Shown here: in pieces, positions 1-64,000 of the stretch
Numbering within the stretch: position 1 is the first letter of the stretch
Layout of the letters: each line of letters begins with the position of its first letter
Source of the DNA: an uncultured Dehalococcoidia bacterium
Lineage (GTDB): Bacteria > Chloroflexota > Dehalococcoidia > Lucifugimonadales > UBA1127
Length of the DNA: 64,000 nucleotides
Assembly (NCBI GenBank): GCA_951812285.1
Contig: OX638292.1
Coordinates: forward strand, 614,774-678,773
Direction of reading: 5' to 3'
Position numbers and translations under genes: made by a program
The notes under the pieces: generated by a model
Databases searched by the model: none
Seen by the model: the letters and a program-made list of their open reading frames with translations, nothing else
Told to the model about the DNA's origin: nothing

Positions 1-133
1 GGGCAGTTCGGACTCCGGTGCCCTCACAATATCGTGGTTAACCACCTGTTTGCGCTGAATAGCTCCGTTGAGTCGATTCGGCAGCACGTGAAGGTCCAGC
101 ATTCTCTTGCGCACCGCTAATTGAAGCGGTAGG

Positions 134-472
134 ATGCCCATGACCTCGGCACCATTGCCTGTAATTTCAGGTACTTTTCGTGTGCCGACGCCTGCTGAAC
201 GTATGATTGATGATCGGAATGTTGGCAAATACCCCGTGAGCGTGGCATCCACCCTCACTGAAGTGTCTGAGCACCGGCTCCGGGCCTTCGAGGCCGCAGG
301 GTTGCTGGAGCCTCAGCGCACACAGGGTGGCACACGTCTCTATTCCGACGCTGACATCGACCTCATCCGCACCATCGCTGAGCTCTCCGAAAAGGGCATC
401 AACTACGCCGGCATCCGCGAGGTGCTGGAGATCACGCTGACCGGCGACGAAGAGGCCGGCGACAAGGAGTAG
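134..472 (+). CDS. MerR-family transcriptional regulator, HspR-like
   Basis: 112-aa ORF with an N-terminal MerR-type wHTH (YPVSVASTLTEVSEHRLRAFEAAGLLEPQRTQGGTRLYSDADIDLIRTI). Layout matches the HspR-like protein at 59263-59772. No Cys residues in the C-terminal part. Confidence 0.75.
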   Translation: MPMTSAPLPVISGTFRVPTPAERMIDDRNVGKYPVSVASTLTEVSEHRLRAFEAAGLLEPQRTQGGTRLYSDADIDLIRTIAELSEKGINYAGIREVLEITLTGDEEAGDKE

Positions 473-506
473 CTGAGAACGGCATCAGCCTTCCGGCAGG
501 ATATGC

Positions 507-539
507 AGAGGGGCGCGACAGATTCTGTCGCGCCCCTCT
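507..539. terminator. GC-rich hairpin between convergent genes (putative bidirectional terminator)
   Basis: Perfect 15-bp stem AGAGGGGCGCGACAG / CTGTCGCGCCCCTCT with loop ATT. The flanking T-tract is weak (TTGTCTG). Confidence 0.55.
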
Positions 540-573
540 TGTCTGACCTTGAAGCTCGTGCGTTCCGCCTGGC

Positions 574-777
574 CTACATGTCCATCTGTTTCTCGCCGGA
601 CAGGTAAGACTCCGGCTCCTTGGAGAAGGCGACCCTGCACCCCGGCCCGCAGAAATAGTAGGTCACGCCGTTGTAGTCGTGTGTGCCGCCCGGCGGTTTC
701 TTCATGTCTACCATCATGTGGCACACGGGGTCCTCAGCCTTCTTTCCGGCGAACAGTCCCAGGAATCCGGGGCTCAT
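574..777 (-). CDS. YHS/TRASH-domain metal-binding protein
   Basis: 67-aa ORF, 28 nt downstream of copA on the same strand. Carries DPVCHMMV...YYFCGPGCRVAF, a Cys-rich YHS-type module. Confidence 0.75.
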   Translation of the reverse strand: MSPGFLGLFAGKKAEDPVCHMMVDMKKPPGGTHDYNGVTYYFCGPGCRVAFSKEPESYLSGEKQMDM

Positions 778-805
778 GCGTCCCTCCCAGCCTCAGATGC
801 GCCGC

Positions 806-3307
806 CTACCTCGGCGGCCGAAACCCGTTGAGCCGCAGCGAGTTCGCAACGACGGTGACCGAGCTGATGGCCATAGCGGCCGCGGCAAGCATGGGGTTCA
901 GGAAGCCTTCGTCTCCGAACGCAAATTCCAGGTAGGTGGGCACGCTGCCCACGGAGTTGAACACCAGGTGGAAGGCGCCGGCCGCGATGGGGATCAACAG
1001 GATGTTGTAGATGAACGCCCAGAAGAGGTTCTGGCGGATCACCCGCACGGTCGCGTTGCTCAGGGCGAACATCGTGAGCAGCGCGCGAAGGTCGCCGCGA
1101 AGGAGGGTGACCTGCGCCGACTCGATGGCAACGTCGGTGCCGTTGCCCATCGCGATGCCGACGTCCGCCTGCGCGAGCGCGGGTGCGTCGTTGATGCCGT
1201 CGCCGACCATGGCGACGACTTTCTTCTCGTACTGGAGCTGCCGGATCTTAAGCGCCTTCTCGTCCGGGTGCACGCCCGCGATGACCTGCACGATGCCGAG
1301 CCGTCGCGCGATGGCCTCCGCCGTGCGCTTGTTGTCGCCGCTCAGCATGACGGGTTCCATGCCCAGGCGGCGGAGACGTGCCACCACCTCGTAGGCCTCC
1401 GGCTTGATCGTGTCCTGCACGGTCAGGATCGCCGAGAGGCTGTCGCCGATGGCCACGAAAATGGGCGTCTTGCCGTTGGCCGCCATGGCGCCCGCCCGTG
1501 AGGCCACCTGGGTCGCGTCGACGCCCAGGGACGCCATCAGCCGGCCGTTGCCCACAGCCACCCGTCGCTTGCCGACGGCTCCGATGACGCCCTCGCCGGG
1601 GATGTACTCGAACTCGGTGACGTTCTCCAGTTCTAGGCCCCGCTCCAGCGCGGCCTCGACGAGCGCCCGGCCGAACGGGTGCTCCGAGTTGCGCTCCACC
1701 GAGGCCGCCAGCCGGAGTGACTCGCTCTCGCCAACGCCGAACGCCATCAGGTCGGTCAGCACAGGCTTGCCCATGGTGAGCGTCCCCGTCTTGTCGAGGA
1801 CCACGGTGTTGGTTGACCGCGCCCGCTCCAGGCCCTCGGCCGAGCGGATGAGCACACCGTACGAGGCGCCCACGCCCGTGCCGACGACGACCGCCGTCGG
1901 CGTCGCCAGGCCGAGCGCGCAGGGACAGGCCACGATGAGCACCGCCACAAATGTCATGAGGGCGTACGAAAGTGACGGCGCTGGTCCCAACGCGTACCAC
2001 AACAGGAAGGCAGAGAACCCGACCGCCAGGACCGCCGGGACGAAGTAGGACGCCACCACGTCCACGGTCCGCTGGACCGGCGCCTTGGACACCTGCGCCT
2101 CTTCCACCATTCGGATGATGTTGGACAGTAGCGTCTCGGCGCCCACCTTGGCCGCGCGGAAGGTGAAGGCCCCGGTGCCGTTGATGGTCGCACCGTAGAC
2201 CGAGTCGCCGGGGCCCTTCTCGATGGGCAGGCTCTCGCCGGTGAGCATGGACTCGTCGACAGCGGAGAGGCCCTCCGTCACGATGCCATCGACCGGGATG
2301 CGCTCACCCGGGAGCACCAGCACGATGTCGCCGACGAACACTTCCCCTATCGGTATTTCAACTTCCGTGTCATGCCGGACGACACGGGCGACCTGCACCT
2401 GCATGTCGAGGAGGCGGTTGATGGCCTCCGACGTGCGGCGCCTGCTCGCCGCCTCCATGTACCGGCCTACCAGGATAAGCGCAACGATGACCGCCGCCGT
2501 GTCAAAGAAGAGCGTGGTGGGCATGTCCCGCGCGATGAAATAGTCGGGGAATAGCACGATGGATGCGCTGTACAGGTAGGCGGTGCCGACACCGATGGAG
2601 ATGAGCGTGAACATGTTGGCGGTCTTGAACCGGAGCACGCCGAGTCCTGACACAAAGAAGCCACCGCCGGCCCAGAGGACGACCGGCGTCGCGAGGCCCC
2701 AGAGCACGTACTTGGACTGCAGGAACTCGGGGGCCCACGTGAAGATGGTCTCGAGGCTGCCTATCAGCACGAGGGCGCCCAGAACCAATGCGACCAAGGC
2801 CTTGATGCGCAGACCCCTGACCTCGAGGTTGCGTGCCCTCCGGCGCGCGCGCTCTTCGTCGAGGGAGTTTGCGGCGATGCCCTCCATGCGGTAGCCGGCG
2901 TCCTCCACTGCATCCTTCAGCGCATCGAGGGACACCAAGCCCGCGATGAAGTCCACAGACGCCTTCTCTGATGCAAGGTTGACCCGCGCCTGATGTACGC
3001 CCTGAATGCCGTTCAGCGCGTGCTCGACGTGCATGACGCAGGAGCCACAGGTCATGCCGCCAATGCTGAGGTTGGTGGTCTCGATGGGAATCGTGTAGCC
3101 CGCCGAGGCCACGGCATCACTCAGGTCCTGCTGGGACAGCGGGTGCTTCGGGAAGACCTCCAGGACAGCCGCGGAGGTCACCAGGTCCAGGCGGACGTCC
3201 GCGACGCCGGGGACGGCGCGCAGCGCGTCCTGCAGCTCGGCGGCGCCCTCGCTTTCCGTCAGCCCGACGATGGGAAGTGTCACTCGTTCAATGACCGCGC
3301 TACTCAT
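806..3307 (-). CDS. copA: Copper-translocating P1B-type ATPase
   Basis: 833 aa. Motifs read directly: [15 protein letters not shown] (HMA domain 2), [11 protein letters not shown] (CPC), [22 protein letters not shown]. The first HMA-like domain (aa 8-75) lacks the CxxC pair. Confidence 0.95.
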
Positions 3308-3565
3308 CGCAACTCACTCTTCACATTGACACGTGATTCGAACGGCGTGAACGTGCGTCCGCGCCTTTGCGCCGTTGCCTTTTCGGCATTCACCATCATG
3401 CGGGCCGACGCCCCGCATACAAGTTCATAGGATACGCTTTGCCAATGTGGCCGTAAAGGGAAACGAGTCTCAACACCATTGAGGTATATCCGCGTCGGCA
3501 ATGGGCCGCAAATGTGCCATAGGGGAAGGCGCGCCCACAGTTATGCTCATGTAGAATATTGAACC

Positions 3566-4303
3566 ATGCCGCTAGACGAAACTCTTGTCCTCGTTGGCCT
3601 GATCATTCTCTTTGCCGCCGCCATCAAGATCACCTTTGGTGTCGGCTTTGCCCTCATTGGCACCCCGCTTCTCCTGCTGGTAATGGACCCGGACAAGGTG
3701 GTGGGCTTCATTGCTCCCCTGATTCTGCTGCAGGACTTGATCATCCTGAGCCAGACGTGGCGGCACGTGCCATGGAAGCACGCCGCGCTGTTGGCTGTCG
3801 CGGCCAGCGTGGTCGCGCCGTTCTCCGCGCAACTGCTGACGATCCTTGACCAGCAGGCGCTGCAGATCACCATCTCCACGATCATCATCGTCATTGGCAT
3901 CGCGCTCCTCGCGGGGCTGCAGCTCAGCATCCGGAGGGAGTCAGTGGCGATGGTGGCGGGCGGCGTAGTCAGCGGAATTGTCTTTCCCCTGTCCGGCATC
4001 TCCGGCCCTCCAGTCGCGCTCCTGCTGGTGAACCAGCGATGGCAGGTCCAGACGATGCGGGCGGTGTTGGCGGCATACCTCGTCGTGCTGGAGGTCGTGA
4101 CCATCACCGTGTTTGCCATCAATGGCGTCGTGAACGCAGAGTCCCTGCTGGCCGACCTCTTCATGCTGCCGGTCCTCGGCCTCTCAGTAGTGCTTTCGGC
4201 CCTCGCACTGCGAAGATTGAAGCCGGACCACTATCGCAAGTTCGTCACGCTCATAGTTGTCCTTGCCGCCCTGCTCGGAGTGGTGAACCTGATACTGAGC
4301 TGA
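3566..4303 (+). CDS. TSUP (TauE/SafE-like) family membrane permease
   Basis: 245 aa, highly hydrophobic with about 8 TM segments and Gly-rich helices typical of TSUP proteins. Family call is from recall only. Confidence 0.55.
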   Translation: MPLDETLVLVGLIILFAAAIKITFGVGFALIGTPLLLLVMDPDKVVGFIAPLILLQDLIILSQTWRHVPWKHAALLAVAASVVAPFSAQLLTILDQQALQITISTIIIVIGIALLAGLQLSIRRESVAMVAGGVVSGIVFPLSGISGPPVALLLVNQRWQVQTMRAVLAAYLVVLEVVTITVFAINGVVNAESLLADLFMLPVLGLSVVLSALALRRLKPDHYRKFVTLIVVLAALLGVVNLILS

Positions 4304-4421
4304 CGGGGCTGGTGCAGCCGCATTGATACGAACGGGCGTGGTACACTGAAGGTGTATCGCCCTGTTTGACGCAGTTCACTTTGGACGCTCCGGCGTCCCA
4401 CCCCCCAGAGGAGGCACGTCC

Positions 4422-6770
4422 GTGAGTCCTCGCCGCCGAAAGCCCATCCCTCAAGAGTACCCGATGCTGGTTCGCCGGGACGTCGTGGTCTTTCCCCGGG
4501 TCATGGGACAGGTCATGGTCTTCCGCCCCATCTTTCAGCGGGCAATCGACGCCGCGATGGCTGCCGACCAGAAGATCATCGTCGTGGGCCGCAAGAACCG
4601 CGAGGAGCGGGACTTCACGCCGGACGACCTCTACGGGATCGGGACGATGGCGACGGTCAGCCGCGTCATGCGCATGCCCGACGGCACGGCGAGCGTGGTG
4701 CTCGAGGGCTTCAACCGGGTCTCAATTGAGTCCGTGACAGAGACGGACCCCTACTACCGGGGCGCCGTGCTGCCACTGGAAGAGTCCTCGACCGAGTCCA
4801 TGGAGGCCGAGGCCACCCGCCGCGCCGTCCTGGAACTGCTCGGCGAGTCGGTCAAGATGTCGCACCACCTGGGCGAGGAAGACTACATCGCCGCCCTGAA
4901 CGCTACCAACAACGGCGAGGTCGCGGACCAGGTGGCCAACTCGCTGCAACTCCCCATCGAGGAGGCGCAAAAGGTGCTGGAGACGCTCGACCCCGATGAG
5001 CGGCTCGAGCACGTGCACAAACTGCTGGCCCGCGAGCTGGAGGTGCTCCGGTTGCAGAGCCGCATGCAGTCGGCGGTGCAGGAAGAGGTGGAGAAGACGC
5101 AGCGCGAGCACATCCTTCGCGAGCACCTCCGCATGATCCAGGAACAGCTCAGGGACGTCGATCCGACGCACAAGGAGGCCCACGACCTGCGGACCCGCAT
5201 CGAGGAGGCGGGCATGCCGGAGGCGGCCGAGCAGAAGGCGCTGGAGGAGATGGACCGGCTCGCGATGATCCCCAGCATCTCCCCCGAGTCCTCCGTGCTG
5301 CGCAACTACCTGGACTGGCTGGTCTCGCTGCCGTGGAGCAAGTCGACCGAGGACAACCTCGACACGGTGCACGCGGCGAAGGTGCTGGACAAGAACCACT
5401 ACGGCCTGCAGAAGGTGAAAGAGCGATTGCTTGAGTACATGGCAGTCCGAAAGCTCTCGGCGGGCAAGCTTCGGTCGCCGGTGCTCTGCCTCGTGGGCCC
5501 ACCCGGCGTCGGGAAGACCTCGCTGGGGCGCTCCATCGCCGAGGCGCTCGGCCGCGTCTTCGTGCGCGTCAGCCTGGGCGGCGTCCGCGACGAGGCGGAG
5601 GTGCGCGGGCACCGTCGCACGTACGTCGGCGCGCTGCCGGGACGCATCGTGCAGGCGATGAAGACGGCGGGCGTCGTCAACCCGGTCTTCATGCTGGACG
5701 AGCTCGATAAGATGGGTTCGGACTTCCGCGGCGACCCGTCGTCGGCGCTGCTGGAGGTTCTGGATCCGGAGCAGAACCACGGGTTCAGCGACCACTACCT
5801 GGAGGTCCCCTACGACCTCTCGAAGGTGCTCTTCATCGCCACGGCCAACGTGCTCGACCCCATCATCCCGGCGCTGCGTGACCGGCTTGAGGTGCTGGAG
5901 CTGCCGGGGTACACGGAGGACGAGAAGATCCACATCGCACAGCGCTTCTTGGCGCCCAAGCAGGCGGAGGAGAACGGGCTGGGCGAGAGGCCTGTTACGT
6001 GGGGCGAGGAGCCGCTGCTGCAGCTCATCCGCGGCTACACCCACGAGGCCGGCGTACGGAACCTGGAGCGGGAGATAGGTGGCGTGAACCGCAAGGTGGC
6101 CAAGACCATCGCCGACGGCGGCAAGCCGCCCACCCGCATCACGATGAGCTACCTGGCCAAGGCAATCGGCCCGGCGCGGTACACGTGGGGCGCCGCCGAG
6201 GAGCAGGACGAGGTCGGCGTCGCGACGGGCGTCGCGCGAACGGCCGTCGGCGGCGACGTGCTCTCCGTCGAGGTGAGCGTGGTCGACGGCAAGGGCGACC
6301 TGACGCTCACCGGCTCCCTCGGCGACGTGATGAAGGAGTCTGCACAGGCGGCGCTTAGCTACGCGCGGGCGCGCTCGCACAGCTTCAAGCTGCCGCCCAA
6401 GGTCTTCGAGGAGAACAACATCCACATCCACGTGCCCTCGGGCGCGGTGCCCAAGGACGGCCCCTCAGCGGGGGTGACGCTGGCGACGGCGCTGGTGTCG
6501 GCGCTGGGGCGCATGCCCGTGCGCAAGGACGTCGCCATGACGGGCGAGGTCACGCTGCGCGGGCGCGTACTGGAGGTGGGCGGCATCAAGGAGAAGGTGC
6601 TGGCGGCGCACAGGGCCGGTATCAAGACCTTCGTGTTGCCGAAGAAGAACAACCGTGACCTGGAGGACGTGCCGACGCAGGTGCGCCGCACGCTGACCTT
6701 CGTGCCCGTCGAGAACATGGACGAGGTGCTGGCCGTCGCGCTGCTGCCGATGGTGCGACCAGAGGCGTAG
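4422..6770 (+). CDS. lon: ATP-dependent Lon protease
   Basis: 782 aa. Walker A GPPGVGKTS, catalytic Ser in PKDGPSAGVT, Lys in GGIKEKVLAAHRAG. GTG start preceded by AGAGGAGG. Confidence 0.95.
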   Translation: MSPRRRKPIPQEYPMLVRRDVVVFPRVMGQVMVFRPIFQRAIDAAMAADQKIIVVGRKNREERDFTPDDLYGIGTMATVSRVMRMPDGTASVVLEGFNRVSIESVTETDPYYRGAVLPLEESSTESMEAEATRRAVLELLGESVKMSHHLGEEDYIAALNATNNGEVADQVANSLQLPIEEAQKVLETLDPDERLEHVHKLLARELEVLRLQSRMQSAVQEEVEKTQREHILREHLRMIQEQLRDVDPTHKEAHDLRTRIEEAGMPEAAEQKALEEMDRLAMIPSISPESSVLRNYLDWLVSLPWSKSTEDNLDTVHAAKVLDKNHYGLQKVKERLLEYMAVRKLSAGKLRSPVLCLVGPPGVGKTSLGRSIAEALGRVFVRVSLGGVRDEAEVRGHRRTYVGALPGRIVQAMKTAGVVNPVFMLDELDKMGSDFRGDPSSALLEVLDPEQNHGFSDHYLEVPYDLSKVLFIATANVLDPIIPALRDRLEVLELPGYTEDEKIHIAQRFLAPKQAEENGLGERPVTWGEEPLLQLIRGYTHEAGVRNLEREIGGVNRKVAKTIADGGKPPTRITMSYLAKAIGPARYTWGAAEEQDEVGVATGVARTAVGGDVLSVEVSVVDGKGDLTLTGSLGDVMKESAQAALSYARARSHSFKLPPKVFEENNIHIHVPSGAVPKDGPSAGVTLATALVSALGRMPVRKDVAMTGEVTLRGRVLEVGGIKEKVLAAHRAGIKTFVLPKKNNRDLEDVPTQVRRTLTFVPVENMDEVLAVALLPMVRPEA

Positions 6771-6854
6771 GTTGCGGCCCTATTGACAATCTGAGAAAAT
6801 CTACACGGTACAGTTCGGCCAAGCGAATTGGAGCCGGCCGGGGAGAGGTGCAAC

Positions 6855-7073
6855 GTGTTTGGTCTATTCCGAGGCGGGTTCGGCCTGCCCGAGATCATTC
6901 TGATCCTGTTCATTGTCCTGCTGCTCTTCGGCGCGACGCGGCTGCCGCAGCTCGCGAAGTCCATGGGCTCCGCGATCAAGGAGTTCCGCAAAGCAGCCGG
7001 CCCCTCGCTCGACGAGGGCACAAACAACGCCAGCACCACGACCCGGCGCACGAGGTCCAAGAAGGCGTCGTAG
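6855..7073 (+). CDS. tatA: Twin-arginine translocase subunit TatA/E
   Basis: The GTG at 6855 (SD GGGGAGAGG upstream) gives [47 protein letters not shown], the canonical TatA TM helix plus amphipathic helix. The ORF track starts 27 nt earlier, at 6828. Confidence 0.85.
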
Positions 7074-7094
7074 CGCATACATCGCTTGAAGAAG

Positions 7095-7126
7095 AGAGGG
7101 CCCCGCTCCGTAGAGCGGGGCCCTCT
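7095..7126. terminator. Bidirectional hairpin terminator between tatA and the DAK2 gene
   Basis: 14-bp perfect stem AGAGGGCCCCGCTC / GAGCGGGGCCCTCT with loop CGTA, followed by TGCTTCCTCT. Confidence 0.6.
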
Positions 7127-7152
7127 TGCTTCCTCTGATTCTGGTGTCGCCC

Positions 7153-8823
<1,671 letters not shown>

Positions 8824-8885
8824 AGCTGTGCTAATGTAATTTAGAAATTGTAAGCAAGCGGCAATACGCCGTCAAAAGGCAGACC

Positions 8886-9077
8886 ATGGCAAGTTGTCAA
8901 ATATGCGGCAAGGTTGGCGGCAGCGGCCACAACGTTAGCCACTCCAAGCGGCGCACCAACACCCGTTGGCTCCCCAACGTCCAGCGGGCAACGATGGTGA
9001 TCAATGGCCAGCGAGTGCGGGTGAAGGCTTGCACCCGGTGCATCCGGAGCCAGTACAAGCCCTCTCGGGTGAGGTAG
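8886..9077 (+). CDS. rpmB: 50S ribosomal protein L28
   Basis: 63 aa: CQICGKVGGSGHNVSHSKRRTNTRWLPNVQRATMVINGQRVRVKACTRCIRS. Confidence 0.95.
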   Translation: MASCQICGKVGGSGHNVSHSKRRTNTRWLPNVQRATMVINGQRVRVKACTRCIRSQYKPSRVR

Positions 9078-9140
9078 GCCAGTTGGCCAGCTACATTGCT
9101 GAGATTGCGCATCAGTCGAGGTGCGCCGTCTCCGCGTCAC

Positions 9141-9818
9141 CTAGCCGGCATGGAAGCTGCCGCGCAACCGGGTCATCGCCTCCGCAACGCTCTCCCTCTT
9201 GTTGAAGATGGCGGACCCGGCGACGAGGACTCTCGCGCCGTTCTTCACCACTTCATCCGCCGTCTCAGCATTGATGCCGCCATCCACCTCCAGCTCCGTC
9301 TCCAGCGAGCGCTCGTCCAGCATGGCGCGTACCCTTCGCACCTTGGGTACTACGGACGAGATGAATCGCTGACCGCCGAAGCCGGGGTTCACGGTCATCA
9401 CCAGCACCAGGTCCAGGTCGTCGACGATCTCCTCCAGGGCGCTGGCGGGCGTTGAGGGATTAAGGGCGACCCCAGACCGGGCCCCCGACTCCTTGATGAG
9501 ATGGACAGTCCGGTGCAAGTGTGCGCAGGCCTCAGCATGCACGGTGAGGATGGACGCCCCAGCCTTCGCGAATTCCGGGATGAGCTGGTCCGGCGAGTCC
9601 ACCATCAGGTGCACGTCAAGCGGCAAGGTTGTCCGGGACCGCAGGGCGTCCACCAGCATGGGGCCAAAGGTCAGGTTGGGGACAAAGTGGCCGTCCATGA
9701 CGTCGACGTGAATGTAGTCGGCGCCGGCGGCCTCAGCCTCGGCCACCTGGGCGCCGAACGCAGCCGCGTCGGCCGAGAGGATGGACGGCGACACCTTAAC
9801 GTACGAAGTCCCTGGCAT
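9141..9818 (-). CDS. rpe: Ribulose-phosphate 3-epimerase
   Basis: SPSILSAD...HVDVMDGHFVPNLTFG...HLMV...MTVNPGFGGQ...VDGGI. I chose the ATG at 9818 (SD AGGAGA), not the longer track ORF that extends to 9926. Confidence 0.9.
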   Translation of the reverse strand: MPGTSYVKVSPSILSADAAAFGAQVAEAEAAGADYIHVDVMDGHFVPNLTFGPMLVDALRSRTTLPLDVHLMVDSPDQLIPEFAKAGASILTVHAEACAHLHRTVHLIKESGARSGVALNPSTPASALEEIVDDLDLVLVMTVNPGFGGQRFISSVVPKVRRVRAMLDERSLETELEVDGGINAETADEVVKNGARVLVAGSAIFNKRESVAEAMTRLRGSFHAG

Positions 9819-9851
9819 TTCGGTCTCCTGCTGGTTGCACGGTTTCTCAGT

Positions 9852-9886
9852 AGGGGCAGGTTTATGATATAGCATAAAGTGCCCCT
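9852..9886. repeat. AT-rich imperfect inverted repeat in the rpe/eamA divergent intergenic region
   Basis: AGGGGCA-GG-TTTATG-ATATAG-CATAAA-G-TGCCCCT. This gives 7+6 bp of pairing around an AT-rich core, in an otherwise GC-rich genome. Confidence 0.5.
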
Positions 9887-9924
9887 GCTTTCCATCTTGT
9901 TGCAAGAAGGGAGGTATAGAGGGC

Positions 9925-10788
9925 ATGAACCCCGCCGTACTGGCCGTCCTGACCGGCCTGTTCCTCGCCCTTGCCTCCCTCTACATCCGTTGGGGCCTGG
10001 AGCGCGGTACTCCCGGAGCTGCTGTGCTGATCGTCAACCTGATCAGCGCGGTCGTTGCCTGGCCGCTCTACCTGCTCTTCTCCCCTCATTTGGGCATTTC
10101 CAACTGGGCTGTGTTTGCATTCATTGCAGCCGGTGTGACGGGACTCTTTCTGGGCCGGGCGTTGCTGTTTGCCGCCATGCAGAGGATTGGCGTGGCCGTC
10201 TCGACTCCGCTGTACAACGTCCAGGCGCCCCTGTCGGTCATGGGCGGCGTGATCCTGTTCAGCGAAGCAGTCTCACCGCTCATAGGGTTGGGCACCGTGG
10301 CGGCCGTGGGCGGCGCCGGCCTGCTTTGCCTTGGCAAGTTCAGTCTGGGCTTAGAGCAACGGGCCCAACTTCGAGAACTGGCGATTCCCGTAGCCTCTGG
10401 CATTTGCATTGCGGCAGGGTTTGTGCTGCGGAAATGGGGGCTGCTGGAGACCCCCGACATCTACCTTGGCCTTGCCATCATGACGTCGACGGCTTTCATC
10501 ATTTCCCTTGGCTCAGCCGTTGTCCACCGGCAGACGATCCGCTTTCCGACGGGCCGGCCATTGATGATGTTCGTCATTGCGGGGTTCATGACCAACGTGG
10601 CCCACCTCACCAGTCTGGCGGCGCTGCTGCATGGCAATCTTGTGGTGGTCATCCCCCTGCAGAACACGGAAATGCTCTTCGCGCTGCTGCTCTCCCTGGT
10701 GTTCCTGCGCCGGCTCGAGCGGATAACGCTCGCCGTGGTGGCGGGGGCGGCGCTCGTGATGACGGGAGCGGTGCTGGTTAACCTGTGA
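9925..10788 (+). CDS. EamA/DMT-family transporter
   Basis: 287 aa, about 10 TM segments, with the two-repeat architecture typical of EamA. Paralogue of the next gene. Confidence 0.75.
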   Translation: MNPAVLAVLTGLFLALASLYIRWGLERGTPGAAVLIVNLISAVVAWPLYLLFSPHLGISNWAVFAFIAAGVTGLFLGRALLFAAMQRIGVAVSTPLYNVQAPLSVMGGVILFSEAVSPLIGLGTVAAVGGAGLLCLGKFSLGLEQRAQLRELAIPVASGICIAAGFVLRKWGLLETPDIYLGLAIMTSTAFIISLGSAVVHRQTIRFPTGRPLMMFVIAGFMTNVAHLTSLAALLHGNLVVVIPLQNTEMLFALLLSLVFLRRLERITLAVVAGAALVMTGAVLVNL

Positions 10789-10844
10789 CGAGGCGGCTAC
10801 AGTAGGGCGCAGCGCCGCACGCCGGCGCCAATACACGAAGGGCG

Positions 10845-11720
10845 GTGCCTGTCCGAATGCCTCCCGCACTCCTCGCCGTCGTCGCGGGCATGTTCTTCGC
10901 GCTGGCATCGTTCTTCACCCGGCTGGGCCTCGAGCGGGGGACCACGGACGGGGCGGTGCGAACGGCTGCGGTGGTCGCCGTTGCCGTGTCCTGGCCCCTG
11001 TTCATGCTGCTCGCCCCGTGGACGAGCCTATCAAGCTGGGCGGTGCTCGCCTTCATTGCGGCGGGGTTCTGCGGACCCTTCCTGGGAAGGCTGTTCCTGT
11101 TTACGGGCCTGCAGCGCGTGGGAGTGGCCGTCACCACGCCCATCTACAACGTGCAGGTGCTCTTCACCGCGGTTGCGGGCGTGCTGTTCTTCAGCGAGAC
11201 GCTCACGCCGTTCATCGGCGTCGGGACTGTGGCGATGCTGGTGGGCCTCGCACTGCTGGGCCTCGACGCCTCAGGCGGCAATCGCGACAGGCCGCGGCGC
11301 GCGCTGGACCTGCTGTTTCCGCTGGGCGCCGGGTTCTTCATCGCCATCACGTACGTGTTCCGCAAGTGGGGGCTGCAGATTACGCCCGAGGTGTTCCTCG
11401 GGCTGGCGGTGATGTCGTCGACGGCGCTCCTGACGTCGATGGGCACGGGCGCCCTCAAGGGGCAGGCCCTCACCATTCCGCGCGGCCGCACGCTCGTCAT
11501 GTTCACGATCGGCGGCGTGATGGCGATCACGGCCCATCTCTGCGTCCTCGGCGCGCTGCTGCACGGCGATCTGCTGATCGTGGTGCCCCTGCAGAACATG
11601 GAGCCGCTCTTTGCCGTGGTGCTCTCGAGACTCTTCCTGCGGCGCCTCGAGCTAGTCTCGCCGGCCATCGTCGCGGGCGCGGCGCTGGTGGTGACCGGCG
11701 GCGTGCTCGTCAACCTCTAG
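10845..11720 (+). CDS. EamA/DMT-family transporter (tandem paralogue)
   Basis: 291 aa, collinear similarity to 9925-10788 (for example FALASxxxRxGLERGT, VxTPxYNVQ, LHGxLxxVxPLQNxE). Start is uncertain (GTG 10845 or ATG 10857). Confidence 0.75.
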   Translation: MPVRMPPALLAVVAGMFFALASFFTRLGLERGTTDGAVRTAAVVAVAVSWPLFMLLAPWTSLSSWAVLAFIAAGFCGPFLGRLFLFTGLQRVGVAVTTPIYNVQVLFTAVAGVLFFSETLTPFIGVGTVAMLVGLALLGLDASGGNRDRPRRALDLLFPLGAGFFIAITYVFRKWGLQITPEVFLGLAVMSSTALLTSMGTGALKGQALTIPRGRTLVMFTIGGVMAITAHLCVLGALLHGDLLIVVPLQNMEPLFAVVLSRLFLRRLELVSPAIVAGAALVVTGGVLVNL

Positions 11721-11737
11721 CGACGCTAGCACAGCAA

Positions 11738-11762
11738 GAGGGCGCTCCGTTGGAGCGCCCTC
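11738..11762. terminator. Bidirectional hairpin terminator
   Basis: 11-bp stem GAGGGCGCTCC / GGAGCGCCCTC with loop GTT, between convergent genes. Confidence 0.55.
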
Positions 11763-11783
11763 CCGTATTCTACGCTGTATCGA

Positions 11784-12524
11784 CTAGTCTGTGCCCAGGT
11801 TCCGCTTGAAGAAGGCCAGCGTGCGCGGCCAGGCGTCGTCGGACGCTTCCTTGTGGTAGCTGCCGCGGCCGTCGCAGAAGAAGCCGTGGCCGGCGCCATC
11901 GTAGACGTGGAACTCCACGTCCTTGCCCGCGTCCTTTAACGCCTGCTCGATGCGCTCGACGTGTGCGACGGGAATGCCTGCGTCCTCGGAGCCCCAGAAG
12001 CCGATGACCGGGCACGCGACCGCGCCGGCGTTGTCGAGGCCGTTGGGAGCGCCCGCGGGGGCGTCGTCGCGGGGGACGATGCCGCCGCCGTAGTAGATGG
12101 CCGCGGCGGAGATGCCGGGCACCGCGTGGGAGGCGAGGTAGACCACGCCGCCGCCGAAGCAGTAGCCCACGATGCCGACGTTGGAGTTGGCGTGGGCGTC
12201 GCCCTGCAGGTGGGCCATCAGCGCGTTCAGGTCGGCGGTGATGCCCTCAGGCGTGGTGGTGGCGCGCAATGCGAAGGCCTCTTCACGGTTGTCGTAGGAG
12301 ACGGTCAGGCCGTCGCCCTGCCGGTAGAACAGGTCGGGGGCCACGGCGTAGTAGCCCTCGGCGGCGAAGCGGCTGGCGACGTCCTTGATGTGGTCGTCAA
12401 CACCGAAGATCTCCTGGATCACAATGACCGCCGGGTGGGGGCCATCGCCCTCCGGGACATAGGCATAGCCGGTCATGGTGCCATCCGCCGTGGAGATGGC
12501 GAGTTCCTCAGATACAGTAGCCAT
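11784..12524 (-). CDS. Dienelactone hydrolase family protein
   Basis: 246 aa. VIVIQEIFGVDDHIKD, nucleophile region GIVGYCFGGG, C-terminal YDGAGHGFF. Confidence 0.85.
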   Translation of the reverse strand: MATVSEELAISTADGTMTGYAYVPEGDGPHPAVIVIQEIFGVDDHIKDVASRFAAEGYYAVAPDLFYRQGDGLTVSYDNREEAFALRATTTPEGITADLNALMAHLQGDAHANSNVGIVGYCFGGGVVYLASHAVPGISAAAIYYGGGIVPRDDAPAGAPNGLDNAGAVACPVIGFWGSEDAGIPVAHVERIEQALKDAGKDVEFHVYDGAGHGFFCDGRGSYHKEASDDAWPRTLAFFKRNLGTD

Positions 12525-12686
12525 AGTTCCTCCTCTGAATCTTGGGTATGCCCGTATTGTACTGAACCTGCCGCCGTCCGCAACCGCGATGCTGTTAACG
12601 CGGTGTTGCCGTGCTGCACCGGTGTGGCGCGCTCCGCACTCCCGTAACCCGTCGAAGGCGACTCTTGCGTTCGACGAGGCGGGTTG

Positions 12687-13028
12687 CTACATGTCGAAGC
12701 TTACGACGACTGCCGCGTTGACAATGACCGTGGAGTCGTCGCCCGCCTCGTTGGGGATCTCGAGGCCGCCCTGGACGACCTTGATGGTGTTGTTGTTGCC
12801 GTGGGGCAGTGCCTCGAGCACAGCCGGGCCGTCGACGGCGTCCGGGTCCGGCGCGGCGATGATTACGTCCACCAGCATCTCGTCGACGCCCTTGCCGAGG
12901 TGGCGGGCGGCGCCAAAGCTGTTGTGCCAGATGGCCTCGCGCACGGCGCGCTGCGCCGCCTTGGTGTAGTCGCGCCCGTGCAAGTCCACGCCCATGCCCA
13001 TCTCCAACAGAAACCGTTTCTTGGCCAT
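12687..13028 (-). CDS. Lin0512-family conserved protein
   Basis: 113 aa starting at MAKKRF (SD GAGGGGG). FLLEMGMGVDLHGRDYTKAAQRAVREAI matches my recollection of the Lin0512/TIGR02058 family. Confidence 0.6.
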   Translation of the reverse strand: MAKKRFLLEMGMGVDLHGRDYTKAAQRAVREAIWHNSFGAARHLGKGVDEMLVDVIIAAPDPDAVDGPAVLEALPHGNNNTIKVVQGGLEIPNEAGDDSTVIVNAAVVVSFDM

Positions 13029-13123
13029 ACAGGTATACCCCCTCGTAATCATTCGTCCGGTGAACGTATCATACGGGAGCCGACGTGGCCACGCTACTTG
13101 TGGCGCGGGAGAGGGAGGGCGTC

Positions 13124-13903
13124 ATGCACTGGTGCAGGTTTCGGGACGGCGACGGAGCCACCTACGGCGTCGTCGAAGGCGACACGGTCCGCGCCATGAG
13201 CGGCAGCCCCTTCGACGGCGGCGAGCCGGGCGACGAGACAAGGCCGCTGGCCGGCGTGAAGCTGCTCATCCCCTGCGTGCCACCGACCTTCTACGCAGCC
13301 GGCGCCAACTACCGCGCGCACCTCGCGTGGGCTGCGCAGGCCCTCGGCGGCAGCGGAGCGGCCCCACCCCGCGCTGACATCGGCTACCGCGCGGTCAACA
13401 GCCTGAACGCCCACGACGAAGCCATCGTCATCCCGCGCGACGCCACGGGGCCCGTGCAGGTCGAGGGCGAGCTGGCCGCGGTCATCGGCCGCACGGCGAA
13501 GGGGCTGACGCGCGAGAACGCCCTCGACTGCGTGCTCGGCTACACCATCGGCAACGACGTCAGCGAGCGCACGTGGCAGCGCGGCGACCGCACGCTGTGG
13601 CGCGCGAAGAACACGGACACCTTCAACCCCATGGGGCCGTGGGTCACCCCGGGTCTGGACCCGGAGGCGCTGACGGTCATCACTCGCATCAACGGCGACG
13701 AGGCCTCGCGGTATTCCACCGGCGACGCAATCTACTCGCTCGTCGACTTCCTGGTGGAGACCACCAAGTACGTCACGCTCTACGCCGGCGACGTCATGTG
13801 GCTCGGCTGCGACGGCGCCACGCCGGACATCGTTTCCGGCGACGTCGTGGAGATCGAGATCCCCGGCATCGGCACACTGCGCAACCCAGTCGAGGGGGAG
13901 TAG
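13124..13903 (+). CDS. Fumarylacetoacetate hydrolase (FAH) family protein
   Basis: 259 aa from the ATG at 13124 (SD GGGAGAGGGAGGG). EGELAAVIG...GYTIGNDVSER...K..DTF.P.GPW is typical of the FAH fold. Confidence 0.85.
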   Translation: MHWCRFRDGDGATYGVVEGDTVRAMSGSPFDGGEPGDETRPLAGVKLLIPCVPPTFYAAGANYRAHLAWAAQALGGSGAAPPRADIGYRAVNSLNAHDEAIVIPRDATGPVQVEGELAAVIGRTAKGLTRENALDCVLGYTIGNDVSERTWQRGDRTLWRAKNTDTFNPMGPWVTPGLDPEALTVITRINGDEASRYSTGDAIYSLVDFLVETTKYVTLYAGDVMWLGCDGATPDIVSGDVVEIEIPGIGTLRNPVEGE

Positions 13904-13964
13904 GCCAACCAGGGCGCTGCGGAGGAGCCCCGAGAGGCATGGCTTCGTCAAGGTGACGGACTGG

Positions 13965-16772
13965 TCATCCTGCGAAATACAGCTTGATGAGCTCCATCAC
14001 GGCTTGTTTGTCTATGAGCCCCCTGAAGTAATCGGCCACGGCCTCGATGACCTCGTCGCGTTCAATTGTGCCGTTACCGTTACGGTCGTATGGGCTCATG
14101 GAGGCTTCCGTCACCTCGATGGTCACCATGATGATGGCTCCAAAGCCTGCGCTGTCCGTAGCGGTGAGGTTGACGGTGTACGTGTCCCCCAGGGCGAGGT
14201 CGACCTCCTCCCTGACGCTGATTTGTCCGGTCTCCTCGTCGACGGCAAAGTGCAATGCATCGGTCCCACTCAACGAGTAGGTGATGGCGAGGTCATCCGG
14301 GTGCGTGGCCGTCACTGGGTCGCCGACTGCGGCATTGGGCCGCGCGTTTTCAGAGACGCTACGCGTTGTGCGGAAACCGTCGGCGAACTTGGGCGCGACG
14401 GGTGCTGGGCCAAAGCCACCCCCGCCGCCGCCCGGGGTCGTGGTCGTGGTTGAGGGCGAGGATTCCGAGGGCGGGTCTGTGGACTGGGGCGCTGGCGTGT
14501 AACCCGCCGAGTTGGCCGAGACATCGCTAGAGACCCATGGCCGGGCCTGCTTGATCGCAAGGCTATATGCGCTGGTGATCTTAAACTCAATTTCCATGGC
14601 GAACTGTTCGCCGGATTCCGGCTCGTACAGGCCCTTGAAGTGCCCGTGAATTTCGTACAGGTGTTGCTGCAGCTGCGTCAATTGCCCATTGCTCAAGAGG
14701 CGCACCCCTGGATCCACCTGATTGGAATAGCGAAGAAGGGTGGAGTTGGCGAAGTTGTCCAACAGGACTTCCTCCGGAATAGACAGCGCTTCAGGATTCG
14801 TGACCAAGTCCTCACCAATCTGGCTGTTCAAATAGTAGTAGTCGAACCTGCCTGCGATAGGATCGAAGCTGACGGCGACGCCGTTGACCCTTTCGTCCTG
14901 ATAGCTCGGGTGGACCAGGATTCCCATTGCGGCTGCCATGTGGTCGATGCGGTGAAAGTCACGTTCAACAAAAGCGCGGAAGTTCCACAGACTCGCGTAC
15001 ACCTCCTTGAGTGACTTAGCGAGATCGTCCTCGTCTTCCGATGGCTTTTGGCTCTTGGAGTCGTACAGCCCCGCACCGTTGAAGCCGGGCAGGTCCTCGT
15101 TGTTGGTGCTGGAACGGTAGCGGCGGTTGATCCCCTCCGGGAACCCCTCATTCATGGTCTCGATTGCTGAGATGATCCAGGCAGGCGTGTCCCCATCCTC
15201 AATGTCTTTGCGGAGTTCCTTGAGTTTGGATTTCTGGGTGTCGAAGTCTGTTTGAAAGTCGTAGTCGGCCAACATTTCTCTGATGTCCTCATAAAAGCCG
15301 TTGTGCTTCATGAACTCATCGTAGAAATAAAACGGGATAGCATACCCGTCCGGGACGGTGCCGGCCGGGAAACCGAGCCTCCGAAGCTCCGCTACATTAG
15401 CCGCCTTCACGCCGAACGCGTCCCAGTCGTGGAAGCCGATATCCCCAAGCGGAGTGATGGACGTGACCGAGAGGTCCCGTTGCGGCGTCTGTGCCCTGGC
15501 AGGCCGGGACGACGCATAGTGGTTGTCGACCTCACGCTTGGTGGCCGCCCGCACGGTGTACCCGTCCATTGACACCGTGTAGTAAACGTAGCTGCCTAGA
15601 AGCGCACTTATCGCGGACTTGTCGAGGGCATTGCGGATGAAGGCGTTGGGAACGCTGTCCTGGACGGCGCGGAGGTTGACGTGGGAGAGCGGCGTTTGCT
15701 GCACCGTCGTGATGATGCCCGCAACGCGCGGCAACTCGTTGGGCAGAGCCTCGTAAATAACTACGTCCCGGGGGTTGGGCGAGTCGTCGGGATCCATGGA
15801 CCGCAGCAGCCCGTACCCCTCCGCCTTGTTCATCGGGACATAGTCACTGTCAGAAAAGACGTCATTGTCACGCAGGAGGTTAATCCGGGACGCCTGATAC
15901 AGCGACAAGCCACCATGTGCAAGCCGCAATTGCTCGCGCATATGCAGTGCTAAGTCGTTCTCAAGTAGCGGAATGTTCGCGGCTATAAGCGTGTAGAGGA
16001 GATCATTTACGGAATAGGGTTCCCTGCGGTGAATCCATATGGAGTAGAGTCCTTCATTGCCGTCGGGTGACTGGAGTTCGGGGTGATAGGTGAGCAAACC
16101 GTTGAAGTTGTCGTCCGACGCGCTCTCCTCGACGCCCAGGGCAGCAAGGGCGGTCTCAAAGGTGCCGTGGTACGGGTGCGTATTGGTGTTAATGAAGTAA
16201 ATGCGCGGATTACCGCTGTACAGTCCGTACACAATGAACTTGATGTACCGGCCAGTCTTGGCAAGCTGCACGAATGTGTGTTGGTCGGGGATGGCCACTA
16301 CGCCGTCGCTGAGGGGGACGGCGGCAGCCGAGTTCACAGGGTTCTTGCTCACCGGGTCCGCAAGCTCGGTGATGTCGTCGATGCAGTCACCGTCGACATC
16401 TGCCGGGTGGGAGATGAGGTGCTTCTCCACCCGGTAACGCTCCATGGGAAGCGCCGCCACGTTCTCGGCGAGGGTGGTTGAGCCAGCTGCGCCCCTCTTC
16501 ACCAGGATCGGTATCTCAATTGTGGTGTCCGCATCGATGTCGTGCCGCGCATAGAGGACGAAGTAGTCGGAGGTGGTGGAATCGACCACGATGGGAACGG
16601 CGGAAACCTCAACTGCAGTCGGCGTTGGGTCAAGACCGCCTCCCGGGCACGTCTCATCAGCGGTACCGTCGCCGTCTTGGGCGTACGCGGGAGAGCCAAG
16701 GAACCCGGTTAACGCCCCGGAGAGGAGGAGCAATGCAAGTATTACCAGAATTAGATTACGGGAACTTACCAT
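13965..16772 (-). CDS. Exported multidomain protein: signal peptide, unknown N-terminal region, PEP-utilizer swivel-His-like domain, PPDK_N-type ATP-grasp domain, S/T/P/G linker, cadherin-like domain, dockerin/EF-hand-like tail
   Basis: Start ATG at 16772 gives MVSSRNLILVILALLLLSGALTGFLGSPAYA|QDG. Swivel-like segment: VVIYEALPNELPRVAGIITTVQQTPLSHVNLRAVQDSVPNAFI...SMDGYTV (His codon at 15681-15683). ATP-grasp segment: GVKAANVAELRRLG...YRSSTNNEDLPGFNGAGLYDS...EIEFKITSAYSLAIKQARPW. Cadherin-like segment: AITYSLSGTDALHFAVDEETGQISV...YTVNLTATDSAG. C-terminal tail: DRNGNGTIERDEVIEAV. The gene is visibly lower in GC than its neighbours. Confidence 0.8.
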   Translation of the reverse strand: MVSSRNLILVILALLLLSGALTGFLGSPAYAQDGDGTADETCPGGGLDPTPTAVEVSAVPIVVDSTTSDYFVLYARHDIDADTTIEIPILVKRGAAGSTTLAENVAALPMERYRVEKHLISHPADVDGDCIDDITELADPVSKNPVNSAAAVPLSDGVVAIPDQHTFVQLAKTGRYIKFIVYGLYSGNPRIYFINTNTHPYHGTFETALAALGVEESASDDNFNGLLTYHPELQSPDGNEGLYSIWIHRREPYSVNDLLYTLIAANIPLLENDLALHMREQLRLAHGGLSLYQASRINLLRDNDVFSDSDYVPMNKAEGYGLLRSMDPDDSPNPRDVVIYEALPNELPRVAGIITTVQQTPLSHVNLRAVQDSVPNAFIRNALDKSAISALLGSYVYYTVSMDGYTVRAATKREVDNHYASSRPARAQTPQRDLSVTSITPLGDIGFHDWDAFGVKAANVAELRRLGFPAGTVPDGYAIPFYFYDEFMKHNGFYEDIREMLADYDFQTDFDTQKSKLKELRKDIEDGDTPAWIISAIETMNEGFPEGINRRYRSSTNNEDLPGFNGAGLYDSKSQKPSEDEDDLAKSLKEVYASLWNFRAFVERDFHRIDHMAAAMGILVHPSYQDERVNGVAVSFDPIAGRFDYYYLNSQIGEDLVTNPEALSIPEEVLLDNFANSTLLRYSNQVDPGVRLLSNGQLTQLQQHLYEIHGHFKGLYEPESGEQFAMEIEFKITSAYSLAIKQARPWVSSDVSANSAGYTPAPQSTDPPSESSPSTTTTTPGGGGGGFGPAPVAPKFADGFRTTRSVSENARPNAAVGDPVTATHPDDLAITYSLSGTDALHFAVDEETGQISVREEVDLALGDTYTVNLTATDSAGFGAIIMVTIEVTEASMSPYDRNGNGTIERDEVIEAVADYFRGLIDKQAVMELIKLYFAG

Positions 16773-16823
16773 GAGAATGGTAACTCCATCACACCAACCC
16801 AAGGGAACCACACTCACTAAGCA

Positions 16824-16853
16824 TTTATACCAGTATTAATACATCGATGTAAA
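16824..16853 (-). promoter_or_regulatory. Sigma-70-type promoter for the exported multidomain protein gene
   Basis: Minus strand reads TTTACA-N18-TATAAA. The -10 element lies about 50 nt upstream of the ATG at 16772. Confidence 0.55.
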
Positions 16854-17235
16854 TGTTCTTCCCGTGAGCAACAAAGGCCTTAAGCACTTGCGATGTAAAG
16901 GAGATGGTTATCCCAGGCTGCGGCAGGCTCCGGAACCCGTGGGGGAAATGAGGCCGGAGGGAGCCCAATTCGACGGCCCCGGTAACTCGTCGCCAGCGCC
17001 ATTGGCATTCTCGAGACCCTTGTCTCTTTTTCCCCGCCGTAGAGCTCACCCACCCCGTTGCATCGCAACACCGCAAAGCCCTCTCCAGTCTCAATTTGTC
17101 GAATTCCGTAACCCCGCCGCTACCGAAATTAAACCCAGTTCGTTTCAATAATTAGAGAATCCAGTTACAGGAGTTCGGCAAAATAGGTTGAAAAGAAGAG
17201 CTTGGAAAAGCTTTAAGGCTGAGAGGGAGGAAGAT

Positions 17236-17367
17236 ATGTACGCGTTCAAAGGCGACTACCGACTCAACAGGGTCCGGCCCGTTTTGGCGATCGCGGCGCT
17301 CGGTTGCGCTGCCGCCGCGCTGTTGGCCGTACGGGCCCGGCGACATTGCAGGGACTGGCTCGACTAG
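17236..17367 (+). CDS. Candidate 43-aa single-TM small protein (not in ORF track)
   Basis: ATG preceded by GAGGGAGGAAG. Translation: MYAFKGDYRLNRVRPVLAIAALGCAAAALLAVRARRHCRDWLD. Followed by a 10-bp hairpin at 17412-17435. No homology evidence available. Confidence 0.3.
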   Translation: MYAFKGDYRLNRVRPVLAIAALGCAAAALLAVRARRHCRDWLD

Positions 17368-17737
17368 CCGCTCGACATGGGTGGCTTCAGGAAGCCCACC
17401 TCTCTCCAGTGGCGTCCGCAGCCTGCTGCGGGCGCCAATGGGCTTTCAGGGCCGCAGATGGCGGGAAGGGTTTGCGGGCAAGGGTTTACCGGCCGTCAGA
17501 CCGCCCTACCGAAAGTCTTAGCCTAATGCTGCCAGCACAATTGGCCCAAAAACAACCAAATGTCTTGCAATTCAGATAAGGCCGTGTGGACAATAAATGT
17601 AAGGGGCCTCGACTGAACAGCGGGCAAACAAACTGGAGAACCGGCGCCGGCAACCCACGACGTCACTCTCCGATGCCCGAGTAGATAGGCAACAAGGCGG
17701 TCTCAAGAGGCGTGGCTGTTACAGCCAGGAGATAGAT

Positions 17738-18928
17738 ATGAGAAGTCGGATATTCTTGGCACTCGCAGTTTTGTTGGCGTTGGCAACGTTCGCATTCGCT
17801 GCCTGCGGCGGCGAAGAGGAAGAAGCGCAGGTGACAGAACCCGCTCCGGTAACGGAGCCCGCACCGGCGCCCGAGCCTGAAACCGTCACGGAGCCGGAGC
17901 CGACGGTCGTGATGTCGGGCGGCCTGCAGCTATCCATAGATTGCCTTGACGGCGGCGGGTTGACCGACGTTGAGACGGTCATCTCATGCAACCACCAGGC
18001 GATGGAAGGGTTCACGACCTTCTCGTTTGACGGCACGTTCGACCTGACGGCTGCGTTCCCCGTGCCGGGTGCGCCAGTCGGCGGCGCGTCCATCAAGCTG
18101 AACGGCGGCATGATCAAGCCGGACAGGACCAGCTTTACGCTGACGCTCGGCCCAGAGGGTCAGACGATCGAGACGGGCGGCATCCTCATCGGTGATGACT
18201 TCTACACGCAGGACCCGGCGTCACAGTTGTGGTTGAAGGGCGCGCCGGGGGACGACCAGTCGCTGGCGCCCCTGCAGCTGGTCGGCATGCTGTTCCTGCC
18301 CCAGGACGTCCCCACCACGCTGGATGGCGTCATCGAGCTTGAAGACGGCAGCAAGGCATACGTCCTCCTCTCGGACGAGAGCGACCTCGGCGAGGAGGCC
18401 GCCATGTTCGGCCTCGCGGAGAGCGGGATCACCCGACTCGTCGGCGTGGACGACTTCCTGACGAGGGAGGTCCGCGTCACCGTTGAGGGCACCGACGGCG
18501 AGACCCGTGACCTGTTCTCGGTCCGCTACCACGGGTTCGGCGAGGACCTGAGCATCGAGGCGCCCGAGAGCTTCGTGGAGCTCCCTCCCGACGCGTTCTC
18601 AGGCGGCGGCCCGCAGGAGCCGGCGACGGTGCTGGGGCTCGCGCGCAACGCCGACGGCCACGTGGAGGTGCAGTTCAGCAAGCCCGTATTCGTGGAGGGC
18701 GAGGTGATCCTGTACGTCCTGGAGCCATCGACCGGCGGGTGGGAGCTTCCGCTCCTCAGCGGAAGCGGCACGGCCACGCTCGTCTTCGACGCTGCGCCGG
18801 AGGGCAGTCCTGCGCTGGTGACCGGCGAAAGCGAGATTGCCTGGATCGGATTCGGCATGGACGCGGAAATCCTGGATGCCGACGGCGTACGCGCCAACGA
18901 CCTCTTCGACACCTGGACGTACGAGTAA
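17738..18928 (+). CDS. Hypothetical lipoprotein
   Basis: 396 aa. SD AGGAGA. Signal peptide MRSRIFLALAVLLALATFAFAAC with a lipobox-like FAAC, then an acidic P/E/T-rich linker. No family recognised. Confidence 0.7.
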   Translation: MRSRIFLALAVLLALATFAFAACGGEEEEAQVTEPAPVTEPAPAPEPETVTEPEPTVVMSGGLQLSIDCLDGGGLTDVETVISCNHQAMEGFTTFSFDGTFDLTAAFPVPGAPVGGASIKLNGGMIKPDRTSFTLTLGPEGQTIETGGILIGDDFYTQDPASQLWLKGAPGDDQSLAPLQLVGMLFLPQDVPTTLDGVIELEDGSKAYVLLSDESDLGEEAAMFGLAESGITRLVGVDDFLTREVRVTVEGTDGETRDLFSVRYHGFGEDLSIEAPESFVELPPDAFSGGGPQEPATVLGLARNADGHVEVQFSKPVFVEGEVILYVLEPSTGGWELPLLSGSGTATLVFDAAPEGSPALVTGESEIAWIGFGMDAEILDADGVRANDLFDTWTYE

Positions 18929-18935
18929 GCGCGCA

Positions 18936-18990
18936 GAGGGGTGGCCGGGTGCACCAACCGCAACTTCGTTGGGTTGCCCGGCCACTCCTC
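18936..18990. terminator. Long branched hairpin between convergent genes
   Basis: 14-bp stem GAGGGGTGGCCGGG / CCCGGCCACTCCTC (one G-U pair) enclosing an inner CAACC/GGTTG stem. No clear T-tract. Confidence 0.4.
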
Positions 18991-19086
18991 TCGAGGTCAC
19001 TGCTTGTGGGTGGTCCCCCTCTGCAAAGGTGAAGATCGTCATCGGAGCCTTGGGAAGAGATGCCCCTCAAACCAGAACGCTTCCCG

Positions 19087-19740
19087 CTACTCGGCCTGGG
19101 GTTCATTGATCTTGAGCACCGTTAGCGGGGTCGGGTTGGGGTCTACGGGAAAGGAGACAAACACCTGCACCTGGGCGCTTTCTGGGGACTCGTCATCGTG
19201 CGGGTAGTGGGCGATGTGCCAAAAGTCTTCGGACCGCTGTAGCACAAATGTGACGCGGTCGCCGGGCTCCGGTGGGACATTGGGAACAGGAACAGGCGTG
19301 ACCACGATGAACTCCGCCGTTTGTTCGTCCAACAATCCGAGCCCGCCCGCCGACCTCTCAGATCCCTCGTTGGTCAGACGGCCGAACTTGACCAGTACCC
19401 GGCCGTCGTCCAGGAGCTGCATGAGCGCTTTCAACGATGGAGCTTCGTGAATTGTTGGAATGCCGTCGCTGTCAAAATCGGCGCCATGCAGATAGCAGCC
19501 TATGTAATGCCCACCCTCCTCATCATTTGCCTGGTAGAGGTCGGCCATAGCGAGGACCATGTTCTCCGGAGTGGCGCACCAGAAGTGATTGGGCAACGGG
19601 CAATCCACGTGGTAGGCCCTGATCAGTCCCACCAGCACGTCGACACCATGCTGAGCCAGCTCTCCATTGCTCAAGCGGCCCCAGGTGGCAATGGAGATCG
19701 TATCGCCTTCTTCGTACGGGACATCGCTTTGCAAGGTCAC
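19087..19740 (-). CDS. Hypothetical cytoplasmic protein
   Basis: 217-aa ORF, no signal peptide or TM segment, no recognisable motif. GC content looks lower than in core genes. Confidence 0.55.
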   Translation of the reverse strand: MTLQSDVPYEEGDTISIATWGRLSNGELAQHGVDVLVGLIRAYHVDCPLPNHFWCATPENMVLAMADLYQANDEEGGHYIGCYLHGADFDSDGIPTIHEAPSLKALMQLLDDGRVLVKFGRLTNEGSERSAGGLGLLDEQTAEFIVVTPVPVPNVPPEPGDRVTFVLQRSEDFWHIAHYPHDDESPESAQVQVFVSFPVDPNPTPLTVLKINEPQAE

Positions 19741-19943
19741 ACAACCCTTCTGGACGGTAGTTGTTGGTTACGGCAACACTTCTGGCTGCAATGTAGTGCC
19801 TCAAATCGCGGCACATGAGACAAGCGGTGGTTCCAATTGCGCCGGAGCGCCAAGTCCGCCTCCGCCGCTGTGACCATTCTGCTGGTATTGAACGCCGGCC
19901 GGCTCAATCGGCTTGCACCACGTAGGTCACCGCTCGCCTCCAC

Positions 19944-20345
19944 CTACCCCGGCGCCAATCCCATGACCATGTCCCGAAGGGTGACGATGCCCACGGGGTC
20001 TCCCGCCTCGTCAACCACCAGCGTCCGCGACACGCCGAAGTGCACGAGCAGGCGTGCGGCGTAGCGGGCCTGCATCTGCCCGCGGACGGTCAGCACCGGC
20101 TTCGACATGATCTCGTACACGTTCACACGGTCCGCGGCCCGGTTGGTGGCGACTACCTCGCGCGCGATGTCCGTTACCGTGATCACGCCCAGTTCGTCGT
20201 CGCCGCTCCGGCGCTCGACCACCAGTGAGCTAACGTTGTATTCCTTCATGGCGGCCATCGCCTGCGCCACCGTGGCTAGGCCGTCAATTGTCTTGACGCC
20301 GGACACCATAAGATCGGAGATACGTATCGTATTTGGCTGGGTCAT
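19944..20345 (-). CDS. CBS-pair domain protein
   Basis: 133 aa with two CBS repeats (MVSGVKTIDGLATVAQAMAAMKEYNVSSLVV... and IMSKPVLTVRGQMQARYAARLLVHFGVSRTLVV). Start overlaps the upstream stop in ATGA. Confidence 0.85.
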   Translation of the reverse strand: MTQPNTIRISDLMVSGVKTIDGLATVAQAMAAMKEYNVSSLVVERRSGDDELGVITVTDIAREVVATNRAADRVNVYEIMSKPVLTVRGQMQARYAARLLVHFGVSRTLVVDEAGDPVGIVTLRDMVMGLAPG

Positions 20346-20692
20346 ATAGCGCCCTCCAACTCCGCCAACAGGGCGGTCATCTGGGAGTTCAACCCCACGG
20401 CGTCCAGAATTTCCAACTGGACTGCAATGCCGGCGCCTTCCTGCGACTCCATTTGTCCGGCGTCGCGGATCCGCTCCAGGATTTCGCGGGCTCGCGGTTC
20501 CGTGACAAGGAAGAGGAGCACGTCCCGGTTCACACCGAATCGCAGGCCGAAGAACGACCTGCCAGGTTGCAGCCCCTCTCCCCGCACGCTCTTGATGATG
20601 GTGGCGCCGGTTGCCCCGCTGGCCCGCGCCGCATCGATGACCGCCTCGGTCTTGTCGTCATCGACCATCGCAACAACAAGTGACAGCTTCAT
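20342..20692 (-). CDS. P-II-fold (P-II-like) small signalling protein, not GlnB/GlnK
   Basis: 116 aa. MKLSLVVAMVDDDKTEAVIDAARASGATGATIIKSVRGEG... has a beta-alpha-beta x2 pattern with a loop between the halves. ATGA overlaps on both sides. Confidence 0.7.
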   Translation of the reverse strand: MKLSLVVAMVDDDKTEAVIDAARASGATGATIIKSVRGEGLQPGRSFFGLRFGVNRDVLLFLVTEPRAREILERIRDAGQMESQEGAGIAVQLEILDAVGLNSQMTALLAELEGAI

Positions 20693-21483
20693 CGCCGGAC
20701 CTCCTTTGCCTGCCTCTTCTTCCGCCAGCGTTCAACTCTATCCGCAATTATTGCATAGCCGAGCACGGACATGATGGGAAACACGCTGGCAAATGCAATA
20801 AGACCAAACCCGTCGATCAGCGGGCTGCGACCGGGCACGCTCGCGGCGAGGCCCAGCCCCAGCGCGGTGACGACAGGCACGGTCACCGTGGACGTTGTGA
20901 CCCCACCGCTGTCGTAGGCCAGCGGCACTATGGTGCGATTGCTGAGGTACGTCTGGATGATCACGATGACGTACGCGACGACGATGTACCACGGCAGCGG
21001 CGTCCCCGTCACTATGCGGAAGCACCCCAGCGACACGCCGGCCGCGACACCGATGGCAACCGCGATCCGCAGCCCGAGCGCGTTCACCGCGCCGGCCGAG
21101 ACTTCCTCCGCCTTCAGCGCAACGGCGATGAGCGACGGCTCGGCCACCGTTGTCGCGAAGCCGATGGCCGCCGCGAAGCAGTAGATGAGCCAGTAGTCCT
21201 CCCAACGGACGACCTGCACCAGCGCACCGGCGCCCGTGGCGCTCTTCTCGACGAGTTGCTTGGCCATAGTCTCGCCGATGGGGAAGAGCGCCTCCTCCAG
21301 CCCGATGAGGAAAAGCGCCAGCCCCAGCAGCACCATGACGGACCCGGCCGCGATGGCGCGCAAGTTCGGCAGCCTGCGACGCAGTACAGCCACCTGGAAG
21401 AAGACCAGGATGACGACGATGGGAATCACGTCGCGGAGCGTCGTCAGCGTGGTGGTGACGATGACTTCGAGAAATTCGGCCAT
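20689..21483 (-). CDS. DUF1538-family polytopic membrane protein (copy 2)
   Basis: 264 aa from the ATG at 21483, which overlaps the upstream stop in TGATG. The track ORF extends further upstream into the neighbouring gene. Motifs [25 protein letters not shown] and [13 protein letters not shown]. Confidence 0.8.
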   Translation of the reverse strand: MAEFLEVIVTTTLTTLRDVIPIVVILVFFQVAVLRRRLPNLRAIAAGSVMVLLGLALFLIGLEEALFPIGETMAKQLVEKSATGAGALVQVVRWEDYWLIYCFAAAIGFATTVAEPSLIAVALKAEEVSAGAVNALGLRIAVAIGVAAGVSLGCFRIVTGTPLPWYIVVAYVIVIIQTYLSNRTIVPLAYDSGGVTTSTVTVPVVTALGLGLAASVPGRSPLIDGFGLIAFASVFPIMSVLGYAIIADRVERWRKKRQAKEVRR

Positions 21484-22217
21484 CACGTCACCATCCCGTA
21501 GCCGAGCACGCAGATCATGGGCGTCAGGCTCGCGAATGCGATGAGGCCGAAGCCGTCCAGCATCGGGTTGCGACCGCGGATGGTCGTCGCGAGCCCCACG
21601 CCGAGCGCCGTGATGAGCGGGACGGTGATGGTGCTCGTAGTCACCCCACCCGAGTCGTACGCCACGCCGACTATCTCCTCCGGCGCGAAGATGGTCATCA
21701 CCATGACCAGAACGTAGCCGCCGATGATGAAGCGGTGGATGGGCCACCCCTTCACGATGCGCAACACGCCGAGAACGATGGCCAGCCCAACGGAGAACGC
21801 GACGACCAGCCGCAGCTCGAGGGCGTAGGTGTCCCTCGCTGCTTGGCTGGCTTGGATGAAGCCTGCCTCGGCCGCGACGTCGGAGGCCTCGGCCGCGACG
21901 GCGATGAGCGCGGGCTCGGCGACGGTCGTGCCGAAGCCGAGGCAGAAGGCCAATGACAGGAGCGCGGTGACGCTGCCCTTGCGCGCCATGCCCTGCGCCA
22001 GCGCCTCGCCGAGCGGGAAGAGGCCGCTCTCCAGCCCCTGGATAAAAAGCGCTAACCCGAGGACCACAAACACAAGCCCGACCAGGACGTTGACCAGTTC
22101 CGGAAAGGGCTGCTGCAGGACGACAATCTGGAAAAAGGCGATAACGCCAAAGATGGGCGCGAGGTCCCTCAGCGCGCCGAGAACCTGCTTGGACATCGCG
22201 ACAGCGAACTGGGGCAA
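21483..22217 (-). CDS. DUF1538-family polytopic membrane protein (copy 1)
   Basis: 244 aa. Motifs [25 protein letters not shown] and [13 protein letters not shown]. Paralogue of the downstream gene. Confidence 0.8.
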
Positions 22218-22322
22218 ACCACGCTCCTATGGCATGACTCTTCGGGGGAAGGACTTGCGGCGCTGTGCGCAGCTACACCATACGAAGCAAGCGGGAGCGG
22301 GTCAAGGGATGACGTGGGCGTA

Positions 22323-23675
22323 TTACTGCAGCCGCCGCATCGTCGGCGAGAAGATGAGCACGATGGTGGCGATGGCGATGAACGCCAGCGCGAGGATGGA
22401 CAGTCCCGCCGGCGCTCCCCAGTAGTCAGCGATGAGCGTTAGCGGCAATACGCCTATGGGCATGAGCCCCCACATGAGCCCCTGGATGCTCATGACGCGG
22501 CCCCGGTAGGTCGGGTCCACGTACTCGAGCGTCAGGGAGGCCTGCAGCGTCATTCGCGCCGACTGAATGAGGCCGACCACAGCGAGCATCACCAGTCCCA
22601 GGGCAAATACCTGCAGGAATTCCGCGATTGCCGCAAACCCCAGGAGCGTTACTCCCGAAACTATGGCGGAGCCCACCAGCAACCGGCCCCGGTTGCCGGA
22701 CTTCTTCATCCCCGCGACGGCGATGGCGCCGCCCATGCTGCCCAACCCCAGGATCGCGAGCATGAAGCCGAGGCCCGCCTCCTCCACGCTGAAGTTGTCC
22801 CTGGCGAAGAGGGGCATCACAAAGCGGATGGGCGCCATCATCATCACCTGCACGATGCCCATGATCAGGAGCAGCATGATGACCATGTCGCGGCGGATGT
22901 ACTGGAAGCCCAGGACGATGTCGCCGACGGGGCTGCGGCCGGACTTCTCGCCCTCGGGGTAGTGCTTCTTCACCTGAGTCGTGAAGGCGAATGACGCGAT
23001 GTTCATGCACCCGATGAACACGTACAGCATGGCCATGCCCAGCCACCCGGCCAGCGGTCCGGCGATGGCGGGGGCCGCCATCGTGGTCACGCTCATGACG
23101 AGGGCGCTCAGCGCCGCCGCGTTCATGATGAGGTGCCGCGGCACAACCTGCGGCACGATGGCCTGCCGCGCCGGCATCATGAACGGCATGATGCACCCCT
23201 GGATGAATGCGGCGACCATCAGGTGCGTCCAGTGAATGACGTCCGTGTAGATGAGTGCGGCGATGCTCATCGCCATTATGGCGAACAGGATCTGGCTGAC
23301 CTGTATGATGCCGCGCTTCTCCCACCGGTCGACGAAGACTCCGCCGAACAGGCTCAGCGCCAGCCCCGGCACGCCGTTGGCGGCGGTCACGACGCCGAGC
23401 AGCTTGGGGTCGCCGGTGAGGTCGTAGACGTAGAACCCCTGCGCGAAGGCCATCATCTGCATCGCGCCCATCGCCAGCAGCGAGCCGGTCCAGAGGAAGC
23501 GGAACTCCGTATTGCCGAGTGACCGGAATGTGCGCTGCAGCCACGGCCCGCTCTGGTCCGCCTCCATGCCCGGCGGGCCGCCCCATGGGGGCCGGCCGTT
23601 GGAAGCGCCGGCGGCGGTCTGTGGCGGCGGGGAGTCTGCGGGTCCGGTTGTTGGTCCTGTGGTCATGGATTCCAT
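22323..23675 (-). CDS. MFS transporter
   Basis: 450 aa, about 12 TM segments, with the MFS loop motif GGVFVDRWEKRG between TM2 and TM3. Confidence 0.85.
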   Translation of the reverse strand: MESMTTGPTTGPADSPPPQTAAGASNGRPPWGGPPGMEADQSGPWLQRTFRSLGNTEFRFLWTGSLLAMGAMQMMAFAQGFYVYDLTGDPKLLGVVTAANGVPGLALSLFGGVFVDRWEKRGIIQVSQILFAIMAMSIAALIYTDVIHWTHLMVAAFIQGCIMPFMMPARQAIVPQVVPRHLIMNAAALSALVMSVTTMAAPAIAGPLAGWLGMAMLYVFIGCMNIASFAFTTQVKKHYPEGEKSGRSPVGDIVLGFQYIRRDMVIMLLLIMGIVQVMMMAPIRFVMPLFARDNFSVEEAGLGFMLAILGLGSMGGAIAVAGMKKSGNRGRLLVGSAIVSGVTLLGFAAIAEFLQVFALGLVMLAVVGLIQSARMTLQASLTLEYVDPTYRGRVMSIQGLMWGLMPIGVLPLTLIADYWGAPAGLSILALAFIAIATIVLIFSPTMRRLQ

Positions 23676-23700
23676 TCAATGTACGGCTGTGATGCAAAGA

Positions 23701-23725
23701 GGCCCCGCCACAGGCGGGCGGGGCC
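23701..23725 (-). terminator. Intercistronic hairpin (possible attenuator or terminator) between the Rieske and MFS genes
   Basis: GGCCCCGCC / GGCGGGGCC 9-bp stem. On the minus strand it is followed by TCTTTGCATC. Confidence 0.4.
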
Positions 23726-23749
23726 CCTCAGCTTCAATCAGCGTTCAGT

Positions 23750-25051
23750 CTAGGCGTTCGCTGCCTCCAGAACGGGGCGGCGGGACGTCATGCGGTGCTC
23801 CTTCAGCTCCTTGACCGCCTCGTCGACGGGGAAGTCGCTGGGGTAGAACTTGCGAACGGTGCGGGCCTTGTAGGCGTCGGGCTTGGTCGGCTCCGTGGGG
23901 TCCTCGCCCTCCATGAGCCTGCGCGCCGTGCGGATGAGGCGCTGCCGGACGCGAATGATGCCCTCGTCGGAGCGCACCAGGTGCTCCTTTTCGCGCTCGG
24001 CGATGGGGCCCCACTGGTCCTCCATCATCGCGATGTCCTGCAGCGGGAAGTTCTTGATGCCCGTGAACGAGTAGTTCTTCTGCGCGATCCGGTCGACCTG
24101 GTAGTCGTTCTGCATGTTCGCGATGGGGTAGAACGAGCCGGGGACGAGCTCCGGGTGCGTGAACTGCCCGTACTTGTACTCGGCCAGCTCGTAGTCGGGG
24201 ATGGGGTCGTAGCTCCAGCGCAGCCGGAAGAACATGCAGTTCTCGTCGTCGATGGGCACGCGCATGTTGCTCGAGATGATGCCCGGCCCGGCGATGCCCG
24301 CCGTGCAGAAGATCGGCATCATCCAGTGGCCGAGGCTCAACAGCTTCCCGCGCTCCGCGTTGCCGCTGGAGACGAACTCGATGCCGCCGTCCGTGTCCTC
24401 GATGTCCACGTAGAGCTGTCGCGGGTCCTGGAAGGTGTTGCCGACCTGGCTCACTTGCAGCGCCCGGTTGGACGCGTTGTTGTCGAGAGTCGAGTGCAGG
24501 TAGACGGCGTGGCTCGGGTCGTAGTCGCCCTCCATGCCCTGCAGGTAGTTGCACTGGAGGATGAACTTCATCAGGTAGCGGTTCTCCTCCGGCTGGTCCA
24601 GCCAGTCGAAGCCGGGCATTGGGGGCTGCTTGTCCTTGGGGCCCATGTAGGCCCAGACGAGCCCGCCGCGCTCGACGGCCGGGTACGACTTGATCTGCAC
24701 CTTGTCCTTGTACGTCTCGCCCTCAGGGCTGTTGGGCAGGTCGACGCAGTTGCCGTCGACGTCGAACTTCCAGCCGTGGTACACGCAGCGGATGCCGCAC
24801 TCCTCGTTGCGCCCGAAGAACAGGGGCGCGCCGCGGTGCGGGCAGTAGGAGTCGACGAGTCCGACGCGGCCCTCGGTGTCCCTGAACCCGATGAGCTTCT
24901 CATTGAGGACGGTGACCCGCACCGGCGTGCTGTCGGCGTTGGGGACCTCCTCGGCCAACATCACGGGCAGCCAGAAGCGCCGAAAGAGCTCGCCCATAGG
25001 CGTGCCGGGGCCAACTTGCGTGATCAGATCGTTGTCATCCTTGGTGAGCAT
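23750..25051 (-). CDS. Rieske non-heme iron oxygenase alpha subunit (phthalate-dioxygenase-like, alpha-only class)
   Basis: 433 aa from the ATG at 25051 (SD AAGGAGGA). Rieske site CPHRGAPLFFGRNEECGIRCVYHGWKF. Mononuclear Fe site EGDYDPSHAVYLHS. Confidence 0.9.
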   Translation of the reverse strand: MLTKDDNDLITQVGPGTPMGELFRRFWLPVMLAEEVPNADSTPVRVTVLNEKLIGFRDTEGRVGLVDSYCPHRGAPLFFGRNEECGIRCVYHGWKFDVDGNCVDLPNSPEGETYKDKVQIKSYPAVERGGLVWAYMGPKDKQPPMPGFDWLDQPEENRYLMKFILQCNYLQGMEGDYDPSHAVYLHSTLDNNASNRALQVSQVGNTFQDPRQLYVDIEDTDGGIEFVSSGNAERGKLLSLGHWMMPIFCTAGIAGPGIISSNMRVPIDDENCMFFRLRWSYDPIPDYELAEYKYGQFTHPELVPGSFYPIANMQNDYQVDRIAQKNYSFTGIKNFPLQDIAMMEDQWGPIAEREKEHLVRSDEGIIRVRQRLIRTARRLMEGEDPTEPTKPDAYKARTVRKFYPSDFPVDEAVKELKEHRMTSRRPVLEAANA

Positions 25052-25170
25052 CCACTGTCCTCCTTGGTATTCTTGGCCCCGCGAACGCACCCGCAACCGC
25101 TGGGCAAAGCATCACGGAAAGCATAGCAATATGCGATTCCGTTGGCAACGGAACGGGGAAGAGCTCCCCC

Positions 25171-26952
25171 CTAGACCACCTGCGTGTACATGTCGACCAG
25201 CGCCACGCGGCCCTCGTTGACGACGGCGTCCACTGCGCGGCGGAACGCCGGCTGCAGCTCCTCCGCCCGCTCGATGGGGCCCTCCGCGTAAGCGCCGAAA
25301 GAGCGGGCCAGCCCCGCGAAGTCCACCACAGGGTCGTCGATGTCGATGCCGATGGTGCGCCGCTCCATGGGCCGGCCGCGCACCTGCGCCATCGAGCCCT
25401 GGTGGCCGAGGTCGTTGCCGTACGTGCGGTTGTTGTACATGACGATGAGCAGCGGAATGCGGTGGTGCACGGCCGTCCAGATTGCCGCGGGCGTGAAGAG
25501 CATGTCGCCGTCCGATTGGATGTTGATGGTGAGCCGCCCCTTATCGCGGTTGGCCAGCGCCACGCCGACCGCGTGCGGCAGCCCCTCGCCGAGGCCGCCG
25601 CCCCCGCGCGCGCTCACGTCCTGGTACGGGTGCTTGATGTCCCACAGCCGCTGCACCCACCCGCGCAGGTCGCCGTTGCCGACGACCCAGTCGTAGTCCT
25701 TCACGACGTCCCATAGCTCCTGCGCGATGGTCGAGAGCGCCAGCGGGTGGTCCTCGTAGTGCGCCTGTGCGGTCGACTGGTTCCGTGCCAGCGCCGCCTC
25801 GCTCAACTGCGCGATGCGCTCGCGCCGCGCCGTGATCGCGGCCGCGCTCCCCGCGGCGTCGTCCAGCCGCCGCTGCACCAGGTCGGCGAGCGCCGGCGTT
25901 GCGAGCGACGTGTCTGCCGCGACTGACATGGCCGTCGGGTACAGGCTGCCGTGGTCGTCGGCCCAGCTCTTCACCTGGAGCTGCCGCAGCGAGATGTCGA
26001 TGAGCATGGCGTCCGGGCGAAGGATGTCCTCCGTCTTCCGCGTGGCCCGGTCCAGCCGCGTCAGCTCCTGCTGCAGGTCGTACACGTCCAGCGCGAGGAC
26101 CACGTCGGCCTCGGACAACAGCTCCTCACGGCTCTCGGAGGAGTAGAGGGGGTGGCGAGTCGGGAAGTTGAAGAAGTCGCCGCCGTTGATGACCGGCAGC
26201 GCGAGGCTCTCGGCCAGCCGCAGCAGCCCCTGCGCGGCCTCCTCCGAGCGGCCGAGGAAGTTCGCGAGCACCACAGGTCGCTCCGCCGCCATGAGGGCGC
26301 TTGCCACCTGCTCCAGCGCCGCCGGGTCCGCCTGCATCCGCGTCGGCGCGGGGAATCGCGAGACGTCGGGCAACTGGTACGGCTCGGTCAGCTTCTTCTC
26401 CTGCACGTCGGCGTCAAAGCAGACGTAGACGGGCCCCAGAGGCTCCGATGTGACGAGGTTGTACGCGCGGATGAGCGACTCGACGGAGGCCTCGACGCTG
26501 GAGGGCTGGTCGTCCCACTTCACGAAGTTGCGGACGGCTTCGCCCTGCACGTTGGCCGTGTGGATCCAGTCGATCCACGGCCGACGGTGGTTCGCGTCGA
26601 GGGGGCCCGTCGCGCCGAGCACCAGCACGCCGGATCGCCCCATCCACGCGTTGAACATTGCCATCGACGCGTGCAGCAGCCCGACAATGTCGTGCACGAA
26701 TGCCGCCATCGGCTTGCCCGCCGCGCGCCCGTACCCCTGCGCGAGGGCGACCGCGATCTCCTCGTGGTTGCAGAGGATGAACTCCGGCCACTCGTTGCCG
26801 AGGTGGTTGACCACCGAGTCGTGGATGCCTCGGAATGTGGCCCCCGGGTTCATCGAGACGTACTCGATGCCCAGGGCGCGCAGCGTGTCCACGATGACGT
26901 CCGAGCCGTACTCGGTGGGCGCAAGACCGTTCTGGCGGGGGTCTGATGTCAT
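25171..26952 (-). CDS. Thiamine-diphosphate-dependent enzyme (acetolactate synthase / benzoylformate decarboxylase superfamily)
   Basis: 593 aa. TPP-binding motif SDGDMLFTPAAIWTAVHHRIPLLIVMYNNRTYGN. The N-terminal Pyr domain has the conserved E (NHEEIAVALAQGY). Confidence 0.85.
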   Translation of the reverse strand: MTSDPRQNGLAPTEYGSDVIVDTLRALGIEYVSMNPGATFRGIHDSVVNHLGNEWPEFILCNHEEIAVALAQGYGRAAGKPMAAFVHDIVGLLHASMAMFNAWMGRSGVLVLGATGPLDANHRRPWIDWIHTANVQGEAVRNFVKWDDQPSSVEASVESLIRAYNLVTSEPLGPVYVCFDADVQEKKLTEPYQLPDVSRFPAPTRMQADPAALEQVASALMAAERPVVLANFLGRSEEAAQGLLRLAESLALPVINGGDFFNFPTRHPLYSSESREELLSEADVVLALDVYDLQQELTRLDRATRKTEDILRPDAMLIDISLRQLQVKSWADDHGSLYPTAMSVAADTSLATPALADLVQRRLDDAAGSAAAITARRERIAQLSEAALARNQSTAQAHYEDHPLALSTIAQELWDVVKDYDWVVGNGDLRGWVQRLWDIKHPYQDVSARGGGGLGEGLPHAVGVALANRDKGRLTINIQSDGDMLFTPAAIWTAVHHRIPLLIVMYNNRTYGNDLGHQGSMAQVRGRPMERRTIGIDIDDPVVDFAGLARSFGAYAEGPIERAEELQPAFRRAVDAVVNEGRVALVDMYTQVV

Positions 26953-26971
26953 GGAGGCCTCCCGGTGTTGT

Positions 26972-28156
26972 TTAGTCGTCGTCCAGGTGGAAGAAGCGTA
27001 CCGCGTTGTCCGCCACCATGAGCTGCCGCTCCTCGTCCGGCACGCCGCGGAAATTCCAGTCCATCGTGTTCTTGGAGTCCGGCCAGTCCGACTCCTGGTG
27101 CGGGAAGTCCGACGCCCAGATGAGGTGGTCGACGCCCATGTGGTGGCGCAACTCCACGCCGGAGCGGTCCTGCTGGAAACCCCAGATGCAGTGCTCGCGA
27201 ATGTACTCGCTCGGCGGCCGCTTCAACGGCTGGAATCCGAGCAGCCTGCTGGCCCAGTGCACATGCCGCCCGTAACGCACGTCCGCCATCTCCATGAAGA
27301 ACGGCACCCAGCCGATCTGGTTCTCTGCCCAAAAGATCCTAAGGTCCGGGAAGCGGTCGAAGACGCCGGACAGCACCATCTGCACGATGTTCACCGACCC
27401 CGCGCGTCCGAAGCGGCTCACCTGCTCGACCATGCCGCCCGTCGGGCCGAGATACGGCACGACATCCGCCGGCTCCTGCGCGTACTTGAAGCTGTGGAGC
27501 GGCCCCGTTGGGCCCCTGCCCCGGTCGAAGTCGATGTGGACGGTGATGGGCATGCCGATGTCGAGGGCCTCCGCGTAGAAGCGGTCGTCCTCCGGCGTCG
27601 GGTAGCCGAGCCCGCTCGGGAAGCCGCCGAGCACGATGCCCCGCAGGCCCAGCCTCCGGCAATGCCTCAGCTCATCCAGCGCCTCCTCGACGCCGCAGAA
27701 CGGGATGATGCCGAGGCCGATGAGCCGGTCGGGGGCGTGCGAGCAGTAGTCCTCGGCCAGCCAGTCGTTGTAGGCGCGGAGGACGGCGCAGTATGCGGCA
27801 TCGTCCTCGATGCTGCGCCAGAGCCGCGGACCGCCGGCCTGGTTGGGGAAGAGCACCTCGGCGTCCAGCCCGTCGCGCTCCTGCTCTTGCAGCCGCTGCT
27901 CCGGCGAGCCCGTGCCGTTGGTGTCGGCGTACGTCTGCCCGTAGGGCTGCCAGATGTCGCGGCCCTTCCCGCCGTACAGGTCGAATGCGACCTCGCGCGG
28001 TGTCGCGCCGGGCACCACCCACGCGTCGCCGCCCGTGACCTGCCGCTCGAGCCGGGGCACCAGCTCCTGGTACTCCGACGGTACGCGGGTCGTCCATCGC
28101 TCCGGCGCCACCTCGAGGTGGGAGTCGCCTGACATCACTCGATACTTTGTGCTCAT
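26972..28156 (-). CDS. Amidohydrolase_2 family protein (ACMSD/LigW-type decarboxylase or hydratase)
   Basis: 394 aa. N-terminal DSHLE metal site and C-terminal WASDFPHQES motif, typical of amidohydrolase_2. Confidence 0.8.
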   Translation of the reverse strand: MSTKYRVMSGDSHLEVAPERWTTRVPSEYQELVPRLERQVTGGDAWVVPGATPREVAFDLYGGKGRDIWQPYGQTYADTNGTGSPEQRLQEQERDGLDAEVLFPNQAGGPRLWRSIEDDAAYCAVLRAYNDWLAEDYCSHAPDRLIGLGIIPFCGVEEALDELRHCRRLGLRGIVLGGFPSGLGYPTPEDDRFYAEALDIGMPITVHIDFDRGRGPTGPLHSFKYAQEPADVVPYLGPTGGMVEQVSRFGRAGSVNIVQMVLSGVFDRFPDLRIFWAENQIGWVPFFMEMADVRYGRHVHWASRLLGFQPLKRPPSEYIREHCIWGFQQDRSGVELRHHMGVDHLIWASDFPHQESDWPDSKNTMDWNFRGVPDEERQLMVADNAVRFFHLDDD

Positions 28157-28165
28157 GACACCCTC

Positions 28166-28660
28166 CTACGAAACCGCCCCCGCGTGCTCCGGCAGCGGGT
28201 CGTCGAAGGTGAACGGGAAGTCGAGGTCGCCGCGGCCCGCCAGGAACAACTCCCGCGCGCGGGGGTATTCGTAATAGACCTCCAGCGTGTTGCCGTCGGG
28301 GTCGTGGAAGTAGAGGCTGCGCTGGCTGACATGGTCGATCATGCGCCGCACCTCGACGCCGTCCGCGACGAGGCTCTCGTACGACTCCCGCAGCGCCTCG
28401 TAGCTGCCGACCTTGAAGGCGATGTGCAGCACGCCGACGCCGTCCTGCTGTCCCACGGGCGGCGTCGCGCTCTCGGGGTCGCCGACCTGCGAGAGGTCGA
28501 TGGTGTGGCCGTCGCCGGGCAGGCTCAGGAAGACGCCGCCGTGCTCCGGGTCCTGCTCCATCATCTGGAATCCCAGCACTTCCGTGTAGAACTTCTTGGA
28601 GCGCTCCACGTCGCGCACCTTGATGAGGCAGTGGCCAATCCGCTCCAGCTTCACCGGCAT
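28166..28660 (-). CDS. VOC (glyoxalase / extradiol dioxygenase) family protein
   Basis: 164 aa. IGHCLIKVRDVERSKKFYTEVLGF...HIAFKV...YFHDPDGNTLEV. Confidence 0.85.
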   Translation of the reverse strand: MPVKLERIGHCLIKVRDVERSKKFYTEVLGFQMMEQDPEHGGVFLSLPGDGHTIDLSQVGDPESATPPVGQQDGVGVLHIAFKVGSYEALRESYESLVADGVEVRRMIDHVSQRSLYFHDPDGNTLEVYYEYPRARELFLAGRGDLDFPFTFDDPLPEHAGAVS

Positions 28661-28676
28661 GACAACCTCCTTGCCC

Positions 28677-29723
28677 CTATCGCAGTTCGGGGGCGACCTT
28701 CTCGCAGAAGAGCCTCAGGGAGCGCTCGATGCGCTCAGGCGGGACCATTTCGCCTGCGTTGAACTCTGCCACGACCTCCGTGAGGTGCAACGCCTCCCGG
28801 AGCTTGCTCAGCTGCTCGACGACCATCTCTGGCGTGCCGACGGCGACCTTCTCTCGCTGCACGTCCTCCCACGTCATCGAGGCGATGCTTGCCGCGCGCT
28901 CCGACCGCATTTCCGCCGCCGTCCCGGCGCCGGCCTGCTCGTCCTCGACCAGCCGCCGCTGCAGCCGGCGGAACTGCCGCATGAAACTCTCCTCCGGCTC
29001 GGTGAGCGCGGCCTCGCGGTCCTCGGCGATGTACACGGGGATGCGCAGTGAGACGTCCATGGGCGCCTCGTGGGCGGCCTCCTTGTACGCCTTCTTGTAG
29101 CTCGCTACCTGCTCGGTCACGCCGTCGAGCGGCACCGTCCGCAGGCCGACGAGGAGTGGGTAGCCCATCTTGCCGTTCACCGGAAACGTCTCGTTGGTGG
29201 TCGCCGCGATGCGGATGGGCGGGTGAGGAGACTGCACGGGCTTCGGGATGACACAGACGTCCTCGTAGCTGTAGTACTCGCCGCTGTAGCTGAACCGCTC
29301 GTTGGTCCACGCCATCGTGATGACGTCGAGGGCCTCCCGGAACCGGTCGCGGCTCTCCGAGTAGGGGATCCCGTACCCCTGATACGCCGCCTGAAACCCG
29401 CTGCGGCCCACGCCGAACTCGAAACGGCCGTCGCTGACGTGGTCGAGCGTGGCGCCTTCCTCGGCGACGCGAAGGGGGTTCGACAGCGGCAGCACGAGGA
29501 CCGACGTGCCGATCGTGATGCGCTTGGTGCGCCCGGCGATGGCCGCGCCCACCATCATGGGGGACGAGATGACGCGGTTGGGCGTGAAGTGGAACTCCGC
29601 GAGACAGATGGTGTCGAGACCGAGGTCCTCCGCCATGTCCACGTGTGAGAACGCCTTGGCATAGGCCTCCGCCGGGTCACCGCCCTCCGCCATGGAGAAT
29701 TCCACGAAGGAACCGAATCGCAT
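28677..29723 (-). CDS. Luciferase-like (LLM) flavin-dependent monooxygenase
   Basis: 348 aa. LAEFHF...LPLSNPLRVAEEGATLDHVSDGRFEFGVGRSG is the typical LLM TIM-barrel signature. Confidence 0.85.
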   Translation of the reverse strand: MRFGSFVEFSMAEGGDPAEAYAKAFSHVDMAEDLGLDTICLAEFHFTPNRVISSPMMVGAAIAGRTKRITIGTSVLVLPLSNPLRVAEEGATLDHVSDGRFEFGVGRSGFQAAYQGYGIPYSESRDRFREALDVITMAWTNERFSYSGEYYSYEDVCVIPKPVQSPHPPIRIAATTNETFPVNGKMGYPLLVGLRTVPLDGVTEQVASYKKAYKEAAHEAPMDVSLRIPVYIAEDREAALTEPEESFMRQFRRLQRRLVEDEQAGAGTAAEMRSERAASIASMTWEDVQREKVAVGTPEMVVEQLSKLREALHLTEVVAEFNAGEMVPPERIERSLRLFCEKVAPELR

Positions 29724-29871
29724 AACGCCCCCTTGTTCAGGGTCGGGTCGCGGGTTTGTCGCATCATATCCGCACGGCTTGGGGGCGGCAAGGGTTGCGG
29801 CGACATGGTGATATACTGGCGCAGTCTTTCAACCCCGTGCTGTAGAAACACTCTCAGAGGAGCCCTGCGCC

Positions 29872-30927
29872 ATGGCTGTCACCACGTTCCCCGAAGCGCC
29901 ATTCGAGTTCGCCATGTTCGACTGGATCGAGAACTCCGGCCGCCCCGTCGCCGACATCGTCGAGCACAAAATGCGGCTGGTGGAGATGGCTGACCGCGCC
30001 GGTTTCTTCGCCTGGCACACGGCGCAGCACCAGGCGACGCCCCTCTCCCTCAACATTTCGCCGTCCATCCTGCTCGCCGCCGCCATCCAGCGTACGCGCG
30101 ACCTGCATGTGGGCGCGCTCACGTTCTGCCTGCCCTGGTACGACCCCTACCGCTTCTACAACGAGATCTGCATGCTGGACCAGATGAGCCGCGGGCGCGT
30201 GGAGCTCGGCGTTGGCCGCGGCATTTCGCTCCTTGAGTCCTCGGTGTACGGCATCGACGACGTGGAGGAGTCGCGCGGCCGCTACCGCGAGACGCTCGAC
30301 ATCTTCTTCAACGCCTGCGGGAAGGACACGCTGGAGCACGAGGGCGCCTACTTCAACTATCACGACGTCGAGCTGCACACGGCGCCGTACCAGAAGCCCT
30401 ACCCGCCCCTCTGGTTCCCCAGCAGCAGCCCGGACATCATCGACTTCGTCGCGCGGCACGGGTATAACACCGCCATCCCCGGCCCGCCGGCGAACGTCCG
30501 CTCGATGCTGGAGCAATACCGAGAGACCTGGTTGGAGCACCAGGACGACGAGGGCCGCCACAACGCGCACGTCAGCGCGCCGCGTCTCGGCCGCAACCAG
30601 CACGTCTTCGTCGCCGAGACCGACGCCGAGGCGGAGGCCGTCGCAGGCCCGGCAATGGCCGAGTGGGCCTCGCACATCAGCCACCTCTCCCGGAAGCACA
30701 GCGCCTCGCTCACGGCCGCGCCGCAACCGGACCGCAGCACGCGCGAGGTCATTGCTGGGTCACCAGAGACGGTTGCTGAGCGCTTGGTCGAGTCCATAGA
30801 GGTCTCGGGCGTCAACTACTGCATCCTCGTCTTCTCGTTCGGCGACCTGGCGCCTGAGCGCGCCGAGCGTTCGCTGGAGCTCTTCATTTCGGACGTGATG
30901 CCGGCAGTGCGTGCAGGGTTGGACTAG
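29872..30927 (+). CDS. Luciferase-like (LLM) flavin-dependent monooxygenase
   Basis: 351 aa. TAQHQATP...LPWYDPYRFYNEICMLDQMSRGRVELGVGRG. Divergent from the LLM gene at 28677-29723. Confidence 0.85.
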   Translation: MAVTTFPEAPFEFAMFDWIENSGRPVADIVEHKMRLVEMADRAGFFAWHTAQHQATPLSLNISPSILLAAAIQRTRDLHVGALTFCLPWYDPYRFYNEICMLDQMSRGRVELGVGRGISLLESSVYGIDDVEESRGRYRETLDIFFNACGKDTLEHEGAYFNYHDVELHTAPYQKPYPPLWFPSSSPDIIDFVARHGYNTAIPGPPANVRSMLEQYRETWLEHQDDEGRHNAHVSAPRLGRNQHVFVAETDAEAEAVAGPAMAEWASHISHLSRKHSASLTAAPQPDRSTREVIAGSPETVAERLVESIEVSGVNYCILVFSFGDLAPERAERSLELFISDVMPAVRAGLD

Positions 30928-31147
30928 GACGGCGCATCTTCGGTCGGCGGGCATGGCGCGTGACTTTGTGCGAACGCTGTCGGCTGGAATCAATTGGTAT
31001 TCCTGACTCTCCGCGCAAGCATTTCTACCTCGCCGTGATGCTATACTCCCGGCAACTCGGGGCAAGGGCAGCCCAGCGCCTTGAGGGACTGCAGCCTGCG
31101 ACCAAGCGTGCGCGCTGTGGAAGTCTCTCAACGAAAGGACCGGACTT

Positions 31148-32836
31148 ATGGCAGAGATGAGCGGTGGCGAGGCCTTGACCCAGTCCTTGATTCGAGAGGG
31201 GGTCGAGGTAGTCTTCGGGATTCCCGGCATTCACATGTCCGGCAGCGTCGTCGCCATGCGCGACGATGCGGCGATCGAGCACATCACCACGCGGCATGAG
31301 GGCGGCGCGACAAACATGGCCTATGGCTACGCCCGGGCGTCTGGTAAGCCGGGCGTGGCGTTGGTCGTCCCCGGCGCGGGCGTCTACAACGCCGCCTCAG
31401 GCATGGCGACCGCCTTCGCGCGCTCGACGCCGGTGTTGCTTATAGCCGGGCAGATCTCGCGGCCGCAGATGGGCAAGGACCTGGGCGCGATCCATGAGGT
31501 GTTCAACCAGATGGAGACCCTCGCGCCGGTGACCAAGTGGCGACGGCAGGCCATGCGCCCCCGCGAAATCCCGGCTGCGGTCTCCGAGGCATTCCGGCAG
31601 ATGCGCACCGGACGCCCCCGCCCCGTCTACCTCGAGATGCCGCCGGAAGTGGCCGTCGAGCGCGAGGAAGTGCAGTTGCGCGACCCGTCTCCCGTCTCGC
31701 GCATCGTGCCCAGCCCGGACGACCTTCGGCGCGCGGCGGACATCATCGCCAATTCCAGGCTCCCGTTGATATACGCCGGCGGCGGCGTTATGCAGTCGGG
31801 CGCGGAGGATGTCCTCAGGGAACTTGTGGAAATCACCAACATCCCCGTCATCACGTCGAGCGGCGGCAAGGGAGCGATCCCCGACAACCATCCCCTGACC
31901 TACGGGTCCTGCCTCAGTCCGGCGGCGGAAACGCTCGAGTTGAACCAGCTCCTCGACGTCATGCAGTCGGCCGACTGCATGATCGGCGTCGGAGCGCGCT
32001 TCTCGATCGGCAACCCCGCGGGCGAGGCGTGCACGCTCATTAACATAAATATCGACGACAGGGACCTCACGAGAATTCAGGCCAACACCCTGCCCCTGCA
32101 CGGCGACGCCAAGGCGACGCTTGAGGCGTTGCTTCCCTTCCTCAAGGAGGCGGGCGCAGACAACCGCCCATCACCTGCGGAGGCGGTCGAGGCCGCCCGT
32201 CGCCTCATCGCCTACTACGACATCCGGCAACAGGAGCCGCAGTACGCCGTCCTGGAGACCATCAAGCAGAGCATCCCTGAGGAGACCATAACGGTCTGGG
32301 ACGTCACGCAGTTTGGCTACTACTCCCGTACCCACTACCAGGTGAACCTGCCCGGCACGTACATTGACTCCGGCTTCTCGTTCAATCTCGGGCACGCATT
32401 CCCCACCGCCCTCGGCGCAAAGGTTGGCAGGCCCGACACGCCCGTGGTCTGCTTTACCGGCGACGGCGGCTTCATGTTCAACGCGTCCGAGCTCTCGACG
32501 GCGGTCAAGTACGGCATCAACACCGTGACCGTGGTGTTCCGGGACGACGCCTACGGCAACGTCGCCCGGGACCTAGAGGACTTCTTTGGCGGCTCCTACG
32601 GGACGGACCTGCACAACCCGGACCTGGTCAAGTTCGCCGAGTCCTTTGGCGCGGTTGGACTGCGCACGGAAGACCCCTCGGACCTCGCCACGCTGCTGCC
32701 CGAAGCCCTGGCGCTCAATGCGCCGGTCGTCATCGACGTGCCGGTGGGACACCTGGACCTGCCGCGTTCCAAGTTCATGACGCACCTGCCCAGGGTGGCC
32801 TGGACGCAGCCGCAACAAGGCATGATCGCGTCCTGA
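31148..32836 (+). CDS. Thiamine-diphosphate-dependent enzyme (acetolactate synthase-like)
   Basis: 562 aa. GDGGFMFNASELSTAVKYGINTVTVVFRDDAYGN. N-terminal HEGGATNMAYGYAR. Confidence 0.85.
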   Translation: MAEMSGGEALTQSLIREGVEVVFGIPGIHMSGSVVAMRDDAAIEHITTRHEGGATNMAYGYARASGKPGVALVVPGAGVYNAASGMATAFARSTPVLLIAGQISRPQMGKDLGAIHEVFNQMETLAPVTKWRRQAMRPREIPAAVSEAFRQMRTGRPRPVYLEMPPEVAVEREEVQLRDPSPVSRIVPSPDDLRRAADIIANSRLPLIYAGGGVMQSGAEDVLRELVEITNIPVITSSGGKGAIPDNHPLTYGSCLSPAAETLELNQLLDVMQSADCMIGVGARFSIGNPAGEACTLININIDDRDLTRIQANTLPLHGDAKATLEALLPFLKEAGADNRPSPAEAVEAARRLIAYYDIRQQEPQYAVLETIKQSIPEETITVWDVTQFGYYSRTHYQVNLPGTYIDSGFSFNLGHAFPTALGAKVGRPDTPVVCFTGDGGFMFNASELSTAVKYGINTVTVVFRDDAYGNVARDLEDFFGGSYGTDLHNPDLVKFAESFGAVGLRTEDPSDLATLLPEALALNAPVVIDVPVGHLDLPRSKFMTHLPRVAWTQPQQGMIAS

Positions 32837-32987
32837 TGTCCGGCGCCGCGAGTCGAGATGGCCAGCCGGCGCACGGCCGGTAGTCGAAGCTTGGCGAATT
32901 CCGCCGCGTCTCCGCTTGACGACGCCAAGGCTGTTTGCATACCCTACGGCATTGGGAAACCGCATAATTCATATCAGGGGGAAATGC

Positions 32988-34304
32988 ATGCTGACGACCT
33001 ACGACAATGAGATGCTGACGCGAGTCGGGCCCGGAACGCCGATGGGCTCCTTCATCCGAGAGTTCTGGATCCCGTTCCTGCCGTCCCGCGACCTGCCGGA
33101 GCGTGACGGCCCCATGAAGCGCGTCCGCCTGCTTGGCGAGGACCTCGTCGCCTTCCGCGACTCCAACGGCGACGTCGGCCTCATCGCCGAGAACTGCCCG
33201 CACCGCGGCGCGTCGCTCTTCTTCGGCCGCAACGAGAATGGCGGCCTCGCCTGCAACTACCACGGCTGGAAGTACGACGTCACCGGCGCCTGCCTCGAAA
33301 TGCCCAACGAGCCCGCCGAGTCCAACTTCAAGGACAAGGTTCGCGTCACCGCCTACCCCGTCGTGGAAGTGAACAAGGCCCTGTGGACCTACATGGGCCC
33401 CCGCGAGACGCCTCCACCCTTCCCGCCGTTTGAGGTTACGACACTTCCCTATGATCAGTCGTATGAGCCCCACGTAATGACGGAGGAGTGCAACTGGATG
33501 CAGGGGTTGGAGGGCGACCTCGACTCCTCCCACGTCTACTTCATCCACGGCCGTCTCTACGAGGACGCCCCGGCCGCGCCGGGCCAGCTCCGCGGCGTCT
33601 GGACCAACGACCGCGCACCCGCACTCGACGTGGTGCCCACGCCCTACGGCGTCTACTACACCGCCCTCCGTCACATAAACGATCAGGGCGACATCCACCA
33701 CCGCGTCAACCAGTACCTCTACCCCTTTTTCAGCATGATCACCATCGACGCGACAGTGAACCTCCGCGCCTGGGTGCCGATCGACGACAACCACCACATG
33801 CTGTTCATGATGAGCGGCAGGGCGGACGAGGGGACTTCCTCGGATCTTGAGGCGTTCCTGCTGGACCCGTTCAAGACCGCCGGCGGCTACATCCCCGAGA
33901 CCCCGGACCCGCGCACTCGCTACATGTCCTACGCGCGCAAGGCCAACAACTACTGCATCGACTACGACGTGCAGAGCAAGTACATGATGTCCGGCATCCC
34001 CTTCTTGGTGAACCTCCAGGACCGCGCGATGACCGAGACCATGGGCGCAATCTACGACCGCCGCCGCGAGCACCTCGGCACCAGTGACCGCATGATCATC
34101 CAGGTGCGCAAGCAGCTCTTGTCCGGCGCCCGCGCGCTGCAGGAGGACGGCTCCGTGCCCGAAATCGTCGACAATCCCAAGCACGTGCGCGTCCGCCCCG
34201 TCGGCATGATCCTCAACGAGAGCGTCGACTGGCAGGAGGCCACCAAGGTCGTCCGAGACGTAGACGGCGGCGAGCCGGTAGCATACGTGCCGTTCTTCGA
34301 GTAG
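32988..34304 (+). CDS. Rieske non-heme iron oxygenase alpha subunit (paralogue of 23750-25051)
   Basis: 438 aa from the ATG at 32988 (SD AGGGGGA). CPHRGASLFFGRNENGGLACNYHGWKY and EGDLDSSHVYFIHG. Confidence 0.9.
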   Translation: MLTTYDNEMLTRVGPGTPMGSFIREFWIPFLPSRDLPERDGPMKRVRLLGEDLVAFRDSNGDVGLIAENCPHRGASLFFGRNENGGLACNYHGWKYDVTGACLEMPNEPAESNFKDKVRVTAYPVVEVNKALWTYMGPRETPPPFPPFEVTTLPYDQSYEPHVMTEECNWMQGLEGDLDSSHVYFIHGRLYEDAPAAPGQLRGVWTNDRAPALDVVPTPYGVYYTALRHINDQGDIHHRVNQYLYPFFSMITIDATVNLRAWVPIDDNHHMLFMMSGRADEGTSSDLEAFLLDPFKTAGGYIPETPDPRTRYMSYARKANNYCIDYDVQSKYMMSGIPFLVNLQDRAMTETMGAIYDRRREHLGTSDRMIIQVRKQLLSGARALQEDGSVPEIVDNPKHVRVRPVGMILNESVDWQEATKVVRDVDGGEPVAYVPFFE

Positions 34305-34329
34305 CTCTCAGGTTTAGCTCGATACTCAG

Positions 34330-34351
34330 GGAGGGGCCGAGAGGCCCCTCC
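34330..34351. terminator. Bidirectional hairpin terminator
   Basis: GGAGGGGCC-GAGA-GGCCCCTCC followed by TATTCCTTTCC, between convergent genes. Confidence 0.6.
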
Positions 34352-34362
34352 TATTCCTTTCC

Positions 34363-35721
34363 CTACAACCCCGCCTCGCGCACGCTCTCCGGCGTTACCG
34401 TGCTCGGCAGCCGGTAGCCGCGGAACACCCAGTAGCCGACGAATGCGATCGCGCCTGCGACAGGCCCCAGCAGGCGGATGCCCAGCGGGTCGTCCGCCGT
34501 CTCGCCCAGCAGCAGGATGAGCGCGAGCAACAGCGCGGAGAAGGACGAGCCCACCTTCTCGAAGAGGTTCTGCGTCGTGAAGAACATCGCCTCCCGGCGC
34601 ATGCCAGTGCGAATCTCGTCGTAGTCCGTGATGTCGGCGGTGATGGCCCGCGGCATGAGGTTAACGCCCCCCATCGGCAGCCCGACGAGGAACGCAACAA
34701 CAATCCCCTGCACCAGTATGGGCACCCCCGGCACCAGGCCTACGAAGAACATGAATGGCAGGATGACCGCGGTCCCCAGCAGGCAGAACGAGTAGACCCA
34801 TTGCTTGCCCTTTGTGTGGCTCAGCTTCCACATCGCGAACACGGCAACCATCATCCCCACGAGTGCCGTGCCCGTCAGCGCCGACGTCATCGTGCCCTCG
34901 TTCTCCGCGTCGAGTATGGCCGAGACGAAGAAGGGCATCCACCCCAGCGTCATCGTCGTCGAGAGCTGGTACAGCACGAACGTGGGCAGGAAGAACAGGA
35001 ACTGCTTGTTGGCCAGCGTCGCGAGGAACGCGCCCTTGAGCGGCATCTGCGCGGGTGGCGTGTCGCGCGGCGCGTGCCGCCAGACGCCGCCGACGCCGAG
35101 GAACCGGAAGCCGAGGCCCATGACGCCCATCAGCACGCCCATGACCTTGAAGCCCCACGTGTCCTGCACGACGCCGCTCAGCACCAACCCCAGCACCGCG
35201 CCAAGGATGCCGAAGTAGAACTGCCACGCGACGATGCTCATCCGGTCGCGGTGACTTTTCGCGATCTCCGGCAGCAACGACTCGTACGGGCCGATCGACA
35301 TGGTGTTGCTCAGGAAGAACAGCTCCAGGATGACGAAGACCCAGATGGCATTGACGATGCTCGCGCCCTCGACGGGCGTGAACCAGAGCATCATGAAGAA
35401 GATGGCCCAGAAGGGCGTGGACAGGACGACGAAGGGCAGGCGCCGTCCCCAGCGGCTCTTCGTGCGGTCGCTCCACCAGCCGATGATAGGGTCGTCGAAC
35501 GCCTCGATGAGCCGCCCGGCCGTCAGCAGCGCGCCGACGAACACCCGCGCGTCCACGTCGATGGGGCCGAGCGCCAGTCCCGGCACGACGGCGTCGCCCT
35601 CGCCCTTCGGCGGCGCGAGGAAGAACAGCAGCCACAGGTTGCGGGTCTGCACCACCGCTTGCCCGCCGATCATGTCGGTGGTGTAGAGGAGCTTGTTGAG
35701 CATCGGCAGGCCGTTGGTCAT
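34363..35721 (-). CDS. GPH/MFS-family cation symporter (MelB-like)
   Basis: 452 aa, 12 TM segments. DDPIIGWWSDRTKSRWGRRLPF is the GPH-family loop motif. Confidence 0.8.
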   Translation of the reverse strand: MTNGLPMLNKLLYTTDMIGGQAVVQTRNLWLLFFLAPPKGEGDAVVPGLALGPIDVDARVFVGALLTAGRLIEAFDDPIIGWWSDRTKSRWGRRLPFVVLSTPFWAIFFMMLWFTPVEGASIVNAIWVFVILELFFLSNTMSIGPYESLLPEIAKSHRDRMSIVAWQFYFGILGAVLGLVLSGVVQDTWGFKVMGVLMGVMGLGFRFLGVGGVWRHAPRDTPPAQMPLKGAFLATLANKQFLFFLPTFVLYQLSTTMTLGWMPFFVSAILDAENEGTMTSALTGTALVGMMVAVFAMWKLSHTKGKQWVYSFCLLGTAVILPFMFFVGLVPGVPILVQGIVVAFLVGLPMGGVNLMPRAITADITDYDEIRTGMRREAMFFTTQNLFEKVGSSFSALLLALILLLGETADDPLGIRLLGPVAGAIAFVGYWVFRGYRLPSTVTPESVREAGL

Positions 35722-35759
35722 GGCTTACCCTTCCGGTCTCGAAACCCCGCTTCCCCTGA

Positions 35760-36167
35760 TCACTCCCGCCACAGGTGGTAGCACAACGTGCCCGACAGGA
35801 CGATGTAGAGGGTGTTGATGACAATCCAGAAGTTGATGTGCGTTTGGCTCTGGCCCTCGGCGCCCTGGGCCAGGTTGTCAAACCAGTTCCAGAAGAAGAG
35901 GACGGAAAGCACCACGGCGGCATAGAAGGCCGCGTGGACCCACAACTGCGTCATGGTGGGAGCGTCCGCGGCGAGGCGCTTCTTGTGTACCCAGCCGTGG
36001 GTCAGTGCGGCGACGGCGCCCACCGCCATGAACACGGCGAGCACATCCCAGATCGCGCCCACTTCCCACGCCTCGGGGTAGAACGGATTGAGCCAGAAGT
36101 GGAGCAGCACGACGAGTGCAGTGAGCCCCAGGTAGATGGAGCCTGGTTTCTTGAGCGCATCCTCCAT
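35760..36167 (-). CDS. Small 4-TM membrane protein of unknown family (paralogue B)
   Basis: 135 aa from the ATG at 36167 (SD GGGAAGGGGG). 38 nt upstream of the GPH symporter gene. Shares LLHFWL.PFYP..W.VG.IW and VLFFWNWFD with 36393-36794. Confidence 0.65.
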   Translation of the reverse strand: MEDALKKPGSIYLGLTALVVLLHFWLNPFYPEAWEVGAIWDVLAVFMAVGAVAALTHGWVHKKRLAADAPTMTQLWVHAAFYAAVVLSVLFFWNWFDNLAQGAEGQSQTHINFWIVINTLYIVLSGTLCYHLWRE

Positions 36168-36317
36168 GACGACCCCCTTCCCACCGGTGGTCAAGCCTCA
36201 CTGGCCCAATGGAAGCACACGCAGCAATTTGGCGTCAATTCACGCCCCAGCGGCTTGAAATTGACATGCCTGTGGGTTAACCTTTGTCTACCACCCCAGC
36301 GATAGCATCGCTGGCCC

Positions 36318-36351
36318 GACGCCTCCTTCCAAGGAGGCGTCTCTTTTGTTT
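36318..36351 (+). terminator. Orphan plus-strand intrinsic terminator (possible 3' end of a small RNA)
   Basis: GACGCCTCC-TTCCAA-GGAGGCGTC followed by TCTTTTGTTT on the plus strand. Both flanking genes are on the minus strand. Preceded by a second hairpin, CCAGCGAT-AGC-ATCGCTGG, at 36296-36314. Confidence 0.55.
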
Positions 36352-36392
36352 GGCGTGCGGCAACTAGTATTCCCCCGCCGAACGCCCCCCGT

Positions 36393-36794
36393 CTACTTCC
36401 GCCACAGGTGCCAGCCGACCGTCCCCATGAGCACGATGTACATCGTGTTGATGATTACCCAGTAATTGTTGCGGGTCTGGCTCTGGTCGGCGTCGGAAGC
36501 CAGCTCGTCGAACCAGTTCCAGAAGAAGAGGACGGCCAGCACGACGGAAGCGTAAAAGGCCGTGTACGCGCAGATGTGGGCGAGCGAGCTGTCGTCCGAG
36601 CCCACGCCGCGCTTGTACGAGAGGGTATACGCGAGCGTGACCACTATGCCGACGGCCATGAAGCCGTCAGCCCACTCCCATATCACGCCCACGTCCCACG
36701 AGCCCGGGTAGAATGGGCTGAGCCAGAAGTGGAGCAGCACCGCAAGGGCGCTGAGCATCAGGTACACGGACACCGGCTTCCGAAGCGCTTCCAT
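36393..36794 (-). CDS. Small 4-TM membrane protein of unknown family (paralogue A)
   Basis: 133 aa. Collinear with 35760-36167 over the whole length. Confidence 0.65.
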   Translation of the reverse strand: MEALRKPVSVYLMLSALAVLLHFWLSPFYPGSWDVGVIWEWADGFMAVGIVVTLAYTLSYKRGVGSDDSSLAHICAYTAFYASVVLAVLFFWNWFDELASDADQSQTRNNYWVIINTMYIVLMGTVGWHLWRK

Positions 36795-36874
36795 GTTTCC
36801 CCCTTTCCCTATCTACTGCGAGTGACCCTGAGGCCACTCGCCGCAATGGAAGCATAGGCCGTTGTTGTCAGTCA

Positions 36875-38119
36875 ATGCGAATCACCACTTCCCCTGCTGA
36901 CATCGCGCCCTCGCTCGGCGACAATGTCGCCGCTATGGGAATCTCTCGTTTGCTCGAAGTCCTGCTTGTCGCGCTGCGCCTTGGGCTCACGTCCTTCGGC
37001 GGGCCCGTCGCCCACATCGGCTACTTCCGCGAGGAGTACGTCGTCCGGCGAGGCTGGCTCTCCGACGAGCGCTTTGCCGAGCTCGTCGCGCTCTGCCAGT
37101 TCCTGCCCGGCCCGGCCAGCAGCCAGCTTGGCATCGCGATCGGCACGGGGCGAGCGGGCTACCTCGGCGGCTTCCTTGCATGGCTCGGTTTCACCCTGCC
37201 CTCCGCCGCGGCCCTCGCCGCCTTCGCCTACGGCGTCCACGAGTTTGGCGGCGACGGTGGTGGCTGGCTCGACGGCCTCAAGATCGCCGCGGTGGCCGTC
37301 GTTGCCTTCGCGCTGTGGGGCATGGGCCGCACTCTGACGCCCGACAAGACGCGAATCTCCATCGCGGTGGTTGCCGCCGCTGCGCTGCTGCTGACCGGCG
37401 GCGTTGCCGCGCAGGTGCTCGTCATCATCGGCGGCGGCGTCCTGGGCCTCATCCTGCTCCGCCCCGCCGAGGCCCAGCCGGTCGCCGACGCCGGACAGCG
37501 CACGGGAGCGAAGACTGGCGCGCTGCTGATAGTGCTGTTCGCAATCGCCCTGCTGGCGCTGCCCTTCGTTGCTCGGTCCGTCGACAACCAACCGCTGGAG
37601 GTCGCCGACAGCTTCTACCGCTCGGGTTCGCTGGTCTTCGGTGGCGGGCACGTGGTGCTGCCGCTGCTGGAGGCCGAGGTAGTCCCGACGGAGTTGGTGA
37701 CCAAGGACGAGTTTTTGGCGGGCTACGGGGCCGCACAGGCCGTGCCGGGGCCGCTCTTCACATTCTCCGCATACCTCGGGACGGTCATGGGCATCCTGGA
37801 CCCGTGGTGGCTGGGCGGGCTGCTCGCGCTGGCGGCCATCTTCGTGCCGTCGTTCCTGCTTGTCTGGGGAGTGATGCCATTCTGGGAGCGGCTCCGCGGC
37901 TTCGTCTCGGTGCGCCGAGCGCTCATGGGCGTGAATGCCGCCGTGGTTGGCATCCTGCTCGCTGCCCTCTACGACCCCGTGTGGACCAGCGCCGTCGACG
38001 CCCCCGAGGACTTCGCGCTGGGCGCCGTCGCCTTCGTGCTGCTCGCCTTCTGGAAGACCCCGCCGTGGCTCGTGGTGGTGCTTGCCGCGCTCGCTGGCGC
38101 CGCGATGGCTGCGGTGTAG
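36875..38119 (+). CDS. chrA: Chromate ion transporter (CHR family, two-domain form)
   Basis: 414 aa. FGGPVAHIGYFREE in the N-terminal half and VFGGGHVVLPLL in the C-terminal half, the duplicated CHR signature. Start uncertain (36875 or 36935). Confidence 0.85.
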   Translation: MRITTSPADIAPSLGDNVAAMGISRLLEVLLVALRLGLTSFGGPVAHIGYFREEYVVRRGWLSDERFAELVALCQFLPGPASSQLGIAIGTGRAGYLGGFLAWLGFTLPSAAALAAFAYGVHEFGGDGGGWLDGLKIAAVAVVAFALWGMGRTLTPDKTRISIAVVAAAALLLTGGVAAQVLVIIGGGVLGLILLRPAEAQPVADAGQRTGAKTGALLIVLFAIALLALPFVARSVDNQPLEVADSFYRSGSLVFGGGHVVLPLLEAEVVPTELVTKDEFLAGYGAAQAVPGPLFTFSAYLGTVMGILDPWWLGGLLALAAIFVPSFLLVWGVMPFWERLRGFVSVRRALMGVNAAVVGILLAALYDPVWTSAVDAPEDFALGAVAFVLLAFWKTPPWLVVVLAALAGAAMAAV

Positions 38120-38223
38120 GGGATTCCCGGTTATCGGACCGCGACTGAAGCAACTGGTGCTCGTAGTAGGAAACACCCTCCATTTCCTTGACCCTCCCGC
38201 TCCGACGGGTCTACGCTAAACAT

Positions 38224-38604
38224 ATGAAGAAACTCCTCCTCCCGGCCCAGATCTTCGCGATAGTCTATGGTCTTCTTGCGGCCTTACTGGCGCTGGTTGG
38301 CTCATTTGCCGACAGCGGCGATGCCTTCGTCCGCTTTCTGCTCACTCTGCTGCACCCGTTGAGCGCCGTCGGGCTGCTGGCCGCCGTGTTCGTGCGTTCC
38401 CTTGCCGTGCCCCTCGTGGGGCTGGTGGCGGCGCTGCTGCTGGTCACCGCGCTGGCCGATGGCTACTTCGCGATGTCCATCGCTACGGGATCGGTCAAGG
38501 GCGACTGGGAGATTCCCGCAATCCTCGCCATCGGCCCAACCCTGGGATTTCTCTACGCGATGAGCCTCTTGCTGTGGGGAAGGGCGACGGCAGACGAGTC
38601 ATAG
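38224..38604 (+). CDS. Hypothetical membrane protein
   Basis: 126 aa from the ATG at 38224 (MKKLLLPAQIF...), 4 hydrophobic segments, no family recognised. Confidence 0.5.
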   Translation: MKKLLLPAQIFAIVYGLLAALLALVGSFADSGDAFVRFLLTLLHPLSAVGLLAAVFVRSLAVPLVGLVAALLLVTALADGYFAMSIATGSVKGDWEIPAILAIGPTLGFLYAMSLLLWGRATADES

Positions 38605-38649
38605 GATTCCGGCGTCCGGGCACGTTCAAGTTCGGGATTGGAGGGCGAT

Positions 38650-39048
38650 GTGAACAGGCAGGCGTTCGTCAACCTTGCGGTCCAGAACATCGACAAGTCG
38701 CGGGAGTTCTTCGAGAGCCTCGGTTTCGAGTTTGACCCCAACTTCAGCAACGCGGGGTGCGCGTGCATGATCGTGTCGCCCGGCACGTACGTCATGATGC
38801 TGGCCGAGGGCTTCTTCCAGGCCTTCACGACCAAGGACATCCTCGACACCGCCGAATCGACCGAGGTGGTCATCGCCGTGTCCGCCGGCAGCCGGCAGGG
38901 CGTCGACGCCATCCTGCAGGCGGCCGTCGAGGGCGGCGGGGCCCTTGCGCGTGAGGCCCGAGACCACGGCCACATGTACGGCGGCGCCTTCGAGGACCTC
39001 GACAGCCACCTGTGGGAGATCTTCCACATGGAGGGCTCGGCTCCGTAG
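38650..39048 (+). CDS. VOC/glyoxalase-fold protein
   Basis: 132 aa from the GTG at 38650 (SD GGAGGG). FVNLAVQNIDKSREFFESLGF...GGAFEDLDSHLWEI. Confidence 0.75.
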   Translation: MNRQAFVNLAVQNIDKSREFFESLGFEFDPNFSNAGCACMIVSPGTYVMMLAEGFFQAFTTKDILDTAESTEVVIAVSAGSRQGVDAILQAAVEGGGALAREARDHGHMYGGAFEDLDSHLWEIFHMEGSAP

Positions 39049-39156
39049 GTCTCCCGTCCGGCACGGCTTCCATGCTTCCGCGCAATTGGCTGATATCCTT
39101 GACACCCCCTTGCGGCTGATGTTCAATCGCCCCAATCGGGGTCAAAGGAGGCTGCC

Positions 39157-39966
39157 ATGCCTTTCGCGAAGATTAACGGAATAGACATGTTCTATGAGTC
39201 CACAGGGACGGGCCCTGCCGTCGTCCTTGCCCACGGGGTAGGCGGGAATCACGCCATCTGGTGGAAACAGGTCAAGTATTTCTCGCAGTGGTACCGGGTG
39301 ATCAACTTCGACCACCGCGGCTTCGGGATTTCCCACGAAGTCGAGGGCGGCCCCGGCCGCTCGGCGTTCGTGGACGACCTCGAGGCGCTCCTTGACCACC
39401 TCGAGATCGAGAAGGCCTCGCTCGTCGCGCAGTCGATGGGCGGCCGCACCTGCCTCGGCTTCGCAGTCAAGCGCCCCGAGCGCGTGCAGGCGCTCGTGAT
39501 GGCTGCGACCACCGGCTTCTTCGAGTCGACCGGCGCCCTCGCCGCACGGCAGGAGGAGGTCCGCAAGGCGACCGACGCCATGGCGCAGGCCGAACGCGTC
39601 CTCTCGCCCAGCTTCCGTGAGCGCGACCCCGTCGCGACGGAGCTCTACCTCAAGATCAGCGGCTTCAACCCGTCGACGCAGGCGCGGCTCCGCGGCGCGA
39701 CCATGTCCCAGGTCTCCGGCCCCAGCGTCGCCGACATCACCGAAGCCGACCTGGCCCGCGTCACGATGCCCACGCGCTTCATCGGCGGTGAGGACGACGT
39801 GCTGCAGCCCCCGGACGTGCTCGAGATGTGCTGCGCCCTCTTCCCCAATGCCTCGCTCATTGAGGTGCCGCAGTGCGGGCACTCCATGTATTTCGAGAAG
39901 CCGGACGTCTTCAACTTCCTCGTGCACCGCTTCCTCAAGGACTGCGGACTCGGCAACGGTGAGTAG
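39157..39966 (+). CDS. Alpha/beta-fold hydrolase
   Basis: 269 aa. HGVGGN oxyanion region, nucleophile elbow AQSMGG, C-terminal CGHSMYFEKP. Confidence 0.85.
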   Translation: MPFAKINGIDMFYESTGTGPAVVLAHGVGGNHAIWWKQVKYFSQWYRVINFDHRGFGISHEVEGGPGRSAFVDDLEALLDHLEIEKASLVAQSMGGRTCLGFAVKRPERVQALVMAATTGFFESTGALAARQEEVRKATDAMAQAERVLSPSFRERDPVATELYLKISGFNPSTQARLRGATMSQVSGPSVADITEADLARVTMPTRFIGGEDDVLQPPDVLEMCCALFPNASLIEVPQCGHSMYFEKPDVFNFLVHRFLKDCGLGNGE

Positions 39967-39974
39967 CCCCGGCG

Positions 39975-41579
39975 ATGAAGAACGTTGACCTCATTGCCCG
40001 CTCGTTGGAGGCGGCGGGCGTCAAGTGGGTGTTTGGCGTGCCCAGCGGGCCCGTCCTGCCGCTCATCGACGCGCTCGAGCGCACGTCCGTCAGGTACGTC
40101 CTGACCGCGAGCGAGACCTCGGCCGGCTTTATGGCCAGCGCTGTCGGCAGCCTCACGGGAACGCCGGGCGTCTGCCTCTCGACGCTGGGTCCCGGCGCGA
40201 CCAACATGTCGACGGGCGTCGGCTGCGCGTGGCTCGACTGCGCTCCCCTCATCGCCATCACGTGCAACGTGCCGACACGGTGGCTCGAGCGCCGCATCCA
40301 GATGCGCATCGACCACCACTCCCTCTTCGCGTCAATCACGAAGGCCTCGCTCCCCCTGCGTCACGCAAACGTCGCCGATCGCATGGCCGAGGCGCTCGCC
40401 ATCGCGAAGGCCGAGCCCCCTGGCCCCGTCCACCTCGACCTCCCGGAGGACGTCGGCACCGCCGAGGCCCCTGCGAACGCGGCCGCTGCGCCGAACGGAG
40501 CCACAGTCGAGGCAGCCGCCACGGACGCATCCGCCGCCATCGCCACCGTCGCCGACGCCCTCGCCGCGAGCCGGCGCCCCGTCGTCATGACGGGCCTCGG
40601 CTTCACGCGCACCCGCGCCGCAGACGCGCTCCAGGCCTTCGTCGAGCGGCAGGGCATCCCGTTCATCTCCACCATGCACGGCAAGGGCTGGCTGCCGGAG
40701 AGCCACCCCAACTGGGCGGGCGTGCTTGGCCGAGCGCGGCGCACCAACGTGCAGCGCTTCATCAACGGCGCCGACCTCGTCATCGCTATCGGCTACGACC
40801 CGGTCGAGATCAACTACGAGGAGTGGGTCGGCTCCATCCCCGTGGTCCACGTCGCCAACCAGTCCGCCGACGTCGACGGCAGCGTCGACGTACGTTTCAA
40901 CGAGGCCACAGACATGGACGAGGCCCTCCGCGGTATCGCCGCCCTCGCGCCCGCCGCCAACGACTGGTCTGTCGAGGAGTGGGCCACGCACCGCGCCCAG
41001 CTCGACGCCGATCTGCGCCCCGAGACGGCAACCATGAGCGCCCACCGCGTGCTCGACCACCTGCGAGAGAAGCTCCCCGCCGACGCCATCCTCGTCTACG
41101 ACGTCGGCGCGCACACGCACCAGATCGCGACGCAGTGGCGCACGGACCTGCCCAACACCTGCATCTCGACCAACGGCTGGTCGTCTATGGGCTACGGCAT
41201 CCCCGGCGCCATCGCCGCGAAGCTCGCGCACCCCGAACGCCGCGTCGTCGGCGTCGTCGGCGACGGCTGCTTCCAGATGACCGCCGGAGAGCTCGCCGTC
41301 ATGCGGCGGCTGGAGCTGCCGCTGCCCATCGTCGTCCTCAACGACGGCTGGCTGGCGCTCATCAAGCTCAAGCAGCAGGGCAAGACCTACGGCGTAGACG
41401 GCTCATTCCTCGGCGAGCCGCCCTCGACGCCGCCGGAGTACTTCGGCGTCCCAACCCGCGCCGTCCACGACGAGGCCGGGCTGCAGGCCGCGCTCGACTG
41501 GGGCATGTCGCTCGATGGCCCCTCCGTCATCGAGGCCTACATCGACCCGGACTCTTACGCCCGCACCGTGTATGATTGA
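39975..41579 (+). CDS. Thiamine-diphosphate-dependent enzyme (acetolactate synthase-like), third copy in window
   Basis: 534 aa. GDGCFQMTAGELAVMRRLELPLPIVVLNDG. Starts 8 nt after the hydrolase stop. Confidence 0.85.
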   Translation: MKNVDLIARSLEAAGVKWVFGVPSGPVLPLIDALERTSVRYVLTASETSAGFMASAVGSLTGTPGVCLSTLGPGATNMSTGVGCAWLDCAPLIAITCNVPTRWLERRIQMRIDHHSLFASITKASLPLRHANVADRMAEALAIAKAEPPGPVHLDLPEDVGTAEAPANAAAAPNGATVEAAATDASAAIATVADALAASRRPVVMTGLGFTRTRAADALQAFVERQGIPFISTMHGKGWLPESHPNWAGVLGRARRTNVQRFINGADLVIAIGYDPVEINYEEWVGSIPVVHVANQSADVDGSVDVRFNEATDMDEALRGIAALAPAANDWSVEEWATHRAQLDADLRPETATMSAHRVLDHLREKLPADAILVYDVGAHTHQIATQWRTDLPNTCISTNGWSSMGYGIPGAIAAKLAHPERRVVGVVGDGCFQMTAGELAVMRRLELPLPIVVLNDGWLALIKLKQQGKTYGVDGSFLGEPPSTPPEYFGVPTRAVHDEAGLQAALDWGMSLDGPSVIEAYIDPDSYARTVYD

Positions 41580-41631
41580 CGGCGTCCGGCTGAACGCCGG
41601 CGACCCGTCATCTCGACGCTAGGAGCGCCCC

Positions 41632-42282
41632 ATGCAGGTCATCTCCGTAAACGTGTCCTTGCCGAGGATTGAGACCATCGACGGCAAGGAGGTCCCCACC
41701 GCCATCTTCAAGACCTCAGTCGACGGCCCCGTCATGCTGCGCACCCTCGACTTCGATGGCGACGCGCAAGGCGACCCCATCGCCCACGGCGGCCCCGACC
41801 AGGCCGCGTACGTTTACCCCTCGGAGCACTACGCCTACTGGTCGAGGGAGCTCGCCCAGCCCGCGTGGCCGCCCGGCCAGTTCGGCGAGAACCTCACCAT
41901 CGCCGGCGTCTCCGAGGACGACGTGCGCATCGGCGACGAGTTCGCCATAGGCGATGCGGTGGTGATGGTGTCGCAACCGAGGACGCCGTGCTACAAGCTG
42001 GCGCACAAGATGGGCCTGCCGGATTTCGCCAAGCAGTTCCTCGCCAGCGGCCGCATCGGCTTCTACCTCCGCGTCGTCCGCGAGGGCGCAATCCAGGCCG
42101 GCGACGCGGTGGAGCGGGTGAAGTCGGACGCCGACGCCTTCACCGTGCGCGAGGTCTCCTACCTCCGCTACTTCGACCGCGGCAACGTGGACGGCTTCCG
42201 CAGGGCCGCCGAGCTCCCCGCGCTCTCGCAGGGGTGGCGCAACGCCTTCGCGGAGTTGCTCGCCAACTCGACGGCACGGTGA
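41632..42282 (+). CDS. MOSC domain-containing protein (YiiM-like)
   Basis: 216 aa. GDAQGDPIAHGGPDQAAYVY...GENLTIAG...VSQPRTPCYKL. Confidence 0.85.
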   Translation: MQVISVNVSLPRIETIDGKEVPTAIFKTSVDGPVMLRTLDFDGDAQGDPIAHGGPDQAAYVYPSEHYAYWSRELAQPAWPPGQFGENLTIAGVSEDDVRIGDEFAIGDAVVMVSQPRTPCYKLAHKMGLPDFAKQFLASGRIGFYLRVVREGAIQAGDAVERVKSDADAFTVREVSYLRYFDRGNVDGFRRAAELPALSQGWRNAFAELLANSTAR

Positions 42283-42490
42283 TGCCGATAGCCCTGCGTG
42301 CGCTGAAAATAGAGTTTTCCGTAACGGTCAAGGGGTTGAAAAGTAAGAAAGCCACTGGCGCGCCTGCCCTGGGTATGGTATGGTGCAAGGGTGGTGGCCC
42401 GATCCAATGATGCAAAGTGTCAAAGTCAAGCAAGGCCCTCAATGCATCGGTGACCGGTCCGTTCCTATCCTGGAAGAAAGGAGGTTACCG

Positions 42491-42784
42491 ATGGCATTTG
42501 AGGACAAGACGCTCACCTGCGTAGAGTGCGGCGCCGACTTCACCTTTGAAGCTGGCGAGCAAGAGTACTTTGCCATGAAGGGATTCACGAACGAGCCGCG
42601 GCGTTGCCCGAATTGTCGTTCAGCCCGGCGAGCCGCCAGCGGCGGCTACGACCGCGGTCCCCGGCAGATGTACCCGGCTGTCTGCGCGCAGTGCGGCCAG
42701 GACACCATGGTCCCGTTCCTGCCCCGTGGCGATCGCCCCGTCTACTGCAGTGACTGCTTCAGCCAAATTGGCGGGCGGCGCTAG
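42491..42784 (+). CDS. CxxC-x17-CxxC zinc-ribbon protein
   Basis: 97 aa from the ATG at 42491 (SD AAAGGAGG). LTCVECGADFTFEAGEQEYFAMKGFTNEPRRCPNCR and a second ribbon, CAQCGQDTMVPFLPRGDRPVYCSDCF. Confidence 0.8.
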   Translation: MAFEDKTLTCVECGADFTFEAGEQEYFAMKGFTNEPRRCPNCRSARRAASGGYDRGPRQMYPAVCAQCGQDTMVPFLPRGDRPVYCSDCFSQIGGRR

Positions 42785-42802
42785 ACCCGAGCGTATCTGA
42801 GA

Positions 42803-42840
42803 AAGAGGCGGCTGCCGATTCGGCAGCCGCCTCTTCTTTT
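42803..42840. terminator. Bidirectional intrinsic terminator
   Basis: 15-bp perfect stem AAGAGGCGGCTGCCG / CGGCAGCCGCCTCTT with loop ATT, then CTTTT. Confidence 0.8.
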
Positions 42841-42862
42841 GCCCATCACTGGCGCCACTCCC

Positions 42863-44047
42863 CTAGTCCAGCGGCACCTCCGTCACCTGGTGCGCCTGCA
42901 GCGCCGGCAGGACCTCCTTGCCGAAGCGGCGGAGCTGCTCCATGAACATCTCGTTGGGCATCGCGCCGCGGTTGAAGCTCACCAGCAGCGTGCCCGCCCC
43001 GACGGCGTCCGCCGCCGCGATGAGCTTGTCGCGCACCTCGTCGGCGGGCCCCCACGCGAGGTCGCGGTTGTCGGCAAGGTTCTCCATCGTCATGTTCCGG
43101 TAGACCTCGCGGTTGCCGGACATGAACGGCCGGTTATCCGGCTGCACGTAGTCGTACGCGCCCGAGTTCAGATACCCCTGCTCCGTCTGCAGCGAGGCCT
43201 CGGTGATGTTGCCGTGGCTGAAGAGCGTCTGGTTGAAGTAGAGCGTGTATGGCCCCGCCATCTCCAGCGCCTGCTCGCGGCTGTCCGCCACGAAGGCGTT
43301 GGCCGGCATGATGAGGTGCTCCGGCGTGACGCTGAAGCCGCTCTCGCTCAGCTTCCCCGCGTAGTATTTGACGATGTCGCGGCGCACCCCCATGTGCGGC
43401 GAAAGCCCCGGCGTGATGGGGATGTTCTCCCGCGCCGCCCACTCGATGGTCTCCTTGCTGCCCGTCACCGGCGTCCACACCGGCGGGTGCGGCTGCTGGT
43501 ACGGCCTCGGCCAGATGGCGACGTCCCGGTACGTCCAGAAGTCCCCCTCGAAGGAGAATACCTCCTCCGTCCACGCGCGCTTGATAATCTGCCACGCCTC
43601 CTCGAACCGCGGACGCGACTCCCGCATCGGCACCTGGTAGACGTTGTGCTCGCGGGGGATGCCCCGCGCGAACCCGGAGATGAGCCGCCCTCCGGAGAGG
43701 CAGTCCACCATCGAGAGCTCCTCGGCCAGCCGCAGCGGGTCGTGGATGGGCAGCAGGTTGCCGTAGATGAGCAGCTTGAGCCTGCTGGTGCGCTGCGCCG
43801 CAGCCGCGGCCATGATGTTGGGCGAGTTCATCAGGCCGTAGGGCGACGTATGGTGCTCGTTGAAGCCGATGCCGTCGTAGCCCAGTTCGTCCATGAGCTC
43901 CCACGCCTCAAGGTGTTCGGCGTACGTGCGTGCGGCGACCTCCGGGTCGAAGTGCTCCTTGGGCAGCGGCCACGGCAGCTCCGACCCGACGCGAAGGTGA
44001 GACAGGTGCTCGCCGTATGGCAGGAGGTCAAAGGCAAAGACCTTCAT
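42863..44047 (-). CDS. Luciferase-like (LLM) flavin-dependent monooxygenase, third copy
   Basis: 394 aa. FNEHHTSPYGLMNSPNIMAAAAA...LPIHDPLRLAEELSMVDCLSGGRLISGFARG. Confidence 0.85.
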   Translation of the reverse strand: MKVFAFDLLPYGEHLSHLRVGSELPWPLPKEHFDPEVAARTYAEHLEAWELMDELGYDGIGFNEHHTSPYGLMNSPNIMAAAAAQRTSRLKLLIYGNLLPIHDPLRLAEELSMVDCLSGGRLISGFARGIPREHNVYQVPMRESRPRFEEAWQIIKRAWTEEVFSFEGDFWTYRDVAIWPRPYQQPHPPVWTPVTGSKETIEWAARENIPITPGLSPHMGVRRDIVKYYAGKLSESGFSVTPEHLIMPANAFVADSREQALEMAGPYTLYFNQTLFSHGNITEASLQTEQGYLNSGAYDYVQPDNRPFMSGNREVYRNMTMENLADNRDLAWGPADEVRDKLIAAADAVGAGTLLVSFNRGAMPNEMFMEQLRRFGKEVLPALQAHQVTEVPLD

Positions 44048-44194
44048 GGGTTTGGCTCCTCTGGGTTGATTGGCATGCGGGGTGGCAACGTCACAAGTAG
44101 GCTAGGCAGGGAGCGGCAATCAGTCAAGTTACGCAGCGAGGCCCGCCCCACAATTGGGACGGGCCCCGCGTTTCGACGTTTCCAGGGTCTGCCG

Positions 44195-44548
44195 TTACAG
44201 GGCGGCGTCACCCCGCTCGCCTGTGCGCACCCGCGCCAGGTCCGCTACTTGCGTCACGAAGATCTTGCCGTCGCCGATCTCACCCTCGCCGGGGCTCTTG
44301 GCCGCCTCTGTGATGGCGGTGATTACGGCTTCCTTCATGTCGTCGCTCACCACGGTGCGGATGCACGTCTTCTGGACGGCGGACCGGGTGGCAATCTGCC
44401 CCGCCCTGCCGACGAACACTTCCACGCCGCGCTGCCGTCCCTGGCCCGTCACGTTGTAGTAGTAGAACCCAGGGACACCGGCCTCCTCGAGCGCGTGGGT
44501 GACCTGTCCAATCCGCTCCGGCCTGACCAATGCTTCAATACTTATCAT
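44195..44548 (-). CDS. glnK: Nitrogen regulatory protein P-II (GlnK)
   Basis: 117 aa directly downstream of amtB. GQGRQRG T-loop base and IGDGKIFV. The T-loop reads VEVFVGRAGQ, so the canonical Tyr51 appears to be absent. Confidence 0.9.
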   Translation of the reverse strand: MISIEALVRPERIGQVTHALEEAGVPGFYYYNVTGQGRQRGVEVFVGRAGQIATRSAVQKTCIRTVVSDDMKEAVITAITEAAKSPGEGEIGDGKIFVTQVADLARVRTGERGDAAL

Positions 44549-44599
44549 CGCTTCTTTCCCTCTTTGCTGGTTTCGAGCTTGATTCGACAGCCCGCTCGC

Positions 44600-45802
44600 C
44601 TAGTCAGCGCCGTCGCTGACATATCCGCGCTCGCCGTGCATCGCCAGGTCGAGTCCCTGGTCTTCAACCGTCTCCGGCGCCCGCAGGCCCAGTCCTGGAA
44701 TCAGGTCCAGCACCTTCAGGATAATCAATGTGACAACCAGCGAGTAGCCGATGGTGGCGAGGACCGCAATCGCCTGCGTGCCCATGATCTCGGCGTTGCC
44801 CTCGATGAGGCCCGCCGTGCCGCCGATGGCCTCGACTGCGAAGATTCCCGTGGCCAGCGCGCCCCAGAGTCCGCCGACTCCGTGGACTGCCGCCACTTCC
44901 AGGGCGTCGTCAAGGTTGGTCTTCGCGCGCAGCAGCACCGCGAAGTAGCAGAAGATTCCCGCGCCGAAGCCGATGCCGAGCGCCCCCATGACTCCCACGA
45001 AACCGGACGCCGGCGTGATGGCCACGAGGCCCGCAACCGCGCCTGTCGCGACGCCGATTGCGCTCATCCTGCCCGTCTGTATGTGGGAGATAACACCCCA
45101 CGTCAGGGCCGCCGTCGCCGCCGCGATGTTGGTCACGATGAACGCGCTCACCGCAGTCTCGTTGGCCGCCAGGCCTGACCCGGCGTTGAATCCGAACCAC
45201 CCAAACCACAGGATGGCTGCGCCAAGGACCACGTAGGGGACGTTGTGGGGCTCGGGCGCCGGGTTGCGCCGCTTGCCCACCAGGTACGCCGCCGCGATGG
45301 CTGCAACACCCGCGTTGATGTGGACCACCGTGCCGCCCGCGAAGTCCAGTGCGCCCATGCCGAAGATCCAGCCGTTTTCTGCCCATACCCAGTGGCAGAT
45401 CGGCGCGTACACAAGCGTGACCCACAGTACCAGGAAGATGAGGTATGTCGTGAACTTGAACCGCTCTACGATCGCGCCCGTGATAAGGGCCGGGGTGATG
45501 ATGGCGAACATCATCTGGAACGTCGCGAAGAGCAGGGCATCTCCTGTCAGACCTTCCAGCCCAAGCACGGAGAAGTCCCCGATCAATTCGTTCCCGTCTC
45601 CGAATGCCAGGCTGTACCCCCATAACACCCAGACGATGCTCACTACCGCCATGGCCATGAAACTGAACATGATGGTGCTGAGTACGTTCCGGTTGCGAAC
45701 AAGCCCTCCGTAGAAGAAGGCGAGCCCCGGCGTCATGAACAACACCAAGGCACACGCCGTTAGCATCCACGCAGTGTTCCCGCTATCCATGAACCCCTCC
45801 AC
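44600..45802 (-). CDS. amtB: Ammonium transporter (Amt family)
   Basis: 400 aa. MTPGLAFFYGG, DFAGGTVVHINAG, WFGWFGFNAGS, VHGVGGLWGALATG. GTG start at 45802, or ATG 12 nt in. Confidence 0.95.
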   Translation of the reverse strand: MEGFMDSGNTAWMLTACALVLFMTPGLAFFYGGLVRNRNVLSTIMFSFMAMAVVSIVWVLWGYSLAFGDGNELIGDFSVLGLEGLTGDALLFATFQMMFAIITPALITGAIVERFKFTTYLIFLVLWVTLVYAPICHWVWAENGWIFGMGALDFAGGTVVHINAGVAAIAAAYLVGKRRNPAPEPHNVPYVVLGAAILWFGWFGFNAGSGLAANETAVSAFIVTNIAAATAALTWGVISHIQTGRMSAIGVATGAVAGLVAITPASGFVGVMGALGIGFGAGIFCYFAVLLRAKTNLDDALEVAAVHGVGGLWGALATGIFAVEAIGGTAGLIEGNAEIMGTQAIAVLATIGYSLVVTLIILKVLDLIPGLGLRAPETVEDQGLDLAMHGERGYVSDGAD

Positions 45803-45859
45803 TTGCGACCGGCTTGTCTCCGGCCAAATTTAGGTCAACACTTATAATCGCGCGCAGGT

Positions 45860-45886
45860 GTTTCACGCGCATTTCATTCGTGTTAC
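45860..45886 (-). promoter_or_regulatory. GlnR-box-like pentamer array upstream of amtB-glnK
   Basis: Minus strand reads GTAAC-N6-GAAAT-N6-GAAAC (11-nt phasing), about 60 nt upstream of the amtB start. TATAAG lies 13 nt downstream of the last pentamer. Confidence 0.4.
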
Positions 45887-46047
45887 AAAATTGTTAATCC
45901 TTGGTGGGCTTTGCCTGCCCTCCCGTTGGTTGACATTGCCAATCTGGCATAGGTACCATGCCCACAGAGTTTTCCGGCCCATGACCTATGCCTCCGCAGG
46001 CCACTTGCGTCTGTCCGGCTTACTCCATCAAACGAGGGAGGAAACGA

Positions 46048-46917
46048 TTGCGCCCCATTGAATACGTAGCCCCGACTACCGTTGAGGAGGCGGTCGCGGC
46101 CCTTGTGGAAAAGGGCGAGGCCGCGCGCCCCCTGGCGGGAGGCACAGACATCCTGGTCCAGCTTCGAGGCGGCCGGAGAGCCGTCGACCGGATCGTCGAC
46201 GTAAAGAAGATCCCTGAGCTCAACGAGCTCTCCTACGACCCGCAGTCCGGCCTTCGCGTCGGCGCAGCGGTGCCGTGCCACCGCATCTACGAGGACGACG
46301 CCATCGCCGAGGCCTACCCCGGCCTCATGGACGCAGCCACGCTCATCGGCGGCATCCAGATCCAGGGGCGGGCATCACTGGGCGGTAACCTCTGCAACGC
46401 GGCCCCCAGCGGCGACAGCATCCCGGCCCTCATCGCCCACAACGCCATCGCCGAGGTCGCGGGACCCGGCGGCCGCCGCGACGTGCCGGTCGAGGACTTC
46501 TGCACCGCCCCCGGACGCACCGTCCTTGGCCCCGGCGAGTTCCTCGTCGCAATGCGCATGCCGGCCCCGCCGGCCAATTTCGGGGCCAGCTACCTCCGCT
46601 TCATCCCGCGAAACGAGATGGACATCGCCGTCGCGGGCGCGGGCGCGTCCGTCGTCATGGACGGCGACACGGTGACCGAATGCCGTGTCGCCCTCGCCTC
46701 GGTGGCGCCGACACCGGTGTTCGCCGAGGAAGCGGGCGCTGCCCTCGTCGGCAAGGCCCCCTCGGATGAGGCCATCGCCGAGGCCGCGCAGGCCGCACGG
46801 GCCGCCGCCAAGCCAATCTCCGACATGCGGGGCACAGCCGAATATCGCACGCACCTCGTGGGCGTGCTCACCACCCGGGCGTTGCGAAACGCCATTCAGC
46901 GCGCGAAGGAGGCCTAA
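46048..46917 (+). CDS. Molybdenum hydroxylase FAD-binding (medium, CoxM-like) subunit
   Basis: 289 aa from the TTG at 46048 (SD GAGGGAGGAAA). PLAGGTDILVQL and GTAEYRTHLVGVL. Confidence 0.85.
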   Translation: MRPIEYVAPTTVEEAVAALVEKGEAARPLAGGTDILVQLRGGRRAVDRIVDVKKIPELNELSYDPQSGLRVGAAVPCHRIYEDDAIAEAYPGLMDAATLIGGIQIQGRASLGGNLCNAAPSGDSIPALIAHNAIAEVAGPGGRRDVPVEDFCTAPGRTVLGPGEFLVAMRMPAPPANFGASYLRFIPRNEMDIAVAGAGASVVMDGDTVTECRVALASVAPTPVFAEEAGAALVGKAPSDEAIAEAAQAARAAAKPISDMRGTAEYRTHLVGVLTTRALRNAIQRAKEA

Positions 46918-46921
46918 GAAG

Positions 46922-47407
46922 ATGCCATCCGAGAAGATTCACGTCCGGTCCACCGTCAACGGTGAGGCCACCGATTTCCTCTGCGAAGCCAACCAGAGCC
47001 TCCTTGAGGTGCTCCGGGACGTTCTGTTCATGACCGGCACCAAGGAAGGCTGCAACGACGGCAACTGCGGCGCCTGCACCGTCAACCTCGACGGCCGCAT
47101 CGTCGACTCCTGCCTCGTCCTCGGCGTTGAGGCCGACGGCGCCACCGTCGAGACCATCGAGGGCGTCGCCTCGCCCGAGGGCCTGCACCCCATTCAGCAG
47201 GCCTTCCTTGAGAACGCCGCGCTGCAGTGCGGCATCTGCACGCCTGGTTTCATCGTAGCCTCCAAGGCGCTCCTTGAACGCGAGCCGAACCCGTCCGAGT
47301 ACCGCATTCGCCACTGGCTTGCCGGCAACCTCTGCCGGTGCACGGGCTACGACAAGATCGTCAGGGCCGTCGTGGACGCGGCGCAGCAAATGGGAGGAAA
47401 GAGCTAA
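46922..47407 (+). CDS. Molybdenum hydroxylase [2Fe-2S] (small, CoxS-like) subunit
   Basis: 161 aa. GCNDGNCGACTV and CGICTPG...CRCTGY cluster motifs. Confidence 0.9.
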   Translation: MPSEKIHVRSTVNGEATDFLCEANQSLLEVLRDVLFMTGTKEGCNDGNCGACTVNLDGRIVDSCLVLGVEADGATVETIEGVASPEGLHPIQQAFLENAALQCGICTPGFIVASKALLEREPNPSEYRIRHWLAGNLCRCTGYDKIVRAVVDAAQQMGGKS

Positions 47408-49710
47408 TGACGACGGTAGAAGAGCGCAACTACAAGGTCATCGGCACGCGGCCCATCCGCCACGATGGCGCCGACAAGGTCACCGGCCGCGCAATCTACG
47501 GCATTGACTTCCACCTGACCGGCGAGCTCTGGGGCAAGATCCTCCGCAGCCCGCACGCCCACGCCAACATCGTCCGCATCGACACCAGCAAGGCCGAAGC
47601 CCTCCCCGGCGTCCGCGCCGTCATCACCGGCCGAGACTTGCCCGTTGCCGCCGACATGGAAATCGACGACGGCGAGACCTCCCTCAACACCATGCACCTC
47701 TCCAACAACGTCATGGCCCACCGCAAGGCGCTCTACCGCGGCCACGCCGTCGCCGCCGTCGCTGCCGACAACCAGCACATCGCCGAGGATGCCCTCGCCC
47801 TCATCGAGGTCGAGTACGAGGTCCTCCCGCCCGTGCTCATCGGTCGCGATGCGATGAAGCCCGATGCCCCGCTGCTTCACCCGGAGCAGACCACCAAGAC
47901 CATGGCATACCGCTTCGACCCCGGCACGGACACCGGCGACAAGAGCAACGTCGCGGGCCGCACCGAGATGCGCCTGGGCGACGTCGATGAGGGCTTCAAG
48001 AACGCCGACGTCATCGTCGAGCGTGAGTTCACCACCAACTGGGTGCACCAGGGCTACATCGAGGCCCAGAACGCCACCGTCCTCTGGAACAATGACGACA
48101 GCATCCAGGTGTGGAACAGCAGCCAGGGCACCTTCAACCAGCGTCAGCTCATGGCCGAGATCCTGAAGCACCCCGTCTCCAAGATCCGCATCACCCCCCA
48201 GGAGATCGGCGGCGGCTTCGGCGGCAAGATCCCCGTCTACCTCGAGGTTCCCGCCGCCGTGCTGTCCAAGAAATCGGGCCGCCCCGTCAAGATGATGATG
48301 ACCCGCGCTGAGGTCTTCGAGGGCACCGGCCCCGCCTCCGGCTCGCAGATGGTCTGCAAGATGGGCGCCACCAGGGACGGGAAGATCACTGCCGCCTACG
48401 CCGAGCTCGTCTTCGAGGCCGGCGCATTCCCCGGCTCCGCCGTCGGCGCGGGCGCGCAGGGCATGTTCACCACCTACAACATCGAGAACGTCCTCATCCA
48501 CGCCTACGACGTCGTCGTCAACAAGCCCAAGTCCGCGGCCTACCGCTCGCCTGGCACCCCGCAGACCTGCTACGCCGCCGAGAGCGTCGTCGACGAGCTC
48601 GCGAAGAAGCTCGGCATCGACCCGCTCGAGTTCCGCATCAAGAACGCCGCCAGGGAAGGCGACCGCCGAGCCGACGGCGTCCAGCACCCCATCATGGGCA
48701 ATACCGAGTGCATGGAGGCCCTCAAGGCGACCGACCACTACAAGTCCGACCTCGGCGGCCCCAACCGCGGCCGAGGCGTCGCCTCCGGCTACTGGGGCAA
48801 CGCCGGCATGCCCGCCAGCTGCGCCGTCAGCATCAACCCCGACGGCACTGTTAGCCTCGCCGAGGGCTCGCCCGACATCGGCGGCTCCCGCGTCTCCCTC
48901 GCCATGATGACCGCCGAATCATTCGGCATCCCTGCCGAGGACGTCATTCCCAGCATCAAGGACACGGACTCCATCGGCTACAACGGCCTCACCGCCGGCA
49001 GCAGCACCACGCTCCGCAACGGCGTGGCCATCGCGCAGGTCGCCAAGCAGGCCGTCGACCTGATGCGCGCCCGCGCCGCCCGCCTCTGGGAGACCGACGT
49101 CGACAACGTCGACTTCGCCGACGGCGTCTTCTTCTCCAAGGCCGAGAGCGAGCTCAAGCTGACGTTCAAGGAGATGGCCGGCAAGCTCATGGAGACCGGC
49201 GGCCCCATCTCGACCGCCGCCTCCGTCGCCCCGCGCGGCGCGGGCCCGTCCTTCAGCACCCACATGGTCGACGTCGAGGTCGACCCCGAGACCGGCAAGG
49301 TCGAAGTCCTCAAGTACACAGCCGCCCAGGACGTCGGCGTCGCCATCCACCCCTCGTACGTCGAGGGCCAGGTGCAGGGCGGCGCTGCCCAGGGCATCGG
49401 CTGGGCGCTGAACGAGGAGTACTTCTACGACGGCGACGGCCGCATGGTCAACTCAAGCTACCTCGACTACCGCATGCCCACCAGCCTGGATCTGCCGGAC
49501 ATCGACGCCATCCTCGTGCAGGTCCCCAACCCGGACCACCCCTTCGGCGTCCGCGGCGTCGCCGAGATCAGCATCGTCCCGCCCCTCGGCGCGCTGGCCA
49601 ACGCCATCGAAGCCGCTGTGGGCGTCCGCATGCAGGAGCTCCCCATGGCGCCCCACAAGATCGTGAAGGCTCTCTGGGACAAGGAATCGGAGAGCAACGG
49701 AGCAGGCTAG
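47407..49710 (+). CDS. Molybdopterin-binding large subunit of xanthine dehydrogenase / aldehyde oxidase family
   Basis: 767 aa from the ATG at 47407 (TAATG overlap with the small subunit). GGGFGGK, AYRSPGTPQ, and GVAEISIVPP near the C-terminus. Confidence 0.9.
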   Translation: MTTVEERNYKVIGTRPIRHDGADKVTGRAIYGIDFHLTGELWGKILRSPHAHANIVRIDTSKAEALPGVRAVITGRDLPVAADMEIDDGETSLNTMHLSNNVMAHRKALYRGHAVAAVAADNQHIAEDALALIEVEYEVLPPVLIGRDAMKPDAPLLHPEQTTKTMAYRFDPGTDTGDKSNVAGRTEMRLGDVDEGFKNADVIVEREFTTNWVHQGYIEAQNATVLWNNDDSIQVWNSSQGTFNQRQLMAEILKHPVSKIRITPQEIGGGFGGKIPVYLEVPAAVLSKKSGRPVKMMMTRAEVFEGTGPASGSQMVCKMGATRDGKITAAYAELVFEAGAFPGSAVGAGAQGMFTTYNIENVLIHAYDVVVNKPKSAAYRSPGTPQTCYAAESVVDELAKKLGIDPLEFRIKNAAREGDRRADGVQHPIMGNTECMEALKATDHYKSDLGGPNRGRGVASGYWGNAGMPASCAVSINPDGTVSLAEGSPDIGGSRVSLAMMTAESFGIPAEDVIPSIKDTDSIGYNGLTAGSSTTLRNGVAIAQVAKQAVDLMRARAARLWETDVDNVDFADGVFFSKAESELKLTFKEMAGKLMETGGPISTAASVAPRGAGPSFSTHMVDVEVDPETGKVEVLKYTAAQDVGVAIHPSYVEGQVQGGAAQGIGWALNEEYFYDGDGRMVNSSYLDYRMPTSLDLPDIDAILVQVPNPDHPFGVRGVAEISIVPPLGALANAIEAAVGVRMQELPMAPHKIVKALWDKESESNGAG

Positions 49711-49713
49711 TCA

Positions 49714-50013
49714 GTGGCAACAGTGTGGATACCCAGTCCGTACCGTGACCTCGCGGGCGGCGCGCAGACCGTCGTCGTCCCCGGGGCCACGGTGCGGCAG
49801 GTGACCCGCAACCTCGACGCCGCACACCCCGGCTTCTGGGAGCGCCTCGTCGACGACGAGCGCGACCGCATCCGCGCCGGCGTCACCGTCGTCATCAACG
49901 GCATCTCCGTCGGCTACGCCCTCTACGAGCCCGTCGGGGAGAATGACGAGGTCCACTACCTGCCCGCCATCGCCGGCGGCGCGACGCAGCCCTACGGCAG
50001 CGGCATCCAGTAG
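49714..50013 (+). CDS. MoaD/ThiS/CysO-type ubiquitin-fold sulfur-carrier-like protein with a 10-aa extension after Gly-Gly
   Basis: 99 aa. GTG start 3 nt after the large-subunit stop. IPSPYRDLAGG...VVINGISV...DEVHYLPAIAGG followed by ATQPYGSGIQ. Confidence 0.7.
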   Translation: MATVWIPSPYRDLAGGAQTVVVPGATVRQVTRNLDAAHPGFWERLVDDERDRIRAGVTVVINGISVGYALYEPVGENDEVHYLPAIAGGATQPYGSGIQ

Positions 50014-50594
50014 CTCACCGGCGTGTCCAGCGGCAGGATCGGGTTCGGCTCGTCCAGGTAGATGTTGCGCCACCCCGGCAGCCGTTCGTGCATGCAGTAC
50101 CCCGCGAACGCCGCAACAAACGCGTCCGGCGAGTCCTCGTTGATCTCCTGGTCGCGCTTCGTCTCCCCGTCGAGCAGCCACAGCAGCGCCTTGGGGTTCA
50201 CCTCGGTGACGGGTATCTGGTAGTGCTGCCAGATGTCGGCGGCCAGCAGGTGCCCCTGCACCAGCCGTTCGCCGCTCGCGTAGCCGAGCTCCGGCACGGC
50301 GCTCGCCGGGTCGGGGTGCCCGCTCGACGCCAGCGCATCGCGGACGATGCCGTCGACGCGCCGGGTGCCCGTGGGCGCCCAGAACAGCGGCGCCGCGATG
50401 CCTATGCCGAGGATGTTCGCCTGGTCGTGGATGTAGTTGATGACCTTGCCCATGACCTCGGCCACGTGGTGGCCGGCGCCGCCCCGTGCGGGGAGCACGA
50501 TGTCGCCGAAGACCTCGCAGATGCTCCACCCAAAGCCGTCGGGCCCGCCGGGGTCGAACCCCAGCACGTAATACTTCTCGTCAAGCGGGAACAT
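49992..50594 (-). CDS. DUF429-like / RNase H-fold protein
   Basis: 200 aa. YVLGFDPGGPDGFGWS and GIGIAAPLFW resemble the DUF429 predicted-nuclease pattern. Its 3' end overlaps the convergent MoaD-like gene by 22 nt. Confidence 0.5.
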   Translation of the reverse strand: MFPLDEKYYVLGFDPGGPDGFGWSICEVFGDIVLPARGGAGHHVAEVMGKVINYIHDQANILGIGIAAPLFWAPTGTRRVDGIVRDALASSGHPDPASAVPELGYASGERLVQGHLLAADIWQHYQIPVTEVNPKALLWLLDGETKRDQEINEDSPDAFVAAFAGYCMHERLPGWRNIYLDEPNPILPLDTPVSYWMPLP

Positions 50595-50600
50595 GCGGCC

Positions 50601-51128
50601 CTACGGCCCCCCGCTCCAGCCGAGCCCCTGGATCAGCCCGCGGACGTACATCGCCTGGCCCGCGTGCTGCGTGTTGTCGCTGATGATGCTCGCGAGCCGC
50701 ACGCCGATGGTCGGCAGCGGTGTGTACTGCGGTTCGTTGATCTCCTTCTCCAGGTCCTCCGCCGATAGCGACCCGAGGACCTCCCTGGAGCGCTCGTAGA
50801 CCGCGTCGTAGTAGCCCTGCAGCGTCTCGGCGTCGGCGCGGATGGAGTCCACCTGCTCGACGGTGTGGCGCGTGCCCGTGTTGCTGATGTCCGCGGCCTG
50901 CCCGAACTTGGCGTGCCACCCGTCGGCCGTCCAGAGCTGCTCTTTGCCCAGCAGGTCGGACATGTGATGGTCCTGCACGCGGGTCAGGTGCCAGATGAGC
51001 CAGCAGATGGGGTTCGCGTCCGCCGTCGGCCGGTAGTAAAGGTACTCCTCCGGGAGATCGTTCAATACCCGCCGGATGGCGTTCTGGATCCTGCCCAGGG
51101 AGTCGGTGACAAGCTCTGTGGCTTCCAT
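50601..51128 (-). CDS. DinB-superfamily protein
   Basis: 175 aa. NPICWLIWHLTRVQDHH and NTQHAGQAMYVRG, the helical-bundle His triad pattern. Confidence 0.8.
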   Translation of the reverse strand: MEATELVTDSLGRIQNAIRRVLNDLPEEYLYYRPTADANPICWLIWHLTRVQDHHMSDLLGKEQLWTADGWHAKFGQAADISNTGTRHTVEQVDSIRADAETLQGYYDAVYERSREVLGSLSAEDLEKEINEPQYTPLPTIGVRLASIISDNTQHAGQAMYVRGLIQGLGWSGGP

Positions 51129-51480
51129 GTATAGCCTCCGTTGCCGATGGTCTGTGCTGCGCAGCCCTCAGGCCGCAAGTTGAGCCTGACGCTCGCGATT
51201 TGGGAAAGCATCGGGATTGTAGGGGCCTCTCAGAAGGGCTGTCAAACGGGCATTTCGCCCCGGGCCTGCCGAAAAGTCACCCCTGACACAGACCCTTTGC
51301 CCGTAACCATGAACTGCCTATACCCTTTCCTCATGTTTGACGGACTCGTGCTCCCCCAACAGCGTATTGCCACCTCATCGCTTCCGCCGGAAGTGCACTC
51401 GATCGCGCCCAGCGCTATGTGCCCACTTGTCTCACCGGCGTGTGTCCACACGTCATCCGTAGCGATTTTTCCTCCGGGGT

Positions 51481-51523
51481 TGCTGCTGAAGAAAATTTTT
51501 CGCGTTGTAGCTGAAATGTGCCG
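51481..51523 (+). repeat. Copy A of a 45-nt intergenic direct repeat
   Basis: TGCTGCtgaagAAAAtTTTTTCgcgTTGTAGCTGAAATGtGcC. The 14-nt core TTGTAGCTGAAATG at 51505-51518 is identical to 51673-51686. Confidence 0.7.
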
Positions 51524-51642
51524 TGTTAGCTACGAGGCGAGCGCGGTTGTTTTGGGCCGCATCCACACCTGGCTGCACGAGACCTCGCCGTCAAGATCCG
51601 CATCGACAATCGCCGTTGCTGCGACCCCCAAAGTCGGGAGGA

Positions 51643-51691
51643 TGCTGCCCCCAAAAAACTTTTTCAATGGGCTTGTAGCTGAAATGCGACA
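51643..51691 (+). repeat. Copy B of a 45-nt intergenic direct repeat
   Basis: TGCTGCccccaAAAAAacTTTTTCaatgggcTTGTAGCTGAAATGcGaC. The cores of the two copies are 168 nt apart. Confidence 0.7.
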
Positions 51692-51855
51692 CATTCCCTT
51701 CAAAACGAAGCAGGAACAACCTCCTCTCCCCTATCTGCCGCCGCCAGGACGAATCCCTTTCCAATGCCCAAACTCGAGTCGCTACCCGAGCGCGTCCACT
51801 TGCGCCCTCCCCGTTGAGCGGGTACGGTTCCGGGAGCACCGCAAGGAGGAGAGCA

Positions 51856-52242
51856 ATGCCGCAGAAGGAGATAATCGCGCCCGAGGCCCTGGGGCGCACA
51901 AACCCCAGCCTGTCGCCGGCCACCCGGTTCGGCAACATGGTCTACGTGTCCGGGCAGACCGGTCGCAACCCTGTTACCGGCGAGGTCGGCGCCGACGTGC
52001 GGGAGCAGACCCGCAACGTGCTGGAGCGCATCAAGATCTGCCTCGAGGAGGCGGGCACGTCGCTCGACAACGTGCTCACCGCGACGTGCTGGCTCAAGGA
52101 CGCCGGCGATTTCGCCGCCTTCAACGAGGTCTACAACGAGTACTTCACCCAGGACAAGCCCGCTCGCGCGACGGTGCAGTCCACGCTGATGGGCGCCGAC
52201 CTGGTGGTGGAGATTATGGTCACCGCCTGCATCCCCGACTAG
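51856..52242 (+). CDS. RidA/YjgF-family reactive-intermediate deaminase
   Basis: 128 aa from the ATG at 51856 (SD AAGGAGGAGAG). VYVSGQTG...ARATVQ...VEIMVTA. Confidence 0.9.
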   Translation: MPQKEIIAPEALGRTNPSLSPATRFGNMVYVSGQTGRNPVTGEVGADVREQTRNVLERIKICLEEAGTSLDNVLTATCWLKDAGDFAAFNEVYNEYFTQDKPARATVQSTLMGADLVVEIMVTACIPD

Positions 52243-52272
52243 CTGAAGGACCGCAATTCGCGAGAGGCAAGG

Positions 52273-52713
52273 ATGAGCGTCCACGATCACTTGCATGACG
52301 GCGAGCGCATTGAGTTGCAGCACCCGCCGTTCTACCTGACCAACCATCGGCTGCTGCGCAACGACGATGCGGACGGCGTCTTCCGCGAGATCCCGCGCAT
52401 CGGCATGACGGCGGTGGAGCGTGTCCACGTGACCGACCACCGTATCATGGTGATTGGCGTCGTCCTCGTGGTGAGCGGCGTGATTCTGACGCTGACGTGG
52501 GCGCCGTTCACGGCCTGGCTTGCCATAATCGCCGGGCTGGCCGCGCTGGTGATGGGGTCCAGGGGCAAGCTGGTGGGGCACCAGGTCGTCTCGCCGCGCA
52601 TTCCGGACTCGGAACAGCAACTGTGGCGGCTGCCCAACTGGGGCGCCGACAACTTCGTGGGCAAGCTCCGCATCATCGCCAACGAGAACAGCGGAGTCGG
52701 TCGTGAATGGTAA
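52273..52713 (+). CDS. Hypothetical membrane protein
   Basis: 146 aa with two central TM helices (IMVIGVVLVVSGVILTLTWAPFTAWLAIIAGLAALVMG). No family recognised. Confidence 0.5.
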   Translation: MSVHDHLHDGERIELQHPPFYLTNHRLLRNDDADGVFREIPRIGMTAVERVHVTDHRIMVIGVVLVVSGVILTLTWAPFTAWLAIIAGLAALVMGSRGKLVGHQVVSPRIPDSEQQLWRLPNWGADNFVGKLRIIANENSGVGREW

Positions 52714-52857
52714 CGCCGGCTTGCGCAGCTCCAAATCGCTCGCCCGGAATGTTCAGTATTGCCACGGGGCTCTTGTCGCAATGGGCAAGCCGTTGTACCT
52801 TCAATCGGCGCCCGGGAACACACCATGGGTGGGCCTTTGCCCGCCACGGAGGACCGC

Positions 52858-54009
52858 ATGATTCGCAGCACGGACCGCATTCGCGTAATGCACGCCGGCA
52901 CCCTGCCCAGGCCGCAGGAGCTCTTCAACATGACCCTCTCCAAGATGTTGGGTCAACCCGTGGACGAGGATGCTCTCACCAGCCTGGTCAGGGACGTCAT
53001 CCGTGAAAACGTCGGTTTGCAGATTGAGACCGGCATCGACAGCGTCAACGATGGCGAGGTGCACAAGTTCAGCTTTACCCACTACATCATGGAACGCCTG
53101 GGCGGAATCGAGCAGCGCAAGCCCAAGGACGGTCCCCCTCCTCCCGGTGTCAATGGGCGCGACGAAATCGACTTTCCCGGCTATTTCGACGGCAAGCCCG
53201 GCTTCACTGGGTCCGGTTCCAATCCCTCGGTCTTCGTGGTGGGGCCGCTCACGTACACGGGTCAGACCGCCATTCAGACGGACATCGATAACTTCAATGC
53301 GGGGCTGGTGGGCCACTCGCCTGAGGAGACCTTCCTGCCAGCAGTCACGCCCGGCACGGTCGAGCACTGGCTCGCGAACGAGTACTACCCCACGGACGAA
53401 GCCTACCTCTACGCCCTCGCCGACGTCCTGCATGAGGAGTACAAGGCCATCGTCGACGCGGGCTTCCTGCTGCAGATCGACGACCCCGACCTGCCCGATG
53501 CGTGGCAGATGTTCCCGGACATGACCGTTCCGGAGTACAAGAAGTTCGCCGAGTTGCGCATTGACGCGCTGAACCACGCCATCGGCGACATCCCGGAGGA
53601 GAAGATCCGCTTCCACACCTGCTGGGGCAGCTACAAGGGGCCCCACAAGCACGACATCCCCCTTGTGGACATCGTCGACCTCATCCTGAAGGTGAAGGCC
53701 GTCGGCTACTCCATCGAGGCATCCAACCCCGCGCACGAGCACGAGTGGACAGTGTGGCGCGACGTGAAGCTGCCCGACGGCAAGGTGCTCATCCCCGGCG
53801 TCATCGGCCACGCCTGTGACTTCATCGAGCACCCGCAGCTCGTGGCCCAACGGCTCCTGCGCTACGCGGACGTCGTCGGCAAGGAGAACATCATGGCCGG
53901 CACGGACTGCGGCATCGGCGCCCGCGTGGGCCATGCCAAGGTGTGCTGGGAGAAGTTCAAGGCAATGTCCGAGGGCGCCCGCATTGCAAGCGCGAAACTC
54001 TGGGGCTAG
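52858..54009 (+). CDS. Cobalamin-independent methionine synthase (MetE C-terminal domain)-like Zn methyltransferase
   Basis: 383 aa from the ATG at 52858 (SD GGAGGA). Putative Zn ligands in FHTCWGSY and AGTDCGIG. Tandem paralogue follows. Confidence 0.8.
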   Translation: MIRSTDRIRVMHAGTLPRPQELFNMTLSKMLGQPVDEDALTSLVRDVIRENVGLQIETGIDSVNDGEVHKFSFTHYIMERLGGIEQRKPKDGPPPPGVNGRDEIDFPGYFDGKPGFTGSGSNPSVFVVGPLTYTGQTAIQTDIDNFNAGLVGHSPEETFLPAVTPGTVEHWLANEYYPTDEAYLYALADVLHEEYKAIVDAGFLLQIDDPDLPDAWQMFPDMTVPEYKKFAELRIDALNHAIGDIPEEKIRFHTCWGSYKGPHKHDIPLVDIVDLILKVKAVGYSIEASNPAHEHEWTVWRDVKLPDGKVLIPGVIGHACDFIEHPQLVAQRLLRYADVVGKENIMAGTDCGIGARVGHAKVCWEKFKAMSEGARIASAKLWG

Positions 54010-54082
54010 GACCGGGCCACTGCAATGCAGCCAGGCATTTCCAGCCGCGTAGACGCTGGAATTGCACCATAGAGGAGGAGCC

Positions 54083-55234
54083 ATGATCCGTAGCACAGAC
54101 CACATCCGGACGATGCACGCGGGTACACTGCCAAGGCCGCGCGAGCTCTTTGACATGGTCGTGGCCAAGAGCCGCGGAGAATCGGTGAACGAGCCGGTGT
54201 TGACCGACACGATCCGCTCGGTCATCGCGGAGAACGTGGGTCTGCAGATAGAGACCGGCATCGACAGCGTCAACGATGGTGAGGTGAGCAAGGTCACGTT
54301 CACCAGCTACATCGGTGAGCGCATGGGCGGCATTGAGCGGCGTACCCCCAAGGACGGCCCGGCGCCTCCGGGCATCAACGGACGGGACATGCAGGAGTTC
54401 TCGGGCTACTTCGCGGCGCGAGGCGGATTCACGGGCACCGGTTCCCACCCGTCATTCTTCTGCGTTGGGCCCCTCACCTACACGGGGCAGGACGCAATCA
54501 GGGCAGACATAGACAACTTCAAAGCCGGGCTTCAGGGCCACTCGCCGGAGGAGGCTTTCCTGCCCGCGGTGACGCCGGGCACGATGGAACACTGGCTCGC
54601 CAACGAGTACTACCCCTCGGACGAGGCCTTCCTCTTCGCCCTGGCCGACGCGCTACACGAGGAGTACAAGGCCATCGTTGACGCCGGATTCTTGCTCCAG
54701 ATCGACGACCCGGACCTGCCGGACGGGTACCAGATGTTCCCGGAGATGAGCATTCCGGAATACCAGAAGTTCGCCGACCTCCGCATAGAGGCCCTGAACC
54801 ACGCCATCGGCGACATCCCGGAGGAGAAGGTCCGCTTCCACACCTGCTGGGGCAGCTACAAAGGGCCCCACAAGTACGACATTCCGCTGGCCGACATCGC
54901 GGACCTCATCCTGAAGGTGAAGGCCGTCGGCTACTCCATCGAGGCCTCCAACCCCGCGCACGAGCACGAGTGGGCCGTATGGCGCGACATAAAGCTGCCC
55001 GACGGCAAGGTCCTCATCCCCGGCGTCATAGGCCACGCCTGTGACTTCATAGAGCACCCGCAGCTCGTCGCCCAGCGGCTGCTGCGCTACGCGGACGTCG
55101 TCGGCAAGGAGAACATCATGGCGGGCACGGACTGCGGCATCGGCTCGCGGGTTGGCCACGCAAAGGTGTGCTGGGAGAAGTTCAAGGCAATGTCAGAGGG
55201 CGCCCGCATCGCCAGCGCGGAGCTCTGGGGCTAG
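54083..55234 (+). CDS. MetE-like Zn methyltransferase (tandem paralogue)
   Basis: 383 aa from the ATG at 54083 (SD GAGGAGGAG). Collinear with 52858-54009. The C-terminal half is nearly identical. Confidence 0.8.
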   Translation: MIRSTDHIRTMHAGTLPRPRELFDMVVAKSRGESVNEPVLTDTIRSVIAENVGLQIETGIDSVNDGEVSKVTFTSYIGERMGGIERRTPKDGPAPPGINGRDMQEFSGYFAARGGFTGTGSHPSFFCVGPLTYTGQDAIRADIDNFKAGLQGHSPEEAFLPAVTPGTMEHWLANEYYPSDEAFLFALADALHEEYKAIVDAGFLLQIDDPDLPDGYQMFPEMSIPEYQKFADLRIEALNHAIGDIPEEKVRFHTCWGSYKGPHKYDIPLADIADLILKVKAVGYSIEASNPAHEHEWAVWRDIKLPDGKVLIPGVIGHACDFIEHPQLVAQRLLRYADVVGKENIMAGTDCGIGSRVGHAKVCWEKFKAMSEGARIASAELWG

Positions 55235-55259
55235 TGGTCCCGTTGGGCGCGGACAAAAG

Positions 55260-55289
55260 GGAAGCGCCCCTCTTGTGAGGGGCGCTTCC
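55260..55289 (-). terminator. Intrinsic terminator downstream of tRNA-fMet (may also serve the convergent MetE-like gene)
   Basis: 13-bp stem GGAAGCGCCCCTC / GAGGGGCGCTTCC. On the minus strand it is followed by CTTTTGTCC. Confidence 0.7.
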
Positions 55290-55302
55290 TGTGGTGGCCT
55301 GT

Positions 55303-55377
55303 TGGTAGCGGGGGGAGGATTCGAACCTCCGACCTTTGGGTTATGAGCCCAACGAGCTGCCGCTGCTCCACCCCGCG
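55303..55377 (-). tRNA. Initiator tRNA-Met (anticodon CAT), CCA encoded
   Basis: The reverse complement folds as a cloverleaf: CGCGGGG-TG-GAGC-AGCGGCA-GCTC-G-TTGGG-CTCATAA-CCCAA-AGGTC-GGAGG-TTCGAAT-CCTCC-CCCCGCT-A-CCA. It has a C1:U72 mismatch and three G:C pairs next to the anticodon loop, which are initiator hallmarks. Confidence 0.9.
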
Positions 55378-55479
55378 ACGGTAGTCCTCAGTGGTGAGGG
55401 GTCAACAACTACTATACACCCTCCTGACCCCAATAGTCCACTGACACGGCGCCCTTGCGTCGACGATAGCCAGCCGCGT

Positions 55480-56658
55480 ATGCTCCGCGCCATGAGCCTG
55501 CCGCCGTCCGACGACGCGCGCACTGCAGCCTTCGTCTACCACGACCGGCTGACGCGCCACGTCCTCAGCGAGACCCACGTCTTCCGCCCCTACCGCCTCC
55601 GCCACACCTACGAGCTGCTGGAGGCGCTCGGAGCGTTCTCGCTGGACAACGCCTCGCTCATGGAGCCCCGGCAAGCGCGCGTCGAGGAGGTGCACACCTA
55701 CCACGTGCCCGCCTACGTGGAGGCCGTCGCGGCCCTGAGCCGCGGCGAGCGTCTCGAGGAGGCGGCGCTCTTCAACTTCGCCGCGGGCGGCCTCGGCGAC
55801 AACCCCGTCTACGAGGGCATGTACGACGCCGCCCTCTGGACGACTGGAGCATCGCTCACAGCAGCGGAGGAGCTCCTGAGCGGCCGGGCCTCGGCGGCGG
55901 TCAACTTCTCCGGCGGCCTGCACCACGCCATGCCCGGCCACGCCTCGGGCTTCTGCATTTTCGACGACCCGGTCATCGCCATCAAGCACATGGTCGCGGC
56001 CGGCGCCCGCGTCGCCTACGTGGACATAGACTGCCACCACGGCGACGGCGTCCAACTAGGCTTCTTCGACACCGACCAGGTGCTCACCATTTCCCTGCAT
56101 GAGTCCGGCGAGTTCCTCTTCCCCGGCACCGGCTTCACCAACGAGATTGGCATCGACGCAGGCCGCGGCTACGCCGTAAACGTCCCCCTCTTCCCCTACA
56201 CCGACGACGAGACCTACCTCTGGGCCTTCCGAGAGGTGGTGCCCCCAATGGTGCAAGCCTTCAAGCCGGACGTCCTCGTCACCCAGCTGGGCATTGACAC
56301 CCACGTCCTGGACCCCATCACGCACCTCCGCCTGACAGTGCAGGGGTACACGCAGGTGGTCAGGGAACTGGCCGCGCTCTCGCCGGGGCGGTGGCTGGCC
56401 CTGGGCGGCGGCGGGTACGACATCGGTGCCGTCATGCGCGCCTGGACGAGAGCCTACGGCGTCATGCTCGGCCACGAGTGGCCGGACACAGCCCCCCCAG
56501 CCTTCGCGCAAACCCACGGCGTACAGCGCCTTGACGACGATGAGCAGGCTCCGCTCCCGGCGGAGGTGGCCGCGCGCGTGCAGGGCTACGCCAGGGAGAG
56601 CATCGCTGCACTGCGGCGGGAGGTGTTCCCGCTGCAGGGGTTGTCGCCGGGGGCGTGA
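55480..56658 (+). CDS. Histone deacetylase-family protein (AcuC-like)
   Basis: GGLHHAMPGHASGFCIFDD and DIDCHHGDGVQ zinc/active-site motifs. Start uncertain (ATG 55480 or 55492). The track ORF start overlaps the tRNA. Confidence 0.85.
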   Translation: MLRAMSLPPSDDARTAAFVYHDRLTRHVLSETHVFRPYRLRHTYELLEALGAFSLDNASLMEPRQARVEEVHTYHVPAYVEAVAALSRGERLEEAALFNFAAGGLGDNPVYEGMYDAALWTTGASLTAAEELLSGRASAAVNFSGGLHHAMPGHASGFCIFDDPVIAIKHMVAAGARVAYVDIDCHHGDGVQLGFFDTDQVLTISLHESGEFLFPGTGFTNEIGIDAGRGYAVNVPLFPYTDDETYLWAFREVVPPMVQAFKPDVLVTQLGIDTHVLDPITHLRLTVQGYTQVVRELAALSPGRWLALGGGGYDIGAVMRAWTRAYGVMLGHEWPDTAPPAFAQTHGVQRLDDDEQAPLPAEVAARVQGYARESIAALRREVFPLQGLSPGA

Positions 56659-56677
56659 GGTTTCCCCAGCAAAGTTA

Positions 56678-56702
56678 AGGGGCCGCCAATCTGGCGGCCC
56701 CT
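56678..56702. terminator. Bidirectional hairpin terminator between acuC-like and dnaK
   Basis: AGGGGCCGCC-AATCT-GGCGGCCCCT, a 10-bp perfect stem. Confidence 0.6.
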
Positions 56703-56734
56703 ATCCGAGCTCTTGCTGATATGACGGTCGGGGG

Positions 56735-58627
56735 TTAGACCTCCCGGAACTCGCCTTCCACGGTGTCATCGGGGTTGGCGTCCGGAGCGTCAGCGCCTTC
56801 AGCGCCCTCAGCGGGGCCGCCGGCCTGCTGGTACACCGCCGAGCCAACGCGCTGCAGCGTCGCGCTGAGCTCGTCGACCATGGTGCGCAGCTTGGCGGGC
56901 TCCTCTGTCGGCGCAGCCTGCTGCAGTGCGTCGGCCTGGGTGCGGACCTCGGTCTTCAGGTCCTCCGGGATCTGCTCGCCCTGCTCGCTGAGCATCTTGT
57001 GGGCGCTGTACGCGAGCTGACTGGCTGTGTTGCGCAGGTCGGCCTCTTCGCGCTTGCGGACGTCGTCCTCGGCGTTCTGCTCGGCCTCGCTCATCATGCG
57101 TTGGATCTCGTCATCGGAGAGACCGGAGCTCTCCTTGATGACGATCTTCTGCTCGCGGTTTGTGGCCTGGTCCTTGGCGGACACACTCAGGATGCCGTTG
57201 ACGTCGATGTCAAAGGTGACCTCAATCTTTGGGATGCCGCGCGGGGCCGGCAGGATGCCGTCGAGCATGAAGCGGCCGATGGAGCGGTTGTCGGTGGCCA
57301 TGGGGCGCTCGCCCTGCAGTACGTGGACCTCCACGCTGCCCTGGTTGTCCGACGCGGTGGTAAAGACCTCCGACTTGGAGGTGGGAATCGTGGTGTTGCG
57401 CTGGATGAGCGCGTGCCGCACGCCGCCCTCGGTCTCGATGCCCATGGTTAGCGGAGTGACGTCGAGCAGCAGGATGTCCTGAACCTCGCCCTTGAGCACG
57501 GCAGCCTGGAGCGCTGCGCCGACGGCAACGGCCTCGTCCGGGTTGACCGAGCGGTTGGGCTCCTTGCCGAAGAGGGTCTTGACCCTCTCGATGACGGCGG
57601 GCATCCGGGTCATGCCGCCCACGACGATGACTTCGTCGATGTTGGCGGAACTCACGCTGGCGTCGGTCATGGCCTGGCGACAGGGCGAGTCCACCCTGTT
57701 GAGTAGCTCCTCCGTCAACTGCTCGAGCTGCGCGCGAGTCATAGTGCGCACTAGGTGCTTGGGTCCTGCAGAGTCTGCGGAGATGAAGGGCAGGTTGATC
57801 TCCGTCTGCGTGACGGAGGAGAGCTCGACCTTGGCCTTTTCAGCGGCCTCCTTGAGACGCTGGAGGGCCATGCGGTCAGCGCTCAGGTCGATGCCAGTCT
57901 CCTGCTTGAAGTCTCGGACAAGCCAATCGACGGTCTTCTGGTCGAAGTCGTCGCCGCCGAGGTGGGTGTTGCCGTTAGTGGAGAGCACTTCATTGACGCC
58001 CTCGCCGATGCGGAGAATGGAGATGTCAAACGTGCCGCCACCGAGGTCGAAGACCGCGACTGTCGCCTCGGCGTGCTTGTCCATGCCGTAGGATAGCGCG
58101 GCGGCCGTCGGCTCGTTGATGATGCGAAGTACCTCAAGGCCGGCGATCTTGCCAGCGTCGGTCGTGGCCTGGCGCTGGGAGTTGTTGAAGTATGCCGGGA
58201 CGGTGATGACCGCCTCGGTAATCTTCTCGCCGAGCTTGGTCTCAGCGTCCAGCTTGATCTTCTGCAATACCTGGGACGCGATCTCCGTGGGAGAGTAGGT
58301 CTTGTCCCCCATGACGACGTGAGCGTCTCCATTCCCGCCTTTTTGGATCTGGTAGGGCAAGAGTTTGACGTCGTCCTGCACAATGGGATCGTTCATGGTG
58401 CGGCCGATGAGGCGCTTGGCGGAGTAAATGGTGTGCTCAGGGTTGACGACGCTCTGCCGCTTGGCGGCGAGTCCGACGTATCGCTCGCCGGTCTTTGGGT
58501 TGACAGCGACCACGGAGGGCGTCAGGCGGGAGCCTTCTGCGTTCTCCAGGATGATGGGCTGTCCAGCCTCCACGTATGCCGCCACGGAGTTGGTGGTGCC
58601 CAAGTCTATTCCGAGTACCCTTGGCAT
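56735..58627 (-). CDS. dnaK: Molecular chaperone DnaK (Hsp70)
   Basis: 630 aa. [27 protein letters not shown], and a typical C-terminal lid. Confidence 0.97.
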
Positions 58628-58630
58628 TTG

Positions 58631-59242
58631 TTATGCCTCCTTGCCTTGGTTTGCTTGATATGAATTCTCAGGATCCGGCGTGTTGGTCTTGCCTGATTGC
58701 ACCACTACCTGCGCAGGTCGCAGGACCTTGCCGTTAATGCGGTAGCCCTGGCGCGCCACCTCCAGAATCTCACCTTCCCGACGGCCGACGACGTCGAACT
58801 GGCCGACGACCTCGTGCTCGAAGGGATTGAATACAGCGTCCTCGGCCTCAATACGCTGGAGCCCCTCGGCGGCGAGAATGCCCTGCAGCTTTCGCTCGAT
58901 CAGCCGGAACCCCACGAGCCAGCCGGTTTCGGACTGCGGCGCATCATTGGCCGCGTGGGCGAGAGCGCGTTCCACGTCATCAAGGACGGGCAGGATACGG
59001 AGGATGAGCTGTGCTCCAGCGTTGCCCACAAGCTCCTGTCGCTCTTCTTCGGCGCGTTTGCGATAGTTGATGAGGTCCGCCTGGGCCCGCTGGGCAAGGG
59101 CCCTGAACTGCGCCTTCTCTCGGTCCGACTCTTCCAGGAGCGCTTGAAGCCGCTCCTTCTCGGTTGCCTCCGGCGCGGGTGGGAGGACACCGTCGACGGG
59201 TGTTTCCTCTCCATCATGGGCGCCGTAACTGCGGTCTGGCAT
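58631..59242 (-). CDS. grpE: Nucleotide exchange factor GrpE
   Basis: 203 aa. Coiled-coil N-terminus, LPVLDDVERAL, and a C-terminal beta domain. 3 nt upstream of dnaK. Confidence 0.9.
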   Translation of the reverse strand: MPDRSYGAHDGEETPVDGVLPPAPEATEKERLQALLEESDREKAQFRALAQRAQADLINYRKRAEEERQELVGNAGAQLILRILPVLDDVERALAHAANDAPQSETGWLVGFRLIERKLQGILAAEGLQRIEAEDAVFNPFEHEVVGQFDVVGRREGEILEVARQGYRINGKVLRPAQVVVQSGKTNTPDPENSYQANQGKEA

Positions 59243-59262
59243 CGGTCCCCCTTTGGCAGTGA

Positions 59263-59772
59263 CTATGTTTGTGCTTGGCCGATGGTGCCCTGGTCGCGCT
59301 CCTCGTAGTGGAGCATCTCCAAGACGGATTGCACATGGCTCTCGAGCGCGACAGCTGCGCCGGTCTCACGCTGACTCTCAAGCGCACGCTGCATTTCTTG
59401 CAGGCGCGCGACCATCTCAAGCGCCATCTCCACGCCGGCAAGATTCATGCCGCGTTCCTCCACCAGGTACTTGATCATCCGCAATCTGTTGAGGTCCCGG
59501 TCTGAGTAGTAGCGCACCATGCCCTCGCTGCGAGACGGGTGGACGAGCCCCAGCCGCTCGTACTTGCGAAGGGTCTGTGGATGCATGCGCAGGATGCGCG
59601 CTGTAACGCTGATCACGTAAACGCCGAGTGTCTCCACAGGTTGCTCTTGCGCTGGCGCACCAGCCGGCACGGGCAGTTGTGATGCCCGCCGAGCCTCCAC
59701 ATCGCGGCCCGATGTTGCCGGCGGGAAGACAATTTTCGTGCTGAGTTGAATACGGCGCGTACGGCGCTCCAT
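59263..59772 (-). CDS. hspR: Heat-shock transcriptional repressor HspR (MerR family)
   Basis: 169 aa from the ATG at 59772 (SD AAGGAG). YVISVTARILRMHPQTLRKYERLGLVHPSRSEGMVRYYSDRDLNRLRMIKYL. First gene of the hspR-grpE-dnaK operon. Confidence 0.8.
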   Translation of the reverse strand: MERRTRRIQLSTKIVFPPATSGRDVEARRASQLPVPAGAPAQEQPVETLGVYVISVTARILRMHPQTLRKYERLGLVHPSRSEGMVRYYSDRDLNRLRMIKYLVEERGMNLAGVEMALEMVARLQEMQRALESQRETGAAVALESHVQSVLEMLHYEERDQGTIGQAQT

Positions 59773-59793
59773 CGGCGTCTCCTTGCATATCGA

Positions 59794-59823
59794 ATCATAA
59801 TGCTTGATACGCACCGTGTCAAG
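59794..59823 (-). promoter_or_regulatory. Sigma-70 promoter overlapped by a HAIR-like inverted repeat
   Basis: Minus strand reads TTGACA-N17-TATGAT (plus-strand coordinates 59817-59822 and 59794-59799). The inverted repeat CTTGATAC-N5-GTGTCAAG at 59803-59823 resembles the HspR operator CTTGAGT-N7-ACTCAAG. Confidence 0.65.
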
Positions 59824-59982
59824 TGTTATTATGCTGTCGGGAGCAAAGGGGCGTCAGAACAAAATCGCTACGAAATTCGATACGAAAACATGCATCCTTC
59901 CGGGCGGATGGAACGTTATACATGTACAGAGCGTTAAACAAAGGCATAGAGCGCTAGACGCTCTGGGAAAGGGGAGGTCAAC

Positions 59983-60144
59983 ATGATCTACTTCAAGGCC
60001 TGTCCTAAGTGCAGGGGTGACATTCAGCTACAGAACGATGGCACCGGCGATGCCCTTCACTGCTTGCAGTGCGGATTTGAGCGCGCCGTTGCTCCTCATC
60101 TGCTTGCGAAAGCCCGAGAGATGCGGCGAGCAAAGGCTGCCTGA
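59983..60144 (+). CDS. 53-aa zinc-ribbon small protein (not in ORF track)
   Basis: ATG preceded by GGGGAGG. Translation: MIYFKACPKCRGDIQLQNDGTGDALHCLQCGFERAVAPHLLAKAREMRRAKAA (CxxC...CxxC). Followed by a strong terminator. Confidence 0.55.
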   Translation: MIYFKACPKCRGDIQLQNDGTGDALHCLQCGFERAVAPHLLAKAREMRRAKAA

Positions 60145-60189
60145 CGTTTCGGCTGGATAGGCCGCAAGGCCCCCTGTAGGACGAATCTA

Positions 60190-60214
60190 GGAGGCCCCGG
60201 TCACCGGGGCCTCC
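60190..60214. terminator. Bidirectional hairpin terminator
   Basis: GGAGGCCCCGG-TCA-CCGGGGCCTCC followed by TTCTCTATT. Confidence 0.7.
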
Positions 60215-60230
60215 TTCTCTATTGGCGGTG

Positions 60231-60680
60231 TTAATCAGGCGCAGAGTCCGGGAACCGGAACTCTGGAAGTGAGTCCCAGTTTACCGACGAACTCGCGGTT
60301 GCCGCCAGAGCACTGTGGCAGACTTGGACCTGCGCGAGTATTGCGTCGGTGTCGAGGCCGGCGAAGGTTGGCGTGAATGGTTCGAGGTAGAGAGCCGCTT
60401 GAGCAAGCTGCCGTCCAGCGGGTGGCGGATTCCGGCGTTCCATATGCAAGAGTCCAACGGCCACTTTGATCAGCGCGTAGTGGAAGAGGCGGAGCGGGTA
60501 GGGGGCATCGCGCCAAAGGTCCTCCAGCGACTCGTGGGCGTCCCAGAAACGTCTTTCACGCAAGTGTTCCAGGCTGGGGCTCAATGCCAGGGCGAGCTCG
60601 TTGTGATCGACGTCCGGGGGACCCTCACGTTGGAGCCGACCGAGCCAAAGGGCATCCTGCTCGGGGCGAGAGAGTGTCAC
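60231..60680 (-). CDS. DUF309-domain protein
   Basis: 149 aa from the GTG at 60680, 4 nt after the upstream stop. RERRFWDAHESLEDLWR matches the DUF309 core as I recall it. The longer track ORF overlaps the upstream gene. Confidence 0.6.
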   Translation of the reverse strand: MTLSRPEQDALWLGRLQREGPPDVDHNELALALSPSLEHLRERRFWDAHESLEDLWRDAPYPLRLFHYALIKVAVGLLHMERRNPPPAGRQLAQAALYLEPFTPTFAGLDTDAILAQVQVCHSALAATASSSVNWDSLPEFRFPDSAPD

Positions 60681-60684
60681 GGCG

Positions 60685-61332
60685 CTACCAGCTGAAGCGC
60701 TGCTCCTTCCACGGATCACCCTCCATGTGGTAGCCACGTTGTTCCCAGAACCCGGGCTTGTCGCGCTCCATGAATTCCATGCCGTTAACCCACTTGGGAC
60801 TCTTCCACGCGTAGCGCTTGGGCACCACGAGGCGGAGCGGGCCTCCGTGGTCGGGGGCGAGCGGCGCGCCGTCGTGCCTGTAGGCGAAGAGAACATCGTC
60901 GTCCAAGAGCACGTCGAGTGCGATGTTCGATGTGTAGCCCCCGTAACAGTGGAACATGACGTAGCCAGCGTTGGGCAACGGGTTGATGTGCTTCATGACC
61001 TCATGGATGGAGATGCCCTCCCAGGTGTTGTCGAGGCGGCTCCACGTGGTGACGCAGTGGAAGTCCGCGGTGAGGGCGGTTGGCGGCATGGAGGTGAAGT
61101 CGTCCCATGTCCATTCCAGCTTCTCTTCGACCAAGCCGAAGACACGGAAGCGCCACTTTGCCATGTCGATCCTCGGCGTGCCGCCGAAGGTCAATACAGG
61201 GAACTTATCGGTAAGATACTGTCCTGCGGGGGTGCGTAGCTTGGCGTCCTCAGGCATGGCGCGGTCGACCTCCGTGGCGGTGGATGCGGGCTCATAAGCG
61301 CCGGAGAGCATGTTGGTAAACCATCTGAACAT
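60685..61332 (-). CDS. Cytoplasmic sulfite-oxidase-like molybdopterin oxidoreductase (YuiH-like)
   Basis: 215 aa, no signal peptide. W.F.V.G...FHCVTTWS...GGPLRLVVP..Y.WKS.KWV. Confidence 0.8.
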   Translation of the reverse strand: MFRWFTNMLSGAYEPASTATEVDRAMPEDAKLRTPAGQYLTDKFPVLTFGGTPRIDMAKWRFRVFGLVEEKLEWTWDDFTSMPPTALTADFHCVTTWSRLDNTWEGISIHEVMKHINPLPNAGYVMFHCYGGYTSNIALDVLLDDDVLFAYRHDGAPLAPDHGGPLRLVVPKRYAWKSPKWVNGMEFMERDKPGFWEQRGYHMEGDPWKEQRFSW

Positions 61333-61459
61333 GGGCGTGCCTTTCTGGGGCCTTTAGATTCATCGTAGCGGCGCAGGATAGTGGTGTCAAAGCGTAGTCT
61401 AGTGGGGAGATGGACACCTGAGTTGACCCGTTCCCAGAGAGGGCAGGGACCAGGCGGCG

Positions 61460-62776
61460 TTAAACGTCGCCAGTCAAAAGGTTCATGACCAGCCCCGTGG
61501 GGAGCTTAGGGAGGAAATAGGTGGTCTTGGGTGGGAGGCGCTGGCCTTCGCGGACAAGGGATTCGAAGACGGACATGTCCAACGGCGGGACGAGAAAGGC
61601 CGCCTGGCAGTCGCCGCGCTCAATTTGTGCAAGGAGAACCTCGAGCTCCGGGATGAAATCGACCTGGGCTTGGTCGCCGCTGCTGCCGCCGAGGACCGGA
61701 TCCAACACGGCGCTGTGAAGCAGCCAGGCCTCGCACTGGTACATCTCAGAGGATGGAGCGTGGGGAATCGTGCCGGCAGCGAGATTGCCTCGCAGGGAAA
61801 GGACCGACAGTCGGCCTTCCTCAGGTTCGATAAGGCCAAGGGCCGGCTTGCCCTTGCGGGCGCTCCATGTGGACTCGAGGAATGCGCTCATTCTCTCCGG
61901 ATTCATGCCGCCCAGTGGGCGGGACTCCACGGTGAAGAGGCCGTAGACCTGCTCTTGCAATGCGGAAAGTTTGTCCGGAGACAGGCCAGAGAGGGCGCGG
62001 TGGAAGGAATGGAGCTGCATTCCGGGGTCGTCGAACTCCACGAGGCACATGAGCACGAACTCGGACGCCTGCGTGTCAAGGCGCACGCGTTCTCGGCTTC
62101 GCACATTGTCACGGTAGGCAAGAGCGGTCTCGTAACGGTGGTGACCGTCGGCAATGTAGATTGGGGACGACTTGAGGAGGCCCCGCAGGCGTCCAACGTC
62201 ATCGTCATCGTCGATGAGCCAGAGCTTGTAATTGACGTTGCCGGGGGCCTCGGCGGTGCAACTGGGGTCGCGATTGGCAATGGCCTCCCACAGGAGTGTT
62301 CGGACGCCACCGGGATCGCGGTACATGGCCATGATGGGGCTGAAGTTGGCGCCGCAAGCCTCCATCATGGCCAAGCGGTCTTCCTTGGGGCCCCGGCGGG
62401 TGAATTCGTGGGGGAGGACTATGGCGCGCTCGTACTCTTCGAGGTGGACGGCTGCGAAAACGCTGACGCGTTGCCTCGGACCGGCCTCGGTGGGGTACTC
62501 CTCCTGCATGACGTAGAACGCGGGTCGGCCGTCCTGAGCGAGGACACCCTCGGCGAGCCACGCCTTCAGCTGGGCGGCGGACTGGGAATAGATGTCCGCG
62601 CCGTCAGAATCGGGCTTGGGCGACTCGAGGCGGACCACGTTGTGAGCGCTGCGGGCGAGGAGGTCTTCCCGGCGCTCGGGGTTGATCTCGTCGAAGGGCG
62701 GGCACAGGATGTCGCCGAGCGCGCCGGAACGGTCGGAGTTGAAGCGCATTCCGCGGAATGGACGCACATCTGCCAA
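61460..62776 (-). CDS. DUF1015-domain protein
   Basis: 438 aa. MADVRPFRGMRF start and IADGHHRYETALAY motif, characteristic of DUF1015 as I recall it. Confidence 0.75.
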   Translation of the reverse strand: MADVRPFRGMRFNSDRSGALGDILCPPFDEINPERREDLLARSAHNVVRLESPKPDSDGADIYSQSAAQLKAWLAEGVLAQDGRPAFYVMQEEYPTEAGPRQRVSVFAAVHLEEYERAIVLPHEFTRRGPKEDRLAMMEACGANFSPIMAMYRDPGGVRTLLWEAIANRDPSCTAEAPGNVNYKLWLIDDDDDVGRLRGLLKSSPIYIADGHHRYETALAYRDNVRSRERVRLDTQASEFVLMCLVEFDDPGMQLHSFHRALSGLSPDKLSALQEQVYGLFTVESRPLGGMNPERMSAFLESTWSARKGKPALGLIEPEEGRLSVLSLRGNLAAGTIPHAPSSEMYQCEAWLLHSAVLDPVLGGSSGDQAQVDFIPELEVLLAQIERGDCQAAFLVPPLDMSVFESLVREGQRLPPKTTYFLPKLPTGLVMNLLTGDV

Positions 62777-62840
62777 GAGAGAGCCTCCGGTTGCTGCTGA
62801 GGACAGTATAGGCGAGGCACAGCACGAGATGGTAGCCTAG

Positions 62841-64000
<1,160 letters not shown>

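Follow-up and report, generated by a model that had tools for sequence, protein, structure and literature searches.

A putative exported histidine-swivel dikinase with a cadherin repeat, from a gene family found across bacterial phyla and in an archaeon

The 64-kb stretch of DNA that we analysed (the window) carries on its minus strand an open reading frame with an ATG start (13965..16772) that encodes a protein of 935 amino acids. From the N- to the C-terminus, the protein consists of a predicted signal peptide, ~290 aa without a Pfam or PDB relative, a swivel His domain, a PPDK_N domain, a linker, a cadherin repeat and an EF-hand-like tail. The features, all on the minus strand, are as follows:

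16680..16772, minus strand: predicted Sec-type signal peptide, aa 1-31 (read from the sequence), with the cleavage predicted between AYA and Gln32
16413..16625, minus strand: N-terminal beta-sandwich, aa ~50-120 (AF2 strands in 52-119, pLDDT >90; column conservation 0.80)
16329..16412, minus strand: acidic Ca-binding-like loop DVDGDCIDDITE, aa 121-148 (DxDxDxxxD pattern)
15783..16325, minus strand: variable alpha/beta domain, aa ~150-330, candidate acceptor-binding domain (AF2 pLDDT mostly 70-95)
15498..15770, minus strand: phosphohistidine swivel domain, putatively of the GWD type, aa 335-425 (motif, PF22973 matches in relatives, fold)
15681-15683, minus strand: codon of the putative catalytic His364
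14529..15434, minus strand: ATP-grasp nucleotide-binding domain (PPDK_N), aa 447-748 (Pfam, NCBIfam, Foldseek)
14406..14525, minus strand: disordered S/T/P/G-rich linker, aa 750-789 (pLDDT 31-36; read from the sequence)
14109..14375, minus strand: cadherin-type repeat, aa 800-888 (PF00028, aa 805-887)
13968..14096, minus strand: EF-hand-like loop DRNGNGTIERDE and two helices, aa 893-935 (helices 905-916 and 922-934 in the model)
13965-13967, minus strand: stop codon

An alternative GTG start is located 45 nt upstream of the ATG (ORF 13965..16817, minus strand); the residue called His379 in the first-pass annotation is His364 in the ATG numbering used here. The N-terminus, MVSSRNLILVILALLLLSGALTGFLGSPAYA followed by Gln32, can be read directly as a charged n-region, a 16-residue hydrophobic core and an A-x-A motif preceding Gln32. 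This A-x-A-Gln arrangement aligns across the homologues, and when the family was screened with a crude measure of hydrophobicity, 210 of 252 proteins showed a strongly hydrophobic segment within their first 50 residues; in the AF2 model of the window protein, aa 1-40 have a pLDDT below 50. The proposal that the protein is exported is thus backed by the conservation of the predicted signal peptide, as well as by distant relatives (46-50% identity) that carry either three CWB2 wall-anchor repeats or a T9SS sorting tail (Por_Secre_tail). While the upstream GTG could be taken to suggest an ordinary cytoplasmic PEP-synthase-like enzyme, its signal peptide a product of a mis-called start, we give this reading next to no credence: the hydrophobic segment and the AYA-Gln junction stay N-terminal with either start and are conserved in homologues, the TIM-barrel acceptor domain is missing, and the fusion partners in the family are all extracellular modules or export or anchor signals. 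Close homologues do not lead back to the cytoplasm either, because no ordinary cytoplasmic enzyme was seen among them. ATP is scarce outside cells and, to our knowledge, the histidine-swivel dikinases – PEP synthase, PPDK, GWD, rifampin phosphotransferase (RPH) and phenol kinases – are all intracellular and ATP-driven; the paradox of an exported ATP-using enzyme, pointed out from the window sequence, holds across the family.

The N-terminal stretch, initially described as some 300 aa of unknown sequence, is indeed without a recognisable relative. The variable alpha/beta domain has no Pfam match, the beta-sandwich has no significant fold match in the PDB, and a fold search of the aa 41-445 model against the PDB yielded nothing below E=1e-3; MccF-like (variable domain, E 0.02-0.09) and DRTGG-like folds were dropped as too weakly matched (E 0.02-0.4). 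The Ca-binding-like loop is present as reported, with its four aspartates (D125, D127, D129 and D133) found without exception in 99 close sequences and in 27 diverse ones; Cys130 in the same loop is replaced by Gly in some family members. Conservation of the beta-sandwich and the acidic loop (0.80-0.82) equals that of the catalytic domains, which suggests that the two are more than spacers, while within the core the variable alpha/beta domain has the lowest conservation (0.57 versus about 0.80). The acidic loop aside, universally conserved polar residues are few in the N-terminal region, and a defined acceptor pocket is therefore weakly supported.

The domain that follows had been annotated as a swivel His domain of the PEP-utiliser type. 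A phosphohistidine carrier domain is present, but we rejected the PF00391 identity: this profile matched neither the window protein (at E<=1) nor any of 17 His-domain sequences (at E<=10), and the GG of the canonical T/SxxGGxxxH motif is absent, with Q359-T360-P361 in its place (T356...Q-T-P-L-S-H364). A profile built from the His-domain region found nothing among PDB sequences at E<=10. The sole plausible Pfam model is PF22973 (GWD1 phosphohistidine domain, GWD1_pHisD), matched by 4 of the 17 members (best E=5.6e-4) and also by P0304 (17 bits, E=0.0045, over positions 48-112 of the 115 in the profile), although none of the family scores reaches the 27-bit cut-off and there is no match in the window protein. 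When the aa 41-445 model, which spans the His domain, is compared with PDB folds, rifampin phosphotransferase 5hv2 comes first (109 columns, rmsd 3.4), at a modest E=6.5e-3. His364 is located at the N-terminus of a short helix (364-371) in the AF2 model, within a QTPLSHVNLRA motif that is invariant in 99 sequences and whose LSHVNLRA portion presumably resembles the plant GWD motif. The histidine is retained in 25 of the 27 more diverse cores, with P0278 and P0301 lacking it. Judging by the motif and the sub-threshold PF22973 matches, the domain is not a canonical PEP-utiliser domain and is probably of the GWD type.

The assignment of the ATP-grasp domain is confirmed. In agreement with the first-pass annotation, aa 453-748 match positions 4-311 of the 328-position PF01326 (PPDK_N) profile at E=3.5e-25, and the best Foldseek matches are PEP synthase 2ols and rifampin phosphotransferase 5hv3 (both about 1e-14), with 5hv1 and HpeI 9goj also found. 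Sequence-level matches include PEP synthase 2ols, 9dae and TIGR01418. In NCBIfam, N-terminal regions of both PEP synthase and Rph models are matched, the PEP synthase models over their first ~225 positions only and NF041857 over its first ~209 only. Neither Pfam nor NCBIfam returned the PEP/pyruvate TIM barrel (PF02896) for the window protein, in keeping with the absence noted from the sequence. The residues that contact the ATP phosphates in RPH, Lys22, Arg117 and Thr136 (PMC4844700), have conserved equivalents in the family: K456, which is aligned to the lysine in the GGK motif of PEP synthase, R553 and S572, respectively.

No substitution of K456, R553, S572 or His364 occurs in 99 close sequences from many phyla, and the RSSTNNEDLP and E-I-E...Q-A-R-P motifs are equally invariant. 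This bears on whether the dikinase fold could survive as a binding scaffold, a pseudoenzyme within a non-catalytic surface adhesin, as the loss of the histidine in P0278 and P0301 and the adhesion modules that are the family's common fusion partners might suggest. Such invariance in sequences spread by horizontal gene transfer is unexpected for a scaffold, and it is in the His and ATP-grasp domains that the protein is most conserved; we consider the scaffold role quite improbable. With its ATP-handling residues conserved and its family apparently exported, the protein is predicted to be an ATP-using enzyme that acts outside the cell.

The first-pass annotation also held that the order of the two catalytic domains is reversed. 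The His domain does precede the ATP-grasp domain, but there is a precedent. The same arrangement is standard in the starch-phosphorylating enzymes of plants and algae, alpha-glucan water dikinase (GWD1) and phosphoglucan water dikinase (PWD), in which CBMs and a central domain – the acceptor-binding region – are followed by the phosphohistidine domain and then by a C-terminal ATP-binding domain of the PPDK_N type (PMC13553574), and it is mirrored in the two-component dikinases HpeHI and PpsAB (PMC12167813). As in GWD, the His domain of the window protein (aa 335-425) lies directly upstream of the ATP-grasp domain (447-748), the family His domains touch PF22973 (below threshold), the histidine is on a short helix, and by analogy the same chemistry would be expected, with the beta-phosphate passing to His and the gamma-phosphate to water. 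Unlike GWD, the window protein has no CBM match (neither CBM45 nor CBM20) and no all-helical central domain, its N-terminal region being a beta-sandwich, an acidic loop and an alpha/beta domain without a known relative; the aa 41-445 search gave no significant fold match to 9HA9, the central domain of GWD, presumably among the PDB structures searched. The family is, moreover, prokaryotic, apparently exported and equipped with adhesion modules, whereas GWD is plastidial or cytosolic. The defining activity of GWD and PWD is the phosphorylation of alpha-glucan at C6 or C3.

The small-molecule dikinases (RPH, HpeHI, CreHI and PpsAB) share with the window protein an ATP-grasp fold that, alongside that of PEP synthase, matches it best, and HpeH plus HpeI follow the same logical order of acceptor and His, then ATP-grasp. 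RPH itself, however, is arranged as ATP-grasp, RIF-binding domain and His, as opposed to N-terminal region, His and ATP-grasp here; no similarity to the RIF-binding domain was detected in the window protein, the canonical T/SxxGGxxxH motif is replaced, and RPH-type enzymes are cytoplasmic. PEP synthase and PPDK likewise possess a PPDK_N ATP-grasp domain, although theirs is N-terminal. They differ from the window protein in the PF00391 domain with its GGxTS/CHAAI/V signature (QTPLSHVNLRA here), in the TIM barrel that is missing here, in the domain order, which is permuted, and in predicted export.

In the C-terminal part, the cadherin repeat matches PF00028 with E=8.3e-9 and 36.2 bits, above the Pfam cut-off of 28.8, and Foldseek returns cadherin-23 and protocadherin with a probability of 1.0, so that this earlier assignment stands. 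The linker, too, is as first described, with pLDDT below 50 across aa 750-789. The dockerin proposed for the tail found no support, since the window protein has no Pfam dockerin match and the tail contains a single EF-hand-like loop (EF-hand_1, E=0.03, sub-threshold), not tandem F-hand repeats. Of 317 proteins of the family, 44 carry the same C-terminal tail.

The deviant composition of the gene, first noticed on two short stretches, is evident on the scale of the window: within the 64 kb, the gene is the 2.8-kb stretch of lowest G+C. Its G+C is 0.588 and its GC3 0.74, as compared to 0.65-0.70 and 0.85-0.94, respectively, in the neighbouring genes. Repeats flanking the gene were short and at chance level only, with no insertion scars; a promoter and terminator consensus scan gave no signal exceeding shuffles, and the Rfam and tRNA scans found nothing but a distant tRNA-Met. 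Over 2,200 homologues make up the family, and they fall into 386 clusters when grouped at 50% identity. MAGs from no fewer than seven bacterial phyla, as well as Cenarchaeum, contain copies that are 55-75% identical, the groups represented being Chloroflexota, Latescibacterota, Binatia, Acidobacteriota, Actinomycetota, Thermodesulfobacteriota and one archaeon. The G+C of the core is 0.613 ± 0.016 while that of the flanks spans 0.51 to 0.72. Because the copies hold their own G+C regardless of the host genome, we infer horizontal transfer, and together with the cross-phylum identity and the G+C minimum in the window this bears out the acquisition suggested earlier: as judged by the sequences, the family has spread horizontally among sponge-associated bacteria and archaea, the association with sponges being suggested by the MAG names (Poriferisodalis, Cenarchaeum, Aldehydirespiratoraceae).

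Family members carry predicted signal peptides, cadherin, fn3 and Calx-beta modules, CWB2 wall anchors or T9SS sorting tails, and SRCR-bearing genes are among their neighbours. The Cenarchaeum copy is embedded in a repeat-rich protein of 2160 aa with modules that, read by eye, are BspA-like, PKD-like and fn3-like, which would make the host protein a surface protein. ORF clustering over 77 related loci detected no flanking family in more than nine of them, and no ATP-exporting partner is conserved beside the gene in these loci; the gene stands alone. Our literature search found neither a published description of the family nor a paper tying PPDK_N or dikinases to secreted proteins of sponge symbionts; in a preprint on Omnitrophota giant genes, PPDK_N appears only among the commonly encountered domains that a figure legend lists.

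With moderate confidence, and by analogy with GWD, rifampin phosphotransferase and PEP synthase, we propose that the gene product is an exported, surface-displayed histidine-swivel dikinase that transfers the beta-phosphate of extracellular ATP to His364 and from there to an acceptor at the N-terminal region or to water. Mg-ATP would be bound by the C-terminal ATP-grasp domain via Lys456, Arg553, Ser572 and Glu727/729. His364, at the tip of the short helix in the mobile domain, would then attack the beta-phosphate, yielding AMP and orthophosphate (from the gamma-phosphate), and the His domain would swing to the family-specific N-terminal region, where the phosphate would be passed on. The linker, the cadherin repeat and the EF-hand-like tail may anchor the enzyme on the cell surface or the host matrix.

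The water route could, in principle, be the real job of the enzyme (ATP + 2 H2O to AMP + 2 Pi on the symbiont surface), removing the host's ATP purinergic or danger signal without making ADP, or harvesting phosphate, with the N-terminal region and the adhesion modules serving for positioning only. In the absence of glucan, GWD passes its His-bound phosphate to water (PMC13553574), RPH mutants keep ATP pyrophosphatase activity (PMC4844700), and in sponges, where extracellular ATP is a signalling molecule, Ephydatia responds to ATP and ADP but not to AMP (PMC11883242). The low conservation of the alpha/beta domain with its few invariant polar residues and the lack of a conserved partner gene are compatible with such an ATP sink. 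However, a three-domain swivel machine is elaborate for ATP hydrolysis, for which apyrases and nucleotidases exist, and the conservation of the beta-sandwich and the acidic loop matches that of the catalytic domains; overall, we regard the sink as unlikely.

The supply of ATP would cease to be a paradox if the protein were a delivered effector or toxin, secreted to act inside host or competitor cells or phagosomes, where ATP is plentiful, and phosphorylating a host molecule there, for example to keep the symbiont from being digested. Many members of the family are giant multidomain proteins (up to 3769 aa) in which the position of the core is variable and the core is sometimes duplicated, and eukaryote-like modules (SRCR, cadherin, fn3) occur as neighbours and fusion partners. 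The window copy, however, has a predicted Sec signal peptide only, with no translocation domain or dedicated secretion-system signal, the CWB2 anchors of its relatives favour retention at the surface of the producer, and type III, IV or VI secretion or immunity-like genes are not conserved nearby in the 77 loci. Delivery into other cells is thus, in our view, rather doubtful.

The surface-displayed dikinase that we favour invites comparison with the eukaryote-like proteins (ELPs) of sponge symbionts, the cadherin, fn3, SRCR and ankyrin-type surface proteins. Shared with these are the cadherin, fn3 and Calx-beta modules, the SRCR-bearing neighbours, the host taxa (for example Poriferisodalaceae and Aldehydirespiratoraceae) and the spread by horizontal transfer. 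ELPs are described as binding or repeat proteins, whereas the family has a complete, conserved ATP-dependent core, of a kind not mentioned for ELPs in the literature we searched. As a speculative suggestion of low probability, sponge symbionts of many phyla may share, via gene transfer, a surface enzyme using host extracellular ATP, either converting it to AMP and so silencing purinergic signalling, or phosphorylating a glycan of the host matrix or the symbiont surface. If so, the former route would bypass ADP, the trigger of sponge contractions, around the symbiont, while a phosphorylated glycan would keep the symbiont cell from being recognised as food. In both cases the enzyme would be the first histidine-swivel dikinase known to act extracellularly and would define a new class of symbiosis factors; it would imply ATP-dependent phosphorylation in the extracellular space of the sponge or symbionts that tamper with the purinergic signalling of their host. 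The family offers a symbiosis-factor candidate that can be cloned, and its N-terminal region a new candidate acceptor-binding fold for enzymology.

The gene for the window protein lies on the minus strand and runs 13965..16817 from a GTG or 13965..16772 from an ATG, the latter start yielding a 935-aa product. In a Pfam profile search, PPDK_N (PF01326) matched aa 453-748 (E=3.5e-25) and Cadherin (PF00028) matched aa 805-887 (E=8.3e-9, exceeding the Pfam cut-off), while EF-hand matches at aa 895-913 were all sub-threshold and the first 450 residues had no Pfam match. The NCBIfam models for PEP synthase, rifampin phosphotransferase (RPH) and prodigiosin ligase matched solely through their N-terminal ATP-grasp parts, and, among PDB sequences, PEP synthase (2ols, 9dae) and the ATP-binding domain of RPH (5hv6) aligned with that same region. 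An AlphaFold2 model built from 99 homologues (mean pLDDT 80) contains the following, all encoded on the minus strand:

aa 1-40: N-terminus, low confidence
aa ~50-120: beta-sandwich
between beta-sandwich and alpha/beta domain: acidic loop DVDGDCIDDITE
aa ~150-330: alpha/beta domain
aa 335-425: small alpha/beta domain, His364 starting helix 364-371
aa 447-748: ATP-grasp
aa 750-789: disordered S/T/P/G linker
aa 800-888: cadherin sandwich
C-terminal end: two terminal helices, after loop DRNGNGTIERDE

A Foldseek search of the PDB with the full model placed the ATP-grasp with PEP synthase, RPH and HpeI, and the C-terminal repeat with cadherins. The ATP-grasp domain, cadherin-like repeat and S/T/P/G linker of the first-pass annotation are thus borne out; of its dockerin/EF-hand-like tail, the EF-hand part has the sub-threshold matches and the dockerin part is unsupported.

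The swivel-His domain that had been read from the sequence proved right in kind, but its assignment to the PEP-utiliser type fails. The canonical PEP-utiliser model, PF00391, did not match the window protein, and a profile of the His region retrieved nothing from the PDB sequences, even at E<=10. When 17 family His-domain sequences were scanned against Pfam with a permissive threshold, the sole plausible model matched was PF22973, for the phosphohistidine domain from alpha-glucan water dikinase (GWD), which picked up four of the 17 with a best E of 5.6e-4, below the Pfam cut-off; P0304, a more distant full-length family member, matches it with E=0.0045 across positions 48-112 of the 115 in the profile, also below cut-off. 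For a second model, covering aa 41-445 (pLDDT 88), the best PDB fold match is RPH (109 columns, rmsd 3.4 A, E=6.5e-3, probability 1.0). Since this query holds no ATP-grasp and the RPH swivel domain is about 109 columns long, we read the match as probably the swivel domain. The canonical swivel-His motif is T/SxxGGxxxH (PMC12167813); the window protein has T356-V-Q-Q-T-P-L-S-H364, with Q359, T360 and P361 invariant where the canonical motif has glycines, which explains the failure of PF00391. As judged by these sequence comparisons, with PF22973 scoring below cut-off, the predicted His domain is probably a phosphohistidine swivel of the GWD type and not of the PEP-synthase type.

The His-before-ATP-grasp order, at first taken as a reversal, is no anomaly. 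Potato GWD1 likewise places its His domain ahead of the ATP-grasp (CBM45-1, CBM45-2, central domain, His domain with His992, C-terminal ATP-binding domain), passing the beta-phosphate to His and then to glucan or water (PMC13553574). The two-component dikinases HpeHI, CreHI and PpsAB follow the same logic divided between an acceptor-and-His protein and a separate ATP-grasp protein (PMC12167813). The arrangement is therefore a known one, and the part without a counterpart is the N-terminal ~290 aa: unlike GWD's all-helical central domain or CBMs, this region has neither a Pfam match nor a PDB fold match below E=1e-3, in keeping with its initial description as unknown sequence. The histidine-swivel dikinase engine and GWD-like order are known; the putative acceptor region and the predicted cellular location are new. 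No Pfam or NCBIfam family was found for the whole core (N-terminal region, His domain and ATP-grasp), no name for the family proteins in the sources searched, and, in the literature searched, no description of PPDK_N or GWD-like proteins that are exported, whether from sponge symbionts or from other sources. At sequence level the result is firm, and it is a surprise for enzymology and symbiosis research alike.

In RPH, Lys22, Arg117 and Thr136 position the ATP phosphates and Glu297 binds Mg (PMC4844700). In PDB sequence alignments K456 pairs with the GGK lysine of PEP synthase, and YRSSTNNEDLPGFNGAGLYDS of the window protein pairs with a 21-residue RPH stretch, so that R553 corresponds to Arg117 and S572 to Thr136. 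Across 99 sequences there is no or almost no variation at K456, R553, S572, the entire RSSTNNEDLP block, E727/E729, Q742, R744 and His364, which speaks against a rival explanation, that of a pseudoenzyme adhesin. Of 27 more diverse cores (46-76% identical), 25 keep the His; P0278 and P0301 have it replaced (LSMPNLRA, LSPSNLRA) with the RSSTNNED ATP-binding motif kept, and may be pseudoenzymes or ATPases not using His. Column conservation is about 0.80 each for the beta-sandwich, acidic loop, His domain and ATP-grasp, and 0.57 for the alpha/beta domain (150-330), as would be expected of a conserved phosphotransfer engine coupled to an acceptor or interaction domain that diversifies. Function we infer wholly. 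By homology, the ATP-grasp would bind Mg-ATP, His364 would accept the beta-phosphate, AMP and Pi being released, and the His domain would swing to the N-terminal region and pass the phosphate to an acceptor or water.

At the N-terminus, read by eye, a basic residue precedes a hydrophobic core of 16 residues, which AYA|Q follows; homologues carry PAYAQ, PASAQ and PANAQ aligned at the same position, in keeping with the proposed signal peptide. Of 252 family proteins, 210 have such a hydrophobic N-terminal segment by a crude hydrophobicity test. The family exceeds 2,215 clusters at 90% identity; at 50% identity it has 1,451 representatives with E<=1e-3, 386 of them with E<=1e-30. Its proteins reach 3,769 aa, the core varies in position, and the modules fused to it are without exception extracellular ones (cadherin, fn3, Calx-beta, cadherin-like). 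Among relatives just 46-50% identical across the whole core, P0306 and P0315 each bear three CWB2 cell-wall-binding repeats and P0307 a T9SS Por_Secre_tail, which we consider the most telling indication of export. In a Cenarchaeum sp. chromosome (L051, 6558-13040) a core sharing 61% identity with the window protein, with Gly for the Cys of DVDGDC, sits inside a repeat-rich 2160-aa protein between repeats that by eye resemble BspA-like arrays, PKD-like and fn3-like modules; we regard the whole as a probable surface protein. Separate lineages have thus fitted their own export or anchor devices to one core. A mis-called cytoplasmic enzyme, its signal peptide a start-codon artefact, is excluded, and among the relatives found none was both a close homologue and an ordinary cytoplasmic enzyme. 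The EF-hand-like tail occurs on 44 of 317 family proteins and also on a stand-alone 139-aa ORF in a related locus (L029, 3809-4225, minus strand; hmmsearch E=6e-18), and so may be a portable sorting or docking module.

The weak point of the dikinase reading is ATP supply outside the cell. Given the adhesion modules and the GWD precedent, the natural guess for a candidate acceptor is a hydroxyl group, such as that of a glycan, carried by host matrix or cell envelope. In sponges extracellular ATP is a signal, ADP being active and AMP inactive (PMC11883242), which makes a surface dikinase converting ATP directly to AMP a live alternative. A further rival, bearing on the same question of ATP supply, is an effector delivered into host compartments rich in ATP and active there.

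With each species represented by one genome, a scan gave at least 569 relatives. Identity to the window protein is 54-75% at the best 77 of the loci. Their MAG labels span Dehalococcoidia and other Chloroflexota, Latescibacterota, Binatia, Thermodesulfobacteriota, Acidobacteriota (Terriglobia, Bryobacterales), Acidimicrobiia including Candidatus Poriferisodalis and Aldehydirespiratoraceae, and Cenarchaeum, a sponge symbiont whose copy is an apparent transfer between bacteria and archaea. At 72 loci core G+C is 0.613 +/- 0.016 against flanks of 0.51 to 0.72 (r=0.42), the core gene being G+C-poor where host G+C is high and G+C-rich where it is low. The window gene itself (G+C 0.588, GC3 0.74; neighbours 0.65-0.70 and 0.85-0.94) is, as a 2.8-kb stretch, lower in G+C than any other in the 64 kb, confirming its suspected compositional deviance. 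Copies across phyla and in an archaeon, with a core G+C seemingly independent of the flanks, establish horizontal transfer of the family, as had been proposed for this gene. Sponge-symbiotic clades exist within Poriferisodalaceae and Aldehydirespiratoraceae (PMC11706023). From MAG names rather than sample metadata, we infer a sponge habitat; the family is widespread and horizontally mobile, with a putative tie to animal symbiosis.

No flanking gene family is common to more than 9 of the 77 loci. Two or three tandem core copies, 62-72% identical to the window protein, occur within 18 kb and mostly in the same orientation in eight loci (L036, L012, L042, L043, L047, L070, L037, L076), indicating local paralogue expansion; the window has one copy. 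Around it no insertion scars were found, and the genes are unrelated housekeeping or metabolic ones (FAA hydrolase, dienelactone hydrolase, EamA transporters, Lon, P-type ATPase, TPP enzymes). Upstream lie:

16773-17737: ~965-bp gap separating two divergent genes, local G+C down to 0.50, lowest of the region
17738-18928, plus strand: 396-aa ORF divergent to the dikinase gene, lipoprotein-like N-terminus (…LATFAFAAC, lipobox-like), then an acidic Pro/Glu/Thr-rich stretch

The gap showed no convincing ORFs and no sigma-70-like promoter consensus. The 396-aa ORF has no Pfam match and, from its N-terminus, is probably another exported protein.

Elsewhere in the window, three TPP enzymes (TPP_enzyme_N/M/C, acetolactate-synthase-like) lie within 17 kb at 25171-26952 (minus), 31148-32836 (plus) and 39975-41579 (plus), interspersed with MFS transporters and an amidohydrolase, and two EamA-family transporter genes are tandem neighbours at 9925-10788 and 10845-11720 (both plus). 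SRCR (scavenger receptor cysteine-rich) modules are typical of animal immune receptors; at another locus (L078, 1-5610), the homologue P0016 has as its neighbour a protein of 3991 aa that carries SRCR, cadherin-like, Calx-beta and fn3 modules.

Follow-up and report, generated by a model that had tools for sequence, protein, structure and literature searches.

Four genes on the minus strand of the window (by which we mean the whole stretch of 64,000 nucleotides that was analyzed) encode two paralogous membrane proteins, A and B, a small PII-like protein and a CBS-domain protein. The original prediction had placed four open reading frames here, with stop/start overlaps at every junction, and we confirmed all four frames and all three overlaps at exactly these positions (Table 1). 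Gene A has an alternative start, the ATG at 22196, which gives a protein of 237 aa that matches some of the NCBI-annotated homologs. The frame of gene B is open back to a GTG at 21747, but the extension overlaps gene A, and the homologs are 256–281 aa long. The promoter-like site upstream of gene A is a consensus match only (one found, versus 0.6 expected in shuffled sequences). No riboswitch was detected between positions 19500 and 23000 of the window at E-values up to 1, and in 13 related loci the search returned only an unrelated downstream c-di-GMP-I element.

Table 1. Genes and sequence elements of the four-gene operon (positions in the window)
Feature	Position	Strand	Remarks
umpA-like gene, DUF1538 subunit A	21483..22217	-	244 aa, TTG start
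Shine-Dalgarno AGGAG of gene A	22224..22228	-	6 nt 5' of the TTG start, read from sequence
Promoter-like site TTGACC-17-TATGGT	22277..22305	-	within the 105 nt that separate gene A from the MFS gene upstream of it
umpB-like gene, DUF1538 subunit B	20689..21483	-	264 aa from the ATG within TGATG
TGATG stop/start overlap, A/B	21481..21485	-	read from sequence
DUF1538-associated PII-like gene	20342..20692	-	116 aa
ATGA stop/start overlap, B/PII-like	20689..20692	-	AAGGAGG just 5'
Stand-alone CBS-pair gene	19944..20345	-	133 aa
ATGA stop/start overlap, PII-like/CBS	20342..20345	-	GGAGGG just 5'

Pfam searches identified both membrane proteins as full-length members of PF07556, or DUF1538 (A: E-value 9e-67, 225 bits; B: E-value 1e-65, 221 bits; profile positions 1–211 of 211), the third protein as a member of PF00543 (P-II; E-value 2e-8, 34.9 bits at a cut-off of 25) and the fourth as a single CBS pair, i.e. 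two copies of PF00571 (E-value 2e-20). This is the result that the original prediction expected of such a search, and it bears out all four of its domain assignments (DUF1538 twice, P-II fold and tandem CBS). The amtB-glnK pair at 44195–45802, to which it had pointed for comparison, is also real (Ammonium_transp 406 bits, P-II 74.6 bits). In the NCBIfam collection, A matched best the UmpA model NF041627 (361 bits, with 188 bits for the UmpB model), and B matched best the UmpB model NF041628 (309 bits, with 210 bits for the UmpA model); both scores lie below the equivalog cut-offs of 490 and 500 bits, respectively. The A proteins of ten other copies of the four-gene cassette scored 361–401 bits with the UmpA model, again all below the equivalog cut-off, and the UmpA and UmpB models are evidently tuned to close relatives of the Halomonas proteins. 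Desulfobacula and Methyloglobulus, which both possess the full cassette and score 367 and 362 bits with the UmpA model, have been placed in the UmpA clade (PMC5484666).

The view of DUF1538 as a family without assigned function, and with it the "unknown substrate" of the putative permease, is out of date. Work published in 2017 established that UmpAB from Halomonas zhaodongensis is a heterodimer with Na+(Li+,K+)/H+ antiport activity (Meng 2017, PMC5484666): the two proteins co-immunoprecipitate, UmpAB alone complements the antiporter-less Escherichia coli strain KNabc, and vesicles display Na+-, Li+- or K+-dependent dequenching with K0.5 values of 0.26–0.46 mM. The original prediction had itself named a demonstrated function as grounds for abandoning the label "uncharacterized", which cannot be kept for proteins whose best matches are UmpA and UmpB. 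The published evidence for antiport comes from the heterologous assays of one laboratory on the Halomonas homolog. That work started from a cloned 4.2-kb fragment with only four ORFs, of which umpB was the last, and the text of the paper makes no mention of genes for PII-like or CBS proteins (PMC5484666). Since UmpAB is active alone, basal transport does not require the soluble proteins, as would be expected of regulators.

The likeness between the two systems extends beyond the best-matching profiles. In both, two adjacent, overlapping and paralogous DUF1538 genes are arranged with A ahead of B, A is the shorter protein, the C-terminal tail of B is hydrophilic and each subunit has a loop insertion of its own (PMC5484666). 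A and B are 48% identical to each other here, compared to 43% in Halomonas, and in their alignment B has an insertion of 14 residues and A one of 11. The tail of B is basic, its last 20 residues carrying a net charge of +6; across related loci, the median tail is 17 aa long, and the tail is net positive in 81% of the loci. The hosts differ, Chloroflexota/Dehalococcoidia-like in our case versus a halophilic gammaproteobacterium. The Halomonas homolog is probably about 55–60% identical to the proteins of the window, an estimate that was made without the Halomonas sequence.

The two motifs quoted for the membrane proteins in the original prediction (one of 11 residues followed by (I/V)TVP, the other of 10 residues) are present and invariant, and residues E101, D188 and R153 are invariant over the whole DUF1538 family. 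The AlphaFold2 model of A (pLDDT 85.8) contains two broken helices, at A100-E101-P102 and at T193–I197. Helices broken inside the membrane are the usual architecture of ion-binding sites. Each subunit is predicted to have two such breaks, at the family-invariant motifs E101-P102 and D188-S-G-G...T193–I197, as its candidate ion site. Searches of the PDB with DUF1538 found no match by sequence, and Foldseek returned nothing better than an E-value of 0.57 for the model, itself a confident one; the CLC and ZIP structures among the Foldseek results were dismissed as noise (TM-score below 0.3).

In the AlphaFold2 model the PII-like protein adopts the PII fold (beta-alpha-beta-beta-alpha-beta), with a T-loop of approximately 17 residues that is disordered at positions 38–47, a short B-loop and an additional C-terminal helix (aa 101–115). 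Its top Foldseek matches are GlnZ, GlnK and GlnB (E-value ~1e-5, TM-score 0.55–0.65). Direct comparison with the GlnK protein of the window revealed no significant similarity (BLASTP E-value 0.016, hhalign E-value 0.068), and the relationship is visible only with profiles and structure. The lack of GlnB/K signatures noted in the original prediction holds at the level of individual residues. The glycine scaffold of the nucleotide cleft is kept, the B-loop reads E-G-A-G-I-A-V in place of the canonical T-G-x-x-G-D-G-K-I-F, and R38, K90, R101 and R103 of GlnB/K are all substituted (R38 by L41, K90 by I89, and the R-x-R-T-G segment by G-L-N-S-Q); among R38, Q39, K58, K90, R101 and R103, only K58 has a basic counterpart (R56). 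Nearly all homologs are exactly 116 aa long, and they share a conserved T-loop pattern of their own, R37-G-x-G...F47-F-G49-L50. Judging from the loss of all the basic residues that bind the triphosphate in GlnB/K, this protein very probably binds something other than Mg-ATP/2-oxoglutarate in the canonical manner.

With the AmtB-GlnK system the operon shares the linkage of a transporter gene to a small PII-fold protein with a long, flexible T-loop of canonical length. It differs in its membrane protein, which is not related to AmtB, and in the additional CBS protein. The PII-like protein lacks the GDGKIF B-loop, the four basic residues listed above and a modification site of the Tyr51 type, and its score with PF00543 is 34.9 bits, compared to 74.6 for the GlnK protein of the window. 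No linkage of the PII-like gene to amtB or to nitrogen-assimilation genes was found in the loci examined, where it always lies downstream of the DUF1538 genes. SbtA-SbtB is similar in that a PII-like protein of similar fold (6ntb is among the Foldseek matches) is encoded right after one secondary transporter, is dedicated to it and is non-canonical with regard to 2-oxoglutarate sensing. The transporter family is a different one, and the CGPxGC redox loop of SbtB is absent from the PII-like protein, which has the amphipathic helix 101–115 instead and ends in ...LLAELEGAI, without cysteine.

The closest solved relative of the fourth protein is the CBS part of CBS-CP12 (5nmu, E-value 5e-17), with Ta0289 also near. 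The CBS module of CBS-CP12 is an AMP binder. Two motifs of the ribose-binding type, G-h-h-[ST]-x-x-[DN], are found in our protein (G53-VITVT-D59 and G119-IVTLR-D125), and conservation of G53, D59 and G119 is 93% or more among 72 homologs; on the strength of this retained motif, the CBS pair probably reads adenine nucleotides. The same tandem pair with a ribose-binding motif occurs in the CBS-regulated transporters MgtE, CorB/MpfA and OpuA/OpuC as well as in the sensors CBS-CP12 and Ta0289, and CBS pairs often impose nucleotide control on ion transporters (PMC10710835). In contrast to MgtE, CorB/MpfA and OpuA/OpuC, the CBS pair is here a separate polypeptide, translationally coupled to the PII-like protein, an arrangement of which we found no described example in the literature searched.

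The combination of the PII-like and CBS fold classes in the context of ion and osmolyte homeostasis resembles DarA/PstA and DarB/CbpB of Firmicutes, and the operon could encode a K+/Na+ exporter under the control of c-di-AMP, which both soluble proteins would bind so as to tune cation efflux under osmotic stress. The known c-di-AMP receptors include a PII-like family as well as CBS proteins and the nucleotide controls K+ and osmolyte transporters, according to reviews (among them PMC10710835), and UmpAB moves K+ in addition to Na+ (PMC5484666). We nevertheless consider this very unlikely, and rejected it as the main explanation. The PII-like protein matches PF00543 only, with no PstA family hit at E-values up to 0.01, and its loops have the lengths of canonical PII (long T-loop, short B-loop), the opposite of PstA; the CBS protein scores 16.1 bits with the CbpB model NF041630, for which the cut-off is 125. 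No ydaO-type riboswitch was found between positions 19500 and 23000 of the window or in the 13 related loci, and the cassette is abundant, with the same conserved cleft residues, in Gammaproteobacteria, most of which are not known to have diadenylate cyclases.

To follow the cassette across genomes we collected the 80 loci closest to that of the window at the species level, none of which is from Halomonas. The order A-B-PII-CBS is intact in 69 of the 76 loci that could be evaluated, from at least seven phyla, which answers the call of the original prediction for a census of gene neighborhoods. The 4-nt ATGA overlap between the PII-like and CBS genes recurs in 62/74 related loci and an A-B overlap of 1 or 4 nt in 45/79, while B and the PII-like gene overlap in 31/76, with all remaining gaps but one no longer than 48 nt. 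Four-base start/stop overlaps are widespread in operons and unremarkable alone; it is because the gene order and the PII-CBS overlap are conserved across the loci of different species that we regard the arrangement as non-random. The overlaps support translational coupling only, and the "fixed stoichiometry" once read from them is more than they show. The cassette was also present in 9/9 contexts of two PII-like homologs, and the matrices of pairwise distances for the four proteins are correlated with one another (r 0.73–0.82). The CBS gene is missing from three loci (L017, L037 and L065) and both soluble genes from one (L030), so that these components are dispensable in some lineages.

In a more distant, Clostridia-type clade (~30% identity) revealed by a metagenome search, two DUF1538 domains are fused in 74 of 77 loci and PII domains, in most cases a pair, come immediately after them, with no CBS domain. 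These loci come from the gut and from digesters, where salt stress is no obvious selective force. PII domains also follow right after the double DUF1538 in all five plasmid loci, which are distant members only. The link between DUF1538 and PII is therefore family-wide, and together with the linkage across phyla it supports the proposal that the soluble proteins belong functionally with the membrane pair. The same data bear on the possibility that the operon encodes a transceptor, which would sequester or release the PII-like/CBS pair depending on ion flux, the real targets of the pair being cytoplasmic enzymes or regulators. By sequestering GlnK, AmtB does control the other targets of GlnK (PMC10710835), and SbtB also controls glycogen metabolism. 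Yet no conserved additional gene accompanies the cassette (the best neighbor family, present in 11 of the ~80 closest loci, is a matter of local synteny), the cassette passes from phylum to phylum as a unit complete in itself, at times flanked by transposases, and the PII domains track the DUF1538 domains, two per two in the distant clade, as expected of a dedicated partner. Such a transceptor thus seems highly improbable to us.

A more serious alternative retains the same assembly and changes its substrate to bicarbonate, an ammonium-like cation, another inorganic ion or a metabolite, with alkali-cation/H+ exchange as a side activity in E. coli. Antiport has been demonstrated in a single heterologous study, and the same laboratory has reported Na+/H+ antiport for several unrelated families with the same assay. 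Nutrients are the cargo of AmtB/Amt1 and SbtA, the PII-gated carriers that have been studied best (PMC10710835), the fold of DUF1538 matches no known antiporter, and many hosts of the cassette are autotrophs or methanotrophs (they include Thiomicrorhabdus, Sedimenticola, Gallionellaceae, Methylococcaceae and cable bacteria). However, the cassette is also present in ordinary marine heterotrophs (Shewanella, Colwellia, Thalassotalea and Photobacterium), and the survey of neighbors in the ~80 closest loci revealed no linked genes of carbon or nitrogen assimilation; the informative neighbors are ion and osmolyte carriers (BCCT, KefB/C-like and NhaC). The invariant, buried E101 and D188 suit the binding of cations, and the reported K0.5 is sub-millimolar (PMC5484666). 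We regard a different substrate as rather unlikely.

By analogy with UmpAB and with the known PII-gated transporters (reviewed in PMC10710835), we consider it reasonably probable that the operon encodes a cation/proton antiporter of the UmpAB type that is gated by the PII-like and CBS subunits. A and B would form a hetero-oligomeric secondary transporter, likely to exchange Na+, Li+ or K+ for H+, as extrapolated from the Halomonas homolog, the only one assayed. A single mRNA would yield, through coupled translation, both the 133-aa CBS protein and the 116-aa PII-like protein, which is presumably trimeric like PII proteins in general; the regulatory role of the two we infer from their conserved linkage. 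They may bind to the transporter from the cytoplasmic side, possibly via the T-loop segment R37...L50 and the basic tail of B, and open or block transport in response to a small-molecule signal, in the manner of GlnK on AmtB and SbtB on SbtA. It counts against this picture that PII proteins are trimers, with UmpAB reported as a heterodimer. As a speculation, the gated antiporter could serve as a brake that responds to the energy or ionic state of the cell and keeps an electrogenic exchanger from dissipating the proton motive force or depleting cytoplasmic K+. We found no report of a partnership between DUF1538, PII and CBS proteins in the literature searched.

It is possible, and we propose it only tentatively, that the DUF1538 transporters constitute, as a whole family, a third class of PII-gated membrane transporters, after Amt and SbtA, with a membrane fold that has no solved relative. 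If so, each DUF1538 domain would be matched by one regulatory module, in the form of two fused PII domains in the Clostridia-type clade and of one PII protein plus one CBS pair in the UmpAB clade, and the published two-component UmpAB would be no more than the catalytic part of a regulated machine with four components. PII control seems to be restricted to trimeric transporters, according to a 2023 review (PMC10710835), and for the DUF1538 family this rule makes a sharp structural prediction, namely an (AB)3 assembly with a PII trimer and CBS modules as its cap. For the PII field, this would be a third dedicated partnership with a transporter, and a PII variant without the canonical ATP/2-oxoglutarate site may point to a new ligand, the candidates being mononucleotides, cyclic nucleotides and the transported cation. 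UmpAB homologs serve as genomic markers of salt adaptation, e.g. in cable bacteria, and the sole functional study took the two membrane genes in isolation (PMC5484666). Should regulation by the PII-like and CBS proteins prove obligatory, the physiology of this widespread antiporter family, including the timing of its activity, the signal to which it responds and its oligomeric state, would have to be revisited.

The two membrane proteins of the operon, A and B, find their best NCBIfam matches in NF041627 (UmpA, 361 bits) and NF041628 (UmpB, 309 bits), respectively, scores below the equivalog cut-offs of 490 and 500 bits, which are likewise missed by all ten A proteins tested from cassettes, i.e. 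loci with the gene order A-B-PII-CBS (361–401 bits). Both models come from UmpAB of Halomonas zhaodongensis, whose overlapping DUF1538 genes umpA and umpB rescue the antiporter-less E. coli KNabc together, neither doing so singly; the two proteins co-immunoprecipitate, and everted vesicles exhibit pH-dependent Na+, Li+ and K+/H+ antiport with K0.5 of 0.26–0.46 mM (PMC5484666). Given these antiport data and the NCBIfam matches, the statement in the original prediction that DUF1538 has no assigned function is therefore outdated. The UmpA-model score of A resembles those of the Desulfobacula and Methyloglobulus proteins, from genera assigned to the UmpA clade (≥54% identity) in PMC5484666; the window pair also shows all the subunit-specific traits described in that paper, namely a loop insertion peculiar to each subunit and, on B, a hydrophilic tail. 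On these sequence criteria we file A and B in the UmpAB clade of DUF1538, with a function predicted by homology.

The minus-strand arrangement of four consecutive ORFs with overlapping junctions was confirmed in the window sequence, and Pfam bore out the proposed domains: PF07556 twice (E-values 9e-67 and 1e-65), PF00543 (P-II, 34.9 bits) and PF00571 twice. Strong Shine-Dalgarno sequences for the PII-like gene (AAGGAGG) and the CBS gene (GGAGGG) lie inside the respective preceding gene, and the 105 nt between A and the next gene upstream contain a promoter-like site, TTGACC-17-TATGGT. The gene overlaps show translational coupling, not fixed stoichiometry. The genes flanking the operon in the window (Table) show no conservation beside the cassette elsewhere.

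Table. Coordinates of the operon, its surroundings and features of related loci
Locus	Feature	Coordinates	Strand	Remarks
Window	Whole operon	19944-22217	-	four ORFs
Window	A	21483-22217	-	244 aa; TTG start 6 nt downstream of AGGAG
Window	Internal ATG of A	22196	-	237-aa form, as annotated for some NCBI homologues
Window	B	20689-21483	-	264 aa; starts at ATG within TGATG 21481-21485
Window	PII-like gene	20342-20692	-	116 aa; ATGA at 20689-20692
Window	PII-like residue 96	20405-20407	-	Leu
Window	CBS gene	19944-20345	-	133 aa; ATGA at 20342-20345
Window	MFS transporter and oxygenase	22323-25096	-	upstream of operon; MFS_1/MFS_3, 450 aa; Rieske/LigXa-type, 448 aa
Window	Downstream ORF	19087-19740		no match in Pfam
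Window	glnK-amtB	44195-45802	-	GlnK 117 aa; AmtB 400 aa
L019	Single-DUF1538 variant	2501-4041		253-aa DUF1538 gene, then PII and CBS genes
L001	Carrier neighbour	3248-4480
L002, L004	Carrier neighbour	1-1226
L090	NhaC-type Na+/H+ antiporter	491-2227
L070	Carrier neighbour	8402-10411
L044	c-di-GMP-I-GGC riboswitch	8612-8688	+	72 bits, E 8e-15
L172-L176	IS110 and DDE transposase genes	3930-4892

Scanning a single genome from each species turned up at least 577 DUF1538-related loci, the closest 80 of which (62–88% identity to A) were retained. The A-B-PII-CBS order is kept on one strand in 69 of these 80, and four more are interrupted by a contig end; the variants lack CBS (L017, L037, L065), retain A-B only (L030), carry a single DUF1538 gene (L019), or are disrupted (L066 and L080, from giant sulfur bacteria). 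Hosts comprise Chloroflexota/Dehalococcoidia, Gamma- and Alphaproteobacteria, Latescibacterota, Nitrospirota, Desulfobacterota (including cable bacteria) and Bacteroidota; Gemmatimonadota were added separately, by the genomic contexts of PII-like homologues. The PII-like protein measures 115–116 aa in all complete cassettes, the ATGA overlap between PII and CBS is identical in 62/74 loci, the four proteins have correlated pairwise distances (r 0.73–0.82), and A identity between phyla reaches 75–80%. Two PII-like homologues occur in nine genomic contexts, all with the cassette, which in five of them sits between transposase genes. The conserved order, correlated distances, high inter-phylum identity and transposase contexts therefore indicate that the cassette behaves as one inherited unit, which is probably horizontally mobile and spreading among marine bacteria. 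The window A itself, from Chloroflexota, is 75–80% identical to its Gammaproteobacteria and Latescibacterota counterparts, and IS110 and DDE transposase genes border the cassette in several metagenome contexts. We found no conserved fifth gene among the cassette loci. Ion or osmolyte carriers occasionally adjoin it, namely BCCT (Gemmatimonadota), an NhaC-type antiporter and KefB/C-like CPA2 proteins (five loci), none of them conserved. In one Nitrospirales locus a c-di-GMP-I-GGC riboswitch lies immediately 3' of the CBS gene and presumably acts on the gene that follows rather than on the cassette.

AF2 predicts ten helices for A (63-sequence alignment, pLDDT 85.8, pTM 0.77), two of which are broken exactly at the best-conserved motifs: H83-99|H102-117 at A100-E101-P102, and H180-192|H198-212 after Y187-D188-S-G-G. 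E101, D188 and R153 are invariant even across clades at 25–31% identity. Helices broken around buried carboxylates are a usual feature of ion-coupled carriers, and the pattern in A supports a cation site without pointing to a particular ion. The model is unlike any solved structure, with no PDB sequence match to A and a best Foldseek hit at E 0.57 (TM <0.3), although the comparison used a lone subunit of a hetero-oligomer and Foldseek is weak on all-helical membrane proteins. The reading we favour, with some reserve, is an UmpAB-type cation/proton antiporter that would be gated from the cytoplasm by dedicated PII-like and CBS-pair proteins. Antiport would then operate in this organism and the soluble proteins would dock physically onto the membrane pair, the sign of regulation being equally presumptive. 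A different physiological substrate seems rather unlikely.

The AF2 model of the PII-like protein (pLDDT 75.8) displays the beta-alpha-beta-beta-alpha-beta PII core with a disordered T-loop (38-47) and an extra C-terminal helix (101-115), and Foldseek matches it to GlnZ, GlnK, GlnB, CPII and SbtB (E ~1e-5). Profile alignment to solved PII proteins and family conservation reveal that the nucleotide cleft retains its glycine scaffold (G29/T31, G38/G40, G86/G88), and that, in agreement with the predicted absence of GlnB/K signatures, every basic residue binding triphosphate or 2-oxoglutarate is lost (R38 to L41, K90 to I89, R101 and R103 missing), the sole exception being invariant R56 for K58. 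The canonical Mg-ATP/2-oxoglutarate site is therefore excluded, and a conserved cleft, putatively for some other ligand, remains. The canonical glnK-amtB pair noted in the same window is indeed present (AmtB PF00909, 406 bits) and provides an internal contrast: its GlnK has GQGRQRG, GDGKIF and RVRTGE motifs and scores 74.6 bits against PF00543, whereas the PII-like protein reads GAGIAV in place of GDGKIF and scores less than half of that. The PII-like protein is acidic (median pI 4.8); the B tail is basic. That the soluble proteins are instead released to other targets, making the complex a transceptor, we consider very doubtful. Residue 96, Glu in 93% of 75 clade members, departs in the window from the consensus I-E-D-A-V-G (I-L-D-A-V-G).

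The link to PII extends to distant DUF1538 members. All plasmid-borne ones (27–32% identity) have a P-II gene directly 3': Methylocystis and Chelativorans plasmids encode DUF1538, DUF1538 and a P-II of 112–122 aa, and three Clostridia plasmids a fused double DUF1538 (~500 aa) followed by a 222–224-aa protein with two PII domains. In the metagenome census of this Clostridia-type clade, PII domains lie immediately 3' of the double DUF1538 in 74 of 77 evaluable loci (exactly two domains in 65, three in 3, one in 6, mostly on cut contigs), upstream in two (L131, L137), and are absent from one (L160); none of the 77 has a CBS gene. A PII-like profile search returned 502 cluster representatives (E ≤1e-10) among 1.84 billion, many tandem or triple. 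Three PII domains in a row (~340 aa) were seen in loci L095, L140 and L148 and proteins P0448 and P0480. Census and search therefore define a distinct PII subfamily, located beside DUF1538 genes in every locus examined; the PII link spans the DUF1538 family, and CBS is clade-specific. Because two DUF1538 domains accompany two PII domains in the Clostridia-type clade, and one PII plus one CBS pair in the UmpAB clade, the ratios suggest that each membrane domain is matched by one regulatory module, the CBS pair replacing the second PII.

The CBS protein is an ordinary Bateman module, closest among solved structures to the CBS part of CBS-CP12 (E 5e-17) and to Ta0289, and conserves the ribose-binding motif G53-x-x-T-x-x-D59; its sensing of nucleotides would be part of the favoured gated antiporter. 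The proposal that the PII-like and CBS proteins form a c-di-AMP receptor pair failed the family tests and is most improbable. CbpB/DarB equivalog identity was rejected for the CBS protein (16 bits versus a cut-off of 125).

Full-text literature searches, whose coverage is incomplete so that an earlier comparative-genomics mention may have been missed, brought up DUF1538 in only six papers, none of which connects it with PII or CBS. Amt, Nrt, Urt and SbtA are the only PII-controlled systems listed in a 2023 review of transporter regulation, which adds that such control is apparently confined to trimeric transporters (PMC10710835). From the originally proposed ligand-gated transporter of an uncharacterised family, the four genes and their domains stand and the reading is partly borne out, but "uncharacterised" does not hold, UmpAB being known. 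The window locus thus joins the UmpAB family as a new member, and with its conserved PII-like and CBS subunits it would represent a so far undescribed form of PII-gated transport: a strikingly conserved and directly testable regulatory partnership, on a fold without structural precedent.
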